Below, in pieces: positions 1-55,713 of a stretch of DNA of 55,713 bases (within the stretch, counting starts at the first letter, position 1; each line of letters starts with the position of its first letter). Below the pieces are notes generated by a model. The model worked only from the letters and a program-made list of their open reading frames with translations, was not told the DNA's origin and searched no databases. Source of the stretch: Candidatus Methanomethylophilaceae archaeon (lineage in GTDB: Archaea; Thermoplasmatota; Thermoplasmata; Methanomassiliicoccales; Methanomethylophilaceae); assembly GCA_050944155.1 (NCBI GenBank), contig JBMNQN010000006.1, forward strand, positions 1 through 55,713. The letters are read 5' to 3'. The translations under genes and the position numbers were made by a program.

Positions 1-2433
1 GGATACGAATGGGACGACGGCAGCGATACAAACAAAGAGATAAGCTGGGCCATTTTCAAAAAAGCTCTCACCGTAACGGCCGACAGTAAGAATATGGTCT
101 TTCTCGGAGCCGTTCCGGAATTCACTGCAACCTACAGCGGATTCGTCGGCGGAGAAACAGAAAAAGCACTTACCGGAAATCTGAGATTTAACTGCGGTTA
201 CGACGGCAAATCCTATCAGAAAACCTTTCTGATAACTCCGGAGGGGCTTGTCTCCGACAATTACGAAATAGAATTTGTCAGCGGAACTCTGACAGTCGGC
301 AGAATATCCGTAACCGTACCCGATGCGGCTGCGGATTTAGTCTATAACGGAGATTTTCAGACAGGGATTTCGGAAGGAACGGGGTACACCGTTTCCGGTG
401 GCTGCAAAAAGGATGCAGGGTCTCATGTGTCAACGCTAAAACTTCTGCCGGGACACGTATGGTCCGACAGTTCAGACAGTGATAAAAAGATAAGCTGGGT
501 CATTGCTAAAAAATCTCTTAAGGTAACGGCCGACAGCAAAATCATGAACTTTCTCGGAGACGTTCCCGTTTTCACCGTAACTTACAGCGGATTTGAAGGA
601 GAGGAAAACGAGTCCGTACTCGGCGGGACTCTGAAATTCCAATGCGGCTACAGCGGCAAGTACTATCAGGAAACGTTTTCCATAACTCCGTCGGGTCTTA
701 CTTCGGATAACTATGCTTTGACTTTCAAAGACGGAACCCTTACCGTACTGAGAGCATTGGCCGACGTACCCCGTCCGTTGACGGAACTCGTTTACGACGG
801 AACCGAGCAGACGGGCGTCGAAGGAAACGGATACGATGTCGTCAGAGGCAGCACGTACGCAGTCAACGCCGGAAAGTATACGGTATCCGTTTCTCCGAAA
901 GACGGATACATGTGGCCGGACGGAACCCTTGACATGAAAACTGCGGAATGGAGCATAGCCAGAAAGGAAGTTAAGGTCGTAACCGATTCCGCCGAAAAAG
1001 TCTACGACGGAAAGGCTCTGTCCGCCTCGGGACGGATCGAAGGACTCGTCGAAGGAGACGGAGTGATATTCAGAGTCACCGGCGAAAGGACCGTTACGGG
1101 TTCTTCGCCCAACACCTATGTTCTTACGTTCAACGGGACAGGAAACGTCGGGAATTACAAAGTAACCGAAAATCTTGGGACTCTGAAAATAACGGCGGCC
1201 CATCTGAACAGACCGGCGGCGGGCAAAACGCTGATCATGTACGACGGAACGGAAAAGACGTACCTTCCCGCCGGTTTCGTCGGAAACGCCATGAAAATAA
1301 GAGGAAACATCGGAACCGAACCGGGATTCTACGGCGTTACTGTTTCGATAAAAGATATGCTGAATTATTCGTGGACGGACGGTACGCAGTCCGAGATGAA
1401 GTTCGGATTCAGGATAGTTCCGAGAGTTCTTCCGGAAGCCGAAGCCATAGCTCCCGCCGTTTATACGGGAGAAAACCAGGTTCCGGTTCTTACGCTGAAG
1501 TACGGCGATACTATCCTCAGAGAAGGCAGAGATTACAGCGCAGTCTGGAACAGCGAGGATTTCGTCGGCGCCGGCACGTATACGGCTGACGTGAAGGGAA
1601 TCGGAGTCTATTCCGACTTTTACACTGTGGAATACGTCATAGAAAAAATACGTCTGAACAGACCGTCCGCCGATCCCTCGTCTTTCCTTTACGACGGAAC
1701 CGAGAAAACGTACAGTCCTGCGGGATTCGACGGAACCGTTATGGACATATCGGGAAACAAGAGAACGGAAAGGGGAACGCAGACCGTTTCCGTTTCGATA
1801 AAAGATAAAGCGAATTACGAGTGGAACGACGGCACGTCGGAAGATGCGGAATTCGTTTTCACCGTGGGGCGCCTGAGCATTCCGGAATTCGGAATAGACG
1901 GAACTGTGTACAGCGGAAACCGGCAGATACCCGAATTCGTCATCAGGGACGGTTCCAGGGTTCTGAAAGAGGGTACGGATTACGAAACGGTCTGGGACAG
2001 TACGGATTTCGTCTGCGCGGGAGTTTACAGCGCATCCGTAACGGGAATCGGCGTGTACTCGGGTACGCGCACCGTACCTTACGTGATAGAGAGAATCAAA
2101 CTTGACAAACCGTCGGAAGACAGCACGGTTTTCGTATGCGACGGAACCGAGAAGGTCTACTGTCCCGGAGGGTTCGACTGCGGACTCATGTGCATGGAAG
2201 GAAACACCGCGGTTTCCGCGGGAACCCATAACGTTTCCGTTTCCGTTAAAGACAGCGTAAATTACGAATGGGCGGACGGTACGCAGGACGTCCTGAATTT
2301 CCGTTTCGACGTTGCCGCCGTTCCGGAACCCCCGCTCGTGGAAAAATATGAAAGCATCCCATCCGTCACGGGAGCAATCGCGGCGGCTGCGGTACTGGCA
2401 CTGTGTTACGTATGCTTTTTCCGCAGACCGTGA
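1..2433 (+). CDS. Adhesin-like cell-surface repeat protein (MBG/Ig-like beta repeats, C-terminal TM anchor); 5' end lies outside the window
   Basis: Frame is open from base 1 (GYEWDDGSDTNKEISWAI...). ~150-aa repeats with YDG/YNG and 'LTVTADSK...F..TYSGF' motifs. Ends in hydrophobic AIAAAAVLALCYVCFF followed by RRP. Confidence 0.85.
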   Translation, partial: GYEWDDGSDTNKEISWAIFKKALTVTADSKNMVFLGAVPEFTATYSGFVGGETEKALTGNLRFNCGYDGKSYQKTFLITPEGLVSDNYEIEFVSGTLTVGRISVTVPDAAADLVYNGDFQTGISEGTGYTVSGGCKKDAGSHVSTLKLLPGHVWSDSSDSDKKISWVIAKKSLKVTADSKIMNFLGDVPVFTVTYSGFEGEENESVLGGTLKFQCGYSGKYYQETFSITPSGLTSDNYALTFKDGTLTVLRALADVPRPLTELVYDGTEQTGVEGNGYDVVRGSTYAVNAGKYTVSVSPKDGYMWPDGTLDMKTAEWSIARKEVKVVTDSAEKVYDGKALSASGRIEGLVEGDGVIFRVTGERTVTGSSPNTYVLTFNGTGNVGNYKVTENLGTLKITAAHLNRPAAGKTLIMYDGTEKTYLPAGFVGNAMKIRGNIGTEPGFYGVTVSIKDMLNYSWTDGTQSEMKFGFRIVPRVLPEAEAIAPAVYTGENQVPVLTLKYGDTILREGRDYSAVWNSEDFVGAGTYTADVKGIGVYSDFYTVEYVIEKIRLNRPSADPSSFLYDGTEKTYSPAGFDGTVMDISGNKRTERGTQTVSVSIKDKANYEWNDGTSEDAEFVFTVGRLSIPEFGIDGTVYSGNRQIPEFVIRDGSRVLKEGTDYETVWDSTDFVCAGVYSASVTGIGVYSGTRTVPYVIERIKLDKPSEDSTVFVCDGTEKVYCPGGFDCGLMCMEGNTAVSAGTHNVSVSVKDSVNYEWADGTQDVLNFRFDVAAVPEPPLVEKYESIPSVTGAIAAAAVLALCYVCFFRRP

Positions 2434-2486
2434 ACTCTTGGTAGTAAGACGGGCAGATTCATATTGTCCGTGTATTATTCCCGTCC

Positions 2487-3665
2487 ATGTATCTGACACC
2501 CGAAGAGGAACGCATCCTCGGCGGCGAAGAAGGCGAATCCCGCCGGAAAGCCATGGAACTTCTGCTGGCTCTCGGAAAGATTTACGGAGCGGAAAACACG
2601 GTGAAAATAACTTCCGCCCACCTTTCCGGCGCCTCTTACAAAACCATAGGGGAAGGCGGACTGAAATATCTGGAGGACCAGGCTGCCGGAGGCGCTTCTG
2701 TATCGGTTCCTTCCACCCTGAATCCCGTGGGAATGGATCTCTGCAGATGGAACGAGATGCACATTTCCCCGGAGTTTGCGTCCAAACAGAAACGCATCGT
2801 CGAACTGTACGGGAAGATGGGCATCATGACCACATGTTCGTGCACTCCGTACGTGGGGCCCAACGTACCAAAGCTCGGAGACCACGTGGCATGGTCCGAA
2901 TCTTCGGCGCTGTCTTACGTGAATTCCTTCATAGGTGCCAGAACCAACAGGGAAGGAGGCCCGGGCGCTCTTGCCGCGGCGATACTCGGAAGAACGGCTA
3001 ATTACGGGCTTCATCTGGACGATAACAGGATTCCAGATGTCGTAATCGATTCGGATACGGACGGTTCGGTTTTCGGATATTCTCTTCTGGGTCAGGCAGT
3101 GGGAAGTACAATCGGCGGAAAGATTCCCTATTTCAGAGGACTGCGGAGCATGGGAACGGAAGAAGCCAAAGCTCTTGCCGCTGCCATGGCAGCATCCGGT
3201 TCGGTGGCCATGTGGCACGCCGAAGGAATCACTCCCGAAGCCGGGAAATACGACGTGTCCGGCAAAGAAGTCATACACATAGGAAAGAAAGAATTGGAGG
3301 AAGCCTACGAAAAACTGAACACCGCCGAAGACGTTCAGCTCATAGCTCTCGGTTGCCCCCATCTTACGGTCAAGGAGATAAAGGAAATAGCGGGAATCCT
3401 CAAAGGCAGGAAGAAGAAAAAGGACGCGCCGGAGATTTGGTTCTGCACATCGGCCGCCATAAGGGACCAATGTCCCGAAGAGGTAAAAATCCTAGAAGAA
3501 TTCGGGCCCGTTCTTGCCGATACCTGCATGGTGGTGGCTCCCATCGAAAATACCTTTTCCCGTACCGGAACCAACTCGGCCAAAGCCGGAAATTATCTCC
3601 CGACCCTGTGTTCCCAGAAAGTCATATGCAGGGACCTCGCAAAAATCCTGGAGGCGGTATATTGA
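2487..3665 (+). CDS. Aconitase X large subunit (DUF521), phosphomevalonate dehydratase large subunit
   Basis: Motifs TCSCTPY, AWSESSA, GARTNREGGP, GCPH and DTCMVV (three Fe-S Cys); coupled to the swivel-subunit gene. Confidence 0.9.
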   Translation: MYLTPEEERILGGEEGESRRKAMELLLALGKIYGAENTVKITSAHLSGASYKTIGEGGLKYLEDQAAGGASVSVPSTLNPVGMDLCRWNEMHISPEFASKQKRIVELYGKMGIMTTCSCTPYVGPNVPKLGDHVAWSESSALSYVNSFIGARTNREGGPGALAAAILGRTANYGLHLDDNRIPDVVIDSDTDGSVFGYSLLGQAVGSTIGGKIPYFRGLRSMGTEEAKALAAAMAASGSVAMWHAEGITPEAGKYDVSGKEVIHIGKKELEEAYEKLNTAEDVQLIALGCPHLTVKEIKEIAGILKGRKKKKDAPEIWFCTSAAIRDQCPEEVKILEEFGPVLADTCMVVAPIENTFSRTGTNSAKAGNYLPTLCSQKVICRDLAKILEAVY

Positions 3666-4432
3666 TACTGAAAGGACGGTCGATATCTTCGGGAAAAGCC
3701 GAAGGGGAGGTTCTGAAGCTCGAAGAATCCTTCAGTTTCCTGGGCGGAGTCAACGGTTCCACCGGGGAACTGAAAACCGGAGAAAACGTTTCCGGAAAAA
3801 TATTCGTGTTCCCCGCGGGCAGGGGAAGTACCGTGGGTTCCTATGTAATGTACGATCTGGCACTTCATAAAAAAGCTCCGGCCGCGGTTATCAACGAAAG
3901 CGCGGAAACCATAGTTGCGACGGGTGCGGTAATCTCTTCGATACCCATGGTCGACCGCATAGACGTCTCCCTTCTGAGGACCGGGGACAGGGTGCGTGTC
4001 GATGCGGACAGGGGAGAAATCGAGATTCTTAACGTGAAAACGGTAGAAACCGTATCCTCCGCCGTGGTCTGCGACGGAAAGGTTCTGCTGCTCAGGCGTC
4101 CGGACACAGCACGTTCGTTCCCTTCGGTGTGGTCGTTGGTTGCCGGCAAGATAGAGAAGGGAGAGACCCCGGAAGAAGCGGCCCGCAGGGAGATAATGGA
4201 AGAAACCCGGATATCCGTTTCCGAACCCGTTTCCCGGTGCGATTACATTCTCGTAAGGGAGGGGGAAATCATCTGGAAGGTGTATCCCTTCATGTACCGC
4301 GTGGACAGGGCGGAGCCCGTGCTGAACAAGGAAAATACGGAGTTCAGATGGGCGAAACCGGAGGAAATCAAAGACGTACCGGCCGTGGACATGACTTACG
4401 AAGTCGTAACCGAAATGATCGGGAAATCATAA
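3662..4432 (+). CDS. Aconitase X small (swivel, DUF126) subunit fused to a C-terminal Nudix hydrolase
   Basis: TTG start overlaps the upstream TGA (TTGA), with GGAGG at 3650-3654. SFLGGV and GRGSTVGSY swivel motifs; Nudix box GKIEKGETPEEAARREIMEETRI at 4145-4213. Confidence 0.88.
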   Translation: MILKGRSISSGKAEGEVLKLEESFSFLGGVNGSTGELKTGENVSGKIFVFPAGRGSTVGSYVMYDLALHKKAPAAVINESAETIVATGAVISSIPMVDRIDVSLLRTGDRVRVDADRGEIEILNVKTVETVSSAVVCDGKVLLLRRPDTARSFPSVWSLVAGKIEKGETPEEAARREIMEETRISVSEPVSRCDYILVREGEIIWKVYPFMYRVDRAEPVLNKENTEFRWAKPEEIKDVPAVDMTYEVVTEMIGKS

Positions 4433-7381
4433 GTCCGCGGCGGAAATTCCTATGGTGACGTCCTTTCCGGTAATGTCCCAGGTCTTGACTTCGTCTCCTC
4501 CGGGACTCTCCGTGAATATCAGGTTCGTAGCTCTGACCTCGGCCGCTATGTAATCCTTCCAGGTTTCCAGCAGGGAAACCAGGTGCCCGTCGGCTTTTAT
4601 GTCGCAGTTGATGAACTGTTCCACGTTGAGACTCATGTCTTTGCGCATCTGCTGTATTCTGCGGATGAGTTCTCTTGCGTAGCCTTCGGCCTCTATTTCC
4701 GGGGTTACGGAAAAGTCCACGAATACGTCTCCTTCGGAGAAGGGGACTTCGCTCGCATCTCCGTAATCGGGCCGTTTTTCGGGAGAAACGTACTCTATGT
4801 TTTTGATATTGGCCTGCTGTGCCAGTACGCCCTCGAACGTCTGTATGCACCTGTCGGTTTCTTCGGTTTTTCCCCGTATGCACACTCTGAGCAGGGGCCA
4901 TCTGAGCTTGCTTCCCATCTTCGCCCTTTCGGCGGCGATTATTTCGACTATGTTCTGAATCAGAAGCATGCTGCGCTCCAGTTCTCCGTCGATCAGGTCT
5001 TCGTTGACGGAAGGCCAGTCTTCCATGTGCACTGATTCGAGGGTTCCTCCCATGTGGCGGTAGACTTCCTCGGAGATGTGGGGCGCAACGGGAGCGAGAA
5101 CGATTGCGGTGTTCATTATAGCGTAATGGAGAGTGAAATACGAAGCGTTCTTGTCCTTCTCGGAATCTTCGTCTTCGGTCCAGGTTCTGTCCCTGACCAG
5201 ACGCACGTACCATCTGGAAAGGTCTTCCATTATGTAGTTCTCGAGGGAACGGGCGACCTTGTGGAGTTCCCTGGTTTCCATGAACGCGGTAACTTCCTTC
5301 TTCATGTTCTCGGTCCTGGAAAGCATCCACAGGTCCTCTTTTCTGAGATATTCCTTCATCTCTTCCGCGGTGTGGGCTTCCGGATCGTATCCGTCGATGT
5401 TCATGTACGTGGAAGCGAAGTTGACCACATTCCAGTAGGTGTTCAGAATCTTCCTGGCGTTCTTGGGACCGTCTTTCTGGAAGGCGGTGTCTTCCCAGGG
5501 AGCGTTCGACTTTATGAGATAGTATCTGAGGGAATCCGCGCCGGTCTGTTCTATTATTTCCAGAGGCTCAATTACGTTTCCCTTGGATTTGGACATCTTC
5601 TGACCTTTGGGATCCAGAACCCATCCGTGCATCATCACTTCTCTGTAAGGGGCGCGGTCGAAGGAGATGACTCCCGCTCCCAGCTGGGAATAGAACCATC
5701 CTCTTGTCTGATCGTGGGCTTCCACGATGAAGTCGGCGGGCCACCATCTTTCGAATTCCTCTTTCTTTGCGGGATATCCGAACTGTGCCCAGGAGGCCAC
5801 TCCGGAATCGAACCACACGTCGAGAACGTCGGGAACTCTGTGCATGGTTTTTCCGCACTTTTCGCATTCGAAGGTTACGCCGTCTATCCAGGGTCTGTGG
5901 GAATCCATGCCTTCGGTGTAACCGTCCCCTTCTCTGAGTTCGGAATACTGGCCGACGACTTTTCTGTTTCCGCAGGGACATTCCCAGACGGGCATGGGTA
6001 TTCCCCAGTACCTCTGTCTGGATATGCACCATTCCCTGGCGCCTTCCACCCAGTTTTTCTCTCTGGACTCTCCGGCCCAGTCGGGTACCCATTTCGCGCC
6101 GTCTATCTCTTCCAGCATTTTTTCCTTTACTTCGGGAACTTTCACGAACCACTGGCGGGTGTTACGGTAAATAATCGGAGATTTGCATCTCCAGCAGTGT
6201 CCGTATCTGTGCATCATTCTTCCGGCGCTGAAGAGTTTTCCGGTTTCTTCCAGATATTTTACGACGTCGTCGTTGACACCGCGGACTTTGCGTCCCGCCA
6301 TCGCGGGGAAATCTTCCGTGAATCTTCCGTCTTCTCCCACCGGGCAGAAGGGAATCATTCCGTACCTTTTTCCGGTTTCGTAGTCGTCCGGACCGAATCC
6401 GGGTGCCGTGTGCACCAGTCCCGTGTTGTCCTTTTCGACGTAGTCGGCGGTTACGACTTTGTAAACCCATTCGCTTCTTTTGACGGCGTCGACGGCGAAG
6501 GGCGGTTCGTATGCCGTACCTTCCAATTCCTTTCCCTTTATTTTTTCCAGAACTTCGAAGGTTTCGTATCCGCCCTGTTTCGTCACGTATTCGGCCTGGG
6601 ATTCCAGGACTATTGCGTCTTCGGATTCGTTTTCTTTAACGAAACGTACCTTTGCGTAATCCCCGTCCGGGTGCACCGCGACCGCCATGTTCGACGGCAG
6701 AGTCCAGGGAGTGGTGGTCCATATCAGAAGAGAACAGTCCTGTCCTTCGACGGGCATTCTGACTATCACGGAAGGATCGTTCTCGTCCCAGTATTCTATC
6801 TCCGCTTCGGCAAGAGCGGTTTCGCATCTGGGACACCAGGTTACGACTCTGTCGTCGTCGGTGAGCAGTCCTCTTTCGTAGGCCCGGGAGAGAGTCCACC
6901 AGGCCGATTCTATGTATTCGGGAGCGAGGGTCTGATAAGGATTGTCCCAGTCCATCCACACTCCCAGTTTTTTGAATTCTTCGGTCATCGCCGCTCTCAG
7001 GTCGAGGGCGTATTTGCGGCAGGTTTCCACGAATTTTCCGATTCCGATTTTTTCTTCGATTTCCTTTTTGGAACGGACGCCTATTTTTTTCTCCACCTGA
7101 ACTTCAATCGGAAGTCCGTGCATGTCGTATCCGGGCTGGTCTCTGACGTTGAGACCGTTCATTCTCCAGTAGCGTATGAGAATGTCCTTCACGGTCTTGT
7201 TCATGGCCGTGCCCAGGTGTATTTTTCCGGTGGTATAGGGAGGTCCGTCGCAGAAGTAGAAGTCTTTCCCTTCGGATCTCAGTTCTTTCGTTTTTCTGTA
7301 TAGATCCCCGTCTTTCCAGAACTGCTGGATTTCTTTTTCTATCTGCGGGGCACTGTAATTCGCACGGACCTGCTTTATCAT
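4427..7381 (-). CDS. ileS: Isoleucine--tRNA ligase (archaeal type)
   Basis: DGPPYTTGKIHLGT, WTTTPWTLPSN, WCISRQRYWG, DQTRGWF and KMSKS motifs. Confidence 0.96.
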   Translation of the reverse strand: MIKQVRANYSAPQIEKEIQQFWKDGDLYRKTKELRSEGKDFYFCDGPPYTTGKIHLGTAMNKTVKDILIRYWRMNGLNVRDQPGYDMHGLPIEVQVEKKIGVRSKKEIEEKIGIGKFVETCRKYALDLRAAMTEEFKKLGVWMDWDNPYQTLAPEYIESAWWTLSRAYERGLLTDDDRVVTWCPRCETALAEAEIEYWDENDPSVIVRMPVEGQDCSLLIWTTTPWTLPSNMAVAVHPDGDYAKVRFVKENESEDAIVLESQAEYVTKQGGYETFEVLEKIKGKELEGTAYEPPFAVDAVKRSEWVYKVVTADYVEKDNTGLVHTAPGFGPDDYETGKRYGMIPFCPVGEDGRFTEDFPAMAGRKVRGVNDDVVKYLEETGKLFSAGRMMHRYGHCWRCKSPIIYRNTRQWFVKVPEVKEKMLEEIDGAKWVPDWAGESREKNWVEGAREWCISRQRYWGIPMPVWECPCGNRKVVGQYSELREGDGYTEGMDSHRPWIDGVTFECEKCGKTMHRVPDVLDVWFDSGVASWAQFGYPAKKEEFERWWPADFIVEAHDQTRGWFYSQLGAGVISFDRAPYREVMMHGWVLDPKGQKMSKSKGNVIEPLEIIEQTGADSLRYYLIKSNAPWEDTAFQKDGPKNARKILNTYWNVVNFASTYMNIDGYDPEAHTAEEMKEYLRKEDLWMLSRTENMKKEVTAFMETRELHKVARSLENYIMEDLSRWYVRLVRDRTWTEDEDSEKDKNASYFTLHYAIMNTAIVLAPVAPHISEEVYRHMGGTLESVHMEDWPSVNEDLIDGELERSMLLIQNIVEIIAAERAKMGSKLRWPLLRVCIRGKTEETDRCIQTFEGVLAQQANIKNIEYVSPEKRPDYGDASEVPFSEGDVFVDFSVTPEIEAEGYARELIRRIQQMRKDMSLNVEQFINCDIKADGHLVSLLETWKDYIAAEVRATNLIFTESPGGDEVKTWDITGKDVTIGISAADL

Positions 7382-7455
7382 CGCTAATCCTTCTCCGCCG
7401 AGTTTATCATCCGGGCGGTGTGCGGCAATATGTGCACACTTATATTAACGATACC

Positions 7456-8484
7456 TCAGAACCAGGCGTCCAGGGAACGCTGGGAACGTTTCGCTTTGTT
7501 TCTGGTTCTGCTTTTTTCAATACGGTCCAACGCGGCTTCCACTCTGGAAGGGGAGAAATCGTATTCCGTGAGCATGTCCAGAACTCCCTTGCGGTCGGTT
7601 TCTCCGGCGGCAACGGCATAGTCGTCGGAACTGGGGCCGTCGAGGAAAATGTTCTTTATTTCTTCGTACTCGGGAATCTCTTCGTTCAGATGTGCCAGCA
7701 CTTTTTCCGCGGTGCCGTGTTTTTTGATAAGGGCCAATCCCTTCTTGGGACCGATTCCTTTGATCCCGGGGTTGAAATCGGTTCCTATGAGGATTGCCAT
7801 GTCGACAAGCTGCTCCCTGGTTATTTCCAGAGTTTCGAGGAATTCTTCGAGTCTTATCAGTTCTGTTTTGACTTCCCTGTACTGGTCGCGTCCGGGGATT
7901 TTCCTTCTTCCAGTGATGGTGACGTTTCTGAGAAGCACGGGCGCTCCGAAAAGAAGGGAGTCGTAATCCTGGGAGGCGGAAGCCCACACGTCTCCTTTCG
8001 AGCACATGTACGCGCCCTGTGCCTCCCCTTCTCCGGGAGCCTTCACAATAGGTATACCCAGATACGAGAGGAGTTCTTTCGACGAAGACAGAATTTCCGG
8101 TGTCATTCTGGAAGTCTGCTGGGCCTTGGAGAACGCTTTTTTGATATCGCCTTCTTCGATGGCCTGTTCCCATTCTTCTTCGGCTTTGAGACGGCGTTCC
8201 CGTCTTTCGTCTATAGTATCTTTTTTTAGTTCGCTGGATACCCCGTCGAAAACGTAAACCGGTTCTATTCCCGCTTCGATAAGATTCGCTGTTCTGTAAA
8301 GAATTCCCGAAAGATGGGAAGTCACCCGTCCCGACGTGTCCCGCAGGGGATAGCCGTCCGGCTGTCTTATTATCGAAAGGAACTGGTAGATGGTGTTGTA
8401 GGCGTCTACGGCGATCTTCTTTCCGTTCAGTTCGGAAAGTTCGACGTTCTTGGGTTCGGTGATGCCGGACAGGTTTATTCCCAT
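7456..8484 (-). CDS. fen: Flap endonuclease 1
   Basis: DAYNTIYQFLSIIRQPDG, EGEAQ, SQDYDSLLFG, GTDFNPGIKGIGPK; C-terminal PIP box QRSLDAWF. Confidence 0.96.
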   Translation of the reverse strand: MGINLSGITEPKNVELSELNGKKIAVDAYNTIYQFLSIIRQPDGYPLRDTSGRVTSHLSGILYRTANLIEAGIEPVYVFDGVSSELKKDTIDERRERRLKAEEEWEQAIEEGDIKKAFSKAQQTSRMTPEILSSSKELLSYLGIPIVKAPGEGEAQGAYMCSKGDVWASASQDYDSLLFGAPVLLRNVTITGRRKIPGRDQYREVKTELIRLEEFLETLEITREQLVDMAILIGTDFNPGIKGIGPKKGLALIKKHGTAEKVLAHLNEEIPEYEEIKNIFLDGPSSDDYAVAAGETDRKGVLDMLTEYDFSPSRVEAALDRIEKSRTRNKAKRSQRSLDAWF

Positions 8485-8494
8485 GTTTTCCGCC

Positions 8495-9154
8495 TCACGG
8501 ATCCGGGCCGAAACTCTGCCAGAGTTTTATTTCAGGACCCATGTCTTTCAGGCCGAACAGGGCGCTTCCCGCCGCAAGAACGGAAGCTCCCGCGTCCGTG
8601 CATATTTTCCCTGTTTCGCGGTTTATTCCCCCGTCGACCGATATCTCGAGTTTGGGATTGTGCGCTTCCGCCCATTCCCTGACGTAACGGATTTTGTCCA
8701 CTCCCGAGGGTATGAATTTCTGCCCTCCGAATCCGGGATGAACGGTCATAACCAGAACCAAATCCACATGTGCCAGATATCTGTCCAATATCTTCACGTC
8801 GGTGTCAGGATTCACGGAGATTCCCGCCTTTATCCCGCAGTCCCTTATCTTTTCGATTGCTTTTGCGGAATCTCCCTGGGCTTCGGGATGCACCGTCAGA
8901 AAGTCGGCTCCCGCTTTTACGAAATCTTCGATGTAACGCACGGGGTCCTGAATCATCAGGTGCACGTCGAAAGGAAGATCCGTGGTTTTTCTTATCGATT
9001 TTACTACCGGCGGACCTATGGTTATGTTGGGGACGAAAGAACCGTCCATTACATCCACATGGATCCAGTCCGCTCCGGATGCTTCCAAGCGTCCGATTTC
9101 TTCGCCGAGACGCGAAAAATCGGCGGAAAGAATGGAAGCGGATACCTTTGTCAT
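8495..9154 (-). CDS. rpe: Ribulose-phosphate 3-epimerase
   Basis: SILSADF, HVDVMDGSFVPNIT, DVHLM, MTVHPGFGGQKF, VDGGI; start moved to MTKVSAS. Confidence 0.95.
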   Translation of the reverse strand: MTKVSASILSADFSRLGEEIGRLEASGADWIHVDVMDGSFVPNITIGPPVVKSIRKTTDLPFDVHLMIQDPVRYIEDFVKAGADFLTVHPEAQGDSAKAIEKIRDCGIKAGISVNPDTDVKILDRYLAHVDLVLVMTVHPGFGGQKFIPSGVDKIRYVREWAEAHNPKLEISVDGGINRETGKICTDAGASVLAAGSALFGLKDMGPEIKLWQSFGPDP

Positions 9155-9266
9155 AAAAACCCGTACCGTTTGCGCAGTAATAATACTGTGCCGTCCGGTA
9201 CGCGCGTACATCGGAATAACAGGGTTTGCTCAGGTTATAAATCGTAGAATTCCGATACCAGACAAC

Positions 9267-9470
9267 ATGACATCGGAAGAAAAAGGCAAAGTCTGCGATG
9301 TAGAAGGGTGCAGTTCCGATGCGGAACGTTCCCTTAACGTAAAACAGGTTTTGCAGACGGAACTCAGACTGAAACCGGGAGAACACCGCCAGGTGCATCT
9401 TTGCAAAACCCATTACCGCGAATTCAAAAAACAGACCAAGAAAACGAGAGACTTGGACCGCATTTACTGA
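9267..9470 (+). CDS. Small basic putative Zn-binding protein (C-x4-C...C-x2-H), 67 aa
   Basis: MTSEEKGKVCDVEGC...HLCKTHYREFKK; TTATAAA about 30 nt upstream; TGATG overlap with rnz. Confidence 0.8.
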   Translation: MTSEEKGKVCDVEGCSSDAERSLNVKQVLQTELRLKPGEHRQVHLCKTHYREFKKQTKKTRDLDRIY

Positions 9471-10393
9471 TGTTCGAAATACTGTTTCTGGGAACCGGAG
9501 CGAGCGCACCGTCGAGAGACCGCGGTCTCCCCTCGGCAGCGGTCCGCAAAGGCCGTGACATCGTGCTTCTCGACTGCGGGGAGGGTACCCAGAGGCAGAT
9601 TATGATCTCTCCCTTTTCTTTCATGAAAGTAAAGGCCATTCTGATTACCCATCTTCACGGAGACCACGTACTGGGTCTTCCGGGGCTGATTCTCACGATG
9701 GGTCTTTCCGGAAGGAAAGAAAAGCTTCTGGTCGTAGGCCCCGAAGGCACTGCTTCCCTGTTGGAAAACATTCTTTCCGTATGCGGGGACGAGCTGACTT
9801 TCGAACTTCTGATTTTGGAGGCCAAAGGGGGAGAAAAATACGATTTGGGCGATATGTACGCGGAAGCGTTTCCCACCGAACACGGAGTCCCTTCGATCGG
9901 ATTCGCAGTCTCCGAAAAAGACACTCCCAAAGTGGATGCTTCCAAGGCGGAGGCCGCAGGTCTTTCTCACGAAGAGATAGGACATGTGCTTTCGGGAAAG
10001 ACCGTGCGCGGGATAACCGCGGACGAAATCTGCGCCGGGTATTCCGAAGGCCTCAGAATTGTGTATTCCGGAGATACTTCGCCATGCGAATCTCTGAAAA
10101 AAGCGGCAAAGAATGCCGATGTTTTGATACACGAAGCAACTTTCGCGTCGGATCAGGAAAAAGCCGCCCCACTCCACAACCACACCACGGCTTCCCAGGC
10201 GGCTTCGGTCGCGAAAGAATGCGGAGTCGGAGCGCTGATTCTGACCCATATAAGCAACAGGTACAAAGACCGTACTCCAGTTCTCGAAGAGGCCGCTGCG
10301 GTGTTTCCGAAAACTTACGTTGCCGCCGATTTTTCTTGTTTCAGGGTGACCAAATCGGATTTCAGATTAATTTCAGAAGATCGGCCCGAGTAA
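9470..10393 (+). CDS. rnz: Ribonuclease Z
   Basis: FLGTGASAP, DCGEGTQRQ, THLHGDH, YSGDT, HEATF and LTHISNRY motifs. Confidence 0.93.
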   Translation: MFEILFLGTGASAPSRDRGLPSAAVRKGRDIVLLDCGEGTQRQIMISPFSFMKVKAILITHLHGDHVLGLPGLILTMGLSGRKEKLLVVGPEGTASLLENILSVCGDELTFELLILEAKGGEKYDLGDMYAEAFPTEHGVPSIGFAVSEKDTPKVDASKAEAAGLSHEEIGHVLSGKTVRGITADEICAGYSEGLRIVYSGDTSPCESLKKAAKNADVLIHEATFASDQEKAAPLHNHTTASQAASVAKECGVGALILTHISNRYKDRTPVLEEAAAVFPKTYVAADFSCFRVTKSDFRLISEDRPE

Positions 10394-10925
10394 TCATTCC
10401 CACGACTTCGCCCTGTCTGGAAACCAGGACCGCACTGCTGTCCGTCATGAGTTGGGAAACGGAAGACAGAGGGGTGTTTTCGGAAACAACGGGAAAGGAT
10501 TCGGCCATGATCCTGTATATCGGAGTGCCGCGCAGTTCGTTGATACTTATTCCGCTTTCCATAAGTTCCAGTATCCTTCTTTCGGATATGCTCCCCACCG
10601 GAGTTCCGCCTCTGAGAACGGGAAGCTGCGAGAATCCGGTTTTCCTCATAAGGTCGGATGCCGCCCCCACGTCGCTTTCCGCGTCCACGGATACGGGGGA
10701 AGGGGATGAGACTTCGGCCGCGGTTCTGTCCGATCCGTTCGTTTTACTGAATTTTTCCAAAGCTTCGAAAAGACTCACGATGGTACGGTAACCCGCGGAT
10801 ATTTTGCCGTTTTCTATTTTCGCGATGGTACTCTGACTCACTCCCGATGCCGCGGACAGTTCCGCCTGGGATATGTCCAGGGCACGTCTAATCTTCTTTA
10901 TGTCCGACTCGGGAGGGAATTTCAC
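10362..10925 (-). CDS. XRE-type HTH plus CBS-pair transcriptional regulator
   Basis: SQAELSAASGVSQSTIAKIENG helix-turn-helix followed by two CBS motifs (FSQLPV, GMITRADLL). Confidence 0.9.
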   Translation of the reverse strand: MKFPPESDIKKIRRALDISQAELSAASGVSQSTIAKIENGKISAGYRTIVSLFEALEKFSKTNGSDRTAAEVSSPSPVSVDAESDVGAASDLMRKTGFSQLPVLRGGTPVGSISERRILELMESGISINELRGTPIYRIMAESFPVVSENTPLSSVSQLMTDSSAVLVSRQGEVVGMITRADLLKLI

Positions 10926-10938
10926 GGATATACCAATA

Positions 10939-10960
10939 AAATATTCATATAAGAATATTT
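10939..10960. promoter_or_regulatory. Perfect inverted repeat AAATATTC-N6-GAATATTT enclosing the probable TATA box of the HTH-CBS gene (candidate operator)
   Basis: 8-bp arms read directly; the spacer reads TTATAT on the minus strand, 22-27 nt upstream of the GTG start. Confidence 0.5.
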
Positions 10961-11020
10961 CTAACAGTTTAATTTATAAACAATGAATTAATACAAATTT
11001 TAAATCAACAGGTGAAAGAA

Positions 11021-12238
11021 ATGGCCAAGCACATTTACGTAGAAGGGATAAACGAACTTCCCGTACCCGACAGGAAATCGGAAATCGTCGAAAGAAAAGG
11101 AATCGGACACCCGGACAGCGTTGCCGACGGAATCGCAGAATCCGTCAGCAGAGCTCTCTGTAAAATGTATATCAAAGAATTCGGACACGTTCTTCACCAC
11201 AACACCGACGAGACCCAGATAGCCGCCGGAAGAGCCAGCCCGAAATTCGGAGGCGGACACATCGTCGATCCGGCCTACATACTTCTGGTCGGACGCGCCA
11301 CTACCGAAATAAAAGAAGGAAAACAGCTGAGATACCTTCCGTGCAAACCCGTCGCTCTCAAAGCCGCCAGGGAATACCTGGAAAAAACGTTCCCCAATCT
11401 CGACATGGAATCCGAAGCGATTCTCGATGCCAGACTGGGACTCGGTTCCGACGACCTCACCGGAGTCTACAAAGCGTCCGGATACAAAGCGAACGACACC
11501 TCCTTCGGAGTGGGCTACGCTCCTTTCTCCGTAACGGACAGGCTTGCGCTGGAAACCGAAGAATTCGTCAACGGAAAGCTCAAAGACAAACTTCCCGAAA
11601 CCGGTCAGGACGTCAAAGTCATGGCTTCCAGAGTCGGAAAGAACGTTACGCTCACCGTTGCATGTGCCATGGTCGACCGTTACATCGACGACGTAGATCA
11701 CTACAAATCCGCAATCGAACAGCTTCACGGCGCCGTTACCGACAGCGCTCTGAAGATTATCGGCTCCGACGACATCAATCTCAAAGTCTGTGTCAACACC
11801 GGAGACGACTACAGAAGGGGAGTGTACTATCTCACGGTAACCGGAATGTCCCAGGAGATGGGAGACGACGGTTCGGTGGGCAGAGGAAACAGATGCAACG
11901 GACTCATAACTCCGTACAGGCCCATGTCCATGGAAGCCACTTCCGGAAAGAACCCGATTACCCACATCGGAAAGATTTACAACATAATGTCAAAACTTAT
12001 CGCGGAAGACATCTCCAAAGAGATCGGTCCCGAAGCCGAAGTCCGCATAAGGCTGCTCTCTCAGATCGGACACAAAATCTCCGAACCTCTCAATGCGTCG
12101 GTTCAGATTCTCTGCCCCGGAGCGGACAGGAATATTTCGGAATGGAAATCCACAGCCGAGGCCATTACCGAACAGTGGCTTGACAACATTGATAAGGTAA
12201 CAGAACTAATCATTGACGGCAAAGTCAGAACTTTCTGA
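11021..12238 (+). CDS. mat: Archaeal S-adenosylmethionine synthetase
   Basis: [61 protein letters not shown]; GGTGA RBS before ATG 11021. Confidence 0.95.
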
Positions 12239-12259
12239 GTACCGCCGGTGAGAAAAAGA

Positions 12260-12844
12260 ATGAAAATAATCGACAAGCCCCGGTTCGGGCCGATGTTCAG
12301 GTTCAACGATGCCAATGTGTATTGGACTCTTCATCTTCTTTCCGACGGAAAGAGGATGGGGCGGAAGAAAATGGCCGACACAGTCGGAATCGGCGAAGGC
12401 AGTATGCGTCGCATCATCGAAACCCTGAGAGAATGGGGGCTCATTTCGATAAAACAGACCGGCATTTCGATTACCAAGGCGGGGATGAGTTTTCTCGAAC
12501 AGATTCCCATCAGGGCCATCGATATACAGCTGGGAGATTCCGCCGTGGGAGAATATACCCAGGGAGTTCTCGTGAGCGGGGTCGCCGATAAAATCCACAA
12601 CGGAATGCAGCAGAGGGACGCAGGTATCAAAACCGGCGCCCTCAGCTGCACCACCATCGTATACCGCGACGGAAAGCTCATGATTCCCCCGGACTGGAAC
12701 ATCGATTCCGAAAATCCTGCTCTGGCACGCTATATAAGAGACGAAATCGAGATGGGTCCCGACGACATAATAATCGTCGGCGGTGCCGACACCGAACCTC
12801 TGGCAGTGGAAGCCGCGGTTTCGGCCGCTCTGGAATTGCTCTAA
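12260..12844 (+). CDS. Winged-HTH protein with DUF4443-like C-terminal domain
   Basis: MGRKKMADTVGIGEGSMRRII HTH; GMQQRDAGIKTGA motif; GGTGA RBS. Confidence 0.75.
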   Translation: MKIIDKPRFGPMFRFNDANVYWTLHLLSDGKRMGRKKMADTVGIGEGSMRRIIETLREWGLISIKQTGISITKAGMSFLEQIPIRAIDIQLGDSAVGEYTQGVLVSGVADKIHNGMQQRDAGIKTGALSCTTIVYRDGKLMIPPDWNIDSENPALARYIRDEIEMGPDDIIIVGGADTEPLAVEAAVSAALELL

Positions 12845-12873
12845 GTTATTAATCCGCAGCGTTATTACGGAAC

Positions 12874-13827
12874 ATGGAGCATTTTCTGTGCCATTCCGTT
12901 TATCAGGAGACGGACGGAGTCTTCGGTCCCGATCCTCTGAAAACCATGAGGGAGATAGGATGCGACGGCATAGAACTCCTCACTGGTTATTTTCCGGTTC
13001 CCGAGGAATACCGTCCTTTTGCGAAGTCCGTACACCTTCCGTATGCCGCCGACTGGCGCAGGGCATGGACCGGAAAAGAGCTTCCGGATACCGACGGAGA
13101 AACCGCGAGATATCTGATGTACGGGAAAAATCCGGACGAAATAACGGATAATCTGGCACTTGCTATTTCAGTGGCTTCCGGACTCCGTCCTCCTTACGGC
13201 GTGCTTCACGCCGGAAACGTGAGTCTCAAAGAAATAACGCTGCGCAGACACGGGGAGGGGGACAGAGAAGTTCTTACGGATTTCTGCGAAATGGTCAATT
13301 CCGCGGTAAGCCGTTTTCCCGGAGGCAGACCTCCGTTTACCCTGGCGATGGAGAATCTTTGGTGGCCCGGACTGAGGATGATCGGAAACGGGGGAGCGGA
13401 GTTTCTGGAGAAGCATCTGGAATTCGAAAACTGGGCAATATGTCTCGATACGGGGCATCTGCTGAACTGTCTGCCGGACATCCGCACCGAGGAAGGCGCG
13501 GTGGAATCTCTGCTGAAAGTGTTCGACGGCTACGGCAGCGGGACAAAAGACCGTATAAAGGTCATGCATCTGCACGTGAGTCTCTCTTCGGATTACAGGG
13601 AGACCTTCGAAGAGAAAGAATGGGATTCTTCCGCGTCGCTGCCGGAAAACATGGAGAGAGCGGGAAAACACATATCGAACGTGGACAGGCATCAGCCGTT
13701 TTCCGTATCTTCGTGCGTTAAACTGACGGATGCTCTTTATCCCGATTACGTGACCCACGAAATGATAGGTTCCGATCCCGGCACCGTTCTGGGCAGGTTC
13801 AGAAAACAGCGTTCGCATTTTCCCTGA
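12874..13827 (+). CDS. TIM-barrel metalloprotein, AP endonuclease 2/xylose isomerase-like superfamily
   Basis: Metal-ligand pattern VHLP, LHAG, MENLWWPG, CLDTGH, MHLH, DRHQP, THE. Confidence 0.75.
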   Translation: MEHFLCHSVYQETDGVFGPDPLKTMREIGCDGIELLTGYFPVPEEYRPFAKSVHLPYAADWRRAWTGKELPDTDGETARYLMYGKNPDEITDNLALAISVASGLRPPYGVLHAGNVSLKEITLRRHGEGDREVLTDFCEMVNSAVSRFPGGRPPFTLAMENLWWPGLRMIGNGGAEFLEKHLEFENWAICLDTGHLLNCLPDIRTEEGAVESLLKVFDGYGSGTKDRIKVMHLHVSLSSDYRETFEEKEWDSSASLPENMERAGKHISNVDRHQPFSVSSCVKLTDALYPDYVTHEMIGSDPGTVLGRFRKQRSHFP

Positions 13828-14046
13828 AATTTTGTTTGTATTTTACGGAAAAAAGAATTTTCCGGACGGAACCTCGGACGGGTCCGTTCCGGAAGACCCG
13901 GCACGTCTTTTTAAGACGCATATCCGTTATTTTCGGAAGAAAAATCCAATCATCCTTATAAAGTAATCAGAGTATATACGCGCCGAAGAGTGAGCGTTGT
14001 CTGCGTTCTAGTCGCAGGCTGTTTGACTTCAGATCGCGTGATATTA

Positions 14047-15456
14047 ATGATCTCAAAGTTTACAGAATTAGGAATTTCGGAAGATGTAGCGAGAGCGATG
14101 GACGACATGGGATGGGAAGAACCCACCCCCATCCAGAAAACCGCCGTTCCCTACGGTATCAAAGGAAGAGACATGTTTGCCCAGGCGCAGACCGGGACCG
14201 GAAAAACCGGATGCTACGGGTCTATAATACTGAGCAATTTCGAATCGGGAAAGAAAACTCCCCAGGCGATTATTCTCGCACCCACCAGAGAACTGGCGGT
14301 TCAGGTCTCCGAGGAGATTACCAAGCTGTCGAAGTACACCGGACACGTGTGCATCCCCATATACGGGGGAGCGAGCATAGAGGTCCAGATAAAGAAACTC
14401 CGCAAAGGAGCCGACATAATCGCGGGAACTCCCGGCAGGGTGAGAGATATGATGGATCGCCGCGAACTGAATCTCGGCGACATCAAAGCGGTGGTTCTGG
14501 ACGAAGCCGACCGCATGCTCGACATGGGTTTCATAGAAGACATCGAGTACATTCTCAAGGCGATGCCCTCGGACAGACAGACTCTGCTCATGTCCGCAAC
14601 AATGCCCGAAGACGTGAAACGTCTCGCGTTCGATTACATGAAATCTCCCAAGGAGATCAGCGTATCGAAAGACGAGGTCGTTCTGGATCTTACGAAACAG
14701 TATTACATCTCGGTGGGAAGGCGGAACAAATCCTGGGCGCTCAGCAGAATTCTCGATGCGGATAAACCGAAAGCGATTATTTTCTGTCAGACCAAGAGGA
14801 TGGTGGACATGCTTATCGAACGTCTCGAGCGCTACAATTACAGCGTGGCTGCCCTTCACGGAGACATGCCCCAGTCCAAGAGGGAAAAGGTTCTCAAAGA
14901 CTACAAGGACGACAAGGTGCAGATTCTCATAGCCACAGACGTTGCGGCCAGAGGTTTGGATGTGGACGATATCTCGTACGTCATAAACTACGATATTCCC
15001 GAAGACGTCGAAACGTACATACACAGAATCGGAAGGACGGGAAGGGCCGGAAAAGAAGGTATTGCAGTTTCTTTCGTGACGGCCAACGAAGAACATCTGA
15101 TCGGTGAGTTCGAACTCCGCACGGGAATGAAGATAGAGAAAAGAGACGTTCCCGACGGCGAAGAGGGAACGAAAGACACGATACGCAGAGTCGTGGATTT
15201 CGAACAGGCCGCGGACGTTTTCGGAATGGTCAAATTCAAAATCAATCTGGGAAAGAATCAGGGTTTCAGCAAAGTTGGCATTTCCGATTTCATTGCCAGA
15301 AACGCAAAAATCAGGGATTTCGCCATAGGAAATATCGACATTGGACCGGATTATTCCATTGTCGAAGTGCACAAGGACTTCGGCAGAAGGATAACCATGG
15401 ATCTGACCAAGGCGTCCTTCGACGGAAAGAGAGTGACCGCCGAAGTGGTCGTCTGA
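14047..15456 (+). CDS. DEAD-box RNA helicase (DeaD/CsdA-like, C-terminal DbpA-type RNA-binding domain)
   Basis: PTPIQ, AQTGTGKT, PTRELA, DEAD, SAT and HRIGRTGRAG motifs. Confidence 0.93.
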   Translation: MISKFTELGISEDVARAMDDMGWEEPTPIQKTAVPYGIKGRDMFAQAQTGTGKTGCYGSIILSNFESGKKTPQAIILAPTRELAVQVSEEITKLSKYTGHVCIPIYGGASIEVQIKKLRKGADIIAGTPGRVRDMMDRRELNLGDIKAVVLDEADRMLDMGFIEDIEYILKAMPSDRQTLLMSATMPEDVKRLAFDYMKSPKEISVSKDEVVLDLTKQYYISVGRRNKSWALSRILDADKPKAIIFCQTKRMVDMLIERLERYNYSVAALHGDMPQSKREKVLKDYKDDKVQILIATDVAARGLDVDDISYVINYDIPEDVETYIHRIGRTGRAGKEGIAVSFVTANEEHLIGEFELRTGMKIEKRDVPDGEEGTKDTIRRVVDFEQAADVFGMVKFKINLGKNQGFSKVGISDFIARNAKIRDFAIGNIDIGPDYSIVEVHKDFGRRITMDLTKASFDGKRVTAEVVV

Positions 15457-18066
15457 TCAGATTTCCAGTACTACGAGGATATCCCCCACCTGTACGGTTT
15501 CCACGGCTTTGCCGTCCAGAGTAAGTTCCGTTTCCACCTCGAAGTATTCGGGACCGAGTTCGTAAACCGTACCGTCCGCCTCCAGAGAGGCCTTTCCGGA
15601 CGAGAGCTGTTTCGCTATTTCCGCCGGGTCCGCCGACGCTATGGCGGCCGCTATGACTTTCGCGGAAGCTTTGAAAGCGGGTCCGAGCTTCGAATGAACG
15701 GGTTTGACGCCCTTTGCCGCTTCCTTTATGTTGGCGGATTCGGCGATGATGATTTTCGACGCTTTGACGGTTTCCGAAATATCGTCTCTGGCACATTCCA
15801 GAACAGACGCTCCGGGACCCACGAGTTCCACGCACGCGACGGGTGCGTTGAGAGGCATCTTTCTGTCGGATTTCCAGCTGCGGACCGAAGCCACAATGTC
15901 TTTCAGTATTTCGCCGGTTTTTTCCGCTTCTTTATCGGTCATAACCGGTTCGGGCCAGGAAGTCAGATGTATGCTCCTGCATTCTTCGAACTGTCTGAAC
16001 ACGGACTGGTACAGATCTTCGGTGACGTGAGGCATGAAGGGTGCCAGCATTTTAACGGAGCCCAGGAAAACCGTGTACAGGGTGTATTTGACGGCGTCGT
16101 CGCTGCGGCCTTTGACCATTTCCACGTAGTGGTCCGCGAACTCGTGCCAGACGAAACTTTCTATGATTTTCAGGGCTTTGTCGAACTGATACGTTTCGAA
16201 GAATTCCGTGGACTCTTTCACGGTTTCCGAATATCTGCTCAGAATCCATCTGTCGGAGACTCTCAGGGAATCGGGTTTTTCCGTTTTTCTGTCCAGGAAA
16301 CGTTTTACGAACTGACCCAGATTGAATATTTTGTTGCAGAATTTTCTTCCGCGCACTACGTCCGGTTCCCTGAACGCATGGTCTATTCCCAACGAACACG
16401 TTGCGGCGTAGTATCTGAGGGCGTCCGCTCCGTATTTCTCCAGAATGGGTTTCGGGTCGATGACGTTTCCCGCGGACGAGTGCATCGGGGTGCCGTCGGG
16501 AGACATGATGAAACCGTTGATCACAACTTCGTCCCAGGGACGTTTCTCCGCAATCTGTTCGGAACGGAGAATCGAGTAAAACGCCCAGGTTCTTATGATG
16601 TCGTGGGACTGGGGTCTTATGGACATGGGGAACAGTTTTTCGAAGAGAGCCTCGTCTCTCTTCCAGTAAGTGTTATAGAGGGCGGAACCCGAAGAATCCA
16701 TCCAGGTGTCGAAAACATCCATACACCCGATCAGTTTTCCTCCGCATTCCGGACATTCGGGAACGGGAGGTTCGTCTTCCGTGGGATCGCAATAGCACAT
16801 TTCCTCCGTGGCGCATACGGCTTTGCCGCACTTTTCGCATTCCCACACGGGAATGGGCGTGGCGAATATGCGCTGTCTGCTAAGAACCCAGTCCCATTCG
16901 AGGGACTCGACCCAGTCCCGGAGTCTCACTTTCATGAACTCGGGGTGCCACTTTATTTCTTCGGCTCTCTGGAGAACCTGCTTTTTGAAATCGAGAGTTT
17001 TGAGAAACCACTGGGGAACCTGAAGATATTCCACGGGAGTTTTGCATCTCCAGCATATGGACACCTGCTGGGGGTTGTCTTTCTGTTCTATCAGCGTGCC
17101 GTCTTTTTTCAGATCTTCGATGACGGCGGCTCTCGCGTCGGCGACCTTCATTCCCGCGTATTTTCCGGCAAGTTCGGTCATGTGTCCCGTTTCGTTTATG
17201 CCCTTTTCCATGGGGAGGTGGTATTTCATGACCCACTCCAGGTCGTCCTTGTCGCCTATGGTGCATATCATCACGTATCCGGTTCCGTATTCCGGATCGA
17301 CTTTTTCGTCGGAGATGACTTTCACTTTTTTGCCGTAAATCGGAGTAACGAGTTCTTTGCCGATCAGGTGCTGTTTTTCCTTGTCGTCGGGATGTACCGC
17401 AACCACCTGGCACGTGCACAGAAGTTCCGGACGGGTGGTTGCAATGACAGCATAATCGTCAGTTCCGGCGATTCCGAATCTGATGAAGTTGAGTTTGTTT
17501 ACGTTGTCTTTGTATTCCACTTCGGCGTCTGCCAGTGCGGTCATGCATCTGGGACACCAGTTGACCGGGAAGTTTCCTTTGTAAACAAGTCCGCGGTTGA
17601 ACAGCTCGACGAAGGAAATCTGGGTTATTCTCCTGTAGTACGGAGCGTCCGTCTGATAGTATATGCTGGGGTCCATGGATTCGCCCAGCATTTCGAAGTC
17701 GCGGGTCATCTCCGCTATGAATCCGTTGGCGTAATCGCTGCAGAGTTTTCTGTACTCTTTGCGGGGGAGATCCAGTTTGGTGATGCCGTGTTTCTTTTCG
17801 ACTTTAACTTCGATCGGAGTACCGTTGACGTCGAAGCACAAAGGGAAGAATACGTTGTATCCCCGCATCCTCTTGAAGCGTGCGGCAAAGTCGGATATGG
17901 AGTACCCCGTCGCATGTCCCAGATGCAGAGATCCGGATGTGTATCTCGGGGGGTTGTCTATGCTGAACACGGGTCTGTCTGATTCTGGGTCGAAACGATA
18001 TATTTCCTCGTCCTTCCACATCTTCTGCCAGCGTCCCTCAATGGATGCGGAATCGTACTGTGACAT
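15457..18066 (-). CDS. valS: Valine--tRNA ligase (archaeal type, atypical KMSKS)
   Basis: SIDNPPRYTSGSLHLGH, ATTRPELL, WDWVLSRQR, DVFDTWMDSS, RPQSHDIIRTWAFY. Confidence 0.92.
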   Translation of the reverse strand: MSQYDSASIEGRWQKMWKDEEIYRFDPESDRPVFSIDNPPRYTSGSLHLGHATGYSISDFAARFKRMRGYNVFFPLCFDVNGTPIEVKVEKKHGITKLDLPRKEYRKLCSDYANGFIAEMTRDFEMLGESMDPSIYYQTDAPYYRRITQISFVELFNRGLVYKGNFPVNWCPRCMTALADAEVEYKDNVNKLNFIRFGIAGTDDYAVIATTRPELLCTCQVVAVHPDDKEKQHLIGKELVTPIYGKKVKVISDEKVDPEYGTGYVMICTIGDKDDLEWVMKYHLPMEKGINETGHMTELAGKYAGMKVADARAAVIEDLKKDGTLIEQKDNPQQVSICWRCKTPVEYLQVPQWFLKTLDFKKQVLQRAEEIKWHPEFMKVRLRDWVESLEWDWVLSRQRIFATPIPVWECEKCGKAVCATEEMCYCDPTEDEPPVPECPECGGKLIGCMDVFDTWMDSSGSALYNTYWKRDEALFEKLFPMSIRPQSHDIIRTWAFYSILRSEQIAEKRPWDEVVINGFIMSPDGTPMHSSAGNVIDPKPILEKYGADALRYYAATCSLGIDHAFREPDVVRGRKFCNKIFNLGQFVKRFLDRKTEKPDSLRVSDRWILSRYSETVKESTEFFETYQFDKALKIIESFVWHEFADHYVEMVKGRSDDAVKYTLYTVFLGSVKMLAPFMPHVTEDLYQSVFRQFEECRSIHLTSWPEPVMTDKEAEKTGEILKDIVASVRSWKSDRKMPLNAPVACVELVGPGASVLECARDDISETVKASKIIIAESANIKEAAKGVKPVHSKLGPAFKASAKVIAAAIASADPAEIAKQLSSGKASLEADGTVYELGPEYFEVETELTLDGKAVETVQVGDILVVLEI

Positions 18067-18122
18067 GTCGAACGGGTGACCCTATAAAACAGGGTGTTAA
18101 AAAAGGTTGTGAGGTAAAGGGT

Positions 18123-19298
18123 TTATCTCTTGCGCTGGCGGAAGGAGACTTTCGAATCCTTCATGGTCATCACGGTTTCGGACATCTTTTTCATAAGGTC
18201 CGATACGGTTCTGACAAGGTCCCAGTCCACTTCTTTGACGTTGATGGACGTGTTCTCGAGATACAGTCTTCCGGTGACGCTGTACTTCGTCAGCCCTCCG
18301 TCGTCGTTGTACTTGGCAACATGGATGTTAAGACTCTGCGGCCTGTACACCTTGTTTATTTTGACGATCTGTTCGCCTATAATCTCGTAAAGAGCATCGG
18401 CAACGTTTTTTTCCTCGTCTTCGAGACCGCTGATCTGTATGAACAGCATGTCCCTTTCGCGACAGGCGGAAAGAACTTCGATTATGTCGAACTGGGTCAT
18501 TATGCCCACGAGGGCTTCTCCGTCCACCACGGGCAGGGTCGAAATGTTCTTTTCGATCATCAGGGCGGCGGCGTCCTTTACCGTGTCGTCCCAGTTGACG
18601 GTTATCGGTACAGTGACGCTCACGGATTCCACCGTAATCTGCGCCTTGCTCTTTTTCTGCAGATCGCCGATGGATTTCGCATCGGTTTTCCAGTTGGCGT
18701 CAATCACTTCTTTCATGCCCACGACGCCCACTACTTTGTTGGCGTCGTTTATAACGGGAACAGTCAGAGAATCCAGTCTCTTCATGATGTCCAATGCGTC
18801 GGAAAGCATGGCTTTAGCGTTCACGCTTTCGACGGGGTTTGTCATAAGTTCCCAGACCTTTATTTCGCCCAGGGCTTTTATTTCCGAGGCGGCCTTGACC
18901 AGTCCCGTTCTGGAAACCATGCCCACGAGTTTCTTTCCCGAAAGCACGGGCAGCTGTCTGCAGCAGTTTTTCACTATGTCTTCGGCTATCTCGGTCAGTT
19001 TTTCGTTCTTGGATACCGTGGGAAGGCCCCTGATCAGGCTCCTTACTTTGGTATCCAGCTTGGCGCTGCCCTTCTTGAGTACAGCGGTGTAGCTAATCAC
19101 ACCCAAATAATTTCCGTTTTCGACGACCGGTATGTCCTGATAGTTGGTATCTCTCATGACGGACAGGGCGTCGCTGAGCCGATCCTCGGGACTGACAGAG
19201 GGGAAATCCGTATCCATGATGTCATCGACGGTGATTCTGTCGATTTGGGATCTCAGCATTGCCAGTTTCTTAGGATCGTCCAGGTCTTTAACTCCCAT
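18123..19298 (-). CDS. Four-CBS protein with C-terminal HPF/RaiA-like domain (candidate ribosome hibernation factor)
   Basis: Four CBS motifs (DIPVV, QLPVL, TVPVI, TLPVV), then ~105 aa FIQISG...DWDLVRTVSDLMKKM...KR matching the HPF beta-alpha-beta-beta-beta-alpha pattern. Confidence 0.8.
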   Translation of the reverse strand: MGVKDLDDPKKLAMLRSQIDRITVDDIMDTDFPSVSPEDRLSDALSVMRDTNYQDIPVVENGNYLGVISYTAVLKKGSAKLDTKVRSLIRGLPTVSKNEKLTEIAEDIVKNCCRQLPVLSGKKLVGMVSRTGLVKAASEIKALGEIKVWELMTNPVESVNAKAMLSDALDIMKRLDSLTVPVINDANKVVGVVGMKEVIDANWKTDAKSIGDLQKKSKAQITVESVSVTVPITVNWDDTVKDAAALMIEKNISTLPVVDGEALVGIMTQFDIIEVLSACRERDMLFIQISGLEDEEKNVADALYEIIGEQIVKINKVYRPQSLNIHVAKYNDDGGLTKYSVTGRLYLENTSINVKEVDWDLVRTVSDLMKKMSETVMTMKDSKVSFRQRKR

Positions 19299-19385
19299 AA
19301 CAAAACCTCAGTTGTATTACGCTTTTTCAGACTATAAAGATTGTTTATTTCCGGCTGCATAAATTCCGAAATTCGTAACTCCGGT

Positions 19386-21095
19386 TCAGAGATCGGAGAA
19401 CTTCTTTCCGGATATCAGCCCGTTAATCGTTTCGGATACCTTTTCCGCAGGTATGCGTTTCTGGTTTCCGGTATCTCTCTCCCTTATTGTCACGGTGCCT
19501 TTCTGCGGGCCCTCCAGGGATTCGTAGTCCACCGTAACGCACCAGGGCGTTCCTATTTCGTCCATGCGGGCGTATCTTTTTCCGATGGTTCCGGACCCGT
19601 CATAATATGCTTCGGTGCGTCCCGAATGTACGGAACGGTAGATTTCTTTGGCGAGAACGTCCAATCCGTCCTTGTCCATCAGGGGAAACACTCCGACTTT
19701 GATGGGCGCCATTTCCGGCTTCAGTCTGAGAACGGAGTACCCTCTGTTTTCGTCGTAGAAATACGCATGTTCCAGAACGGAATAGAATATCCTGTCCAGT
19801 CCGTGGGACGGTTCTATGACGTGGGGAACGACTCTCTCGCCGTTGATTTTTTCCGTGACTTCGGCGGTTTCGAAGTATTCGTCCGTCACTTCGAAAGTTT
19901 CGCCTCCGACGTTCAGCGTGAGTTTACCGCCCTTAATATCCTCGGGCGCCATGGCTTCGATTGCGACGGCGATGTCTTTCGCCTTTCCTTTGAATCTGGG
20001 CCCCAGATTTTTGTGTCTGGCACGTACCTTCACGTGAGTTACTTCCCTCGGTTCGTCGAAGCTTCTGAAATGATAGAGTTCGGTCTTCGAAAACTCGGAG
20101 TGTCTGGAAAGGTCCCAGCATCCTCTGTCGGCTATTCCGGTGACTTCCGTCCATCCGTAGGAAAGTTCCACTTCCGCGTCCCAGCAGTCCGCCGCATAGT
20201 GGGCCATTTCGTCCTTAAGGTGCTGTCTGAACCTGAGCCTTGCGGGGTCTACGCCCATGCGCACGAGCATCTGTTTCGCAGTGCAGACGAAATATGCCAG
20301 TACCCTGTTGCAGATGATTCCGTTTTCCACTGATTCCTTTACGGTCATCTTTACGGTTCCGCGGCCGTCGTTGGGGACGAGAGTGAGTTCTTCGTTTTCC
20401 AGTTCGCCGAATCTTTCCCAGTCTTTGTCGTCGGGATCCACAAAGAGTTCGACTTCCATCATGTTGAACTCTCTCATCCTGATCATTCCCTGACGGGGCG
20501 AAATCTCGTTCCTGTATCCTCTTCCGGTCTGAATCACTCCCAGCGGAAGTTTTTCGCGGCCGTATCTGTACAGGTTCTGGAAGTTGACGAAAATACCCTG
20601 GGCGGTTTCCGGACGCAGATATCCCACTCTGGCGGATCCCGGGCCTATGTTCGTTTTGAACATAAGGTTGAATTCTTCCACTTTTCCGAGTTCTCCGCCG
20701 CATTCGGGACATTTTATTCCGTTTTTAACGAAAGAAGCTTCCAGTTCTTCGGGACCCAGAGTATCGGGATTCTCTTCGCAATCCTTCACCAGGTGGTCGG
20801 CTCTGAAGGGAAGACGGCATTCCGTACAGTATGTGATGTAGTCGGAAAACTCGTCCACGTGTCCGGAGGCTTTGAAAACTTCGGCGGGGTTGACGGTTTC
20901 CGAGTCGATTTCCACGAAACCTTCCCTGCCTTTGTAAATATCCCTCCAGACTTCGATTATGTTGTTTTTGAGGGAGCACCCCAGCGGGCCGTAGTCGTAC
21001 ATGCCCGCCACTCCTCCGTAAAGTTCGAAAGAAGGCCAGACGAATCCTCTCCGTCTGAGGAGTGCCATAAGTTCGCCGCTGTCTGTTTTACTCAT
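19386..21095 (-). CDS. glyS: Glycine--tRNA ligase (alpha2 type)
   Basis: YDYGPLG, FNLMF, YLRPETAQGIFVNF, RNEISPRQG, EPSHGLDRI, IGKRYARMDEIGTP. Confidence 0.96.
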   Translation of the reverse strand: MSKTDSGELMALLRRRGFVWPSFELYGGVAGMYDYGPLGCSLKNNIIEVWRDIYKGREGFVEIDSETVNPAEVFKASGHVDEFSDYITYCTECRLPFRADHLVKDCEENPDTLGPEELEASFVKNGIKCPECGGELGKVEEFNLMFKTNIGPGSARVGYLRPETAQGIFVNFQNLYRYGREKLPLGVIQTGRGYRNEISPRQGMIRMREFNMMEVELFVDPDDKDWERFGELENEELTLVPNDGRGTVKMTVKESVENGIICNRVLAYFVCTAKQMLVRMGVDPARLRFRQHLKDEMAHYAADCWDAEVELSYGWTEVTGIADRGCWDLSRHSEFSKTELYHFRSFDEPREVTHVKVRARHKNLGPRFKGKAKDIAVAIEAMAPEDIKGGKLTLNVGGETFEVTDEYFETAEVTEKINGERVVPHVIEPSHGLDRIFYSVLEHAYFYDENRGYSVLRLKPEMAPIKVGVFPLMDKDGLDVLAKEIYRSVHSGRTEAYYDGSGTIGKRYARMDEIGTPWCVTVDYESLEGPQKGTVTIRERDTGNQKRIPAEKVSETINGLISGKKFSDL

Positions 21096-21933
21096 TGAAA
21101 TTACCGATCAGGGGCTTGAGGACGTCTACGTCGTACACCATTCCTATGAGTTCGTCTTTGGAACCTCTCACGGGAATCTGTCCGAAGTCTTCGGATTTCA
21201 TCATCTTGGCGATGTCGGATACGGACGTTTTCTTGTATACCGTCGTGGGATTTTTCACCATGAAGTCGGACACCTTCTTGTTCTCGCTGAGGTGTCTGTC
21301 GGTTGCCGCGTAGAACAGGGGCAGAACGTTTCTGTATCCTGCGAGGGAGGTGTCTTCTATACCCAGGGCCTTCATCGCTTCGGGGTCTTTGGCCTGGTCG
21401 CTGAAGAGGTCTCTGTCAGTGAGTATTCCGACCAGAGTTCCCGAATCGTCCAGGACGGGAACGGCGGTGACGTCGCTGACTCTCATCGCCGATATGGTGT
21501 ACGAGAGGGGTTCGTTTTCCCAGGCGGTGACGCAGGTCGTGTTCATCGCTTCTTCGGCCGTCATCTTGCTGTCGAGAGCCCTGACGGAATCGAGAAGGTC
21601 GGTAGGGGTGACGATTCCCACGAGTTTGCCGTCTTCGGTGACGGGGAGCCTGTGGATTCTTTCCCTGAAGAAGATTTCCGCCGCAACCTCCATGGGTGCT
21701 TTGCTGTCAACGGAAATAATGTTTCTCTTCATTATGAGGGACAGCTGGTCCTCTTCGAATTTTCTGAATACATCTCTTCTGGACACCACTCCCACGAGTT
21801 TTCCGTCGGAAGATCTTACGACGGGAAGGCCCGTGAGTTTGTTTTTGACCATTATGTTTATTACGTCGTTGCGGCTGCCCGGCACTTCTGCCACTATGGG
21901 CGCAACAGTCATTATGTCTGATACCGTTTTCAT
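21088..21933 (-). CDS. Four-CBS domain protein
   Basis: TGLPVV, HRLPV, TAVPVL and GQIPV CBS motifs; overlaps the glyS start. Confidence 0.9.
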
Positions 21934-22373
21934 TGTTTATCAGCCTCGACGGACCTGACCACCATGACCGGACAGTGGGAAGCTCTGACGACTTTTTCGG
22001 CCACACTGCCCATGAGGAACTTGGACATACCGGTTCTGCCCAGAGTTCCCATGATAATCAGATCGTACTCTTTGGAAAGTTCAAGTATTGTTTTGACGGG
22101 AACGCCTTCTTCCAGGCGGACTTTTACGTCCACCCCCCTTTCTTTCCCCTGCTCTTCCACGTAGGAGAGAGCGGATTCCCCTTCTTTCTTGAGGGTTCTG
22201 TACACGTTCATTACGGCCGTGTCCATGGGGACGTTGGTAAAAATCGTCTGGTCAACCACATAGAGGGCGGTAACCTCTGCTTTGCACATTTCCGCAACCT
22301 CCAAGGCTTTGATGATTGCGGCTTTGGTGTATTCGCTCCCGTCCGTAGGTACCAAGATTTTATTGAAGACCAT
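21930..22373 (-). CDS. Universal stress protein (UspA family)
   Basis: [39 protein letters not shown]. Confidence 0.93.
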
Positions 22374-23421
22374 TTTCCGTTTCCCTTCCTTTTGCATGCC
22401 CGATGCGGATGACGGGTCCGGCGCTTTCAAGGGCACCCTCCGTACCGCCGTGTTCCGAAGGCAGAATCACAATATCGGCTTCCGTGCCGGGCTGAAGCCC
22501 GATTCTGTTACCATCATATAATATCTTTCTCCCGTTTCTGGTCATGATATTCCAGACTGCGGAAGAGTCCCCGCCCTGGGCCTCCAGTACACGGACGAAT
22601 TCCGCGGCTTCGGCGCGCATATCGGGGGCCGAAAGCATGGCGTTGTCCGTTCCGAGACAGATTTCCGCACCGCACTCCTGCATCAGCGCAAGAGGAGGAA
22701 CGATACCGAAAAAACGGTTGGATCTGGGACAGGAAACTATGGGTACGCCCGCGTCGGCGCATTTCAGAATGTCCGGTTTTCCGGCGGAAGACATGTGCAC
22801 CAGAAAATCCGGCGAAAGAGAAAGAACGGCATCTATGTCTTCCCTTTTCGCTTCGCTGGCATGGAGAGCGAAGGTTTTTCCCTTTTTTATGACGTAATCG
22901 GCAACGGATTCGGCGAATTTTACAGGTATGTCGGATATTCCCGAAAGAGCGATTCCGTCGGCGTATTCCAGTATGGCGTCTATCTCGTTGGGATCGAATT
23001 CTTCCGATTCGGGACGGCCGAGTATGAACGCTCCCGGCACCGCTTCTCTGAGCAGTCTGCTTCCTTTTACGCCGGATTCCCTGAAATCCACGAAGGTGTC
23101 GATTCCGTTTCCGTAAGACGTTTTGGCGAAATTCCGCATGTTTTCCGCCAGAGTTTCTTCGGAAGATTCCCTCAGATATCTGTGTTTCAGGCCGGAAGGC
23201 GGTGCGACCAGTTCTTCCAGGCCGATTCCTTCCGGAATCCGGAGACCTCCGTCGGCGCAGTGGGTGTGGCAGTTTACGAAGGGAAGAGAAATCAGCCCCT
23301 GTTTTTCGGGAACTCCGGGACATTTCCCCTCCGAAACCTCGGCTACGGTTCCGTTTTCGATTCCCACGTATCCTTCTATGATTCCGTAGGAAGCTGCGAC
23401 GGTTCCGGAGAAGTAACGCAT
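22360..23421 (-). CDS. Amidohydrolase-superfamily metalloenzyme (deaminase-like)
   Basis: [27 protein letters not shown]. Confidence 0.85.
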
Positions 23422-23563
23422 GGAAACAGAGAACGCCTGATGGTATTTCCCTGTTGTCCACTTACCGTGCGGCCGTGCCGTGCACAGAAGCGTTGGTCGG
23501 GGCCCGCCCGTTCCGCGTAAACTTCAAATATTGATTTTTACTTCGTCATTTCGGTGTTTTCAA

Positions 23564-23731
23564 ATGGTAAAAATCATAGAAGACAACTGCACCGCCTGCG
23601 GTGCTTGTGAAGAAGTATGCCCCCAGGACGCAATTGTCGTCGACGACGTAGCAGTAATCGATCAGGATGCCTGCGTAGACTGCGGCGCATGCGTTGATGA
23701 ATGCCCCTCCGACGCAATCGTCGACGAGTGA
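23564..23731 (+). CDS. 2[4Fe-4S] ferredoxin, 55 aa
   Basis: CTACGACEEVCP and CVDCGACVDECP; very acidic. Confidence 0.95.
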   Translation: MVKIIEDNCTACGACEEVCPQDAIVVDDVAVIDQDACVDCGACVDECPSDAIVDE

Positions 23732-23745
23732 ATTCATCGGAAAAC

Positions 23746-23795
23746 CCGGCCTTAGGGCCGGAAAAACAATTTTTAAGCTTTTTTTTACGTTTTTG
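23746..23795 (+). terminator. GC hairpin plus T-tracts between the convergent ferredoxin and reductase genes
   Basis: CCGGCC-TTAG-GGCCGG followed by TTTTT and TTTTTTTT runs. Confidence 0.55.
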
Positions 23796-23817
23796 AAACG
23801 TTAGGGCGGGCACGTTT

Positions 23818-24753
23818 TCAGGCCCAGTACGGCTTCTTTGTGAATTTGTATGCCATGAGCACGGCGTTGGTGGCTTCTCCGCATGCCGTGATAATCTGTT
23901 TGTACTTTCCGGGATAGGCGACCACGTCTCCGCAGGCGAATATGCCGCGTCTGTTGGTCGACATGTCGGGCGTGACTTTGATCAGTCCGTCGTCCGTAAG
24001 ATCCAGGCCCCATTTTTTGAGAATGCCCAAATCGGACTTGATTCCGATGTTTATCACCGCAAGGTCTGTGGGAATATCGAAAACTCTGCCGTTCTGTTTC
24101 ACAGTTACCGATTTGAGATGGTCGGTTCCGTTGAAAGAGACGGTCTCCGCATCCATGACCGTGAGTACGTTGCTTTTTTTCAGATTCATCACGTTGACTT
24201 CGTCGGCTCTGAAATCTTTCCGTCTGTGGACTATGGTCGTGTCCGTGACGGAATCGGATATGAGGGCCATCTCTATGGCGCTGTTTCCCCCTCCGAACAT
24301 GGTGACTTTCTTTCCCACGAGCTCTTCCTTTCCCGGCAGGAGGTAAGTCACTCCTTTTCCGGCGAATTCCTCCTCCCCGGGAACTTCCATTTTACGGGGG
24401 GTGAACACACCCATCCCTATGGCTACGATTACGGATTTGGTGCGGTATTCCCCTTTGTCCGTGATTACGATCAATTCCTCTTTTCCGTCGTTGATTTCGA
24501 GAACTTTTTCTTTCTCTTTTATTTCGCATTCCAGGTTTTCCGCCTGAGCGTAGAAACGGTCGGAAAGTTTTCTGGCCTGAACGGTTTCGAAACCCGGGAA
24601 GTTGTGCACTCCCTTTTCGGGGTAAAGGCTTACCAGCTGCCCTCCGACCCGTCCGGATTCTATAATAAGGGTCTTCATCATCTTTGACCTGGCATAGATG
24701 CCTGCCGTAAGACCCGCGGGTCCGGCTCCGACGATGATAAGATCGTAAATCAT
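23818..24753 (-). CDS. TrxR-fold flavoprotein lacking CxxC, probable ferredoxin--NADP+ reductase (YumC-like)
   Basis: GAGPAG, GGQLVSLYPEK, GGGNSA, HRRKDFRA, FACGD; GVTYLLPG where TrxR has the CxxC. Confidence 0.78.
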   Translation of the reverse strand: MIYDLIIVGAGPAGLTAGIYARSKMMKTLIIESGRVGGQLVSLYPEKGVHNFPGFETVQARKLSDRFYAQAENLECEIKEKEKVLEINDGKEELIVITDKGEYRTKSVIVAIGMGVFTPRKMEVPGEEEFAGKGVTYLLPGKEELVGKKVTMFGGGNSAIEMALISDSVTDTTIVHRRKDFRADEVNVMNLKKSNVLTVMDAETVSFNGTDHLKSVTVKQNGRVFDIPTDLAVINIGIKSDLGILKKWGLDLTDDGLIKVTPDMSTNRRGIFACGDVVAYPGKYKQIITACGEATNAVLMAYKFTKKPYWA

Positions 24754-24919
24754 CCGACTGCGCTATCAGTTATCTATATAAAAAAATGTCTGAGAATCCA
24801 GTGTACGATTTACGAAATTCGAAAAAGACCGTCGGAATACCGACGAATGACGGGTGTTTCCCGCCGGCGTACACGGCCCCGCCTCCGTTTTATTAGGTAT
24901 TTTTTATAACCGTGATGCC

Positions 24920-25297
24920 ATGTCTGAAACGGTGCAAGAAATGGAGGAGAACAATTTCGAAGGCATCCTGCTGAACATGGTTCTGGATGAGATAGACGAC
25001 TTGATCATAATCCACGATTCCGAGCACACCATCGTATGGATGAACCGTGCGGCCCTGCAGGCGTTCGGCAAAACATCCGAAGAAGTTCTGGGTATCAAGT
25101 GTTACCGTCTGTTCGGCAGAACTTCCTGCTGCGGAGACTGCAAAGTGATAAAGATGCATGGCGGACCCACCAACAGTAACAAAGTCCGCCGCATACCCGG
25201 AACGGACAAATACTATTCCTGCAGTTCCGTGCCTTACAGGAAAGACGGAAAGGTGAAACTGGTGGTCCAGCACCTGATGCCTCTGGAAAACCCATAA
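24920..25297 (+). CDS. Stand-alone PAS-domain protein with Cys cluster
   Basis: LDEIDDLIIIHDSEHTIVWMNRAA...EEVLGIKCYRLFGRTSCCGDC. Confidence 0.8.
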   Translation: MSETVQEMEENNFEGILLNMVLDEIDDLIIIHDSEHTIVWMNRAALQAFGKTSEEVLGIKCYRLFGRTSCCGDCKVIKMHGGPTNSNKVRRIPGTDKYYSCSSVPYRKDGKVKLVVQHLMPLENP

Positions 25298-25322
25298 ATA
25301 CACGGCGTACGTTCCGAGGCCC

Positions 25323-25424
25323 ATGGCAGAAATATTCTCCGAATATGCCGCTTTGATCGTCGTATCCGCAGCGTTTCTGGCGATTCTCGCGATATATAAC
25401 AGGGTAAAACACCGAACGGCATAA
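25323..25424 (+). CDS. 33-aa single-pass membrane peptide (not in the ORF track)
   Basis: MAEIFSEYAALIVVSAAFLAILAIYNRVKHRTA-TAA; GAGG just upstream; acidic N-terminus, hydrophobic core, basic tail. Confidence 0.6.
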   Translation: MAEIFSEYAALIVVSAAFLAILAIYNRVKHRTA

Positions 25425-25505
25425 GGCCGGCCTAACAGGGTACGTTACATTCCAGTTACGCCCTTCTTGATATACTTTTGATACCATTTAGAAAGCGGTG
25501 ATAAA

Positions 25506-25904
25506 ATGGTTGCCATACCCAAAGAAGTTCTTGAATTGATGAACGGCAAGGAAACGTCGAAAGTGCTTGTTACGGCCAACGCGTCCGGACAGCCCCATGC
25601 GATCGTGTGCGGAAGTTTCGGAACGATAGGTAACGACGTAATCACCGTGGGCGAAATTCTCATGAAGAGGTCCGCGGAATACATGGCGGAGAACAAGAAA
25701 GTCGCCATATTGGTTGCGGCGGGCCCCAAGGCTTACGAGATGCAGGCTACCGTAATCGGCCGCGAAGATTCCGGTGCGGATCTGGACGGACTCAACAAGG
25801 CGCTTGCGGCGGCCAATCTGAAGGCCAACGCCATTTGGAAATTCAAGGTTACCGCGGTCTACGACGAAGGCGTGGGACCCAACTCGGGCAAGAAGATAGC
25901 CTGA
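25506..25904 (+). CDS. Pyridoxamine 5'-phosphate oxidase-like split-barrel (flavin-binding) protein
   Basis: KVLVTANASGQPHAI, NKKVAILV, AYEM; GCGGTGA RBS. Confidence 0.75.
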   Translation: MVAIPKEVLELMNGKETSKVLVTANASGQPHAIVCGSFGTIGNDVITVGEILMKRSAEYMAENKKVAILVAAGPKAYEMQATVIGREDSGADLDGLNKALAAANLKANAIWKFKVTAVYDEGVGPNSGKKIA

Positions 25905-25924
25905 ACACAAAACAAACTCTTCTC

Positions 25925-25935
25925 AAACCTTTTCC
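25925..25935 (+). terminator. AAACCTTTTCC 3' motif, copy 1
   Basis: Starts 21 nt after a stop codon; identical 11-mer at 28515 and 41537. Confidence 0.5.
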
Positions 25936-25970
25936 GTTTTATTATTATATCCGCCGTAAATTCGGTATCC

Positions 25971-26213
25971 ATGGACCCGATCAAAAAGAATGCCAAAAGA
26001 GCGAAGATTGCGTTTTTCCTTTCGGCAGCTGCAGCTTTCGTCGGGCTGGGTCTTTATCTGATTGGTTACGTTCTGCCCGGAGTTCTCGTATTCATCCTGG
26101 GTCTGTCCGGAATCATAATTTCCTTTGCCGTGCTGAGAGTGGCGCTTCTTTCCGACATGATAATCGAAAGCAAAAAGGCAAAAACAAAGAAAGGAAATAA
26201 TAAAAAAGTTTGA
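25971..26213 (+). CDS. Small two-TM membrane protein
   Basis: Two hydrophobic segments with Lys-rich termini. Confidence 0.7.
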   Translation: MDPIKKNAKRAKIAFFLSAAAAFVGLGLYLIGYVLPGVLVFILGLSGIIISFAVLRVALLSDMIIESKKAKTKKGNNKKV

Positions 26214-26235
26214 ACGCTCGGATTCCGATTTTCAA

Positions 26236-26442
26236 TCAGTATCTGGTGCGTCCGCGGCGTTCCCTGTCGGCGGGGCGGTGCTTCTGGAAGCAATCCCTGC
26301 AGTACACGGGTCTGCCCTCTGTAGGCTTGAAGGGAACCTGGCAGTCGGCCCCGCAGTCCGAGCATTTCGCATCGTACATCTGTCTGGGCTCTCCCCTGTC
26401 CCTGTCGTTTCTGTATCCTCTTCTTTCTTCTCCGTAGGCCAT
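26236..26442 (-). CDS. CxxC-x17-CxxC domain protein, Arg/Gly-rich
   Basis: RQMYDAKCSDCGADCQVPFKPTEGRPVYCRDCF; GGAG RBS. Confidence 0.9.
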   Translation of the reverse strand: MAYGEERRGYRNDRDRGEPRQMYDAKCSDCGADCQVPFKPTEGRPVYCRDCFQKHRPADRERRGRTRY

Positions 26443-26557
26443 ATGTTCTACTCCTTTTTGGCATCTAATACGACTTTCCAACAATCCCTTCGGCCGTACG
26501 GTCAGCTTTATAGTATGCCTGAGCCCAACATCGGCGTTACGGATATAAAACTTCGTA

Positions 26558-27469
26558 TCAGTCCGCTCCGCCGGAGGTTCCGCAGCCGGGACAGGATTTC
26601 ATGCCTTTGTATGCAATCATCCGTTTTCCGCACTTCGGACAGACGCCGTCGTCTTCGTTTTCGTAAATTTCTTTGGTTTTCAGATCCCCGTAGGCCCACG
26701 CGATAAGTTCCGTGAGTCTGCGGGCCGCATCGGCTTCCGAAGGACCGTAGAATTCCAGGTTGTCCGTTTCGTTGTAGATTCTGATACTCATCTTCTTCAG
26801 CGCGGCAAGGACGTTGGTTTCGGTGCGTCTGCTTATTTTCTCCGAAGGGAAAACGTTTTCGCGATATCTCGCGTCTATGTATTCCGTCGATCTGTTCAGG
26901 AAACGGTTGTATGAATCTATGTCCGGACGGACGGGATCCGAGAGTATGAGATATCTTTTTTCCCCGAGTTCGGGATACCGGTTTACGATATGTTCCAGCA
27001 CCTCTTTCAAAGCCTTGCGCATATCGCCTTTCAGATATCCCATGATGCCGCGCAGCTCGTCGATGTCTTCCTTCCGTCCGAAAGCCTTCATGGTTTCGGC
27101 GGCTCTGAAGAATTCTTCTCCCCGTCTGTGTTTCAGAATGTCCATAAGTGCCGGGATTCTTTCCTCGGCCGATTCAAGAGCGTTAAGATATCCTATGCAG
27201 GCCCCTCTCACTTTTTCGGTATCGGATACGCTCATCTTTCTGATAACGTCGGCGGCGTAAGGTTCTCTCACGTCTGTTAAAAGCATCACCGTTTCCGCGC
27301 GGACGTTTTCGTTTCCGTATGAAAGATATCTGCAAATCAACGGGGCATATTCCGGTTCGTAATGCGCGGCTAGCCACCGGTCTTCCGAAATGCCTCCGGG
27401 GCGGCCGTATTCGATTTTGTCGATACCGCCCATGAAGCGCTCGAGGTATGCCGCTTTTCCGGCAGACAT
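26558..27469 (-). CDS. HEAT-repeat protein with C-terminal Zn ribbon
   Basis: ENVRAETVMLL and EKVRGACIGYL helical repeats; CPKCG...CPGCG. Confidence 0.72.
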   Translation of the reverse strand: MSAGKAAYLERFMGGIDKIEYGRPGGISEDRWLAAHYEPEYAPLICRYLSYGNENVRAETVMLLTDVREPYAADVIRKMSVSDTEKVRGACIGYLNALESAEERIPALMDILKHRRGEEFFRAAETMKAFGRKEDIDELRGIMGYLKGDMRKALKEVLEHIVNRYPELGEKRYLILSDPVRPDIDSYNRFLNRSTEYIDARYRENVFPSEKISRRTETNVLAALKKMSIRIYNETDNLEFYGPSEADAARRLTELIAWAYGDLKTKEIYENEDDGVCPKCGKRMIAYKGMKSCPGCGTSGGAD

Positions 27470-27474
27470 TGCGT

Positions 27475-27705
27475 TTATTCCAGATCTTCTCTGGAATCGA
27501 GGGCTTTTCTGAGCATAACGGCCTCTTCGTTGGAGAGCGTTACGCCTTTGCCCATTTTGCTTTTGTCGGGAGACCACTCTCTTATGTCGTACTTCGGTTC
27601 CCTTCCGTTCCAGCTTATGAGGTTAAGTTCCTTGGTCCATCCTTTGGACGAAGCGGAAAGCTTTGCGATTTCTTCGACGATTTCATATGTAAACTTGTCA
27701 GCCAT
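27475..27705 (-). CDS. YdbC/PC4-like ssDNA-binding protein
   Basis: KGWTKELNLISWNGREPKYDIREWSPDKSKMGKGVTL. Confidence 0.9.
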   Translation of the reverse strand: MADKFTYEIVEEIAKLSASSKGWTKELNLISWNGREPKYDIREWSPDKSKMGKGVTLSNEEAVMLRKALDSREDLE

Positions 27706-27877
27706 TAGGTCAGCACCTTCCGGTGCCATCTTCATAATAATATAAATAAATGCGCGGGCGGGCCGGGAACGTACGGACGCGCGGTCCCGATGAGTTGGAT
27801 GTATCTTTGGAGTGAATTTACATAAAATCGTGATAAAAAGGAACAGTTTAAATATCGGGAAACAGTGTTACCTACCT

Positions 27878-28489
27878 ATGTCATTCTTTGACAACCCTAA
27901 AAACTTCGGTCTGGCAGCCGTAATCATCGGTATTGTCAGCTTGATAACGGGAATCGTTAACGCGGTAAACGCTGCGATCGCCGACCCCATGCTGGAAGGC
28001 GCTCTCGTAGCATCCGTGGGTACCATACTCTACGGTATCCTGATTCTCGGAATCGGACTGCCCATTTACAGGGGCGAGGACACTAACACGCTCAGCATTC
28101 TCGGCAAATTCGTCCGCTTCGTCGGAGTGGCCACCATCGTTGTTAACATATTCATCGGTGCCGGTCAGATCGTCGACGGCGACACCGCCGTCGGTGCTAC
28201 CACGATCGTCGTCGGACTGATTCTCGGTCTGATCCTCATTTGGATCGCCGGAAGGATAGTCGACGGAAAAGTCGACACTCTCGACAGGATCGTATGGATT
28301 ATCCTCGTTGTCGTGTTCCTCATACTGACGATCTTCTCCCTTGTGGGAATCTTCACCGCCTTCATGGGCGATGCGGAAATACTCGACAAGGCCCTCAGGT
28401 CGATCATCAGTCTCTGTGAATTCATACTGTACATCTTCCTTCTTATCGGAGTCCTTTCGGACGACGTCAAGACAAAGATGGGAATGTAA
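27878..28489 (+). CDS. Polytopic (about 6 TM) membrane protein of unknown function
   Basis: Six hydrophobic segments; strong C-ending codon bias; TTTAAATA 24-31 nt upstream of ATG. Confidence 0.8.
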   Translation: MSFFDNPKNFGLAAVIIGIVSLITGIVNAVNAAIADPMLEGALVASVGTILYGILILGIGLPIYRGEDTNTLSILGKFVRFVGVATIVVNIFIGAGQIVDGDTAVGATTIVVGLILGLILIWIAGRIVDGKVDTLDRIVWIILVVVFLILTIFSLVGIFTAFMGDAEILDKALRSIISLCEFILYIFLLIGVLSDDVKTKMGM

Positions 28490-28514
28490 GTTCGCAGAAT
28501 CGGCAATCCGATCT

Positions 28515-28533
28515 AAACCTTTTCCCTTTTTTT
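28515..28533 (+). terminator. AAACCTTTTCC 3' motif, copy 2, plus T-tract
   Basis: Starts 26 nt after a stop codon; followed by T7. Confidence 0.55.
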
Positions 28534-28725
28534 CCATTTTATGTTTTCTGCGGGTGAAGCATGTTTTTCGTCTGTTTCACGGATTCGTTTCAAAGACTCA
28601 GACTTCCGGAAACGTTGTTTCTCCGCACTCATAATACTTATATCGGAGAGACGCTTTTAAAACGTCAAAATACGGTTGGATACTCGAATTGTTCAAAGGA
28701 ATACTGACGAACGGGTTGTGCTGAA

Positions 28726-30015
28726 ATGGATACGGGACTCGTCGCAACTCTTGTTATACTGATTTTCGCCCTCGTTTTATGCTCCGTATATTTTTCTGTC
28801 TCGGAAATGACGTACTCCAGCATGAATTCCATCCGTCTCAAGAAAATGGAATCGGACGGAATCAAGAACGCGGATAAAGCGCTGGCACTGTCCGAAAATT
28901 TCGACAAACTTCTGACCACGATCCTCGTGGGCAACAACATCGTGAACATCGCCGCGTCCACCGTCTGCGCGATGCTTTTCACCGAACACCTTATGCCGGC
29001 CAATCCGGCTCTGGCAACGGTTCTAGCAACTCTGATCATGACGGTAATCATACTGATTTTCGGAGAGATTATACCGAAAAGCATGGCAAAACGCAACGCC
29101 GAGCGTTACGCACCAAAACTCGCTCCTTCTCTGACGTTCGCGTGCACCGTTTTCACTCCGATTACCTGGGTTTTCACCAAGATGACGTCCTTCCTTACCA
29201 AGAACTCAGAAGAGGACAACGTAACCCTCACGGAAGACGAACTCGTCGTCATGATAGACGAAATCGAGGAAGAGGGAACCCTGGAGAAAACCGAAAGCAA
29301 CCTAATTAAATCCGCAATCATTTTCGACGATACGACTCTCTCTCAGGTATACATACCCAGAGTGGACGTAGTGGCCGCCGACAAAGACACGAACATGGAC
29401 GGGCTGAAAGACATATTCCTCCATGCTGGTTTCTCGAGAATACCCATTTACGACGGAAACATAGACCGCATAATCGGAGTGGTAAACTCCAAAGATTTCT
29501 ACAGAAGGTATGTGAGCGGAGACAACTTCAACCTCACGGACATCATAATGCAGATTAAGTTCTTCGACGAATCCACCAGCATCGCCGAAGTCCTTTCGGC
29601 TTTGCAGAAATCCAAGGTCCACATGGCAGTCGTTCTGGATGCGTACGGAGGAACTCTGGGTATAGTTACCCTGGAAGACATAATAGAGGAGCTCGTGGGC
29701 GAGATATGGGACGAAACCGACGATGTCCGTATGCCGGTAACTCTTGAGGCGGACGGTTCGTACACGGTCATCGGAGACGCCAACATATACGACGTGATGG
29801 ACGAACTGGGTCAGAAGTTCGACGCGGGAGATTATCCCGATTACAACGTAAGCGGTTACATACAGTACATGCTGGGCGGGATACCTTACAGAGGGGCCAG
29901 GGTGGATACGGAAAACGTTACGATAACCGTAAAAACCATCAAGGGACGCCGGGTGAAGGACGCGAAGTTCGAAATCAAGGAGCATCCCGAAGAATCCCAG
30001 CAAAGTAGTTCCTGA
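28726..30015 (+). CDS. HlyC/CorC (CNNM/DUF21-CBS-CorC) Mg2+/metal transporter family protein
   Basis: FSVSEMTY, TILVGNNIVNI, FGEIIPK, FSRIPIY, GIVTLEDIIEELVGEIWDE. Confidence 0.9.
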   Translation: MDTGLVATLVILIFALVLCSVYFSVSEMTYSSMNSIRLKKMESDGIKNADKALALSENFDKLLTTILVGNNIVNIAASTVCAMLFTEHLMPANPALATVLATLIMTVIILIFGEIIPKSMAKRNAERYAPKLAPSLTFACTVFTPITWVFTKMTSFLTKNSEEDNVTLTEDELVVMIDEIEEEGTLEKTESNLIKSAIIFDDTTLSQVYIPRVDVVAADKDTNMDGLKDIFLHAGFSRIPIYDGNIDRIIGVVNSKDFYRRYVSGDNFNLTDIIMQIKFFDESTSIAEVLSALQKSKVHMAVVLDAYGGTLGIVTLEDIIEELVGEIWDETDDVRMPVTLEADGSYTVIGDANIYDVMDELGQKFDAGDYPDYNVSGYIQYMLGGIPYRGARVDTENVTITVKTIKGRRVKDAKFEIKEHPEESQQSSS

Positions 30016-30412
30016 GATTTTCCAGTGCCAGTTCTTTTCTCGAAGGATACGAAGCGACTTTGCAGACTATCGAAATCACGTCCCCTCCGGAACCCGTTTC
30101 GTAAGTTCCCAGAACGGCTTTCTGTTTGTCGAGACGCATGTAAAACGTGCAGTCGTCGTCCAGACGTTCCTCGGCTTCGTCAAGCATCCGTTCTATCGAC
30201 TTTTTTTCTATCCGCGAGAACATTCCGTCAATCAGTTTTTTCTTCTTTATTTCGCAGTCCATTATGACGGTGATGTTTCCGAATTCCCCCTCGCATATGT
30301 CTTCGGTCCATTCGGTTCCCACGAGACCGCCTAAAGCTTCGGAAATCTTCTCCTTGTCTTCCGTTGCGAGGCAGAACACCCTTACTCTGACCCAGTGGAA
30401 AGTTTCCGTCAT
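29975..30412 (-). CDS. Archaeal RNA-binding domain protein (DUF54 family)
   Basis: ATEDKEKI, EGEFGNIT, FYMRLDKQ, KVASYP. Confidence 0.8.
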   Translation of the reverse strand: MTETFHWVRVRVFCLATEDKEKISEALGGLVGTEWTEDICEGEFGNITVIMDCEIKKKKLIDGMFSRIEKKSIERMLDEAEERLDDDCTFYMRLDKQKAVLGTYETGSGGDVISIVCKVASYPSRKELALENLRNYFAGILRDAP

Positions 30413-30885
30413 TCTTCCTCCGGCTGCTTTTTTTCGGCTTTGGGAAGGAGATTAGCCAGTTCTTCCGCTCTCTTCGAAGATACGGCGACCACCGAACCGT
30501 GGGTGATGAACACGACTCCGGTTTCGCATCCGGCACAGAGATAGTTTCTGTATCTGAGACCTCTGATTCCGATTCCCGCATAGTTTCTGATGCTATTGAT
30601 GTCTCCGAAGCGGCGGTCCCTGATCTTTTCCATGCGGTATCTTCTGGTTTTCCAGTATTTTATGACGACCGCGTCTTCGTAGACCGACGTTTCGAGATAG
30701 AACAAGTATCCGATACCCAGAGTGACGGCGGTTACGGCCGCGAAGACCGCAAAAAACCACGGACTCACCCATCCCAGGGCGGCACACACTCCGATGAAAG
30801 CGAGAGTGGGTATCAGGAGAACCGCAAGAGCTTTTCTGGCTATATCGGGAACTACCGGTATTTTTTCGAAGAAAACGGGCTCCAT
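30409..30885 (-). CDS. Two-TM membrane protein with probable PH-like soluble domain
   Basis: Two TM helices, then YAGIGIR...VAVSSKRAEELA; ATGA overlap with the next gene. Confidence 0.7.
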   Translation of the reverse strand: MEPVFFEKIPVVPDIARKALAVLLIPTLAFIGVCAALGWVSPWFFAVFAAVTAVTLGIGYLFYLETSVYEDAVVIKYWKTRRYRMEKIRDRRFGDINSIRNYAGIGIRGLRYRNYLCAGCETGVVFITHGSVVAVSSKRAEELANLLPKAEKKQPEEE

Positions 30886-30955
30886 GGGCGCCGATTGGCA
30901 TTCCAGGGTTAATTATTTTCCGCATTTTCCGGCAATCGGGAGGCTGATGGGAATC

Positions 30956-30964
30956 TTTATATTA
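30956..30964 (+). promoter_or_regulatory. TATA box of tRNA-Ile
   Basis: TTTATATTA 25-33 nt upstream of the mature 5' end. Confidence 0.6.
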
Positions 30965-30988
30965 TACTTCTTTATTGGAGACCTGTCA

Positions 30989-31066
30989 GGGCCCATAGCT
31001 TAGCCTGGTTGGAGCGCCCGGCTGATAACCGGGAGGTCATGTGTTCGAATCACATTGGGCCCACCA
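30989..31066 (+). tRNA. tRNA-Ile(GAT), CCA encoded
   Basis: Acceptor stem GGGCCCA/TGGGCCC; anticodon arm CCCGG-CT-GAT-AA-CCGGG; TTCGAAT T-loop; ends ACCA. Confidence 0.96.
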
Positions 31067-31126
31067 TAACCTATCTGGCTCATTTCCCGGAACGCACTTC
31101 CGTCCGTGTTGCTTTCTTTCCGGAAA

Positions 31127-31714
31127 TCAGAACCTAAGATTTCTCATAACGTATCTGAGAACGAAAATGTCTTCGAACTTGGCCGAAGGCACAGTTGCCT
31201 TTCCGAAAAAGCTGGCACCGTCCCATTTAAGGTCGGAGAGTTCTCTCATCCTCTGCATCATGCTCCCCGTCTCCATGCCGAAACGTTCGTCGAAAAAGTA
31301 TGCGGTTATCGCAACAGGCACTCCGTTTTTCATGAACAGGTTGACCTTTTTCCAGGTTTCGTCGTTCAGGGTTTTGGAAAATTCGGGAACCAGGGGCCGT
31401 ATTTCCGCCATTTTCTTTTCGGCAATACCCTGACGCACTTCTATGGGAACCGAAGATATGCCGGCGCGTACTCTGTTCATTATGTATCCCAGATCTCCGG
31501 TGAATTCTTTGCCGCACCTGCCGTAGGAAAACAGGTCGGACAGTTCGTTGCAGGTCGACGAGAATATTGTTTCGACAGAAATGTCCCGGGACTGCGGCTG
31601 GGAGGCATAGGAAAATGTCTGCTGCGGACTGTTCGTTACAGGGAATCCGCAGTTTGCGCAGAACCTGGCGCCTTCCGGCAGGCTCCTTCCGCATTTCGTA
31701 CAAAAACCGGGCAT
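31127..31714 (-). CDS. N-terminal zinc-ribbon protein of unknown function
   Basis: FCTKCGRSLPEGARFCANCG, then a Q/S/P linker and an unrecognised domain. Confidence 0.75.
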   Translation of the reverse strand: MPGFCTKCGRSLPEGARFCANCGFPVTNSPQQTFSYASQPQSRDISVETIFSSTCNELSDLFSYGRCGKEFTGDLGYIMNRVRAGISSVPIEVRQGIAEKKMAEIRPLVPEFSKTLNDETWKKVNLFMKNGVPVAITAYFFDERFGMETGSMMQRMRELSDLKWDGASFFGKATVPSAKFEDIFVLRYVMRNLRF

Positions 31715-32059
31715 AACGGAAGTATTCTTCCGGCATTATATCAACGTTATCGGGTCCGTTTCCCAAACCCGCGAAACGGGTGTTTTCGTCGGACGGGGAC
31801 GGATTTTTACGTGCTGTGCCACTCGAAAACAGACTGTCCCGAGCGGCAGATACCATGTCTGAGAAAACATAGGAGAACAGAAATTTCCGGCTTTCCGTCA
31901 ATCGGGATAACCAGCCGGGCAGGAACCGATTAAATCCGTCTTAGACGCGGAACCGGAATAATCGACCGTTGTAATGCTGCAACAATCCTTCCCTACGGCG
32001 GCAACATCGGGAAAGGTCCGTATTCGTTCGATGAGTAATATTTCGACAGAATGTCAGAG

Positions 32060-32132
32060 TGGGCCCGCCCGGATTTGAACCGGAGTCTATAGCTCCCGAA
32101 GCTACAAGTATACCAAGCTAGCCCACGGGCCC
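32060..32132 (-). tRNA. tRNA-Pro(CGG), CCA not encoded
   Basis: Acceptor stem GGGCCCG/CGGGCCC-A; anticodon arm GTAGC-TT-CGG-GA-GCTAT; TTCAAAT T-loop. Confidence 0.92.
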
Positions 32133-32182
32133 GACATACGTTGAAGTTACATTCCCGATAAAAAGATGTTGGTCTCCCGCAC

Positions 32183-34819
32183 TCAGTTTCCGGATATCAT
32201 GCCCCTGAGCACGGTCTGGAGTATTCCGCCGTTAGCCAGATATTCTATTTCGGCGGGAACGTCCGCTCTGCACACGGTATCGAATTCCAGTTTCATTCCG
32301 TCTCTGTACGCCGTAACGCGGACGGTGCCTTTGGGTTCCAAGCCTTCCAGGCCTATGTGGAAAGTTTCGGTGCCGTTCAGTTTCAGGGTTTCCGGATTCT
32401 GGCCCTCCAGGAACTGCAGGGGAACGATACCCATTCCCACAAGATTCGACCGGTGGATCCTTTCGAAAGATTCGGCTATGACTGCTCTCACTCCCAGAAG
32501 GAGAGGGCCTTTTGCCGCCCAGTCTCTGGAACTTCCCGTCCCGTATTCCTTTCCGGCGATGACGATCAGCGGGGTTTTTTCTTCCAGGTATTTCCGCGAG
32601 GTTTCGAAAATCGTTCCGGTGCTTCCGTCGGGGAAGAACACGGAACGGCTTCCCTCGGTTCCCGGCACGAGTTTGTTCTTAAGCCTGATGTTGGCGAAGG
32701 TTCCGCGGACCATGACTTCGTGGTTAGCCCTGCGGGAACCGTAGGAGTTGAAATCTCTTTCTTTTACTTCATGTGCCAGAAGATATTTTCCCGCGTCGCT
32801 GTCGGCCGAGAAGGAACCTGCGGGAGAAATGTGGTCCGTGGTAATCGAATCGCCCAGCTCGGCGAGGCATCTTGCGCCTTCTATGTTTTTGATTCCCGGT
32901 TTTTCCGACAGACCGTCGAAGAAGGGCGGGTTTCTGATATACGTTGATTTTTCGTCCCAGCCGAACAGGGGGGAACTGCTGCCGGGAATCTTTTCCCACA
33001 TGTCCGAGCCTTTGAATATGTTGGCGTATTCTTTGCGGAAGGCTTCCGGCGTCACGTGTTTTTCGATTACTTCGTTTATTTCCCCTTCTTCCGGCCAGAT
33101 GTCCCTCAGGAAAATCTTCTTTCCGCCGGATTCCCCAATGGGCTCCGTTTCGAAGTCGATGTCGATTCTTCCGGCCAGGGCATAGGCGACCACCAGAGGA
33201 GGGGAAGCGAGATAGTTGGCTTTGACCAGCGGGTGTATCCTTCCTTCGAAGTTTCTGTTGCTGGAAGCCACGGCGGCTACGGCCAAATCTTTTTCTTTGA
33301 TCTGTTTGGAAACACTGTCGGACAGGGGACCGCTGTTTCCGATGCATGTCATGCATCCGTACCCGCAGACGTGGAATCCCAGTTTTTCAAGGTACGGGAG
33401 AAGTCCGGAAGTTTTCAGATACTCCGTCACGACCCTGGATCCCGGGGCAAGGGAGGTCTTCACGAAATCTTTTTTCGAAAGACCCAGTTCGCAGGCTTTT
33501 TTGGCGAGTATTCCCGCCGCAGCCATGACCGAAGGGTTGGCTGTGTTGGTGCACGAGGTTATTGATGCGATTACCACCGAACCGTCGCCCAACTTCTCCG
33601 CGGAGGGTTCCCTTCTGGTTTTTACGTTGAGCTCTTCCAGAGTGGATGCGAAACGTTTCTTCATTTCCGAAAGAGGTATTCTGTCCTGGGGACGTTTGTG
33701 TCCCGCAAGGGAGGGTTCCACGGTACTCAGATCCAATTCTATAACGTCGGTGAATTCCGGTTCGCCCTCGTACAGAAGTTTCTGTTCTTCGGCGTACTTT
33801 TCGATGACGTCTATGAGTTCGGGACTCCTTCCGGTGAGTCTGAGGTATTCTATCGTTTTGCCGTCGACGGGACAGTATCCCGCGGTGGCTCCGTATTCGG
33901 GCGCCATGTTTGCAAGGGTCGCTCTGTCGGCAAGTGCCAGTTCCGAATATCCGGGACCGCAGAACTCCACGAATTTTCCTACCACGCCTTTCTCCCTGAG
34001 CATCTGCACGCAGGTGAGGACCAAATCCGTGGCCGTAACTCCCGGCTTAAGTTTGCCGGTGAGTCTGAATCCGATTACGTCGGGGAGCTTCATGTAGCTG
34101 GGCTGTCCCACCATGACGGCTTCGGCCTCTATTCCGCCCACGCCCCATCCCAGGACTCCCAGTCCGTTAATCTGCGTGGTGTGGGAGTCGGTTCCGAAGC
34201 AGGAATCGGGATATGCGATTTTTTCTCCGTTTACTTCTTTCACGTGGATGAGGGGAGAAAGATATTCAAGATTTACCTGATGGCAGATTCCGTTTCCGGG
34301 AGGAACTACGCGGAAGTTCGAAAAGGAACCCTGGGCCCATTTGAACAGGGCGTATCTCTCTCTGTTTCTTTCGAATTCCAGTTTTTCGTTGAGTTTTTCC
34401 GCATCGGGAGTACCGGCATAATCGGTCTGTACGGAGTGGTCTATCACCAGATCGACGGGAACGAGCGGGTTGATTGTTTCAGGGTCGAGTCCCATTTTTC
34501 CCACGGCGGCTCTCATGGAAGCGAGATCGGCGACCGCCGCTCCCCCGGTAAGGTCCTGAAGGAGAACTCTGGCGGGAATCCACGGTATGTCCTTGTCGGA
34601 ATTGCCGGAGGGGTTCCACGACGCGGCAGTGATAACATCCTCGTCGGAAATCAGTTTTCCGTCCCTCTGTCTGAGCATGGATTCGGCTATGATTCTGACG
34701 GAATAGGGCATCTTGGAAAGGTCTTTTATTATTCCCTTTTTCTCAAGTTCCCTGAGGCTGAATACAGTTACGTCTCCCATTTCCGTTTTTATCTTTTTTC
34801 TGCAGTTGCCGATTTCCAT
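32183..34819 (-). CDS. acnA: Aconitate hydratase A (AcnA/IRP family)
   Basis: RVLLQDLTG, DLVIDHSVQ, GTDSHT, ITSCTNT, GCMTCIGNSG, NRNFEGR, ITTDHISP, GSSRDWAAKG. Confidence 0.94.
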   Translation of the reverse strand: MEIGNCRKKIKTEMGDVTVFSLRELEKKGIIKDLSKMPYSVRIIAESMLRQRDGKLISDEDVITAASWNPSGNSDKDIPWIPARVLLQDLTGGAAVADLASMRAAVGKMGLDPETINPLVPVDLVIDHSVQTDYAGTPDAEKLNEKLEFERNRERYALFKWAQGSFSNFRVVPPGNGICHQVNLEYLSPLIHVKEVNGEKIAYPDSCFGTDSHTTQINGLGVLGWGVGGIEAEAVMVGQPSYMKLPDVIGFRLTGKLKPGVTATDLVLTCVQMLREKGVVGKFVEFCGPGYSELALADRATLANMAPEYGATAGYCPVDGKTIEYLRLTGRSPELIDVIEKYAEEQKLLYEGEPEFTDVIELDLSTVEPSLAGHKRPQDRIPLSEMKKRFASTLEELNVKTRREPSAEKLGDGSVVIASITSCTNTANPSVMAAAGILAKKACELGLSKKDFVKTSLAPGSRVVTEYLKTSGLLPYLEKLGFHVCGYGCMTCIGNSGPLSDSVSKQIKEKDLAVAAVASSNRNFEGRIHPLVKANYLASPPLVVAYALAGRIDIDFETEPIGESGGKKIFLRDIWPEEGEINEVIEKHVTPEAFRKEYANIFKGSDMWEKIPGSSSPLFGWDEKSTYIRNPPFFDGLSEKPGIKNIEGARCLAELGDSITTDHISPAGSFSADSDAGKYLLAHEVKERDFNSYGSRRANHEVMVRGTFANIRLKNKLVPGTEGSRSVFFPDGSTGTIFETSRKYLEEKTPLIVIAGKEYGTGSSRDWAAKGPLLLGVRAVIAESFERIHRSNLVGMGIVPLQFLEGQNPETLKLNGTETFHIGLEGLEPKGTVRVTAYRDGMKLEFDTVCRADVPAEIEYLANGGILQTVLRGMISGN

Positions 34820-34900
34820 GGACGACGGATAACTGGACTCCGTATATGTAACTTAACCGGAAATCAGTTTTTTTTCAATAAGGATAATATAAATAACGGC

Positions 34901-35452
34901 ATGGCGGAAAGCATGATCGACGCGGACATTCTTTACTGGATTCACGCCAGCCTTTCTTCCGGCGCCATGGATGCGGTTATGAAAGCCGTTACAATGTCCG
35001 GAAATTACGCCGCGGTCTGGTTAATCGTGTCTGCCGTCCTCATACTCAGGAAGCCGACCAGGAATGCGGGGACCGTCATGATTTTAGCGTTGGTTGCGGG
35101 ACACGTTCTGAACGATTATGTAATCAAAGAAATTGTGGCAAGACCCAGACCCTTCGTGGAAGACCCGTCGATAGTTCTGATAATAGATCCGCCCGGCGGG
35201 TATTCTTTCGCTTCCGGCCACACCGTCAAAGCGTTCGCCGCAGCCTTTGCTCTGTTCATATACGAAAGGAAGTGGGGAAGCGTCGCGTTATGTTATGCAG
35301 CGCTTATGGGATTCTCCAGGATGTATCTCTGTATCCATTATCCGTCGGACGTTGTTGCGGGAGCGTTCATAGGAATATTCTGCGCTCTTCTGGTGTATTA
35401 CATTATGAAAAATGTGGATAAGAGGTTTGAAGTTTCTTCCGAAGGCGGATGA
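34901..35452 (+). CDS. PAP2-family membrane phosphatase
   Basis: KEIVARPRP, SFASGH, SRMYLCIHYPSDV. Confidence 0.9.
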   Translation: MAESMIDADILYWIHASLSSGAMDAVMKAVTMSGNYAAVWLIVSAVLILRKPTRNAGTVMILALVAGHVLNDYVIKEIVARPRPFVEDPSIVLIIDPPGGYSFASGHTVKAFAAAFALFIYERKWGSVALCYAALMGFSRMYLCIHYPSDVVAGAFIGIFCALLVYYIMKNVDKRFEVSSEGG

Positions 35453-35453
35453 A

Positions 35454-35846
35454 TCACTCGTCCCATTCGGCGAAGAGCTTTGCGATTCCTTTTTTGGCCG
35501 TGGACCAGCAGGGAACTCCGCCGGTGAGTACGGCAACGTTTACGGCTTCGAGAATCTCTTCTTTTGTCGCGCCGTAGTTTTTGGCCACCTTCGCCTGGGG
35601 GTATACGCAGTCTTCGCACATCCTCACGCACACGCAGGACAGGGCCATCAGTCTTTTCGTCTTCTTGTCGAGGGCTCCGTCTTCCACGAGGACTTTGTCC
35701 ATACTGTGGAGAAGGGTGATGAGTCCGGGGTCGAGCTCTTTGATGGCTTTGAGGGTCTCGGGTGCGAAATTACCCATGTTTCTGCACATTTCCCCGAATT
35801 TCTTTTCGCCTTCCGCGCAATCCTTTTCCTTGTTTTTGCACTGCAT
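35454..35846 (-). CDS. Carboxymuconolactone decarboxylase/AhpD-family protein
   Basis: GALDKKTKRLMAL, CEDC, GATKEEILEA. Confidence 0.85.
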   Translation of the reverse strand: MQCKNKEKDCAEGEKKFGEMCRNMGNFAPETLKAIKELDPGLITLLHSMDKVLVEDGALDKKTKRLMALSCVCVRMCEDCVYPQAKVAKNYGATKEEILEAVNVAVLTGGVPCWSTAKKGIAKLFAEWDE

Positions 35847-35885
35847 GATTGCGAACCGATGCGCACACACTTTAATTTATGGTTG

Positions 35886-36677
35886 TCACGCGTATTCGGG
35901 TGACATTCCGAAAGCAGCCATCTCTTCTCTTACGGTTCTGCGCAGGATTTCGAAATTTTCTTCGGAATTGGCGGCTATGAACGGCCCCTCGTTTTCGAAA
36001 GATTCTTTTCCGTTCATGGAACCGCAGAATCCTCCCGCCTCCCTGAGGATGAGGCCTCCGGCCGCGTGGTCCCAGGGCTGAAGATTCGCTTCGTAATAAA
36101 TGTCGATTCTGCCGTGTGCCAGCAGACACAGTTCGTATGCTGCGGTTCCGAAGCGTCTGATGTCTTCGCACAGGGGCAGAAGTCTGCGGGATACGCCGAA
36201 ACACATTTCCGCGAATTCTTTTTTGTAGGCGCTCCAGGAGGTACAGAACATGGAGTTGCTCAGAGGCCTGGAGGAAACCGAAAGTCTTTCGTTTCCCAGG
36301 AAGGATCCCTTTCCCGCTTCCGCTCTGTACATTTCTCCGGTGTAAGGCTGGTATACTACGCCCGCAACGGTTTCGTTTCCTTCCCTGAGGGCGACCGAAA
36401 CGGTGCTCATTTTCAAATCTCTGGCATAATTGGACGTTCCGTCTATGGGGTCCACGATCCAAACGGTTTTTCCCGGCTGTCCGTGTTCAGATTCTTCGCC
36501 TATGAACGATGAACCTTCGACCAATTCCGTTAGTTTTTCTCTAAGAAAAGCCTCCACCTTAAGATCGGCGGTGGTCACAAGATTTTCCCGGGTTCCCTTG
36601 GTGCGTATGCCGAGCCCCGTCCGGTCCTTCATTATTTCCCCCGCTTCTTCGACGATGTTCAGCAGTTCTTCCATCAT
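35886..36677 (-). CDS. Inositol monophosphatase family (IMPase/HisN-like)
   Basis: LVTTAD, IGEE, WIVDPIDGTSNY, WDHAAGGLILREAGG. Confidence 0.9.
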   Translation of the reverse strand: MMEELLNIVEEAGEIMKDRTGLGIRTKGTRENLVTTADLKVEAFLREKLTELVEGSSFIGEESEHGQPGKTVWIVDPIDGTSNYARDLKMSTVSVALREGNETVAGVVYQPYTGEMYRAEAGKGSFLGNERLSVSSRPLSNSMFCTSWSAYKKEFAEMCFGVSRRLLPLCEDIRRFGTAAYELCLLAHGRIDIYYEANLQPWDHAAGGLILREAGGFCGSMNGKESFENEGPFIAANSEENFEILRRTVREEMAAFGMSPEYA

Positions 36678-36753
36678 GCTTCCCCCTATGCCGGCGGAAT
36701 TATATCCTTTTGACTGACGACTTTTTTTAAATTTGCAGGCGGATACCGTTCCG

Positions 36754-38142
36754 ATGGACGACAGACAATGGCATGCGCTGGTCGACAACATAACTTTGGT
36801 GCAGCGCAACCTTTACAATAACAAAATTCCGGTTCTGATACTTCTGGAAGGATGCAGCGGAAGGGTTCTGGGAAGGGTATCCGGAGACCTGCTGGAAAAA
36901 TTCGAACCCAGAGGTATGAAATACCATCATTTCGACTCCGAGAACCGTTGCGGTCCGAAGGGCAACATCTCTTTTCTTGCAAATACTCCGTCGAAAGGAC
37001 AGATTGCCATATACGACAGAGGATGGTATTCCACCATAGCGGAAAGCCTGGAAGACGCCCACTGCGAAGAAATAGACCGCATGGTTTTCGAAACGAATAC
37101 CTTCGAAAGATATCTCGTGGACAACGGCGTGCTTCTGATCAAACTGTTCCTTTTCGCCGAAGAGGACGAACTGGAGGGTCTTCTGGACGCTTTCGGAGAA
37201 CGCCATAAAAAGAAATCCATTCTGAACGACGACCACATAGACGCGGAAATCTACTGCGGCGAGAGAATGAAGGACGTCATAAGGCGCACGGACACCGACA
37301 TAGCCAAGTGGAACATAATACGCATCGAAGACCCGGAAACCACCTCCTACAACAGCATATATGCGATATGCCAGTCGATGATCGAGTCGGTAAAAAATCC
37401 GGTGTTTTCTCCCATACACTATCAGAACCCCAAATGCGGAAACCCGAGGATATACGCGGATCTGTCTCAGAAGGCCGAGAATTACAAAGACAAAATGGAC
37501 GAGTACTACCGGAAACTCAAAAAACTGCAGGGCGAACTGGCGGTCAGCGACAAAGCCCTGGTGGTGGTTTTCGAGGGATGGGATGCCGCGGGCAAAGGCG
37601 GAAGCATCAAACGTCTGGCACATGCGCTAAATCCCAGAGGTTACACGGCGGTTCCCATAGGCGTTCCGACCGATGAAGACAAAGATCACACATACCTCTG
37701 GAGATTCTGCTCCCATCTTCCCACGGACGGCCGCATAACCATATTCGACCGCAGCTGGTACGGAAGGATGCTGGTGGAACCCATAGAGATGTTCTGTACC
37801 CACGAAGAATATCTCCGTTCGGGAAGGGAGATAAACGGATTCGAACGGTCGATGGTGAATTCCGGAATAATTCTCGTGAAACTATGGATGGAAATAAGCA
37901 AAGCCGAACAGCTGAACAGGTTTAACGACCGGGTCATCAACCCCATGAAAAACTGGAAGATTACGGACGACGACTGGCGGAACAGGGAGAAGTGGGACAT
38001 TTATTCCGAATATGTGGACAGGATGATCGAAACCACCAACACCCCCGACGCTCCCTGGACGGTCGTGGAATCTGAAAACAAAAAATTCGGCCGCCTGAAG
38101 GTTCTGGAAACCGTGATACGGGCGCTGGAAAAGAATCTCTGA
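36754..38142 (+). CDS. Tandem-domain polyphosphate kinase 2 (polyP:AMP phosphotransferase-like)
   Basis: C-domain FEGWDAAGKGG, FDRSWYGR, WKITDDDWRNR; N-domain is a degenerate copy (LEGCSGRVLG, YDRGWY). Confidence 0.88.
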   Translation: MDDRQWHALVDNITLVQRNLYNNKIPVLILLEGCSGRVLGRVSGDLLEKFEPRGMKYHHFDSENRCGPKGNISFLANTPSKGQIAIYDRGWYSTIAESLEDAHCEEIDRMVFETNTFERYLVDNGVLLIKLFLFAEEDELEGLLDAFGERHKKKSILNDDHIDAEIYCGERMKDVIRRTDTDIAKWNIIRIEDPETTSYNSIYAICQSMIESVKNPVFSPIHYQNPKCGNPRIYADLSQKAENYKDKMDEYYRKLKKLQGELAVSDKALVVVFEGWDAAGKGGSIKRLAHALNPRGYTAVPIGVPTDEDKDHTYLWRFCSHLPTDGRITIFDRSWYGRMLVEPIEMFCTHEEYLRSGREINGFERSMVNSGIILVKLWMEISKAEQLNRFNDRVINPMKNWKITDDDWRNREKWDIYSEYVDRMIETTNTPDAPWTVVESENKKFGRLKVLETVIRALEKNL

Positions 38143-38205
38143 ATTCGGCAATCGACGTTTACGGTATTCGACATTCTTAAATAATACTCGGTCGGTGAAG
38201 CCTCG

Positions 38206-38898
38206 ATGGTCAGCGAACTGAGCGAGAAAATCGCCGGCGAAATCGCCATGTCGAACGAACCCGGCAAGACGATCAGAAAGTGGAGAGAGGAGTTCGGACT
38301 CTCCCAGCAGCAGCTTGCCGACGAGATGGAGATTTCCAATTCCGTCATAAGCGACTACGAATCCGGAAGGAGAAAATCCCCCGGAGCGGCTGTCATAAAA
38401 AAGATGGTGGAATCCTTCATCAAACTGGACAGGGAGGCGGGTTCTCCGGTGGCATCCAAATTTCTTCCGGGCGTGAAAACCGAATGCATCATCGCCATGG
38501 AAGAGTTCGAGGGAGGGGTCGGTTACGACGAGTTCACGGAAGCCATTTCCGGACGGAACCTGAACACCGACCGCACCCCGTCCAAAAAGATTTACGGATT
38601 CACCATAGTGGATTCCGTGAAGGCGATTCTCAATCTCGGCTCCGAAGACTATCTGAAAATATACGGATGGAGCATAGAAAGGGCTCTGATTTTTACCAAC
38701 GTGCACTTCGGAAGGTCTCCCATGGTTGCGATAAGGGCACACCCCCTGACTCCCGCCATGGTTGTCTACCAAAGGCCGGAGAAAGTAGATCCTCTGGCCG
38801 TAAAACTGGCAAAACTGGAGAACATACCGTTGGTGGTCAGCGACCTGTCCGTCGAAGACATGGTCAGACGCCTGAATAAAATCAAGGAAGGGAACTGA
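38206..38898 (+). CDS. Archaeal XRE-HTH transcriptional regulator (COG1709-like)
   Basis: IAGEIAMS, SVISDYESGRRKSPG, ALIFTNVHFGRSPMVAIR. Confidence 0.88.
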   Translation: MVSELSEKIAGEIAMSNEPGKTIRKWREEFGLSQQQLADEMEISNSVISDYESGRRKSPGAAVIKKMVESFIKLDREAGSPVASKFLPGVKTECIIAMEEFEGGVGYDEFTEAISGRNLNTDRTPSKKIYGFTIVDSVKAILNLGSEDYLKIYGWSIERALIFTNVHFGRSPMVAIRAHPLTPAMVVYQRPEKVDPLAVKLAKLENIPLVVSDLSVEDMVRRLNKIKEGN

Positions 38899-39951
38899 AT
38901 GGAAGCAGGAATAGTAAGTTACGGCGCGTACGTACCACGCTACAGAATAAAACCCGAAGAAATCGGGAGAGTTTGGGGCGTGAACGGAAAAGCAATGGGA
39001 GCAGGACTGAAAATCGAACAGAAATCGGTTCCGGCTCCCGACGAAGATGTTGTCACCATAGCGTCCGAAGCGGCAAGATACATGATGGCCAGAGTGCCTG
39101 ACGTGGATCCTAACGAAATAGGAGCCGTTTACGTCGGTTCGGAGTCTCATCCGTACGCGGTTAAGCCCACGTCCGGAATAGTCGCCGAAGTGATCAGAGC
39201 CACCCCGGCTCTCACCGCCGCGGACCTCGAATTCGCGTGCAAAGCGGGAACCGCCGGGATACAGATATGCCTGGGTCTCGTCGGTTCCGGAATGATGAAG
39301 TACGGAGTGGCCGTGGGAGCGGACACCTCCCAGGGAGCTCCCGGGGACGCTCTCGAATACTCGGCTTCCGCCGGAGGCGCCGCGTATCTCATAGGAAAAG
39401 ACAAAGTGATAGCGAAAATCAACAAAACGCTGAGCTTCACAACCGACACCCCCGACTTCTGGAGAAGGGAAGGACAGCCCTACCCCATGCACGGAGGAAG
39501 GTTCACGGGAGACCCGGCGTACTTCCGCCATATAATCTCATCGAGCAAGATGCTCTTCGAAGAATGCGGAACCAAACCCGAGGATTACGACTACGCGGTT
39601 TTCCATCAGCCCAACGGAAAGTTCCCCGAGAGAGTGGCTAAAACTCTGGGATTCACCCCCGAACAGATAGAGTACGGTCTCCTGACTCCCCGTATCGGAA
39701 ACACGTACAGCGGAGCGGTGCCCCTGGGTCTCGCCAATGTTTTGGATAAATCAAAACCCGGAGACAGAATATTCGTCACGTCCTACGGTTCCGGCGCGGG
39801 AAGCGATTCTTTCGACATTACCGTAACCGACGAGATGAAAAATTACAGAAGAGAGAACGCGCCGGTGCTGGAGAAAGTCATCTCCGACCCGGTGTACCTG
39901 GATTACGCCCTGTATGCCAAGTTCAAGGGCAAGATAGTTATGCCGGAGTGA
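38899..39951 (+). CDS. Hydroxymethylglutaryl-CoA synthase (archaeal)
   Basis: [11 protein letters not shown] (Glu), EFACKAGT (Cys), FHQPNGKFP (His), SYGSGAGSD. Confidence 0.95.
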
Positions 39952-39955
39952 TAAA

Positions 39956-41119
39956 ATGAGAGAAGTAGCAATCGTAGGAACCGGAATCACCAAATTCGGA
40001 GAACTCTGGGACAAGTCTTTCAGAGCCATAGGCATCGAAGCGGGAATCAAAGCCATCGCCGACGCAGGAATGTCCGGGTCCGAGGTAGACGGCGTTTTCA
40101 TAGGAAACATGTCTTCCCGTTTCATTAACCAGCAGCACATCGACGCTTTGATTGCGGATTATTCGGGAATGGCCACGAAGAACGTTCCCGCAGTGAGGAC
40201 AGAAGCCGGAGGGGCTTCGGGCGGAGTGGCATTCAGACAGGGAGTCATGGCCGTGGCCTCGGGCATGCACGACGTGGTGCTCGTAGGAGGCGCGGAAAAG
40301 ATGACCGATCTGGACGAAATGAGCACCGCATCCGTCATGGACAGCACCGCCGACGCGGAGTGGGAAGCTTCCATGGGTCTGACCCTGGCTTCGCTTTACG
40401 CGATGATAGCCAGACGCGTAATTCACGACGGTATAGCGACAAGAGAAGAGATAGCGTCCATGGCGGTTCTCGGACACGCCCACGGAGCGTTCAATCCCAA
40501 CGCGCAGTACAGAAAACCGATCAAACTCGAGACGGTTCTGAGGTCCGGAGCGGTCGCCGAACCTCTGGGCATGTTTGACTGCGCTCCGTACTCCGACGGA
40601 GCGGCGGCAGTGGTTCTCGTTCCTCTGGAAGAAGCGAAAAAGATGGGCGCGGATTACGTAAAAGTTTCCGCCGTCAGCCAGGCAAGCGACACGCTGGCAC
40701 TGTTCCAGAGAGAAGACATAACTTCGTTTAAGGCGACGTCAGTCGCGGCCGAGAGGGCGTATAAAATCGCGGGAATAAAACCCAAGGACATCAACGTTGC
40801 CGAAGTTCACGACGATTTCACCATCGGAGGAATACTGGCACTTCAGGATCTGGGCTTCTTTAGGAAAGGAGAGGCGGGAAAAGTCGTGCTGGAAGGAAGG
40901 GTCGGACTCGGAAACGACCTCGTGGTAAACACCTCCGGAGGCCTCAAAGCCTGCGGATATCCCGTGGGAGCGTCCGGAGTGGCGCAGGTCGTGGAAATCG
41001 CGGACCAGCTCAGAAACCGTGCCGGAGACAGACAGGTCAAGGACGCAAGATACGGTCTGGCACAGTCGGTGGGCGGAACCGGTTCCGCCGTAACCGTCAG
41101 CATACTGGAGGCGATGTAA
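39956..41119 (+). CDS. Thiolase-fold protein of the HMGCS/thiolase/DUF35 cluster, with substituted catalytic residues
   Basis: TKFGELW, GAEKMTD, SDGAAAVVL, NTSGGLKA; but EAGGASGG, EVHDDFT and GYP occupy the catalytic positions. Confidence 0.9.
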   Translation: MREVAIVGTGITKFGELWDKSFRAIGIEAGIKAIADAGMSGSEVDGVFIGNMSSRFINQQHIDALIADYSGMATKNVPAVRTEAGGASGGVAFRQGVMAVASGMHDVVLVGGAEKMTDLDEMSTASVMDSTADAEWEASMGLTLASLYAMIARRVIHDGIATREEIASMAVLGHAHGAFNPNAQYRKPIKLETVLRSGAVAEPLGMFDCAPYSDGAAAVVLVPLEEAKKMGADYVKVSAVSQASDTLALFQREDITSFKATSVAAERAYKIAGIKPKDINVAEVHDDFTIGGILALQDLGFFRKGEAGKVVLEGRVGLGNDLVVNTSGGLKACGYPVGASGVAQVVEIADQLRNRAGDRQVKDARYGLAQSVGGTGSAVTVSILEAM

Positions 41120-41523
41120 TGGCAACGGTAGCGAAAGAGTGGAGAGAGATACCCGGAAGGTACAACCTGGAAGGTTCCGAATGCGGAAACTGCGGAAGGA
41201 AATATTTCCCCAAGCGCGACATGTGTCCCCACTGCAGAAGAAATGGATTCGGCAAAATGCATCCGTACAAAGTTTCGCCCAAGGGCGAGATTTTCACGTA
41301 TTCCGTTGTGCACGACGCCCCGGAATCCTGCGGAATGCTGAAGCCCTACGCGGTAGCGCTGGTGAAGACGGACGACGGCCTCCTGATTGCGGGACAGGTC
41401 GTGGACGTCAACCCCGAAGACGTGAAAATCGGAATGCCGGTGAGGGCGGTTCTCCGCAAACTCGGGTCGGACGGACCTGCCGGAGTTCTCCATTACGGGT
41501 TCAAATTCGTTCCGGATCTGTGA
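41119..41523 (+). CDS. DUF35 Zn-ribbon/OB-fold scaffold protein
   Basis: CGNCG...CPHC, PYAVALV, IGMPVRAVLRK, YGFKF. Confidence 0.92.
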   Translation: MATVAKEWREIPGRYNLEGSECGNCGRKYFPKRDMCPHCRRNGFGKMHPYKVSPKGEIFTYSVVHDAPESCGMLKPYAVALVKTDDGLLIAGQVVDVNPEDVKIGMPVRAVLRKLGSDGPAGVLHYGFKFVPDL

Positions 41524-41536
41524 AAAGATCCGAACC

Positions 41537-41547
41537 AAACCTTTTCC
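41537..41547 (+). terminator. AAACCTTTTCC 3' motif, copy 3
   Basis: Starts 14 nt after the DUF35 stop codon. Confidence 0.5.
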
Positions 41548-42012
41548 TTAATTTTTCATAACGTCCACGGACGCCACGTGTTCCAGCACAAGCTCCGTGT
41601 ACGGAATTCCGCATTCTTCCAATCCCATGTTGCGTGCGGAAACTTCGTCGCATTCGATAAGCGAGTCGTCGCGAATGGCGTTCAGTTTCTCCGGTATTTT
41701 TCCCTTGAAACCGTTTATGACGAGAATTACAAAGGAATTCTGACCCTCTTTCGGACTCATTTTGGCGATGGCCTTTCCCACCTGTCTGTCCGCCGCCGCA
41801 TAGAGTATCGTTTCCGAGAGAATATTTTTGGAACGGTTCGTTTTTTTCGAAAAGGCTCTTTCCGCGTGGAGATAGGCGGAAACAAGATGGTCCTTTCCGC
41901 ACACGTAATCCGGATCGAAAATCACCGTTTCCATACCTTCGGAGGCGAAACATCTCCCTATTTCTTCGGGAGTTTTTCCGCAGCGTATGCCCATTACGGC
42001 GATTCCGTCCAT
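41548..42012 (-). CDS. cgi121: KEOPS complex subunit Cgi121
   Basis: HLVSAYLHAERAF, NRSKNILSETILYAAADRQVGKAI, ELVLEHVA. Confidence 0.85.
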   Translation of the reverse strand: MDGIAVMGIRCGKTPEEIGRCFASEGMETVIFDPDYVCGKDHLVSAYLHAERAFSKKTNRSKNILSETILYAAADRQVGKAIAKMSPKEGQNSFVILVINGFKGKIPEKLNAIRDDSLIECDEVSARNMGLEECGIPYTELVLEHVASVDVMKN

Positions 42013-42100
42013 AAGTTCCCGATGGACGTCCTCGGAATAAAGTTTATCAAAGACTGCGCGGTACTCCGCCGTAGCGGAATCATTCGGGGACGCGTTTCAG

Positions 42101-43033
42101 ATGAAAAACGAATGGATAAAAGTGGCCGCGCCTGCGACTACGTCTAACATCGGACCGGGGTTCGACACCTTCGGACTTGCACTCAAGGAACCTTATGACA
42201 CCATCGAGGGAAGAATAACCGAATCCGGAATTTCGGTTCTGGAAATCACCGGACCCGGAGCGGACAGCATTCCGAAAGAGCCCGAAAGAAATTCTGTATG
42301 CATAGCCGCCGAAGAAGTCATCAGAAGATCCGGCGAAAAGTTCGGCATTGAGTTCAAAATACACAAAGGCATCAGACCGGGAAGCGGACTCGGTTCGTCC
42401 GGAGCGTCCGCCGCTGGAGGAGCCTACCTGGCGAACATAATGTGCGGAGAAAAACTCAACAAAAGCGAACTGGTTCTCTGCGCGGCCCATGCCGAAGACG
42501 TAACTTCCGGCGGATTCCACGCGGACAACGTGGCTCCGTGCATTATGGGCGGATTCACCGTAATAAGGTCTTACGAGCCTTTCGACGTCATAAAAATCAA
42601 TCCCCCGGAGGATCTGGGATTCGTCGTAACTCTTCCGGAAATTTACGTAGAAACAAAGGAGGCCAGAAAAGTTCTCCCCAAGGAAGTCCCCCTCAAACAT
42701 CTGATATTCCACGCCGGAAACGCCGCAGCCCTGACTTACGGAATGGCCGTGGGGGATCTGAAACTCATAAGCAGGTCCGTTCAGGATCTGATTTCCGAAC
42801 CCAACAGGGCGAAGCTCGTACCGTACCTCAAAGAAGCCGAATCCGCCGCACTCTCCCACGGGGCGCTGGCGGCCTTCCTCGGAGGTTCCGGACCGTGCAT
42901 AATGTCCTTTTTCGACAAGAGTACGCATGACGGAAACGTAATCGCGGAAAGCACGAAACAAATCTACGACGACGCGGGTATCGGGTGCAAAACGTGGGTG
43001 ACCGACTGCGGCGAAGGATGCAGGAGAATCTGA
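42101..43033 (+). CDS. thrB: Homoserine kinase
   Basis: APATTSNIGPGFD, PGSGLGSSGAS, HADNVAP, GGSGP. Confidence 0.94.
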   Translation: MKNEWIKVAAPATTSNIGPGFDTFGLALKEPYDTIEGRITESGISVLEITGPGADSIPKEPERNSVCIAAEEVIRRSGEKFGIEFKIHKGIRPGSGLGSSGASAAGGAYLANIMCGEKLNKSELVLCAAHAEDVTSGGFHADNVAPCIMGGFTVIRSYEPFDVIKINPPEDLGFVVTLPEIYVETKEARKVLPKEVPLKHLIFHAGNAAALTYGMAVGDLKLISRSVQDLISEPNRAKLVPYLKEAESAALSHGALAAFLGGSGPCIMSFFDKSTHDGNVIAESTKQIYDDAGIGCKTWVTDCGEGCRRI

Positions 43034-43034
43034 A

Positions 43035-44252
43035 ATGAGCAATCACAAAGTAATATGCTGGGACTGCGGCGCGGAAGTCGACAATCCCTTTGTAAGTAGA
43101 TGTACGAAGTGCGGAGGTCTCCTTACCGTCAGGATGGATTTGGACAAAGTCCGCGGAATGAAACCTTCGGACCTTCGGAACAGGCCTCTGGGAGTCTGGA
43201 GATACGCGGAATTCATGCCCGTCGACCCCGCTCACAAAGTGTCTATCCAGGAAGGCGGAACCCCCCTGTACAAAACGGATGCGCTTGCGTCCAAAGCAGG
43301 TCTGAAGGAGATGTTCATCAAATTCGAGGGACTCAACCCTACAGGATCTTTCAAAGACCGCGGGATGACCGTAGGAGTTTCCCACGCCAAAGAACTGGGA
43401 GCCGAAGTCGTCGGATGCGCTTCGACCGGAAACACTTCCGCGTCCCTTGCGGCATACGCAGCCAAAGCCGGAATGAAATGCGCCGTTTTCCTCCCCTCGG
43501 GAAAAGTCGCGGCGGGAAAGCTTGCGCAGGCGCTCTTTTACGGAGCAAAAGTTCTCTCCGTCGACGGCAACTTCGACGACGCTCTGGCACTTGCGATAAA
43601 GATGTCCGAGGAGAGGAAAATCTACCTTCTCAATTCCATAAACCCGTACCGTCCGGAGGGTCAGAAATCCGTTCTTTTCGAGATTATGGATCAGCTTGAT
43701 TACGATATTCCGGACAGAATAGTTCTCCCCGTGGGCAACGCCGCCAACATCTGGGCCGTTTACAAAGCGCTCACGGAACTGAAAGAAGTGGGCTGGATCG
43801 ACAGGATGCCCATGCTCACCGGAATACAGGCTGAAGGTGCGTCTCCCGTGGCACGCGCTTTCGGAAAACACAACGAAGATTTCGTACCCGTGGACAACCC
43901 GGAAACCCTGGCCACCGCCATACGCATAGGCAACCCGGTCAGCGGAAGGAAAGCTCTTGCGGCTATATACAACACCGGAGGATATTCCGCAACCGTCACG
44001 GACGACGAAATAGTGAACGCCCAGAAAGCGATAGCCAGAAACGAAGGTGTATTCGTGGAACCCGCTTCCGCCGCGTCCGTCGCCGGAATATTCAAGCTGA
44101 GGGAACAGGGAATAATCGGAAAGGACGAAAGAGTCGTCGCCATATGCACGGGCAACGGTCTCAAAGACCCGGACACCGCCGTGAAATACAGCGAACCCCC
44201 GATTAAGTGCGCCAACTCCGTGGAAGACGCGGAACGCATACTCTCTCAGTGA
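43035..44252 (+). CDS. thrC: Threonine synthase
   Basis: EGLNPTGSFKDRG, CASTGNTSAS, PVGNAAN, EPASA, CTGNGLKD. Confidence 0.95.
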   Translation: MSNHKVICWDCGAEVDNPFVSRCTKCGGLLTVRMDLDKVRGMKPSDLRNRPLGVWRYAEFMPVDPAHKVSIQEGGTPLYKTDALASKAGLKEMFIKFEGLNPTGSFKDRGMTVGVSHAKELGAEVVGCASTGNTSASLAAYAAKAGMKCAVFLPSGKVAAGKLAQALFYGAKVLSVDGNFDDALALAIKMSEERKIYLLNSINPYRPEGQKSVLFEIMDQLDYDIPDRIVLPVGNAANIWAVYKALTELKEVGWIDRMPMLTGIQAEGASPVARAFGKHNEDFVPVDNPETLATAIRIGNPVSGRKALAAIYNTGGYSATVTDDEIVNAQKAIARNEGVFVEPASAASVAGIFKLREQGIIGKDERVVAICTGNGLKDPDTAVKYSEPPIKCANSVEDAERILSQ

Positions 44253-46480
44253 CCGAAATCGGAAAGGTTCAGCTGTTTGGATGTTTTCGGGTCCGACATT
44301 TCGGAGAACATGGCATCCATGTCCTCCTCGTCGGGACCCTCTTCGGGTTCGGGAACGGTACCCGAAGAGCCTCCCGCCTGGGCTTTGAGACTTTTGGCCA
44401 GGGCCGGACCTATGCGGATTATTTCCGCAAGTTCGGTTTCGTCCGCCGACATTATGTCGGACCGTTTTCTGAATCCGCTGTCGTAAAGGATTCTGGCTCT
44501 TGTTCTTCCCACCCCGCGGAAGGAAACCAGATCAATCAGCTCTTCTTTTATTCCGTATTTTATGCGGGTGAGCAGGGGACGTATCGTTCTGATGGCGTCG
44601 GGGTTGAATATGTATGCGATTTCGCTCATGGAGTACATTATCCAGTCCATCATATCCGCTCTGGAACGTATGTCTCCCGGACCTATTCCCAGGGTTTCGG
44701 TCATAACGTCTTCCGGCATCTCGTTGATCCAGTCTTCGGTCATCGCGGCCACTTTGAGAGATCCTCTGAACAGGTCGTAATTGTAGTACTCGTCTTCGAA
44801 GGGGTCGTAAAGCAGACTGCCTTCGCAGTCGTCCTCCAGAGCCGCGAGTCTTGCTTCGTCCGCTTTTTTGGGATACAGTCCCATCACGTCGGGAGTGAGG
44901 GCGGCGGCAAGAAGTATCTGGAACGCGTCCGTGTTTTTATCTATCTTCTTTACGGCGGTTTTCAGTATAACCGCGGATTTGGGGTCTATGTACAGATCGG
45001 ATATCCTTTTTCCGAAGGGAAGTATTCTCACGTTCTCTCCGTTCTTCTCTATCATCTCTTCCCGCGCGAGGAAATCGGTGACGCTTTCCACGACGCCCTC
45101 GATTCCGTAAAGTGCGGAAGTGCTTCCGTAAAACGTCGATTTAAGAAATTCCACGATGCTTCCGTCGCTGTCCGCATCGCCCGTCGCTATAAGACCCAGT
45201 ATGTGTCCTCTGAGAACTTTTTCGTTTCCCAGTTTCGATGTAAGACGTTCTGTGTCTTTCATAATATAGTCGTACATCAGGCGGTCGCTGTCCGCATGGT
45301 TTTTGGCTATCAGAACGGCTTCGCCGTAGGGGTCGTATCCGGGTCTTCCCGCCCGTCCGCACATCTGTTTTATTTCCATGACCGAGACGGGAACGTTTCC
45401 CACGTTGCTTTCGAATCTTCCCGTGTCTCTGACGATGACCCTTCTGGCGGGAAGGTTGATCCCGGCCGCCAGAGTGGGGGTGGCGGTTATGCACTTTATC
45501 TTTCCGGAACGGAAGCCGTCTTCAACGTACTTTCTCTGTCTGAAGGTGAGTCCCGCGTTGTGGAACGCACTTCCCCGGGAAACGCATTCCGCGAGTTTTC
45601 TTCCCAGGGCGGTGGGTTCGGAACCCCCTTCGAGAAGTTTTCTGTCCTGCTCCGACAGAACGGAATCGTAATGATTTTTCATTTTATCGGCGATTCTGGA
45701 AGCCACCGCTTCGGTGGAACGTCTGGAATTGACGAACACCACGCACTGACCTCCCTCGGAAACGGTCTGTTTCACCAGCGCCCATATTTCGTCTTTTTCC
45801 GGAGGGACGTCTCTGATTTTCATGTCGTCGAATTTTATTTCCCCGTCGAAGTACACCCCTTCCCTGAGGGGAACCGGACGCCACGTGTCTTTGACGAGAT
45901 CCGCTCCGATCCACATAGCCAGATCTTCTGCGTTGCTTATGGTGGCGGAAAGGGCGATGACCTGAAGTCCCGGATTTCTCAGAATGAGTTTCGTAAGAGC
46001 CACTTCCAGGGTGGGACCCCTGTCCGGATCGTGTATCATGTGGATTTCGTCCGCAATCACGAGTCCCACGGAATCTATCCACCTGCTTCCGTGGCGTATC
46101 ATGGAATCCGCTTTTTCGGACGTGGCAACGATTATGTCGGCGTTTTCTATCCCGCTCCCGTCGGAATCAAGGTCTCCCGTGCTCATCGCCACGCTGAATC
46201 CCAGGTGGGCGAATTCTTCCAAATCTTCTTTCTTCTCGGAAGCCAGGGCCTTGAGCGGCACTATGTAAAGCACTCTTTTCTTCTCTTCGAGAACTTTTTT
46301 CAGAGCCGGAATGTATCCTATTATGGATTTTCCGCTGGCTGTGGGAACGGAAACCACAAGGCTCTTTCCTTCAAGTGCCAGAGGCAGAGCTTTTGCCTGC
46401 GGGGGATGCATTTCGACGAAACCCCCGTCCCTGAGAGCATCGGCTACATTGTCGGGAATGTCGAGTTCGTCGAATCTCAT
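44246..46480 (-). CDS. hel308: Hel308/Hjm Ski2-like DNA helicase
   Basis: PTASGKS, PLKALASEK, DEIH, SAT, TPTLAAGINLPARRV, QMCGRAGRP; PIP-like QLNLSDF tail. Confidence 0.92.
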   Translation of the reverse strand: MRFDELDIPDNVADALRDGGFVEMHPPQAKALPLALEGKSLVVSVPTASGKSIIGYIPALKKVLEEKKRVLYIVPLKALASEKKEDLEEFAHLGFSVAMSTGDLDSDGSGIENADIIVATSEKADSMIRHGSRWIDSVGLVIADEIHMIHDPDRGPTLEVALTKLILRNPGLQVIALSATISNAEDLAMWIGADLVKDTWRPVPLREGVYFDGEIKFDDMKIRDVPPEKDEIWALVKQTVSEGGQCVVFVNSRRSTEAVASRIADKMKNHYDSVLSEQDRKLLEGGSEPTALGRKLAECVSRGSAFHNAGLTFRQRKYVEDGFRSGKIKCITATPTLAAGINLPARRVIVRDTGRFESNVGNVPVSVMEIKQMCGRAGRPGYDPYGEAVLIAKNHADSDRLMYDYIMKDTERLTSKLGNEKVLRGHILGLIATGDADSDGSIVEFLKSTFYGSTSALYGIEGVVESVTDFLAREEMIEKNGENVRILPFGKRISDLYIDPKSAVILKTAVKKIDKNTDAFQILLAAALTPDVMGLYPKKADEARLAALEDDCEGSLLYDPFEDEYYNYDLFRGSLKVAAMTEDWINEMPEDVMTETLGIGPGDIRSRADMMDWIMYSMSEIAYIFNPDAIRTIRPLLTRIKYGIKEELIDLVSFRGVGRTRARILYDSGFRKRSDIMSADETELAEIIRIGPALAKSLKAQAGGSSGTVPEPEEGPDEEDMDAMFSEMSDPKTSKQLNLSDFGH

Positions 46481-46567
46481 GGTTCCTCATAAGCGGACAG
46501 ATTATTAACCTGTTCTCCGGGTTCTTCCTCGTAACAGTTTATTATCTGTACGGGATACCCGTCTCCG

Positions 46568-47566
46568 ATGGACAAAAGATTGTTCCTGGTGCTGGCGGCC
46601 GTTCTTCCGCTTATCGTTCTTCCGCTTTCCGTATCCCTGGAATCCGACGCGGCCGAACCCTTCGATTACGGTTCCCAGCTGGACCCGGAATCCAAATCGG
46701 TTTACGACGTTTGCGTGAATCCGTACAACGGAGCGAACCCTATGAACAGGACATGGGACAATCCGACTCCCCTGCTTCCGGAAGTCGGCGAAGCCGCTCT
46801 TAAAACAGGAGCGATCGCGGCTTTCCTGGACCACCCCGACTATTTCTGGCTGTGGAACGTTCCTTCAGGAGTCGAAAACGCCGTCATTCAGGAGGACGGA
46901 AAAATCAGATTCGTTCTTCCCGAGGTGGACACGGTTTACAGATCGGAAAAGGTCGGATGCGTGAAAGAGATGTACGATTTCGCCGACGGAATGATAATCA
47001 GCGAAAAAACATCGGTTTACGATGCGATGAAACTGATAGACCGCAAACTCCGCGATAAATCCGTTCTTACGGATGCGGAAGAAGAACCCCTTGCGGACAC
47101 CGCTTACGGCGCCATCGTTCTCGGAAAAGCCAGCAGTCTGGGTTTTGCGGCTGCCCTTAAATACTGCGCGGAAGTCAAAAACGTCGCCGGTACGGTCGTG
47201 ATTCCGGGAACTCTGAACAGCATCGAAAAATCGGAACCCCACTTCTGGAACGCCGTCCGCGACGGAGAGGGGTGGTATGTGACGGATATCGCTCTCAACA
47301 AAGCAAGCGATACCGATTACTATCTGATGAAGGCGCACAACGAATACGGTCTGAACACCGATTATACGCTGTCGGCGTCCCATCAGCCCGGAGTCGATGT
47401 TTACGCAGAATCCATGTATTCGCTGAAAACTCCGGAAATCTCGTTCAGAGCTCCTTCCGATCCGCCGGAACCGACGTTTTCCGAAAGCTACGGTTCGGAG
47501 ATAGTGTTAATAGCGATGGTTGCCGTTCTCTGTGCAATAATGATTTACGCGATAAGGAACGCGTAA
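46568..47566 (+). CDS. Secreted, membrane-anchored transglutaminase-like protein (Cys to Ser)
   Basis: Signal peptide ending SDA; AYGAIVLGKASSLGFAAALKY, HFWNAV, WYVTD; C-terminal TM. Confidence 0.72.
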   Translation: MDKRLFLVLAAVLPLIVLPLSVSLESDAAEPFDYGSQLDPESKSVYDVCVNPYNGANPMNRTWDNPTPLLPEVGEAALKTGAIAAFLDHPDYFWLWNVPSGVENAVIQEDGKIRFVLPEVDTVYRSEKVGCVKEMYDFADGMIISEKTSVYDAMKLIDRKLRDKSVLTDAEEEPLADTAYGAIVLGKASSLGFAAALKYCAEVKNVAGTVVIPGTLNSIEKSEPHFWNAVRDGEGWYVTDIALNKASDTDYYLMKAHNEYGLNTDYTLSASHQPGVDVYAESMYSLKTPEISFRAPSDPPEPTFSESYGSEIVLIAMVAVLCAIMIYAIRNA

Positions 47567-47626
47567 GAAAAGTCAGTTAGATAAGTTTATATAAAAGAAC
47601 ATACTAAGTTCAGATGAGGTTTCCGG

Positions 47627-49726
47627 ATGGAGAATAAAAAAGAGGAAAAACCTACCGACGAGCCCATCGAGGAGTGGGTGCAAAGGCAGACTTTCAGGTC
47701 CACCGAAGAAATTCCCATCCCCGAGAAGATGGCGGACCGCGTAATAGGGCAGGACGATGCGGTCGAAGTCATGCGCAAAGCTGCCTTCCAGAAGAGACAC
47801 GTTATGCTCATCGGCGAACCGGGAACGGGAAAGTCCATGCTCGCCAACTCCATGGTGGAGTATCTCCCCCCGGAAGAGCTTCAGGACGTAGTCGCCTACC
47901 ACAATCCCGAAGATTACAACGAGCCGAGGATAAGGACGCTTCCGGCCGGAAAAGGAAAAGCCATAGTCGCGGAACAGAAACTTCAGGCGAATATCAGAAA
48001 GAACCAGAAGAACACAATGTACATCTATCTGTCCATATTCCTTCTTCTGATGGGGGCCGCAGGCTCCATTATTCTCAAGAACTGGACGTTCATGCTCATC
48101 GCCCTGTTCTCCGTGTTCATAATACTGCTTCTGTTCAGAAATCCCAACCAGAGGAACGAAGTGATAATCGTTCCGAAAGTGATAGTGGGACACGATTCAG
48201 GGGAAATGCCGCCGTTCATAGATGCGACGGGGGCACACGCGGGCGCATTGCTGGGAGACGTAAGACACGACCCGTTCCAGTCGGGAGGTCTCGAGACTCC
48301 TTCCCACGACAGGATCGAGGCGGGAGACATTCACAAAGCCAACAAAGGCGTTCTTTTCATCGACGAAATCAATGTTCTTAAAATGGAGTCCCAGCAGGCG
48401 CTTCTCACTGCTATGCAGGAAAAGAAGATGTCGATTACGGGACAGTCCGAAAGGTCCTCCGGAGCATTGGTCAAGTCCGAGCCCGTACCCTGCGACTTCA
48501 TTCTCGTCTGCGCCGGAAACCTGGACGCTCTCCAGGGAATGCACCCGGCACTCAGGTCCAGGATAAGAGGTTACGGTTACGAAGTCTACATGCGCAACAC
48601 CATGAAGGACACCGACGAAAACCGTATGAAACTCGCAAGATTCATCGCTCAGGAAGTCAGAAAGGACGGAAAAATCCCCCACTTCGACAAATACGCCGTG
48701 GGCGAGATAATCAGAGAAGCCCAGAGGCGTGCGGGAAGACGCGGAGAACTCACCCTGAGACTGAGAGAATTGGGCGGTCTGGTCCGCGTTTCCGGAGACG
48801 TTGCCGTAAAGAGAAAAGCCAATCTGGTCACGAAAGACGATATACTCGCCGCCAAGAAATCCGCCAGAGGTCTGGAACAGCAGATCGCCGACCGTTACGT
48901 GGAGGCCAACAAAACGTATTCTCTGTTCAATACGGACGGCTCCGAGGTTGGAATGATTAACGGTCTGGCGGCGATGAACTCCGGTTCCGAAATGGCGGAA
49001 TACGCGGGAATAGTTCTTCCTATAGTTGCGGAAGTCACCCCCGCCCAGACGAAGAAGGGCGGACGCATAGTTGCGACGGGTCAGCTGGGTACCATAGCCA
49101 AGGAAGCCGTCGACAACATATCCGCGGTCATCAAAAAGTACACGATGACCAACCTGACCGACAGCGACATACACCTTCAGTACGTGGGAACCTACAGCGG
49201 AGTCGAGGGAGACAGTGCGTCCATTACCATGGCCACAGTCATAATATCCGCAATGGAAAACATACCCATACGTCAGGATCTGGCTATGACCGGAAGTCTG
49301 AATGTGAGGGGACAGGTTCTTCCCGTGGGTGCCATAACGGCCAAGCTGGAAGCTGCCGCGTCGGCGGGAATGAAAATCGCGCTGATTCCGGAAAGCAACG
49401 TCAAAGACGTGCTCATCGAAGACAGATACTACGACATGATGGAAATCTATTCGGTATCGAACCTGAGGGACGTTCTCGAGTACGCCTTCGTGGACTGCCC
49501 CATGAAGACCCAGTACCTCGAAAAGCTGCTGCCTCTGACGGAGAACGGAGTTTCCACCGTCAAGAGAGTGCCCCGTCCCCCGAAGTACGAACCGAAGGAA
49601 GAGCCCTATGAAGCCGAACACGTTTCGGAAGAACCCAAGGCCGAGGAAGAGGAACCCGAGCCGGAAACCGTAGTGGAAAAAGAGAGAAATCCCGGCGGAG
49701 CACCCTATGGCATCTCCAGGCTCTGA
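47627..49726 (+). CDS. lonB: Archaeal membrane-anchored Lon protease
   Basis: GEPGTGKS, two-TM insert, LLGDVRHDPFQSGG, FIDEI, VEGDSAS, TAKLEAA. Confidence 0.95.
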   Translation: MENKKEEKPTDEPIEEWVQRQTFRSTEEIPIPEKMADRVIGQDDAVEVMRKAAFQKRHVMLIGEPGTGKSMLANSMVEYLPPEELQDVVAYHNPEDYNEPRIRTLPAGKGKAIVAEQKLQANIRKNQKNTMYIYLSIFLLLMGAAGSIILKNWTFMLIALFSVFIILLLFRNPNQRNEVIIVPKVIVGHDSGEMPPFIDATGAHAGALLGDVRHDPFQSGGLETPSHDRIEAGDIHKANKGVLFIDEINVLKMESQQALLTAMQEKKMSITGQSERSSGALVKSEPVPCDFILVCAGNLDALQGMHPALRSRIRGYGYEVYMRNTMKDTDENRMKLARFIAQEVRKDGKIPHFDKYAVGEIIREAQRRAGRRGELTLRLRELGGLVRVSGDVAVKRKANLVTKDDILAAKKSARGLEQQIADRYVEANKTYSLFNTDGSEVGMINGLAAMNSGSEMAEYAGIVLPIVAEVTPAQTKKGGRIVATGQLGTIAKEAVDNISAVIKKYTMTNLTDSDIHLQYVGTYSGVEGDSASITMATVIISAMENIPIRQDLAMTGSLNVRGQVLPVGAITAKLEAAASAGMKIALIPESNVKDVLIEDRYYDMMEIYSVSNLRDVLEYAFVDCPMKTQYLEKLLPLTENGVSTVKRVPRPPKYEPKEEPYEAEHVSEEPKAEEEEPEPETVVEKERNPGGAPYGISRL

Positions 49727-50258
49727 ACGTTCTGCCGGCCACGTGTACGACAACTATTCGCTGATGGTGGGAAGATTCCAGCCGTTGCATTTCGGACATC
49801 TCGAAGTCATTAAGAAATGCGCTGCCGAATCCGACAATCTTACGATAGGCATAGGGAGCGCACAATACTCCCATTCCCCGGAGAATCCGTTCACGGCGGG
49901 AGAACGCTATCTTATGGTGAAAAACACCCTGGACGATGCGGGTATCGACAACTACTGCATAGTTCCCATCGAGGACTTAAACAGATATTCCATCTGGGTT
50001 TCCCACGTGGCGGCGATGTCCCCCCCGTTCAGATACGTTTACAGCAACAATCCGTTCACCAGCCGTCTTTTCAGGGAAGCCGGCTACGACGTGAAAGAGA
50101 CGATAATGTACAACCGCAACGTGTACTCCGGAACCGAAGTCCGGCGCAGAATTCTCACCGGCGGCGACTGGCGTTCGCTGGTTCCCAAAGCCGTCGCGGA
50201 AGTTATCGACGAGATAGACGGGGCGGGAAGGATAAGGGAAATAAGCGGGGGCAACTGA
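49707..50258 (+). CDS. nadM: Nicotinamide-nucleotide adenylyltransferase (start uncertain; GTG 49743 is an alternative)
   Basis: GRFQPLHFGH, GIGSAQ, NPFTAGER, SGTEVRRRI. Confidence 0.92.
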   Translation: MASPGSERSAGHVYDNYSLMVGRFQPLHFGHLEVIKKCAAESDNLTIGIGSAQYSHSPENPFTAGERYLMVKNTLDDAGIDNYCIVPIEDLNRYSIWVSHVAAMSPPFRYVYSNNPFTSRLFREAGYDVKETIMYNRNVYSGTEVRRRILTGGDWRSLVPKAVAEVIDEIDGAGRIREISGGN

Positions 50259-50744
50259 ATGCCCGAGGTGCCGGAACTGCGGAAGATGTCCGCGGCCCTC
50301 AGATCCGCAAGAGCTACTCTGGCACTTGCCGAATCCTGTACGGGAGGATTGATCGGTTCGGAAATAACCGAGATTTCCGGGGCTTCGGATTTTTTTCTGG
50401 GAAGCGCCGTGGTTTACAGCAACGTATCCAAAAGCCGCGTGCTGGGCGTGAAACCCGAAACCCTGGAAAAGTTCGGAGCCGTAAGCGAAGAGACGGCTCA
50501 AGAAATGGCTTTGGGAGTTCTGTCCGCGTTCAATTCCGATTTCGCCGCTTCGGTAACCGGCATTGCGGGGCCGGGAGGAGCGGTACAGAATAAGCCCGTG
50601 GGCACCGTATGCATAGCAGTCACGGACGGAAGGCGCACGATATCGTTTACCAAGCATTTTCCCGGAGACAGAACCGAAGTCCGCAAACAGTCCGCCGACA
50701 CCGTATTCGGAATTTTATCCGATTTCGTGAAGGGACGCATATGA
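50259..50744 (+). CDS. CinA C-terminal family protein (PncC-like NMN deamidase)
   Basis: AESCTGG, GASDFF, YSNVSK, GAVS, TGIAGPGG, KPVGTV. Confidence 0.9.
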   Translation: MPEVPELRKMSAALRSARATLALAESCTGGLIGSEITEISGASDFFLGSAVVYSNVSKSRVLGVKPETLEKFGAVSEETAQEMALGVLSAFNSDFAASVTGIAGPGGAVQNKPVGTVCIAVTDGRRTISFTKHFPGDRTEVRKQSADTVFGILSDFVKGRI

Positions 50745-51439
50745 ACAGATATGCCAGACAGGAAGCTCTGATAGGAAAAGAGGGGCAGTCGAAACTGGCG
50801 GAATCAACAGTTGCGATTGTGGGATGCGGAGGTCTCGGAACTTACACGTCTCTGCTGCTGGCTCTTTCCGGCGCAGGAAATTTAATTCTTATTGACGGGG
50901 GAGAGCCAGAGGAAACCGATCTTAACCGTCAGTTTTTCTATTCCGGCAGATCCGGCAGAAAGGCGGAGATTCTTGCCGAAAAACTCTCGGAAGCGAATCC
51001 GTCGGTGAATATTAGAACGGAATGTTCGTATCTCGATGAAAACAACGCGGAGAAACTGACGGAAGGCTGCGATGTCATAGCGGACTGTCTCGATACGGTT
51101 TCTTCCCGCAGGGTTCTGAACAGATACGCATTGAAGAATTCGATACCTCTGGCACATGCGGGAATCGACGGTATGCACGGTCAGGTTTTTCTCGTGGTGC
51201 CGGGAGTGACGCCCTGCCTTGAATGTTTCATGAGAGGGGATGACGGGCGGATTCCCGACGCCTATGCTCCGGCGGTTTCTCTCGCTTCTTCCGTTCAGGC
51301 GTCCGAGATAATCAAATACATAACGGGAACGGGAAAACCTTCCGGACTGTTTTCTTTCTCTCTTTCCGACGGCACTTTTTCCGTGACGGAAATAAAACCC
51401 GATCCGCTGTGTCCCGCGTGCGGTACGCATTCAAAATAA
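50741..51439 (+). CDS. ThiF/MoeB/HesA (E1-like) adenylyltransferase
   Basis: RYARQ, GCGGLG, DLNRQ, DCLD, CLEC, CPAC; ATGA overlap with the upstream gene. Confidence 0.88.
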   Translation: MNRYARQEALIGKEGQSKLAESTVAIVGCGGLGTYTSLLLALSGAGNLILIDGGEPEETDLNRQFFYSGRSGRKAEILAEKLSEANPSVNIRTECSYLDENNAEKLTEGCDVIADCLDTVSSRRVLNRYALKNSIPLAHAGIDGMHGQVFLVVPGVTPCLECFMRGDDGRIPDAYAPAVSLASSVQASEIIKYITGTGKPSGLFSFSLSDGTFSVTEIKPDPLCPACGTHSK

Positions 51440-51465
51440 ATACGTCGGCGCACCTGGGGGCGGAC

Positions 51466-52368
51466 ATGCAGAAGATAATGACCGGGAAGGTCAAAGAAGT
51501 CTACAGCGTGGACGAAAACACGCTGGAATTCGCATATACGGACAGCATTTCGGTATTCGACAAAATTATACCTTCCATGATACCCCACAAGGGCGAGACA
51601 CTGTGCAGAACCGCAAAATTCTGGTTCGGACTTCTGGATAAAAAAGGAATCTACAACCACTTCATAAGCGAACCCGCTCCCGACAGGATGAGGGTAAAAA
51701 GAGTCGACGTGATAAGGGACTACGACAAAATCGACGGAAAAACCGTTAATTATCTCATTCCTTTGGAAATAATCTGCAGACATTACGCCGCCGGTTCTCT
51801 CATGGACCGCGTCAAAGCCGGGAAAATCACCGCCGAACAGCTGGGATTCCCGAAAGGCCACACCGTGAAATACGGAGAAAAACTCCCCTCGCCGTACATC
51901 GAGGCCACCACGAAACTGGAAGAACACGACAGGAACCTTACCGACGAGGAAGCTAAAAACATCGCCGGACTCAGCGATTCCGAATACGCCGAGATAAAGG
52001 AAACCGTTCTTAAAATCGATAAAATCATAGCCGACGAAGCCGCAAAAAGGGGACTGATCCACTGCGACGGAAAGAAAGAATTCGGATACGACAAGAACAG
52101 GAAACTGATGGTAGTCGATACTTTCGGAACTCTCGACGAGGACAGATGGTGGGACTCCGCCGAATATGAAAAGGGAAACGTCGTGGAGCTTTCCAAAGAA
52201 TTCGTGAGACAGTATTACAGGGAAACCGGATACCACGCGAAGCTGATGGAAGCCAGGGAAAACAATCTTCCCGAGCCGGACATACCTCCTCTCCCCCAGG
52301 ACATCATCGACAGAACCAGCAAACTCTACGTGGATATGTACGAGAGGATAACCGGAGAAAAGTTCTGA
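51466..52368 (+). CDS. purC: Phosphoribosylaminoimidazolesuccinocarboxamide synthase
   Basis: GKVKEVY, DSISVFD, IPLEIICR, DGKKEFG, DEDRWW, SKEFVRQ. Confidence 0.94.
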   Translation: MQKIMTGKVKEVYSVDENTLEFAYTDSISVFDKIIPSMIPHKGETLCRTAKFWFGLLDKKGIYNHFISEPAPDRMRVKRVDVIRDYDKIDGKTVNYLIPLEIICRHYAAGSLMDRVKAGKITAEQLGFPKGHTVKYGEKLPSPYIEATTKLEEHDRNLTDEEAKNIAGLSDSEYAEIKETVLKIDKIIADEAAKRGLIHCDGKKEFGYDKNRKLMVVDTFGTLDEDRWWDSAEYEKGNVVELSKEFVRQYYRETGYHAKLMEARENNLPEPDIPPLPQDIIDRTSKLYVDMYERITGEKF

Positions 52369-52581
52369 TCAGATTCGGGTCTTATACCCGATGCCTCATC
52401 TTCCGTGCGTTCAGAAGATTGCGTAAGGGACAGCGGAGTATATACCCAGCAGCCGAAAATCAGAACGGGGTGTTGTATGAGATTACCGTGACTGAACGGA
52501 ATCCGGAGGAGACGGAAACAGCGGGGATGTTTAATAATCGGCAGTTCCATTACGGAATACCCAGCCCGCTTCGGTGAATCA

Positions 52582-55500
52582 ATGCAGTTCGACGAAATTC
52601 TCTCAAAATACCGTGCAATGTCTTCCAGCAAATCGGACCTCGGAACGCGGTTCGAGGAGCTGATAGCCAGATACATGAAAACCGACCCGATGTACGCCCC
52701 TCAGCTGGAAAACGTCTGGGTCTGGAGTTCTTTCCCTTTCCGCAGCGAAATCAGCGGCCATGACACCGGAATAGATTTGGTTGCCGAAACCAAGACGGGA
52801 GAATACTGGGCAATTCAGTGCAAATTCTACGAGGAAAATCACAGGGTATCCAAAGAAGATTTGGACACGTTCATATCCACTTCCGGAAAGAGATTCAGAG
52901 ATGATTCGGGAGAATTCAGAACATTTTCCCAGAGATTTATTTTCGCAACCACTAATAATTGGACGGAAACTGCGGTAGCCTCGACCGAAAATCAGATCAT
53001 ACCCGTTGTAAGAGTAGGTTTAAACAAACTCAGGGAAGCGCCCGTAGACTGGGAATCCATATACGGGGGAGTTCAGGGAACTCCCGCAAGAAAGGAAAAG
53101 TATTCGCTGAGACCCCATCAGCAGGAAGCTTTCAATAACGCAATAGAGCACTTTAAGAAGAACGACCGGGGCCAGATGATAATGGCCTGCGGTACCGGCA
53201 AGACGTTTACTTCTCTGAGAATAGCTGAAAAACTTTCCGAGGGCGGAAACAGATGCGTACTGTTTCTCGCACCTTCCATAGCGCTGGTGGGTCAGACCCT
53301 GAGGGAATGGACTGCAAATGCGGAGAAAGATCTGAACGCAATCGCAGTATGTTCCGATCCGAAAGTAACCAAAAGAAGATCCGACGACGATATGGGGGAA
53401 CACGTGGAAGACCTCGGAGCTCCCGCTACGACGGATCCCAAAAAAATTCTGGAACTTTACAGGTCCGGAGGGGATGAGCTTACTGCCGTATTTTCTACGT
53501 ACCAGTCAATCGATGCCGTTATCGAAGCGCAGAAAGCCGGACTTCCGGTTTTCGATCTGATAGTGTGCGATGAAGCCCACAGGACGACGGGAGCGATATT
53601 CAAAAAAGAAGAAGAGAAATATTTCACCAAGGTACACGACAATAATATTATCGCGGGCAAAAAGCGTCTCTACATGACGGCCACGCCCAGAATATACGGC
53701 GCCAAAGGCAAAGATACGGCGGAGAAAGAATCCGTAACCCTGTGTTCCATGGACGACCCGGAAACCTACGGAACAGAGTTTTACAGAATAGGTTTCGGCG
53801 AAGCCGTCGAACAGGGACTTCTTTCGGATTACAAAGTTCTGATTTTAACCATAGACAAAGCGGACATACAGGATGTAGTCGAACGCAGGCTGAAGAACAG
53901 CAAGTACGGTCCGGAAGTGGATACGGAGACTGCGGGAAAAGTATGGGGATGCATGAACGCGCTGGCGAAAAACATCGCATACGACGAAACAGTAAGAAAC
54001 ACCGACCCGGGAGAGATGAAATCCGCGGTCGCGTTCACGAGAACGATTGCGTCGTCGAAAGATCTGACCGATATCTTCAACATTCTGTCCGAAGACCCTA
54101 CAGCTCCCATGAAGCTGGAAATGGCCCATATAGACGGAACCATGGATGCTTTCAGACGCGACGGTCTGCTGAGCTGGCTCAAGGAAGGCGGGCAGGAATG
54201 CAGAGTGCTTTCCAACGTAAGATGTCTGAGCGAAGGTGTAGACGTTCCCGCTTTGGACGCGGTTATGTTTCTCAGCAACAAAAACTCGCTGATCGATATC
54301 GTTCAGTCCGTCGGCAGAGTGATGAGAAAGGCTCCCGGCAAAAAATACGGCTACATCATAATCCCGATAGTAGCTCCGATGGAAATCAGTGCCGACGAGG
54401 CTCTGGATAACGACGAACAGTACAAAGTGGTATGGCAGGTTCTTCGGGCTTTAAGATCGCACGACGAGAGACTTGAAGCGGAAGTCAATACGATAGCGTA
54501 CAGCACCAAAGGCGACGGACGCATAATTCCAGCGCGTCTGAAAACCGCAAGAAAAGAAGGTTCCGGCGGCGGAATAGGAATGCCCAGGCAGTATCTTCTC
54601 AGCGACTTCGAAACCGCTCTTGTTGCCAGATTGGTACTGAAGGTCGGAGACCGCGATTATATCGAAAACTGGGCCAAGGACGTGGCGGTCATAATGCCGG
54701 ACCTGATAGAACGTCTTACCAAGATATGCCGCCATGAAGAACACGGTTACAAACAGTTCAGGCCCGCTTTCAACAGATACCTGAAAGGTCTGAGAGCTAA
54801 TATCAACGGAAACGTTTCCGAAGACGACGCAATCAACATGCTGGCACAGCAGATAATCACCAAGCCGATTTTTCTGGAACTTTTCGGAGACGATACTTTT
54901 GTTCAAAAGAATACTGTTTCCAGCACAATAAACAAAATGCTTGACGAGATAGGCGAAAAGGACGCGCTCAAAGGAATAGATCTGGAGAAATTCTACACAA
55001 ATGTGAAAAATACTCTTTCCAGAATAGATAAAAAAGAAGGAAAACAGAAGGTTATCACTGCTCTGTATGAAAAATTTTTCAAAAATGCGTTTCCGAAAGA
55101 TCAGGCAATCAGCGGCATTGTTTATACTCCGATCGAAATTGTCGATTTCATCTTAAATTCGGCTTCGGATATTCTCAAAGAAGAGTTCAGCATCGATATC
55201 AACGACGAAAACGTGAACATTCTGGATCCCTTCACAGGAACCGGCACTTTTATCGCAAGGCTGATGGAGACCGGAATAATAACCAAAGAAAATCTTGAAC
55301 GCAAATATCTGAACGAACTTTTTGCCAACGAAATCACTCTGCTGGCATATTATATCGCAGCAGTCAACATAGAGAACACATTTTCCAGAATAACCGAATC
55401 GGACTCTTACGTTCCCTTTGAAAATATTGTTCTTACGGACACGTTTAACATCGAAGAAATCTGCAGGAAAGGCGGAGTCTACAGTCAGACGGACCTAACG

Positions 55501-55713
55501 GGGGAAGAATATTTCAAAGGCAATAAGGACAGAATCAAAAAGGAGCACAGCACACCTATTACATTGATAATCGGCAATCCGCCGTACGGAGCCAACCAGA
55601 AATCTGCTAATGATGATGCCAAAAAGAGAAGATACGAGTCCGGAATCGATAGAAAAATAAGCGAAACATATCTGGATGATTCTTTATTCCACGAAAAGAA
55701 GGGAAATGTGAAT
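52582..55713 (+). CDS. Type ISP single-polypeptide restriction-modification enzyme (Mrr-like nuclease + SF2 helicase + N6-adenine MTase); 3' end runs off the window
   Basis: I translated 1044 uninterrupted codons from ATG 52582 (GGTGA RBS): DTGIDLV...QCK, MACGTGKT, DEAH, TAT, QSVGRVMR, VYTP, LDPFTGTGTF, GNPPY. Confidence 0.93.
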   Translation, partial: MQFDEILSKYRAMSSSKSDLGTRFEELIARYMKTDPMYAPQLENVWVWSSFPFRSEISGHDTGIDLVAETKTGEYWAIQCKFYEENHRVSKEDLDTFISTSGKRFRDDSGEFRTFSQRFIFATTNNWTETAVASTENQIIPVVRVGLNKLREAPVDWESIYGGVQGTPARKEKYSLRPHQQEAFNNAIEHFKKNDRGQMIMACGTGKTFTSLRIAEKLSEGGNRCVLFLAPSIALVGQTLREWTANAEKDLNAIAVCSDPKVTKRRSDDDMGEHVEDLGAPATTDPKKILELYRSGGDELTAVFSTYQSIDAVIEAQKAGLPVFDLIVCDEAHRTTGAIFKKEEEKYFTKVHDNNIIAGKKRLYMTATPRIYGAKGKDTAEKESVTLCSMDDPETYGTEFYRIGFGEAVEQGLLSDYKVLILTIDKADIQDVVERRLKNSKYGPEVDTETAGKVWGCMNALAKNIAYDETVRNTDPGEMKSAVAFTRTIASSKDLTDIFNILSEDPTAPMKLEMAHIDGTMDAFRRDGLLSWLKEGGQECRVLSNVRCLSEGVDVPALDAVMFLSNKNSLIDIVQSVGRVMRKAPGKKYGYIIIPIVAPMEISADEALDNDEQYKVVWQVLRALRSHDERLEAEVNTIAYSTKGDGRIIPARLKTARKEGSGGGIGMPRQYLLSDFETALVARLVLKVGDRDYIENWAKDVAVIMPDLIERLTKICRHEEHGYKQFRPAFNRYLKGLRANINGNVSEDDAINMLAQQIITKPIFLELFGDDTFVQKNTVSSTINKMLDEIGEKDALKGIDLEKFYTNVKNTLSRIDKKEGKQKVITALYEKFFKNAFPKDQAISGIVYTPIEIVDFILNSASDILKEEFSIDINDENVNILDPFTGTGTFIARLMETGIITKENLERKYLNELFANEITLLAYYIAAVNIENTFSRITESDSYVPFENIVLTDTFNIEEICRKGGVYSQTDLTGEEYFKGNKDRIKKEHSTPITLIIGNPPYGANQKSANDDAKKRRYESGIDRKISETYLDDSLFHEKKGNVN

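Follow-up and report, generated by a model that had tools for sequence, protein, structure and literature searches.

An old, class-wide fusion of the phosphomevalonate dehydratase small subunit to a Nudix domain in archaea

Archaea make the precursors of their membrane lipids by a route of their own, in which phosphomevalonate dehydratase catalyses a key step and the enzyme that follows it requires prenyl-FMN. The closest described dehydratases are the AcnX proteins of T. kodakarensis (TK1249/TK1248; PDB 7CNR, 7CNS) and Aeropyrum pernix (Ape_2087.1/Ape_2089). The TkAcnX report describes Fe-S cysteine and MVA5P-binding roles for residues of the large subunit and proposes Ser62 of the small subunit as the general base (PMC8184944). 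On the Nudix side, E. coli NudI and NudB, together with NudF, NudJ and NudM, are small single-domain proteins whose primary substrates are other, nucleotide ones, and which are reported to convert IPP and DMAPP (PMC6058358). For MM_0920 of M. mazei (PDB 3GRN, UniProt Q8PYE2), PMC3744803 gives a screen of 41 compounds in which no substrate was found and records only very low activity on 8-oxo-dGTP, and PMC5389931 lists the protein with its function undetermined. This null result says little about non-nucleotide substrates.

Here we describe a locus of a gut methanogen, lying in a window of 55,713 nucleotides (the whole stretch of DNA that was analysed), in which a single uninterrupted frame encodes a complete AcnX swivel domain and then an intact Nudix domain. 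The features of the locus are as follows:

2487..3665, + strand: AcnX large subunit (phosphomevalonate dehydratase large subunit), 392 aa; PF04412, 482.9 bits
3650..3654, + strand: GGAGG, a putative ribosome-binding-like site, 7 nt ahead of the TTG; read from the sequence
3662..4432, + strand: fused gene for the AcnX small subunit and the Nudix domain; ORF of 256 aa and stop, with Pfam domains
3662..4033, + strand: swivel domain, residues 1-124; from the TK1248 alignment and Foldseek
3827..3835, + strand: codons of Ser56-Thr57-Val58, the putative general-base serine and its substrate-binding neighbours; from the TK1248 alignment
4034..4429, + strand: Nudix domain, residues 125-256; PF00293, 66.4 bits, and structural matches
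4145..4213, + strand: Nudix box, G162 to I184 (residues 162-184); read from the translation
4427..7381, − strand: isoleucyl-tRNA synthetase; ORF convergent with the fused gene, outside the system and used as a synteny anchor
7456..8484, − strand: flap endonuclease FEN1; ORF named by sequence likeness, the second synteny anchor

The fused gene starts with a TTG (3662-3664) that overlaps the TGA (3663-3665) at which the large-subunit gene stops, a geometry which suggests that the two genes are translationally coupled. In relatives the fusion proteins begin at the position equal to the TTG, with the pattern M-x-L/I-x-G-R. An upstream GTG at 3212 was rejected as the start, since the added stretch would lie across the large-subunit gene in a different frame, and the relatives start at the TTG. 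The encoded protein matched PF01989 (AcnX_swivel) at 88.5 bits over residues 24-97, where the cut-off is 27, and PF00293 (NUDIX) over residues 133-237 (cut-off 21.1), as expected from the first-pass annotation, which had read the gene as a swivel-Nudix fusion in one frame. An AlphaFold2 model of the fused protein had a mean pLDDT of 96.6 and a pTM of 0.87, and the linker between the two domains is very short, almost none.

Residues 3-124 of the swivel domain align end to end with TK1248 (7cnr_B; 134.5 bits, chain residues 4-131 of 134), and Foldseek matched the modelled domain to 7cnr_F/B/D with a target TM of 0.90-0.92, an rmsd of 0.8-1.1 Å and 59-60% identity. Within the motif GRGSTVGSY, Ser56-Thr57-Val58 correspond to TkAcnX Ser62(S)-Thr63(S)-Val64(S), which the TK1248 chain alignment numbers one higher, and Leu27 of TkAcnX-S is matched by Leu27 of the fused protein. 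The NCBIfam equivalog NF003046 was matched at 149.5 bits, with the cut-off of 163 not reached, and residues 3-124 cover profile positions 4-131 of 132; the shortfall is narrow, and the domain is complete. The large subunit matched TK1249 (7cnr_A) at 333 bits, and its conserved residues (Cys119, Cys290, Cys347; Asn79; Glu138-Ser139-Ser140; Lys366; Tyr370) align with Tk Cys110; Asn79; Glu129-Ser130-Ser131; Lys361; Tyr365. With the small-subunit Ser, Thr, Val and Leu and the large-subunit Cys, Asn, Glu-Ser-Ser, Lys and Tyr all conserved, the earlier reading of the pair as a phosphomevalonate dehydratase that retains its catalytic serine appears sound. A search of the 1.04-Mb genome with PF01989 returned the fused gene as its sole match, so that the dehydratase has no small subunit other than residues 1-124, in which the putative general-base serine is kept.

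The genome also holds one UbiD-type gene, a UbiX (an ORF of 184 aa, identified by a PF02441 match) and an IPK (229.9 bits, cut-off 120), and no MDD-family decarboxylase was matched in it; the UbiD-type and UbiX partners that the first-pass annotation had assumed are encoded. Judged on AcnX, UbiD-type, UbiX, IPK and MDD, the gene set of the archaeal mevalonate pathway is present.

The Nudix box reads G162-x5-E168-x7-R176-E177-I-M-E180-E181-T-R-I against GX5EX7REUXEEXGU, and its description as near-canonical holds with one replacement, R for the penultimate G. Across 12 Nudix domains of the clade, G162, E177, E180 and E181 do not vary, and in a set of 60 sequences each is conserved to at least 90%; R146, W157, R199, E224 and W230 are further conserved positions. 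Residues 125-256 make up a Nudix fold that retains every metal-binding glutamate. Because G162, E177, E180, E181 and other clade residues are conserved, including in the relic forms described below, the domain is probably an active pyrophosphatase.

The substrate cannot be assigned from the Nudix sequence. Every named Nudix subfamily model matched the fused protein far under its cut-off. Membership of the MutT 8-oxo-dGTPases (TIGR00586, 30.9 against 97.9; NF008044, 32.6 against 148), of the type 1 IPP isomerases of Nudix fold (NF002995, 26 against 127) and of NudI (32.8 against 95) was rejected; NudI and NudB (35.2 against a cut-off of 103) were among the best matches, both sub-threshold. Among solved Nudix proteins, the best sequence match was the RNA pyrophosphohydrolase 3ees (E 1.2e-9, 28% identity), and the best Foldseek match of the modelled domain was 3grn_B (target TM 0.88, rmsd 1.8 Å, 23% identity); BdRppH, an Ap4A hydrolase and NudI came next. 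The closest solved matches in sequence and fold (3ees, Ap4A hydrolase, MutT-type enzymes, NudI) favour a housekeeping Nudix that acts on nucleotides or RNA ends, in MutT-, NudI- or RppH-like sanitation or decapping, and that was fused merely as a neighbour, for co-expression only. We rank this role just below the hydrolysis of C5 prenyl diphosphates and consider it nearly as likely. C5 prenyl diphosphate hydrolysis is our favoured guess and a tentative one, for which the weak likeness to NudI and NudB is counted in favour and the 3ees match against. A second, separate small Nudix gene, adjoining fibrillarin, occurs in the genome and could cover nucleic-acid roles, which speaks against a housekeeping role of the fused domain. 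The failure to find a substrate for MM_0920, the nearest solved relative, among the 41 compounds, with very low 8-oxo-dGTP activity (PMC3744803), also argues against it, and is counted, with little weight, for the C5 substrates.

Both domains were present in all of the at least 120 relatives listed. The fused protein was matched in 252 of the order's 261 genomes (143 of the 145 good-quality ones). Four other families of the order, sampled by five genomes, gave full-length matches in 5/5, and full-length fused forms were found in many further, non-methanogen families of the class. This recurrence of the two-domain architecture rules out an assembly artefact or a chance frame, and confirms that the fusion is real and old. 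The first-pass annotation had allowed for an artefact absent from relatives and had suggested a survey of the swivel plus Nudix architecture; the searches here bear out the fusion. The Nudix part is a member of a Thermoplasmatota-wide group, a free-standing protein of 130-150 aa in other classes and fused in this class, and no cluster names were found for the free-standing relatives. A literature search confined to sources other than subscription journals found no report of a Nudix domain fused to phosphomevalonate dehydratase, AcnX or DUF126. The phylum-wide Nudix group is newly described here, as are the gene row of family f53 and the family f11 relic with its decayed swivel domain, both presented below.

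The class-wide occurrence of the fusion, its very short linker and the confidently predicted fixed arrangement of the domains weigh against a fusion for co-expression only. The predicted rigid packing would suit a non-catalytic Nudix, either a ligand sensor or a purely structural appendage, with a regulating or stabilising effect on the dehydratase, and some relatives (P0130 and P0171 among them) in which the swivel domain is kept and the Nudix box spoiled point in the same direction. We hold a non-catalytic role to be very improbable, given that the catalytic glutamates are conserved in the fused protein and most of the clade, that the Nudix part stands alone in other classes, and that it is the part which stays conserved while the swivel decays.

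Among the free-standing forms, family f53 carries the row AcnX-L, AcnX-S, ORF, Nudix in 3/3 genomes, with the Nudix two genes downstream of the small-subunit gene; the intervening ORF gave coiled-coil-like noise only and matched neither a family nor a solved protein. Outside the class, a hand count, which counts relatives and not independent events, gave about 47 genomes with small subunit and Nudix, about 15 with the small subunit only, about 5 with the Nudix only and about 86 with neither. Both the row and the co-occurrence across the phylum argue against a housekeeping enzyme and, together with the fusion itself, support the tie between Nudix and pathway that the first-pass annotation had drawn; family f11 shows that DMAP for prenyl-FMN, one of the two roles it had offered, cannot be the whole function.

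In families f34 and f65 the free-standing Nudix lies directly behind a PINA-like ATPase in 10/10 loci. Since this ATPase family is named for Holliday-junction migration, the pairing points to nucleic-acid work, and it is counted for a nucleotide or RNA substrate and against C5 prenyl diphosphates. At one f34 locus a cis-prenyltransferase gene lies directly downstream of the Nudix, and at other free-standing loci a gene for GGGP synthase, a GGR-like protein or UbiA is found no more than 4 kb away. These isoprenoid neighbours are counted for the C5 substrates. They vary by family, are mostly convergent and not co-oriented, and represent inherited synteny within a family, all of which is counted against the C5 substrates; such lineage-varied contexts are expected of a portable housekeeping module.

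In family f11 (genomes 85-99% complete), the gene was kept in 7/7 sampled genomes and AcnX in 0/7; UbiD was absent from five of the seven, and none of the four genomes tested had a UbiX over the cut-off. The order relic-Nudix → ← IleRS ← FEN1 in two f11 genomes marks the chromosomal place of the fused gene, with XPG_N and XPG_I domains at the FEN1-matching place in L091 and L092. The homology of the relic to the fused protein is supported by this synteny and by a profile alignment over positions 1-257. In the relics the swivel domain is decayed and the Nudix catalytic residues are intact; the ORF L094:4902-5867, on the wrong strand, was disregarded. Foldseek with the N-terminal domain of the relic gave no AcnX small subunit among the matches listed, the model being of moderate confidence only (pLDDT 57-79 for residues 21-80), and NudI was the top fold match of the modelled relic form. 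Relic genes at a shared locus in pathway-swapping lineages make a neat case of domain decay after partner loss. Because the gene persists in a family that has no AcnX and in most genomes no UbiD, the function of the Nudix continues after the dehydratase is gone and goes beyond DMAP supply. That the gene outlasts the loss of AcnX, UbiD and UbiX favours a housekeeping role, and the relics are also counted against the C5 substrates.

These data bear directly on the proposal that the domain converts DMAPP to DMAP solely for the UbiX prenyl-FMN of the UbiD-type anhydromevalonate phosphate decarboxylase. Such a dedicated supplier would suit a genome with UbiX and one UbiD-type gene, and a fusion partner whose step immediately precedes the prenyl-FMN enzyme; in several families UbiD, AcnX-L and AcnX-S lie in one cluster, which also speaks for it. 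MM_2582, a free-standing Nudix of M. mazei, reportedly prefers IPP and DMAPP and has been proposed for that very role. The proposal is nevertheless unlikely, and in view of the f11 genomes DMAP supply cannot be the whole function. A trace demand for cofactor also fits a 1:1 fusion to a pathway enzyme poorly, and in families f17 (3/3) and f50 (5/5) the dehydratase is present and the Nudix clade absent at E ≤ 1e-25, so that the pathway runs without that Nudix. Methanosarcina genomes, reached through a published 16S probe and scored against the clade profile, gave only 59-69 bits, with MM_0920 as the best match. The IPP/DMAPP-hydrolysing methanogen Nudix mentioned in the first-pass annotation is a different gene from this nearest Methanosarcina relative.

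Hydrolysis of C5 prenyl diphosphates, for which the age of the fusion and the pathway genes are counted in favour, and f17/f50 and the low Methanosarcina scores against, would proceed as follows. The likeliest substrates would be the pathway-end products, with IPP converted to isopentenyl phosphate and DMAPP to DMAP, and the Nudix would be a relief valve or pool setter opposing isopentenyl phosphate kinase. In genomes with UbiX, this one included, the DMAP could also go into prenyl-FMN for the UbiD-type decarboxylase, a bonus rather than the only purpose. Being fused to the small subunit, the Nudix would have its dosage linked to that of the pathway enzyme. A further version is a built-in isoprenoid homeostat: fixed rigidly to the small subunit, the Nudix would break down both DMAPP and IPP beside the pathway enzyme, so that surplus IPP goes back to isopentenyl phosphate and UbiX receives its DMAP. 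This version is rather doubtful; if true, it would identify the DMAP source for a large archaeal class.

The class-wide dehydratase-Nudix fusion offers a concrete and cheap assay candidate, with cultured hosts in the order and the free-standing and relic forms as natural controls. Should IPP and DMAPP be hydrolysed, a control or cofactor-supply step would be added to the pathway, a help to those who engineer the ATP-saving archaeal route. Should they not be, the case would warn that a class-wide conserved fusion need not imply a common pathway.

Compared with known systems, the fused pair shares its two-gene layout and domain families with the dehydratases of T. kodakarensis and A. pernix, and keeps the TkAcnX-S Ser, Thr, Val and Leu27 and the large-subunit three Cys, Asn79, Glu-Ser-Ser, Lys and Tyr. 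The small subunits of both species stop at about 131-134 residues, whereas here a Nudix domain of 132 residues is added. NudI/NudB-type models of E. coli scored 33-40 bits against cut-offs of 95-103, and the fused protein is not a member of that group. BdRppH of Bdellovibrio (PDB 3EES) is the best solved sequence match, with a likeness generic to the Nudix fold. In structure MM_0920 fits the Nudix domain best, but it is free-standing and only 23% identical. MM_2582 of M. mazei is an archaeal Nudix for which C5 prenyl diphosphates were reportedly proposed as substrates, in a host with the same modified mevalonate pathway.

The fused gene is a single open frame of 256 codons, which follows the gene for the large subunit of phosphomevalonate dehydratase:

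2487-3665, + strand, AcnX large subunit (Pfam PF04412 over the full length, 482.9 bits)
3662-4432, + strand, AcnX small subunit fused to a Nudix domain (Pfam PF01989 AcnX swivel at residues 24-97, 88.5 bits, cut-off 27; PF00293 NUDIX at residues 133-237, 66.4 bits, cut-off 21.1)

The TTG start of the fused gene (3662-3664) shares two bases with the TGA stop of the preceding gene (3663-3665), GGAGG lies 7 bases 5' of this TTG, and the start residue is that of the relatives. Such a gene geometry suggests that translation of the fused gene is coupled to that of the large-subunit gene. A longer frame back to 3212 was rejected, since the extension overlaps the upstream gene and is non-coding, and relatives start at the TTG position. 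A frame at 1-2433 (+), open on its 5' side where the window begins, encodes the last 810 aa of a large, repetitive protein of surface type; modules of roughly 100 residues recur in it, with motifs including YDGTEKTY and YxVxVSxKD, and its C-terminus carries a hydrophobic anchor.

Residues 3-124 of the fused protein align end to end with TK1248, the solved small subunit of Thermococcus kodakarensis (134.5 bits). In this alignment, Ser56-Thr57-Val58 of the GRGSTVGSY motif and Leu27 fall on Ser62(S), Thr63(S), Val64(S) and Leu27(S), which are given in PMC8184944 as the likely general base and residues contacting mevalonate 5-phosphate. The large subunit matches TK1249 with 333 bits and, when aligned to it, retains Cys119, Cys290, Cys347, Asn79, Glu138-Ser139-Ser140, Lys366 and Tyr370. 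The Nudix box (residues 162-184) reads G-x5-E-x7-REIMEETRI and departs from the consensus only by R for the last G. G162, E177, E180, E181 and E224 are invariant among 12 Nudix domains of the clade; over 60 sequences these five, together with R146, W157 and W230, are at least 90% conserved and R199 is invariant. An AlphaFold2 model based on 60 relatives reaches very high confidence (mean pLDDT 96.6, pTM 0.87), and in it only about 3 residues separate the last swivel strand from the first Nudix strand. We regard it as settled that the Nudix half is a member, with its catalytic residues intact, of a Thermoplasmatota-wide clade; a non-catalytic role of this domain is very improbable. The first-pass annotation had described the frame, the AcnX swivel domain, GRGSTVGSY and the Nudix box correctly in every checkable detail.

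The genome to which the window belongs (1.04 Mb, 27 contigs, 92% complete) encodes one UbiD-type protein, a UbiX of 184 residues in addition to CoaBC, and an isopentenyl phosphate kinase (229.9 bits, cut-off 120), while no match to an MDD-family decarboxylase was found in this 92% complete assembly. Since its only swivel domain is the fused one, the fused protein would have to act as the dehydratase small subunit, an assignment to phosphomevalonate dehydratase that we consider settled by homology. In several families (for example, genome:contig pairs G283:C44, G262:C102, G294:C130 and G313:C4), the genes for the UbiD-type protein and for the AcnX large and small subunits, the latter fused or unfused, are found on the same strand in a stretch of some 3 kb, which supports a pairing of dehydratase and decarboxylase. 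Two types of UbiD-family gene occur in the class sample: frames of about 425-440 aa scoring 175-200 bits, found in genomes that have AcnX, and frames of about 480-500 aa scoring 250-285 bits, in families f22, f14 and f23; the two coexist in some genomes. The window's genome has only one other Nudix protein, of about 116 aa, whose gene follows directly on a fibrillarin gene; this protein is a candidate for a nucleic-acid-directed role:

contig C4, 62502-62678, - strand (locus L006, about 1330-1680, - strand), second small Nudix gene

A search of 5.8 billion proteins found both domains in all 120 relatives among the matches listed (239-392 residues), which come from Methanomethylophilaceae, Methanoplasma, Methanomassiliicoccaceae or Thermoplasmatales archaea. 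Within the order Methanomassiliicoccales, 252 of 261 whole genomes match, as do 143 of 145 good-quality genomes and all 40 genera, and the nine non-matching genomes are 61-93% complete. Thus the fusion is not an assembly artefact absent from relatives, a possibility which the first-pass annotation had raised. All 5/5 genomes taken from four further families of the order match, from query residues 1-3 to 242-253, and many families outside the order also have the fused form at full length (185/201 genomes of the class sample match; this tally and that of UbiD-type genes take in G334 and G419, which are flagged unpublished, and no result rests on these two alone). We consider it settled that a large part of the class Thermoplasmata inherited the fusion from a common ancestor. 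It is already visible in public annotation, as "predicted aconitase with swiveling domain/NUDIX" (JGI) and as "DUF126 domain-containing protein" or "NudI" (NCBI); our literature searches found no discussion of it. Two fused relatives, P0130 and P0171, have an intact swivel motif and a spoiled Nudix box, the converse of the relic forms described below, which points to subfunctionalisation following a duplication in certain lineages. Genome G287 holds two copies of the pair of large subunit and fused small subunit (contigs C2 and C87), of which the second may be foreign, the genome being listed at 7% contamination.

An exhaustive search of 1.84 billion representatives returned 34 proteins at E <= 1e-30 and a second population of 240-268 residues that matched only from about residue 90 on. 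Pfam finds only NUDIX in the latter, and their N-terminal halves can be aligned to the swivel domain but have no GxGST; those that carry a name are annotated as "NUDIX pyrophosphatase", from Thermoplasmata or Candidatus Sysuiplasma. In a profile search of 201 genomes across the phylum, members of the Nudix clade in other classes are free-standing and 130-150 residues long, matching profile positions ~131-260 with 130-193 bits, and a separate small subunit is encoded elsewhere. Outside the class, a hand count over 155 genomes gives about 47 with both small subunit and Nudix, about 15 with the small subunit only, about 5 with the Nudix only, about 86 with neither and 2 unclear; the genomes include non-independent relatives, which makes the count a pattern rather than a test. 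The small subunit occurs without this Nudix (at E <= 1e-25) in families f17 (3/3) and f50 (5/5).

The AcnX large subunit is present in 145/201 genomes of the class, and its loss serves as a natural experiment. Family f11 (85-99% complete) has it in 0/7 genomes and keeps a Nudix-clade gene in 7/7 (E 1e-20 to 1e-24), which in two genomes covers positions 1-257 of the family profile (238-260 bits). Instead of AcnX, f11 has an MDD-family decarboxylase (168-179 bits against a cut-off of 171.35, one of three passing). G267 of family f14 also has an MDD-family decarboxylase. In f14, 25/27 genomes match the query at some level (a relic form, with decayed swivel half, is shown for G267), with the large subunit in 7/27, UbiD-type genes in 25/27 and UbiX over cut-off in 1/1 tested (G267). 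Family f22 has 0/24 large subunits, UbiD-type genes of the longer, higher-scoring type in 23/24, and no Nudix-clade gene, its Nudix matches being weak and generic. The relic gene of two f11 genomes is convergent with isoleucyl-tRNA synthetase, followed by FEN1, in the same order as in the window, and the large-subunit gene upstream is gone. Relic proteins have lost the serine motif and kept the Nudix-box glutamates; one model is confident in the Nudix half and moderately confident for residues 21-80, with no AcnX subunit among its listed Foldseek rows. We read the relic as the ancestral fused gene, whose swivel half decayed after loss of its partner while selection continued to act on the Nudix half. 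The function of the Nudix domain is therefore independent of the dehydratase, and the Nudix half is, as we regard settled, the more durable of the two. A dedicated supply of DMAP is unlikely, given that f11 keeps the Nudix gene with UbiD-type genes in 2/7 genomes and UbiX over cut-off in 0/4 tested; in f11 the Nudix is thus also independent of prenyl-FMN.

In our judgement, the gene context of the free-standing Nudix pulls both ways on an isoprenoid link. In its favour, all three genomes of family f53 have the row AcnX large subunit, AcnX small subunit, coiled-coil-like ORF and Nudix; one f34 locus has a cis-prenyltransferase gene directly after the Nudix, and other loci of f34, f65 and f44 have GGGP synthase, GGR-like or UbiA genes less than 4 kb away. 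The f53 ORF is conserved (about 280-320 aa; loci L100, L101 and L102 in G474, G464 and G489), and searches gave weak coiled-coil-like matches only, with no Pfam family and no solved relative. Against the link, the isoprenoid neighbours in f34, f65 and f44 are mostly convergent and conserved within single families. The co-oriented neighbour in f44 is purQ in 10/10 loci (L104, L106-L114), with an esterase-like gene between in five; in f34 and f65 the Nudix stands immediately behind a PINA-like PIN/KH ATPase in 10/10 loci (L103, L105, L117-L124), often with overlapping gene ends. This ATPase scores 808 bits to NF010335, a family named for Holliday-junction branch migration. Its position, and the RNA pyrophosphohydrolase BdRppH as best sequence match among solved proteins, make a nucleotide or RNA housekeeping role nearly as likely as the reading that we favour below, while the f53 row argues against it. 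The tie to the pathway proposed in the first-pass annotation finds agreement in this row and the isoprenoid neighbours and loses ground with the independence seen in f11. We tentatively lean towards pool control, in which the Nudix domain would hydrolyse IPP and DMAPP to IP and DMAP, the DMAP being available to UbiX, as a by-product, in genomes that have this enzyme.

No curated model of a Nudix subfamily gives the fused protein a score close to the cut-off. The best structural fit is 3GRN, MM_0920 of Methanosarcina mazei (target TM 0.88, rmsd 1.8 A, 23% identity), with NudI close behind. MM_0920 is listed as undetermined in PMC5389931, and the screen of 41 compounds described in PMC3744803 failed to yield a substrate. 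In Methanosarcina, the protein that scores highest against the clade profile (59-69 bits) is the MM_0920 orthologue (262 bits to 3grn_A). M. mazei reportedly also has a Nudix hydrolase preferring IPP/DMAPP, to which the first-pass annotation alluded; it appears to be a different gene from MM_0920. By analogy, prenyl-diphosphate hydrolysis, a common side or main activity of Nudix enzymes, would offer the present protein a precedent rather than evidence.

Follow-up and report, generated by a model that had tools for sequence, protein, structure and literature searches.

A thiolase-fold protein without the catalytic cysteine and histidine in the HMG-CoA synthase/DUF35 operon of a Methanomethylophilaceae archaeon, a probable structural partner of HMG-CoA synthase

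The thiolase encoded between the genes for HMG-CoA synthase (HMGCS) and a DUF35 protein in a Candidatus Methanomethylophilaceae archaeon is likely to be a pseudoenzyme that has been retained to serve the truncated archaeal HMGCS as a structural and CoA-site partner, while a type II thiolase has taken over its catalytic role. We observed the loss of catalytic residues, purifying selection on the gene, synteny of the three genes, an intact type II thiolase and a phylum-wide co-distribution of the two thiolases. The archaeal thiolase/HMGCS/DUF35 complex has been presented, in the part of the literature available to us, as overcoming the unfavorable first step of isoprenoid lipid synthesis by channeling. 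In host-associated Methanomassiliicoccales methanogens and many of the sampled Thermoplasmatota, the channeling thiolase appears to be catalytically dead, so that this first step would have to run via a free bacterial-type thiolase.

In the window (the whole stretch of 55,713 nucleotides that was analyzed), the thiolase open reading frame (ORF) lies on the forward strand at positions 39956 to 41119, preceded by the gene for an archaeal-type HMGCS (38899 to 39951, forward strand; 350 amino acids) and followed by the gene for a DUF35 scaffold protein with a zinc ribbon and an OB fold (41119 to 41523, forward strand; 134 amino acids; Pfam zf-ChsH2 and OB_ChsH2_C). It encodes 387 amino acids with matches to Thiolase_N and Thiolase_C_1 (E values of 4.1e-22 and 2.8e-46, respectively, both past the cut-offs) and is the ACAT orthologue by synteny. 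The HMGCS stop codon (39949 to 39951) is followed by the thiolase ATG at 39956, and the thiolase TAA and the DUF35 ATG overlap by one base at 41119; these junctions and the open 387-amino-acid frame bear out the preliminary description, which had claimed a full-length ORF coupled to both neighbors. A gene for an HTH_3 protein of 230 amino acids (38206 to 38898, forward strand; Pfam HTH_3, E value of 2.6e-12) abuts the HMGCS gene, and the gene neighbors further include CGI-121, a GHMP kinase and a PALP enzyme. Source annotations label the operon thiolase gene "acetyl-CoA acetyltransferase."

The best solved match of the operon thiolase was chain A of the complex of M. thermolithotrophicus (6esq/6et9; E value of 7.9e-106), against which EAACASG aligns with EAGGASG, HDCF with HDDF and GHA with GYP. 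By alignment to solved thiolases, the codon GGG at 40211 to 40213 (G86) stands at the position of the nucleophilic Cys, GAT at 40814 to 40816 (D287) at that of the HDCF Cys and TAT at 40958 to 40960 (Y335) at that of the GHP His, exactly the codons read in the preliminary description; the His of HDxF is kept (H285; CAC at 40808 to 40810; all on the forward strand). The earlier statement that all three catalytic positions are substituted holds for C86 and H335, both of which are lost, and less so for the third, since the family does not strictly require a catalytic residue at the x of HDxF: the motif is HDAF in the solved acetyl-CoA acetyltransferase 7yvy, and Ala occupies this position in 44 of 151 aligned rows (the query and 150 representatives). 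For this reason, the alignment points to C86 and H335 as the decisive losses. Set against the residues that mark an ACAT subunit, the nucleophilic Cys of CxS is replaced by G86 and the His of GHx by Y335, and only the His of HDxF (H285) is present. As judged from the alignment and the G86 codon, the nucleophile is absent, and the subunit therefore cannot run the covalent thiolase cycle, as had been suspected from its motifs.

The loss of the nucleophilic Cys recurs in relatives. No Cys was found at position 86 in any of the 29 relatives' loci in the order Methanomassiliicoccales, across which the preliminary description had proposed to map the changes, or in any of 121 close homologues (a count that includes the query and its identical copy), and the same motifs are present in 14 congeneric genomes. 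Among the 121 close homologues, position 287 is N, D, T, V or A and position 335 is H in 89, Y in 31 and N in 1; seven other loci of the order have D at position 335. In the survey of named loci, 6 of 80 were dropped because the thiolase was not encoded by their longest ORF, which leaves 74 as the basis of the counts. None of the 38 relatives that gave a match has an interrupted reading frame. Three studies contributed RNA-library contigs (runs X15, X16 and X17) that span all three codons with no difference listed; run X19 has no coverage at codon 86. Such contigs cover the entire operon, including a single X15 contig from 38223 to 41512, and, the RNA runs all being contigs with no DNA-run control, they show presence in the libraries and not level, strand or a single transcript. 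The absence of Cys at position 86 from both sets of relatives, together with these contigs, rules out the read errors that had been named as a possible source of the substitutions.

Within the genus, NG86 estimates of dN/dS (omega) were about 0.045 for the operon thiolase (68 of 105 pairs usable at dS<2), 0.053 for HMGCS (58 of 78 pairs), 0.053 for DUF35 (52 of 105 pairs) and 0.042 for the type II thiolase (21 of 45 pairs). The operon thiolase is thus under strong purifying selection, like HMGCS and DUF35, and the preliminary description, which had asked for this measure, was right to propose that the protein is retained. As its omega is as low as that of its active partners, which exceeds what a passive scaffold might need, a further function is possible. 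We then compared sites between 12 nonredundant intact and 40 nonredundant Cys-less orthologues. Eighty-seven sites are at least 90% conserved in both groups, among them E83, A87, S88, G89, D214, G215, H285, D286, G334, P336 and G373/G374/G376, and the CoA-cleft motifs are kept (SDGA at 213 to 216, the GGTG loop and H285). Nineteen sites are relaxed, including A85, C86, C287, F288, H335, H370 and a cluster of seven within 125 to 145, and just one site, S210 (to A), shows conservation peculiar to the Cys-less group. Position 86 holds different residues in different lineages (G, D, E, S, T or A), which is what a site without a role would be expected to show; Asp or Glu recurs there in many lineages, which could reflect some selected role, and the window has Gly. 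The ratio of thiolase distance to HMGCS distance was 1.47 for Cys-less pairs versus 1.11 for intact pairs, a modest difference between pairs that are not independent.

The partners of the thiolase are intact, as the preliminary description had stated. The best solved matches of HMGCS (6esq chain I, E value of 2.6e-149) and DUF35 (6esq chain E, E value of 6e-34) belong to the same structure as that of the thiolase, so that all three operon proteins match three chains of one complex (6esq/6et9). The HMGCS tetrad E82/C114/H236/N268 is kept in the window and invariant in 35 of 35 aligned orthologues; E-C-H-N is named as the HMGCS catalytic tetrad in the available part of PMC12960953. DUF35 is intact, and its zinc-ribbon cysteines C22, C25, C36 and C39 are likewise invariant (35 of 35 orthologues). 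According to the available text of PMC11522927 and PMC12960953, archaeal HMGCS is 50 to 100 residues shorter than its bacterial and eukaryotic counterparts, DUF35 fills the place of the missing part, and a shared CoA site arises on complex formation.

A canonical type II thiolase is encoded elsewhere in the same genome (G000:C12:9185-10357). It aligned to the acetyl-CoA acetyltransferase 4n44 with an E value of 1.9e-139, and its translation contains VCGSG, HNEAF, GHPIG and CLGGG, that is, the Cys, NEAF, GHP His and CxG Cys that we take to be the motifs of type II (biosynthetic) thiolases. The other thiolase that the preliminary description had offered as a source of acetoacetyl-CoA is thus present with all its catalytic residues. 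The genome (92% complete) contains only three thiolase-superfamily genes, for HMGCS, the operon ORF and this one type II thiolase, as well as a gene for HMG-CoA reductase. 3HCDH_N and ECH_1 had no match in it, and therefore no beta-oxidation or butyrate partner of the type II thiolase was seen. The other proposed source, activation of scavenged acetoacetate, found no backing in a search of the 92%-complete genome for the CoA_trans family, which gave no match. Forty of 41 relatives also have the type II thiolase, the sole miss being a 73%-complete genome.

The Cys-less operon thiolase is not peculiar to this organism or to Methanomassiliicoccales but is widespread in Thermoplasmatota. Of 90 operon thiolases from across the phylum, 62 are without the Cys, and the type II thiolase is present in all 62 of these genomes; conversely, all 16 genomes without a type II thiolase keep an intact operon thiolase (C/H/C-or-A/H). 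Cys-intact operon thiolases stand alongside a type II thiolase in 12 of 28 cases, and the presence of the type II enzyme therefore does not force Cys loss. Within one family, the genome with a type II thiolase (G115) has lost the Cys, and five members without it keep the Cys. Four independent pairs could be formed for Cys loss against the type II thiolase, of which two were as predicted, none was opposite and two showed no difference (P = 0.5, an underpowered comparison). All 40 outgroup loci have the gene order HMGCS-thiolase-DUF35. In five genomes without the operon thiolase, the archaeal-type HMGCS was not found either, and a long HMG_CoA_synt_N+C synthase takes its place in families that lack the operon. 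The steps of a nonorthologous displacement are thereby visible within one phylum: the intact operon alone, the intact operon with a type II thiolase, the dead operon thiolase with a type II thiolase and, finally, the operon replaced altogether.

[quoted passage not shown] It would no longer form the acetyl-enzyme intermediate and hence would yield no acetoacetyl-CoA. The separate thiolase of bacterial type (type II), which we infer feeds HMGCS, would instead produce acetoacetyl-CoA in solution, and the intact archaeal HMGCS would condense this product with acetyl-CoA to HMG-CoA. The dead subunit would be kept because the short archaeal HMGCS may work only inside the tripartite assembly, from which it would obtain its quaternary structure and a CoA site in common with the thiolase; the function retained by the operon thiolase would accordingly be structural and CoA binding, in agreement with the main proposal of the preliminary description. 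If so, pathway annotation changes, the operon "acetyl-CoA acetyltransferase" not being one, and the lineage offers a natural experiment on the noncatalytic contribution of the thiolase subunit to HMGCS.

The M. thermolithotrophicus complex (6esq/6et9), as far as its available description goes, consists of the same three proteins encoded in the same gene order, with the E-C-H-N tetrad in HMGCS and the zinc ribbon and OB fold in DUF35. Its thiolase, however, is active (Cys, HDCF and GH) and channels acetoacetyl-CoA, whereas the operon thiolase of the window has other residues in place of the nucleophilic Cys, the HDCF Cys and the GHP His, and the genome encodes a type II thiolase besides. A dead thiolase-fold subunit that stays in a tripartite assembly is also found in the bacterial derivatives PhlABC (PpATase), MucABC (SmaATase) and PfACAT/HMGS-DUF35, as the available part of PMC12960953 describes them. 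These complexes are the mirror image of our case: in that account, their HMGS-like subunit is dead and the ACAT-like subunit keeps its Cys, whereas here ACAT is dead and HMGS intact, so that the combination of an HMGS without the tetrad and an ACAT with Cys that marks Friedel-Crafts acyltransferases of the PhlABC/MucABC type is not found (PMC12960953). Unlike in PhlABC-type complexes, the HMG-CoA/mevalonate role is probably kept rather than lost, and the operon would supply the missing counterpart to these bacterial complexes. PDB entry 4YZO, a "putative acyl-CoA acyltransferase," is similar (E value of 9.7e-61) and has Ser at the nucleophile position and no Cys, but it keeps the GHP His. In type II polyketide synthases, the chain-length factor, a Cys-less member of the thiolase superfamily, is the obligatory structural partner of the active ketosynthase; that pair belongs to another subfamily, acts on ACP-bound substrates and is a heterodimer of paralogues that is not bridged by DUF35. 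We found no description of a dead operon thiolase in the literature, where the supplements of PMC6107057 and PMC12960953 may bear on novelty. The nearest statement, in the available text of PMC6107057, is that the CH motif is missing from many "other AACT homologs" and that thiolase II occurs in some archaea.

Could the protein have acquired another activity? It might act on a CoA thioester without using a Cys, for example in an aldol or retro-aldol reaction of the Ltp2/Sal type or an acyl-CoA decarboxylation, with Y335 and H285 as catalytic residues in the genus. The Ltp2/Sal aldolases (6OK1) do share the SCP2-thiolase fold, the DUF35 partner and the lack of a nucleophilic Cys, and according to the available part of PMC12329534, the nucleophile position of CtSal is Gly and TcLtp2 relies on Tyr294 and Tyr344. 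Tyr344 probably corresponds to position 335, the GHP-His position and Tyr here, as estimated by offset and not by residue-level alignment (6ok1, ranked seventh, was matched over chain residues 8 to 359 and query residues 4 to 350, and Y294 stands at the HDCF His according to the same portion of PMC12329534). In a structure search with the YD-motif representative P0166, 6ok1 was not among the matches listed. The omega of the operon thiolase, as low as that of active enzymes, would also fit a new activity. However, the aldolases are defined by Y-D-x-F/Y, with a catalytic Tyr in YDHF or YDCY (PMC12329534, available part), and the window has HDDF; only some members of one family have Y335 (31 of the 121 close homologues), the other residues at that position being H, D, N, Q, R or F; and the substituting residues are not conserved among relatives, S210A alone being specific to Cys-less proteins. 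The context is that of the mevalonate pathway, with HMGCS and DUF35 as neighbors and none of the hydratase or steroid genes, such as the MaoC/steroid association of the aldolases, among the gene neighbors. We consider such an activity improbable, and the noncanonical chemistry raised in the preliminary description gains no support from three positions that drift among lineages; exotic chemistry is not needed to explain the operon thiolase. That the protein is still a thiolase, with another residue such as C209 as its nucleophile and a complex that condenses acetyl-CoA normally, is very improbable. C209 is at least 90% conserved and some lineages have Ser at position 86, but C209 is equally conserved in Cys-intact enzymes and is therefore no replacement, no Cys is specific to the Cys-less group, and position 86 is Gly here, with the GHP His and HDCF Cys also lost. 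In the characterized complexes covered by the available text of PMC12960953, either an H-to-Y or an H-to-A change in HDxF abolishes activity. Sequencing or assembly errors, or a decaying pseudogene in the course of being lost, have next to no probability and are already refuted by the identical motifs in congeneric genomes and in RNA-library contigs of three studies, the open frames and the low omega.

Closer to our preferred reading of a structural and CoA-site partner is a regulatory or sensing role, in which the dead cleft would bind an acyl-CoA or CoA as an allosteric ligand tuning HMGCS, or, in a related version, would capture free acetoacetyl-CoA uncleaved and pass it to HMGCS via the shared CoA site. 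The retained CoA-cleft motifs, the strong purifying selection and the shared CoA site of the homologous complex (PMC11522927 and PMC12960953, as far as available) are consistent with this idea, and inactivation could be advantageous, as an active thiolase in the complex would be expected to cleave incoming acetoacetyl-CoA. The pocket-lining positions (125 to 145, 159 and 165) are relaxed and not newly fixed, which argues against a specific new ligand. This role overlaps with the structural and CoA-binding one, from which sequence cannot separate it, and we regard it as unlikely. Of similarly low probability is a stronger form, in which the in-complex thiolase was inactivated by selection and not by drift, the dead subunit hands the acetoacetyl-CoA of an acquired bacterial thiolase to HMGCS and His285/Tyr335 might even support a new Cys-independent reaction. 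Such a scheme would entail a two-thiolase system across much of Thermoplasmatota with docking without cleavage at the CoA site shared with HMGCS, and for His285/Tyr335 a 3-hydroxy- or 3-oxo-acyl-CoA as the substrate in the window's lineage.

The HTH_3 gene upstream of HMGCS is also conserved. Of 40 outgroup loci, 24 have a homologue next to the operon, as do 28 loci at the level of the order, and the RNA-library contigs of four runs start at 38205 to 38224. HTH_3 is thus the fourth conserved gene in the cluster, and its product is a candidate regulator.

The operon thiolase ORF (39956-41119, + strand) is predicted to encode a protein of 387 amino acids with Thiolase_N and Thiolase_C_1 domains, and among solved proteins it is closest to the acetoacetyl-CoA thiolase in the Methanothermococcus thermolithotrophicus HMGCS/thiolase/DUF35 complex (6esq/6et9; E 7.9e-106). 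The alignment to 6esq/6et9 shows EAGGASG for EAACASG (G86, ggg at 40211-40213), HDDF for HDCF (D287, gat at 40814-40816), and GYP for GHA (Y335, tat at 40958-40960), all on the + strand, bearing out the three substitutions named in the preliminary description. That description regarded all three positions as catalytic, which holds for the nucleophile and the GHP His and, across the family, not strictly for the HDCF Cys: since H285 of the HDxF motif is kept and the x position can be Ala, as in the solved acetyl-CoA acetyltransferase 7yvy and in 44 of 151 aligned rows (150 representatives and the query), the decisive losses are the nucleophile and the GHP His. Two of the three defining catalytic motifs of ACAT are failed by this ORF. 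Judged by fold and synteny, it is the orthologue of the ACAT subunit, yet the name acetyl-CoA acetyltransferase is wrong for it. In a further solved relative, PDB 4yzo (“putative acyl-CoA acyltransferase”; E 9.7e-61), the nucleophile is replaced by Ser and HDC by HDM, with GHP kept; this structure offers a template for relatives without the Cys.

The ORF belongs to a closely packed cluster of four genes, all on the + strand, in which an HTH_3 gene (38206-38898; 230 amino acids) directly abuts the HMGCS gene (38899-39951), a 4-base gap separates HMGCS from the thiolase, and the thiolase stop overlaps the DUF35 start (41119-41523) by one base. Both partner subunits are intact, as had been claimed. 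HMGCS matches chain I of 6esq (E 2.6e-149) and keeps E82, C114, H236, and N268, which are invariant in 35/35 aligned orthologues; replacing this E-C-H-N tetrad abolished HMG-CoA formation, according to PMC12960953. DUF35 matches chain E of 6esq (E 6e-34), and all four of its zinc-ribbon Cys are invariant among the aligned orthologues.

Such substitutions might reflect a read error or a decaying pseudogene. The window's genome is a 1.04-Mb assembly that is 92% complete, and the three codons are covered by RNA-library contigs from three studies, with no difference listed. No Cys was found at position 86 or 287 in any of 121 close proteins (≥72% identical, with the query and its identical copy counted in; assigned to Methanomethylophilaceae by the sources naming them); position 86 is G in 71, D in 33, E in 16, and Q in 1, and position 335 is H in 89, Y in 31, and N in 1. 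Mapping across Methanomassiliicoccales, which the preliminary description had proposed together with dN/dS, gave Cys at position 86 in 0 of 29 loci (28 relatives across the order), the window's genus being uniformly G/H/D/Y at positions 86, 285, 287, and 335 and the other families of the order G-(H/N)-N-D. The lack of this Cys in relatives and the agreement of the RNA contigs rule out a read error. Pairwise NG86 dN/dS within the genus was 0.045 for the thiolase-like gene, whose two partners HMGCS and DUF35 both gave 0.053 and the type II thiolase described below 0.042; the thiolase-like gene is constrained to the same degree as its active neighbors, which rules out a decaying pseudogene.

Between 12 non-redundant intact and 40 non-redundant Cys-less orthologues, 87 sites are ≥90% conserved in both groups, including E83, A87, S88, and G89 flanking the lost Cys, H285-D286, G334, P336, the glycine loop near the C terminus, and, within SDGA, D214-G215. 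Nineteen sites are conserved in the intact group only (A85, C86, C287, F288, H335, H370, seven clustered within 125-145, 159, 165, and the scattered 25, 77, 97, and 309), and for the Cys-less group a single specifically conserved site emerged, S210 to A. Relative to HMGCS, the thiolase changes about 1.5 times as fast in Cys-less pairs and about 1.1 times in intact pairs, the pairs not being independent. This pattern marks a protein whose fold and surface are held by selection and whose catalytic pocket has been let go; it does not match a new active site.

A Thiolase_N search of the 92%-complete assembly returned exactly two genes, the window ORF and a canonical type II thiolase (G000:C12:9185-10357, that is, L002:1105-2283; − strand) of 392 amino acids with the motifs VCGSG, HNEAF, GHPIG, and CLGGG, which aligns over its whole length with 4n44, an acetyl-CoA acetyltransferase (E 1.9e-139). 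No Thiolase_C_1 or ACP_syn_III_C genes beyond HMGCS, the window ORF, and the type II thiolase were found in this genome. Because 3HCDH_N, ECH_1, and CoA_trans had no match in the 92%-complete assembly and HMG-CoA reductase was found, the type II thiolase has no visible partner pathway except mevalonate; the CoA_trans result also speaks against an acetoacetate CoA transferase, which the preliminary description had considered as a source. The type II thiolase gene lies outside any lipid or fermentation operon, between a 438-amino-acid ORF (L002:2340-3656) and a second ORF that is cut off by the end of the locus; by eye we take these to resemble a tRNA-modifying enzyme and a peptidase, respectively. 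The type II thiolase was found in 40 of 41 relatives, the sole miss being a 73%-complete genome, and its identity drops from 83% to 63% as the relatives become more distant, which suggests an old gene passed on vertically in the order.

We propose that the type II thiolase would make free acetoacetyl-CoA, which the intact HMGCS would condense with acetyl-CoA, the dead thiolase being retained for assembly with the short HMGCS and for a joint CoA site. It would stay because archaeal HMGCS is 50 to 100 residues shorter than the bacterial and eukaryotic enzymes and, in the solved complex, DUF35 occupies the place of the missing residues and the thiolase co-forms the CoA site (PMC11522927, PMC12960953, and PMC12329534). 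By analogy, the same three-protein assembly and CoA-site role may be expected in the window's organism.

Across the Thermoplasmatota (201 genomes; 60 outgroup loci fetched), the gene order HMGCS-thiolase-DUF35 is kept in 40/40 loci fetched with flanks. Among 90 operon thiolases, the nucleophile position holds Cys in 28 and lacks it in 62, and a type II thiolase (E ≤1e-40) occurs in every one of the 62 Cys-less genomes. The 16 genomes that have no type II thiolase (for 4 of them, none among the matches listed) all carry an intact operon thiolase, with CHCH (14) or CHAH (2) at positions 86, 285, 287, and 335; both occur together in 12 genomes. Within one family, G115, which has type II thiolase, is GHCH, and five members without it are CHCH. 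The maximum-likelihood tree, built with the trait columns removed, requires five Cys-state changes, at least three of them forced by well-supported branches, and in it all 30 rows from the order fall into a single clade, uniformly Cys-less. An independent-pairs test of Cys loss against type II thiolase leaned the predicted way, with 2 pairs same, 0 opposite, and 2 without difference (P = 0.5; four pairs only, without power). Displacement by an ordinary thiolase, and nothing exotic, is the likely explanation. The dead operon thiolase is real, lineage-wide, and telling on the purpose of the complex. In L025 (G023), L069 (G115), L072, and L081, the nucleophilic Cys alone is lost, with HDC and GHP kept (AHCH, GHCH, and DHCH); these lineages look like early decay stages.

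The archaeal operon is missing from two families (0/16 genomes matched in one, only weak matches in the other). The operon-less families f16 and f31 (e.g., L103:1351-3048 and L105:553-2130) have instead an HMG_CoA_synt_N+C synthase of 524 to 565 amino acids, along with two to four matches to type II thiolase, and it looks as if the archaeal entry module was wholly replaced. In five genomes without operon thiolase, archaeal-type HMGCS was likewise not found; in this sample, short HMGCS never occurs without a thiolase-like neighbor. Cys is absent in 57 of 150 representatives clustered at 50% identity. At named loci, 31 of 74 readable rows (6 of 80 were misread and excluded) are Cys-less, all titled Methanomassiliicoccales, Thermoplasmata, or unspecific, and every readable row from other phyla and classes (Methanomicrobiales, Methanosarcina-type, Methanocellales, Methanobrevibacter, and Micrarchaeota) is intact. 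Two contigs with a Methanomethylophilaceae-like thiolase gene (L109 and L111; 72 to 73% identical) are titled Bacteroides ovatus and Dialister hominis bins, probably through mis-binning in public assemblies.

In PhlABC, MucABC, and PfACAT/HMGS-DUF35, it is the HMGS-like subunit that is dead (PMC12960953); the window ORF, a dead thiolase, is their mirror image. The Ltp2/Sal aldolases likewise lack the Cys and have a DUF35 partner, but their Y-D-x-F/Y motif is missing from the window ORF (PMC12329534). Many paralogous AACT homologues without the CH motif, and thiolase II in some archaea, are described in PMC6107057. Full-text literature searches and the article sections consulted yielded no account, for either Methanomassiliicoccales or Thermoplasmatota, of an operon thiolase that is catalytically dead.

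The HTH_3 protein is a conserved fourth cluster member: 24 of 40 outgroup loci and 28 order-level loci have a homologue next to the operon (41 to 57% identical at phylum level). It is a possible regulator of this entry operon for mevalonate. In four runs (four studies), RNA-library contigs start at 38205-38224, at the HTH_3 start codon, and a single contig of run X15 covers 38223-41512, which weakly hints at a leaderless four-gene transcript. Just upstream lies a two-domain PPK2 polyphosphate kinase (36733-38142, + strand; E 3.1e-98, two matched stretches). Downstream, a homologue of the KEOPS subunit CGI-121 (41548-42012, − strand, opposite to the cluster) is followed by a GHMP kinase (42101-43033, + strand) and a PALP enzyme (43035-44252, + strand), probably homoserine kinase and threonine synthase.
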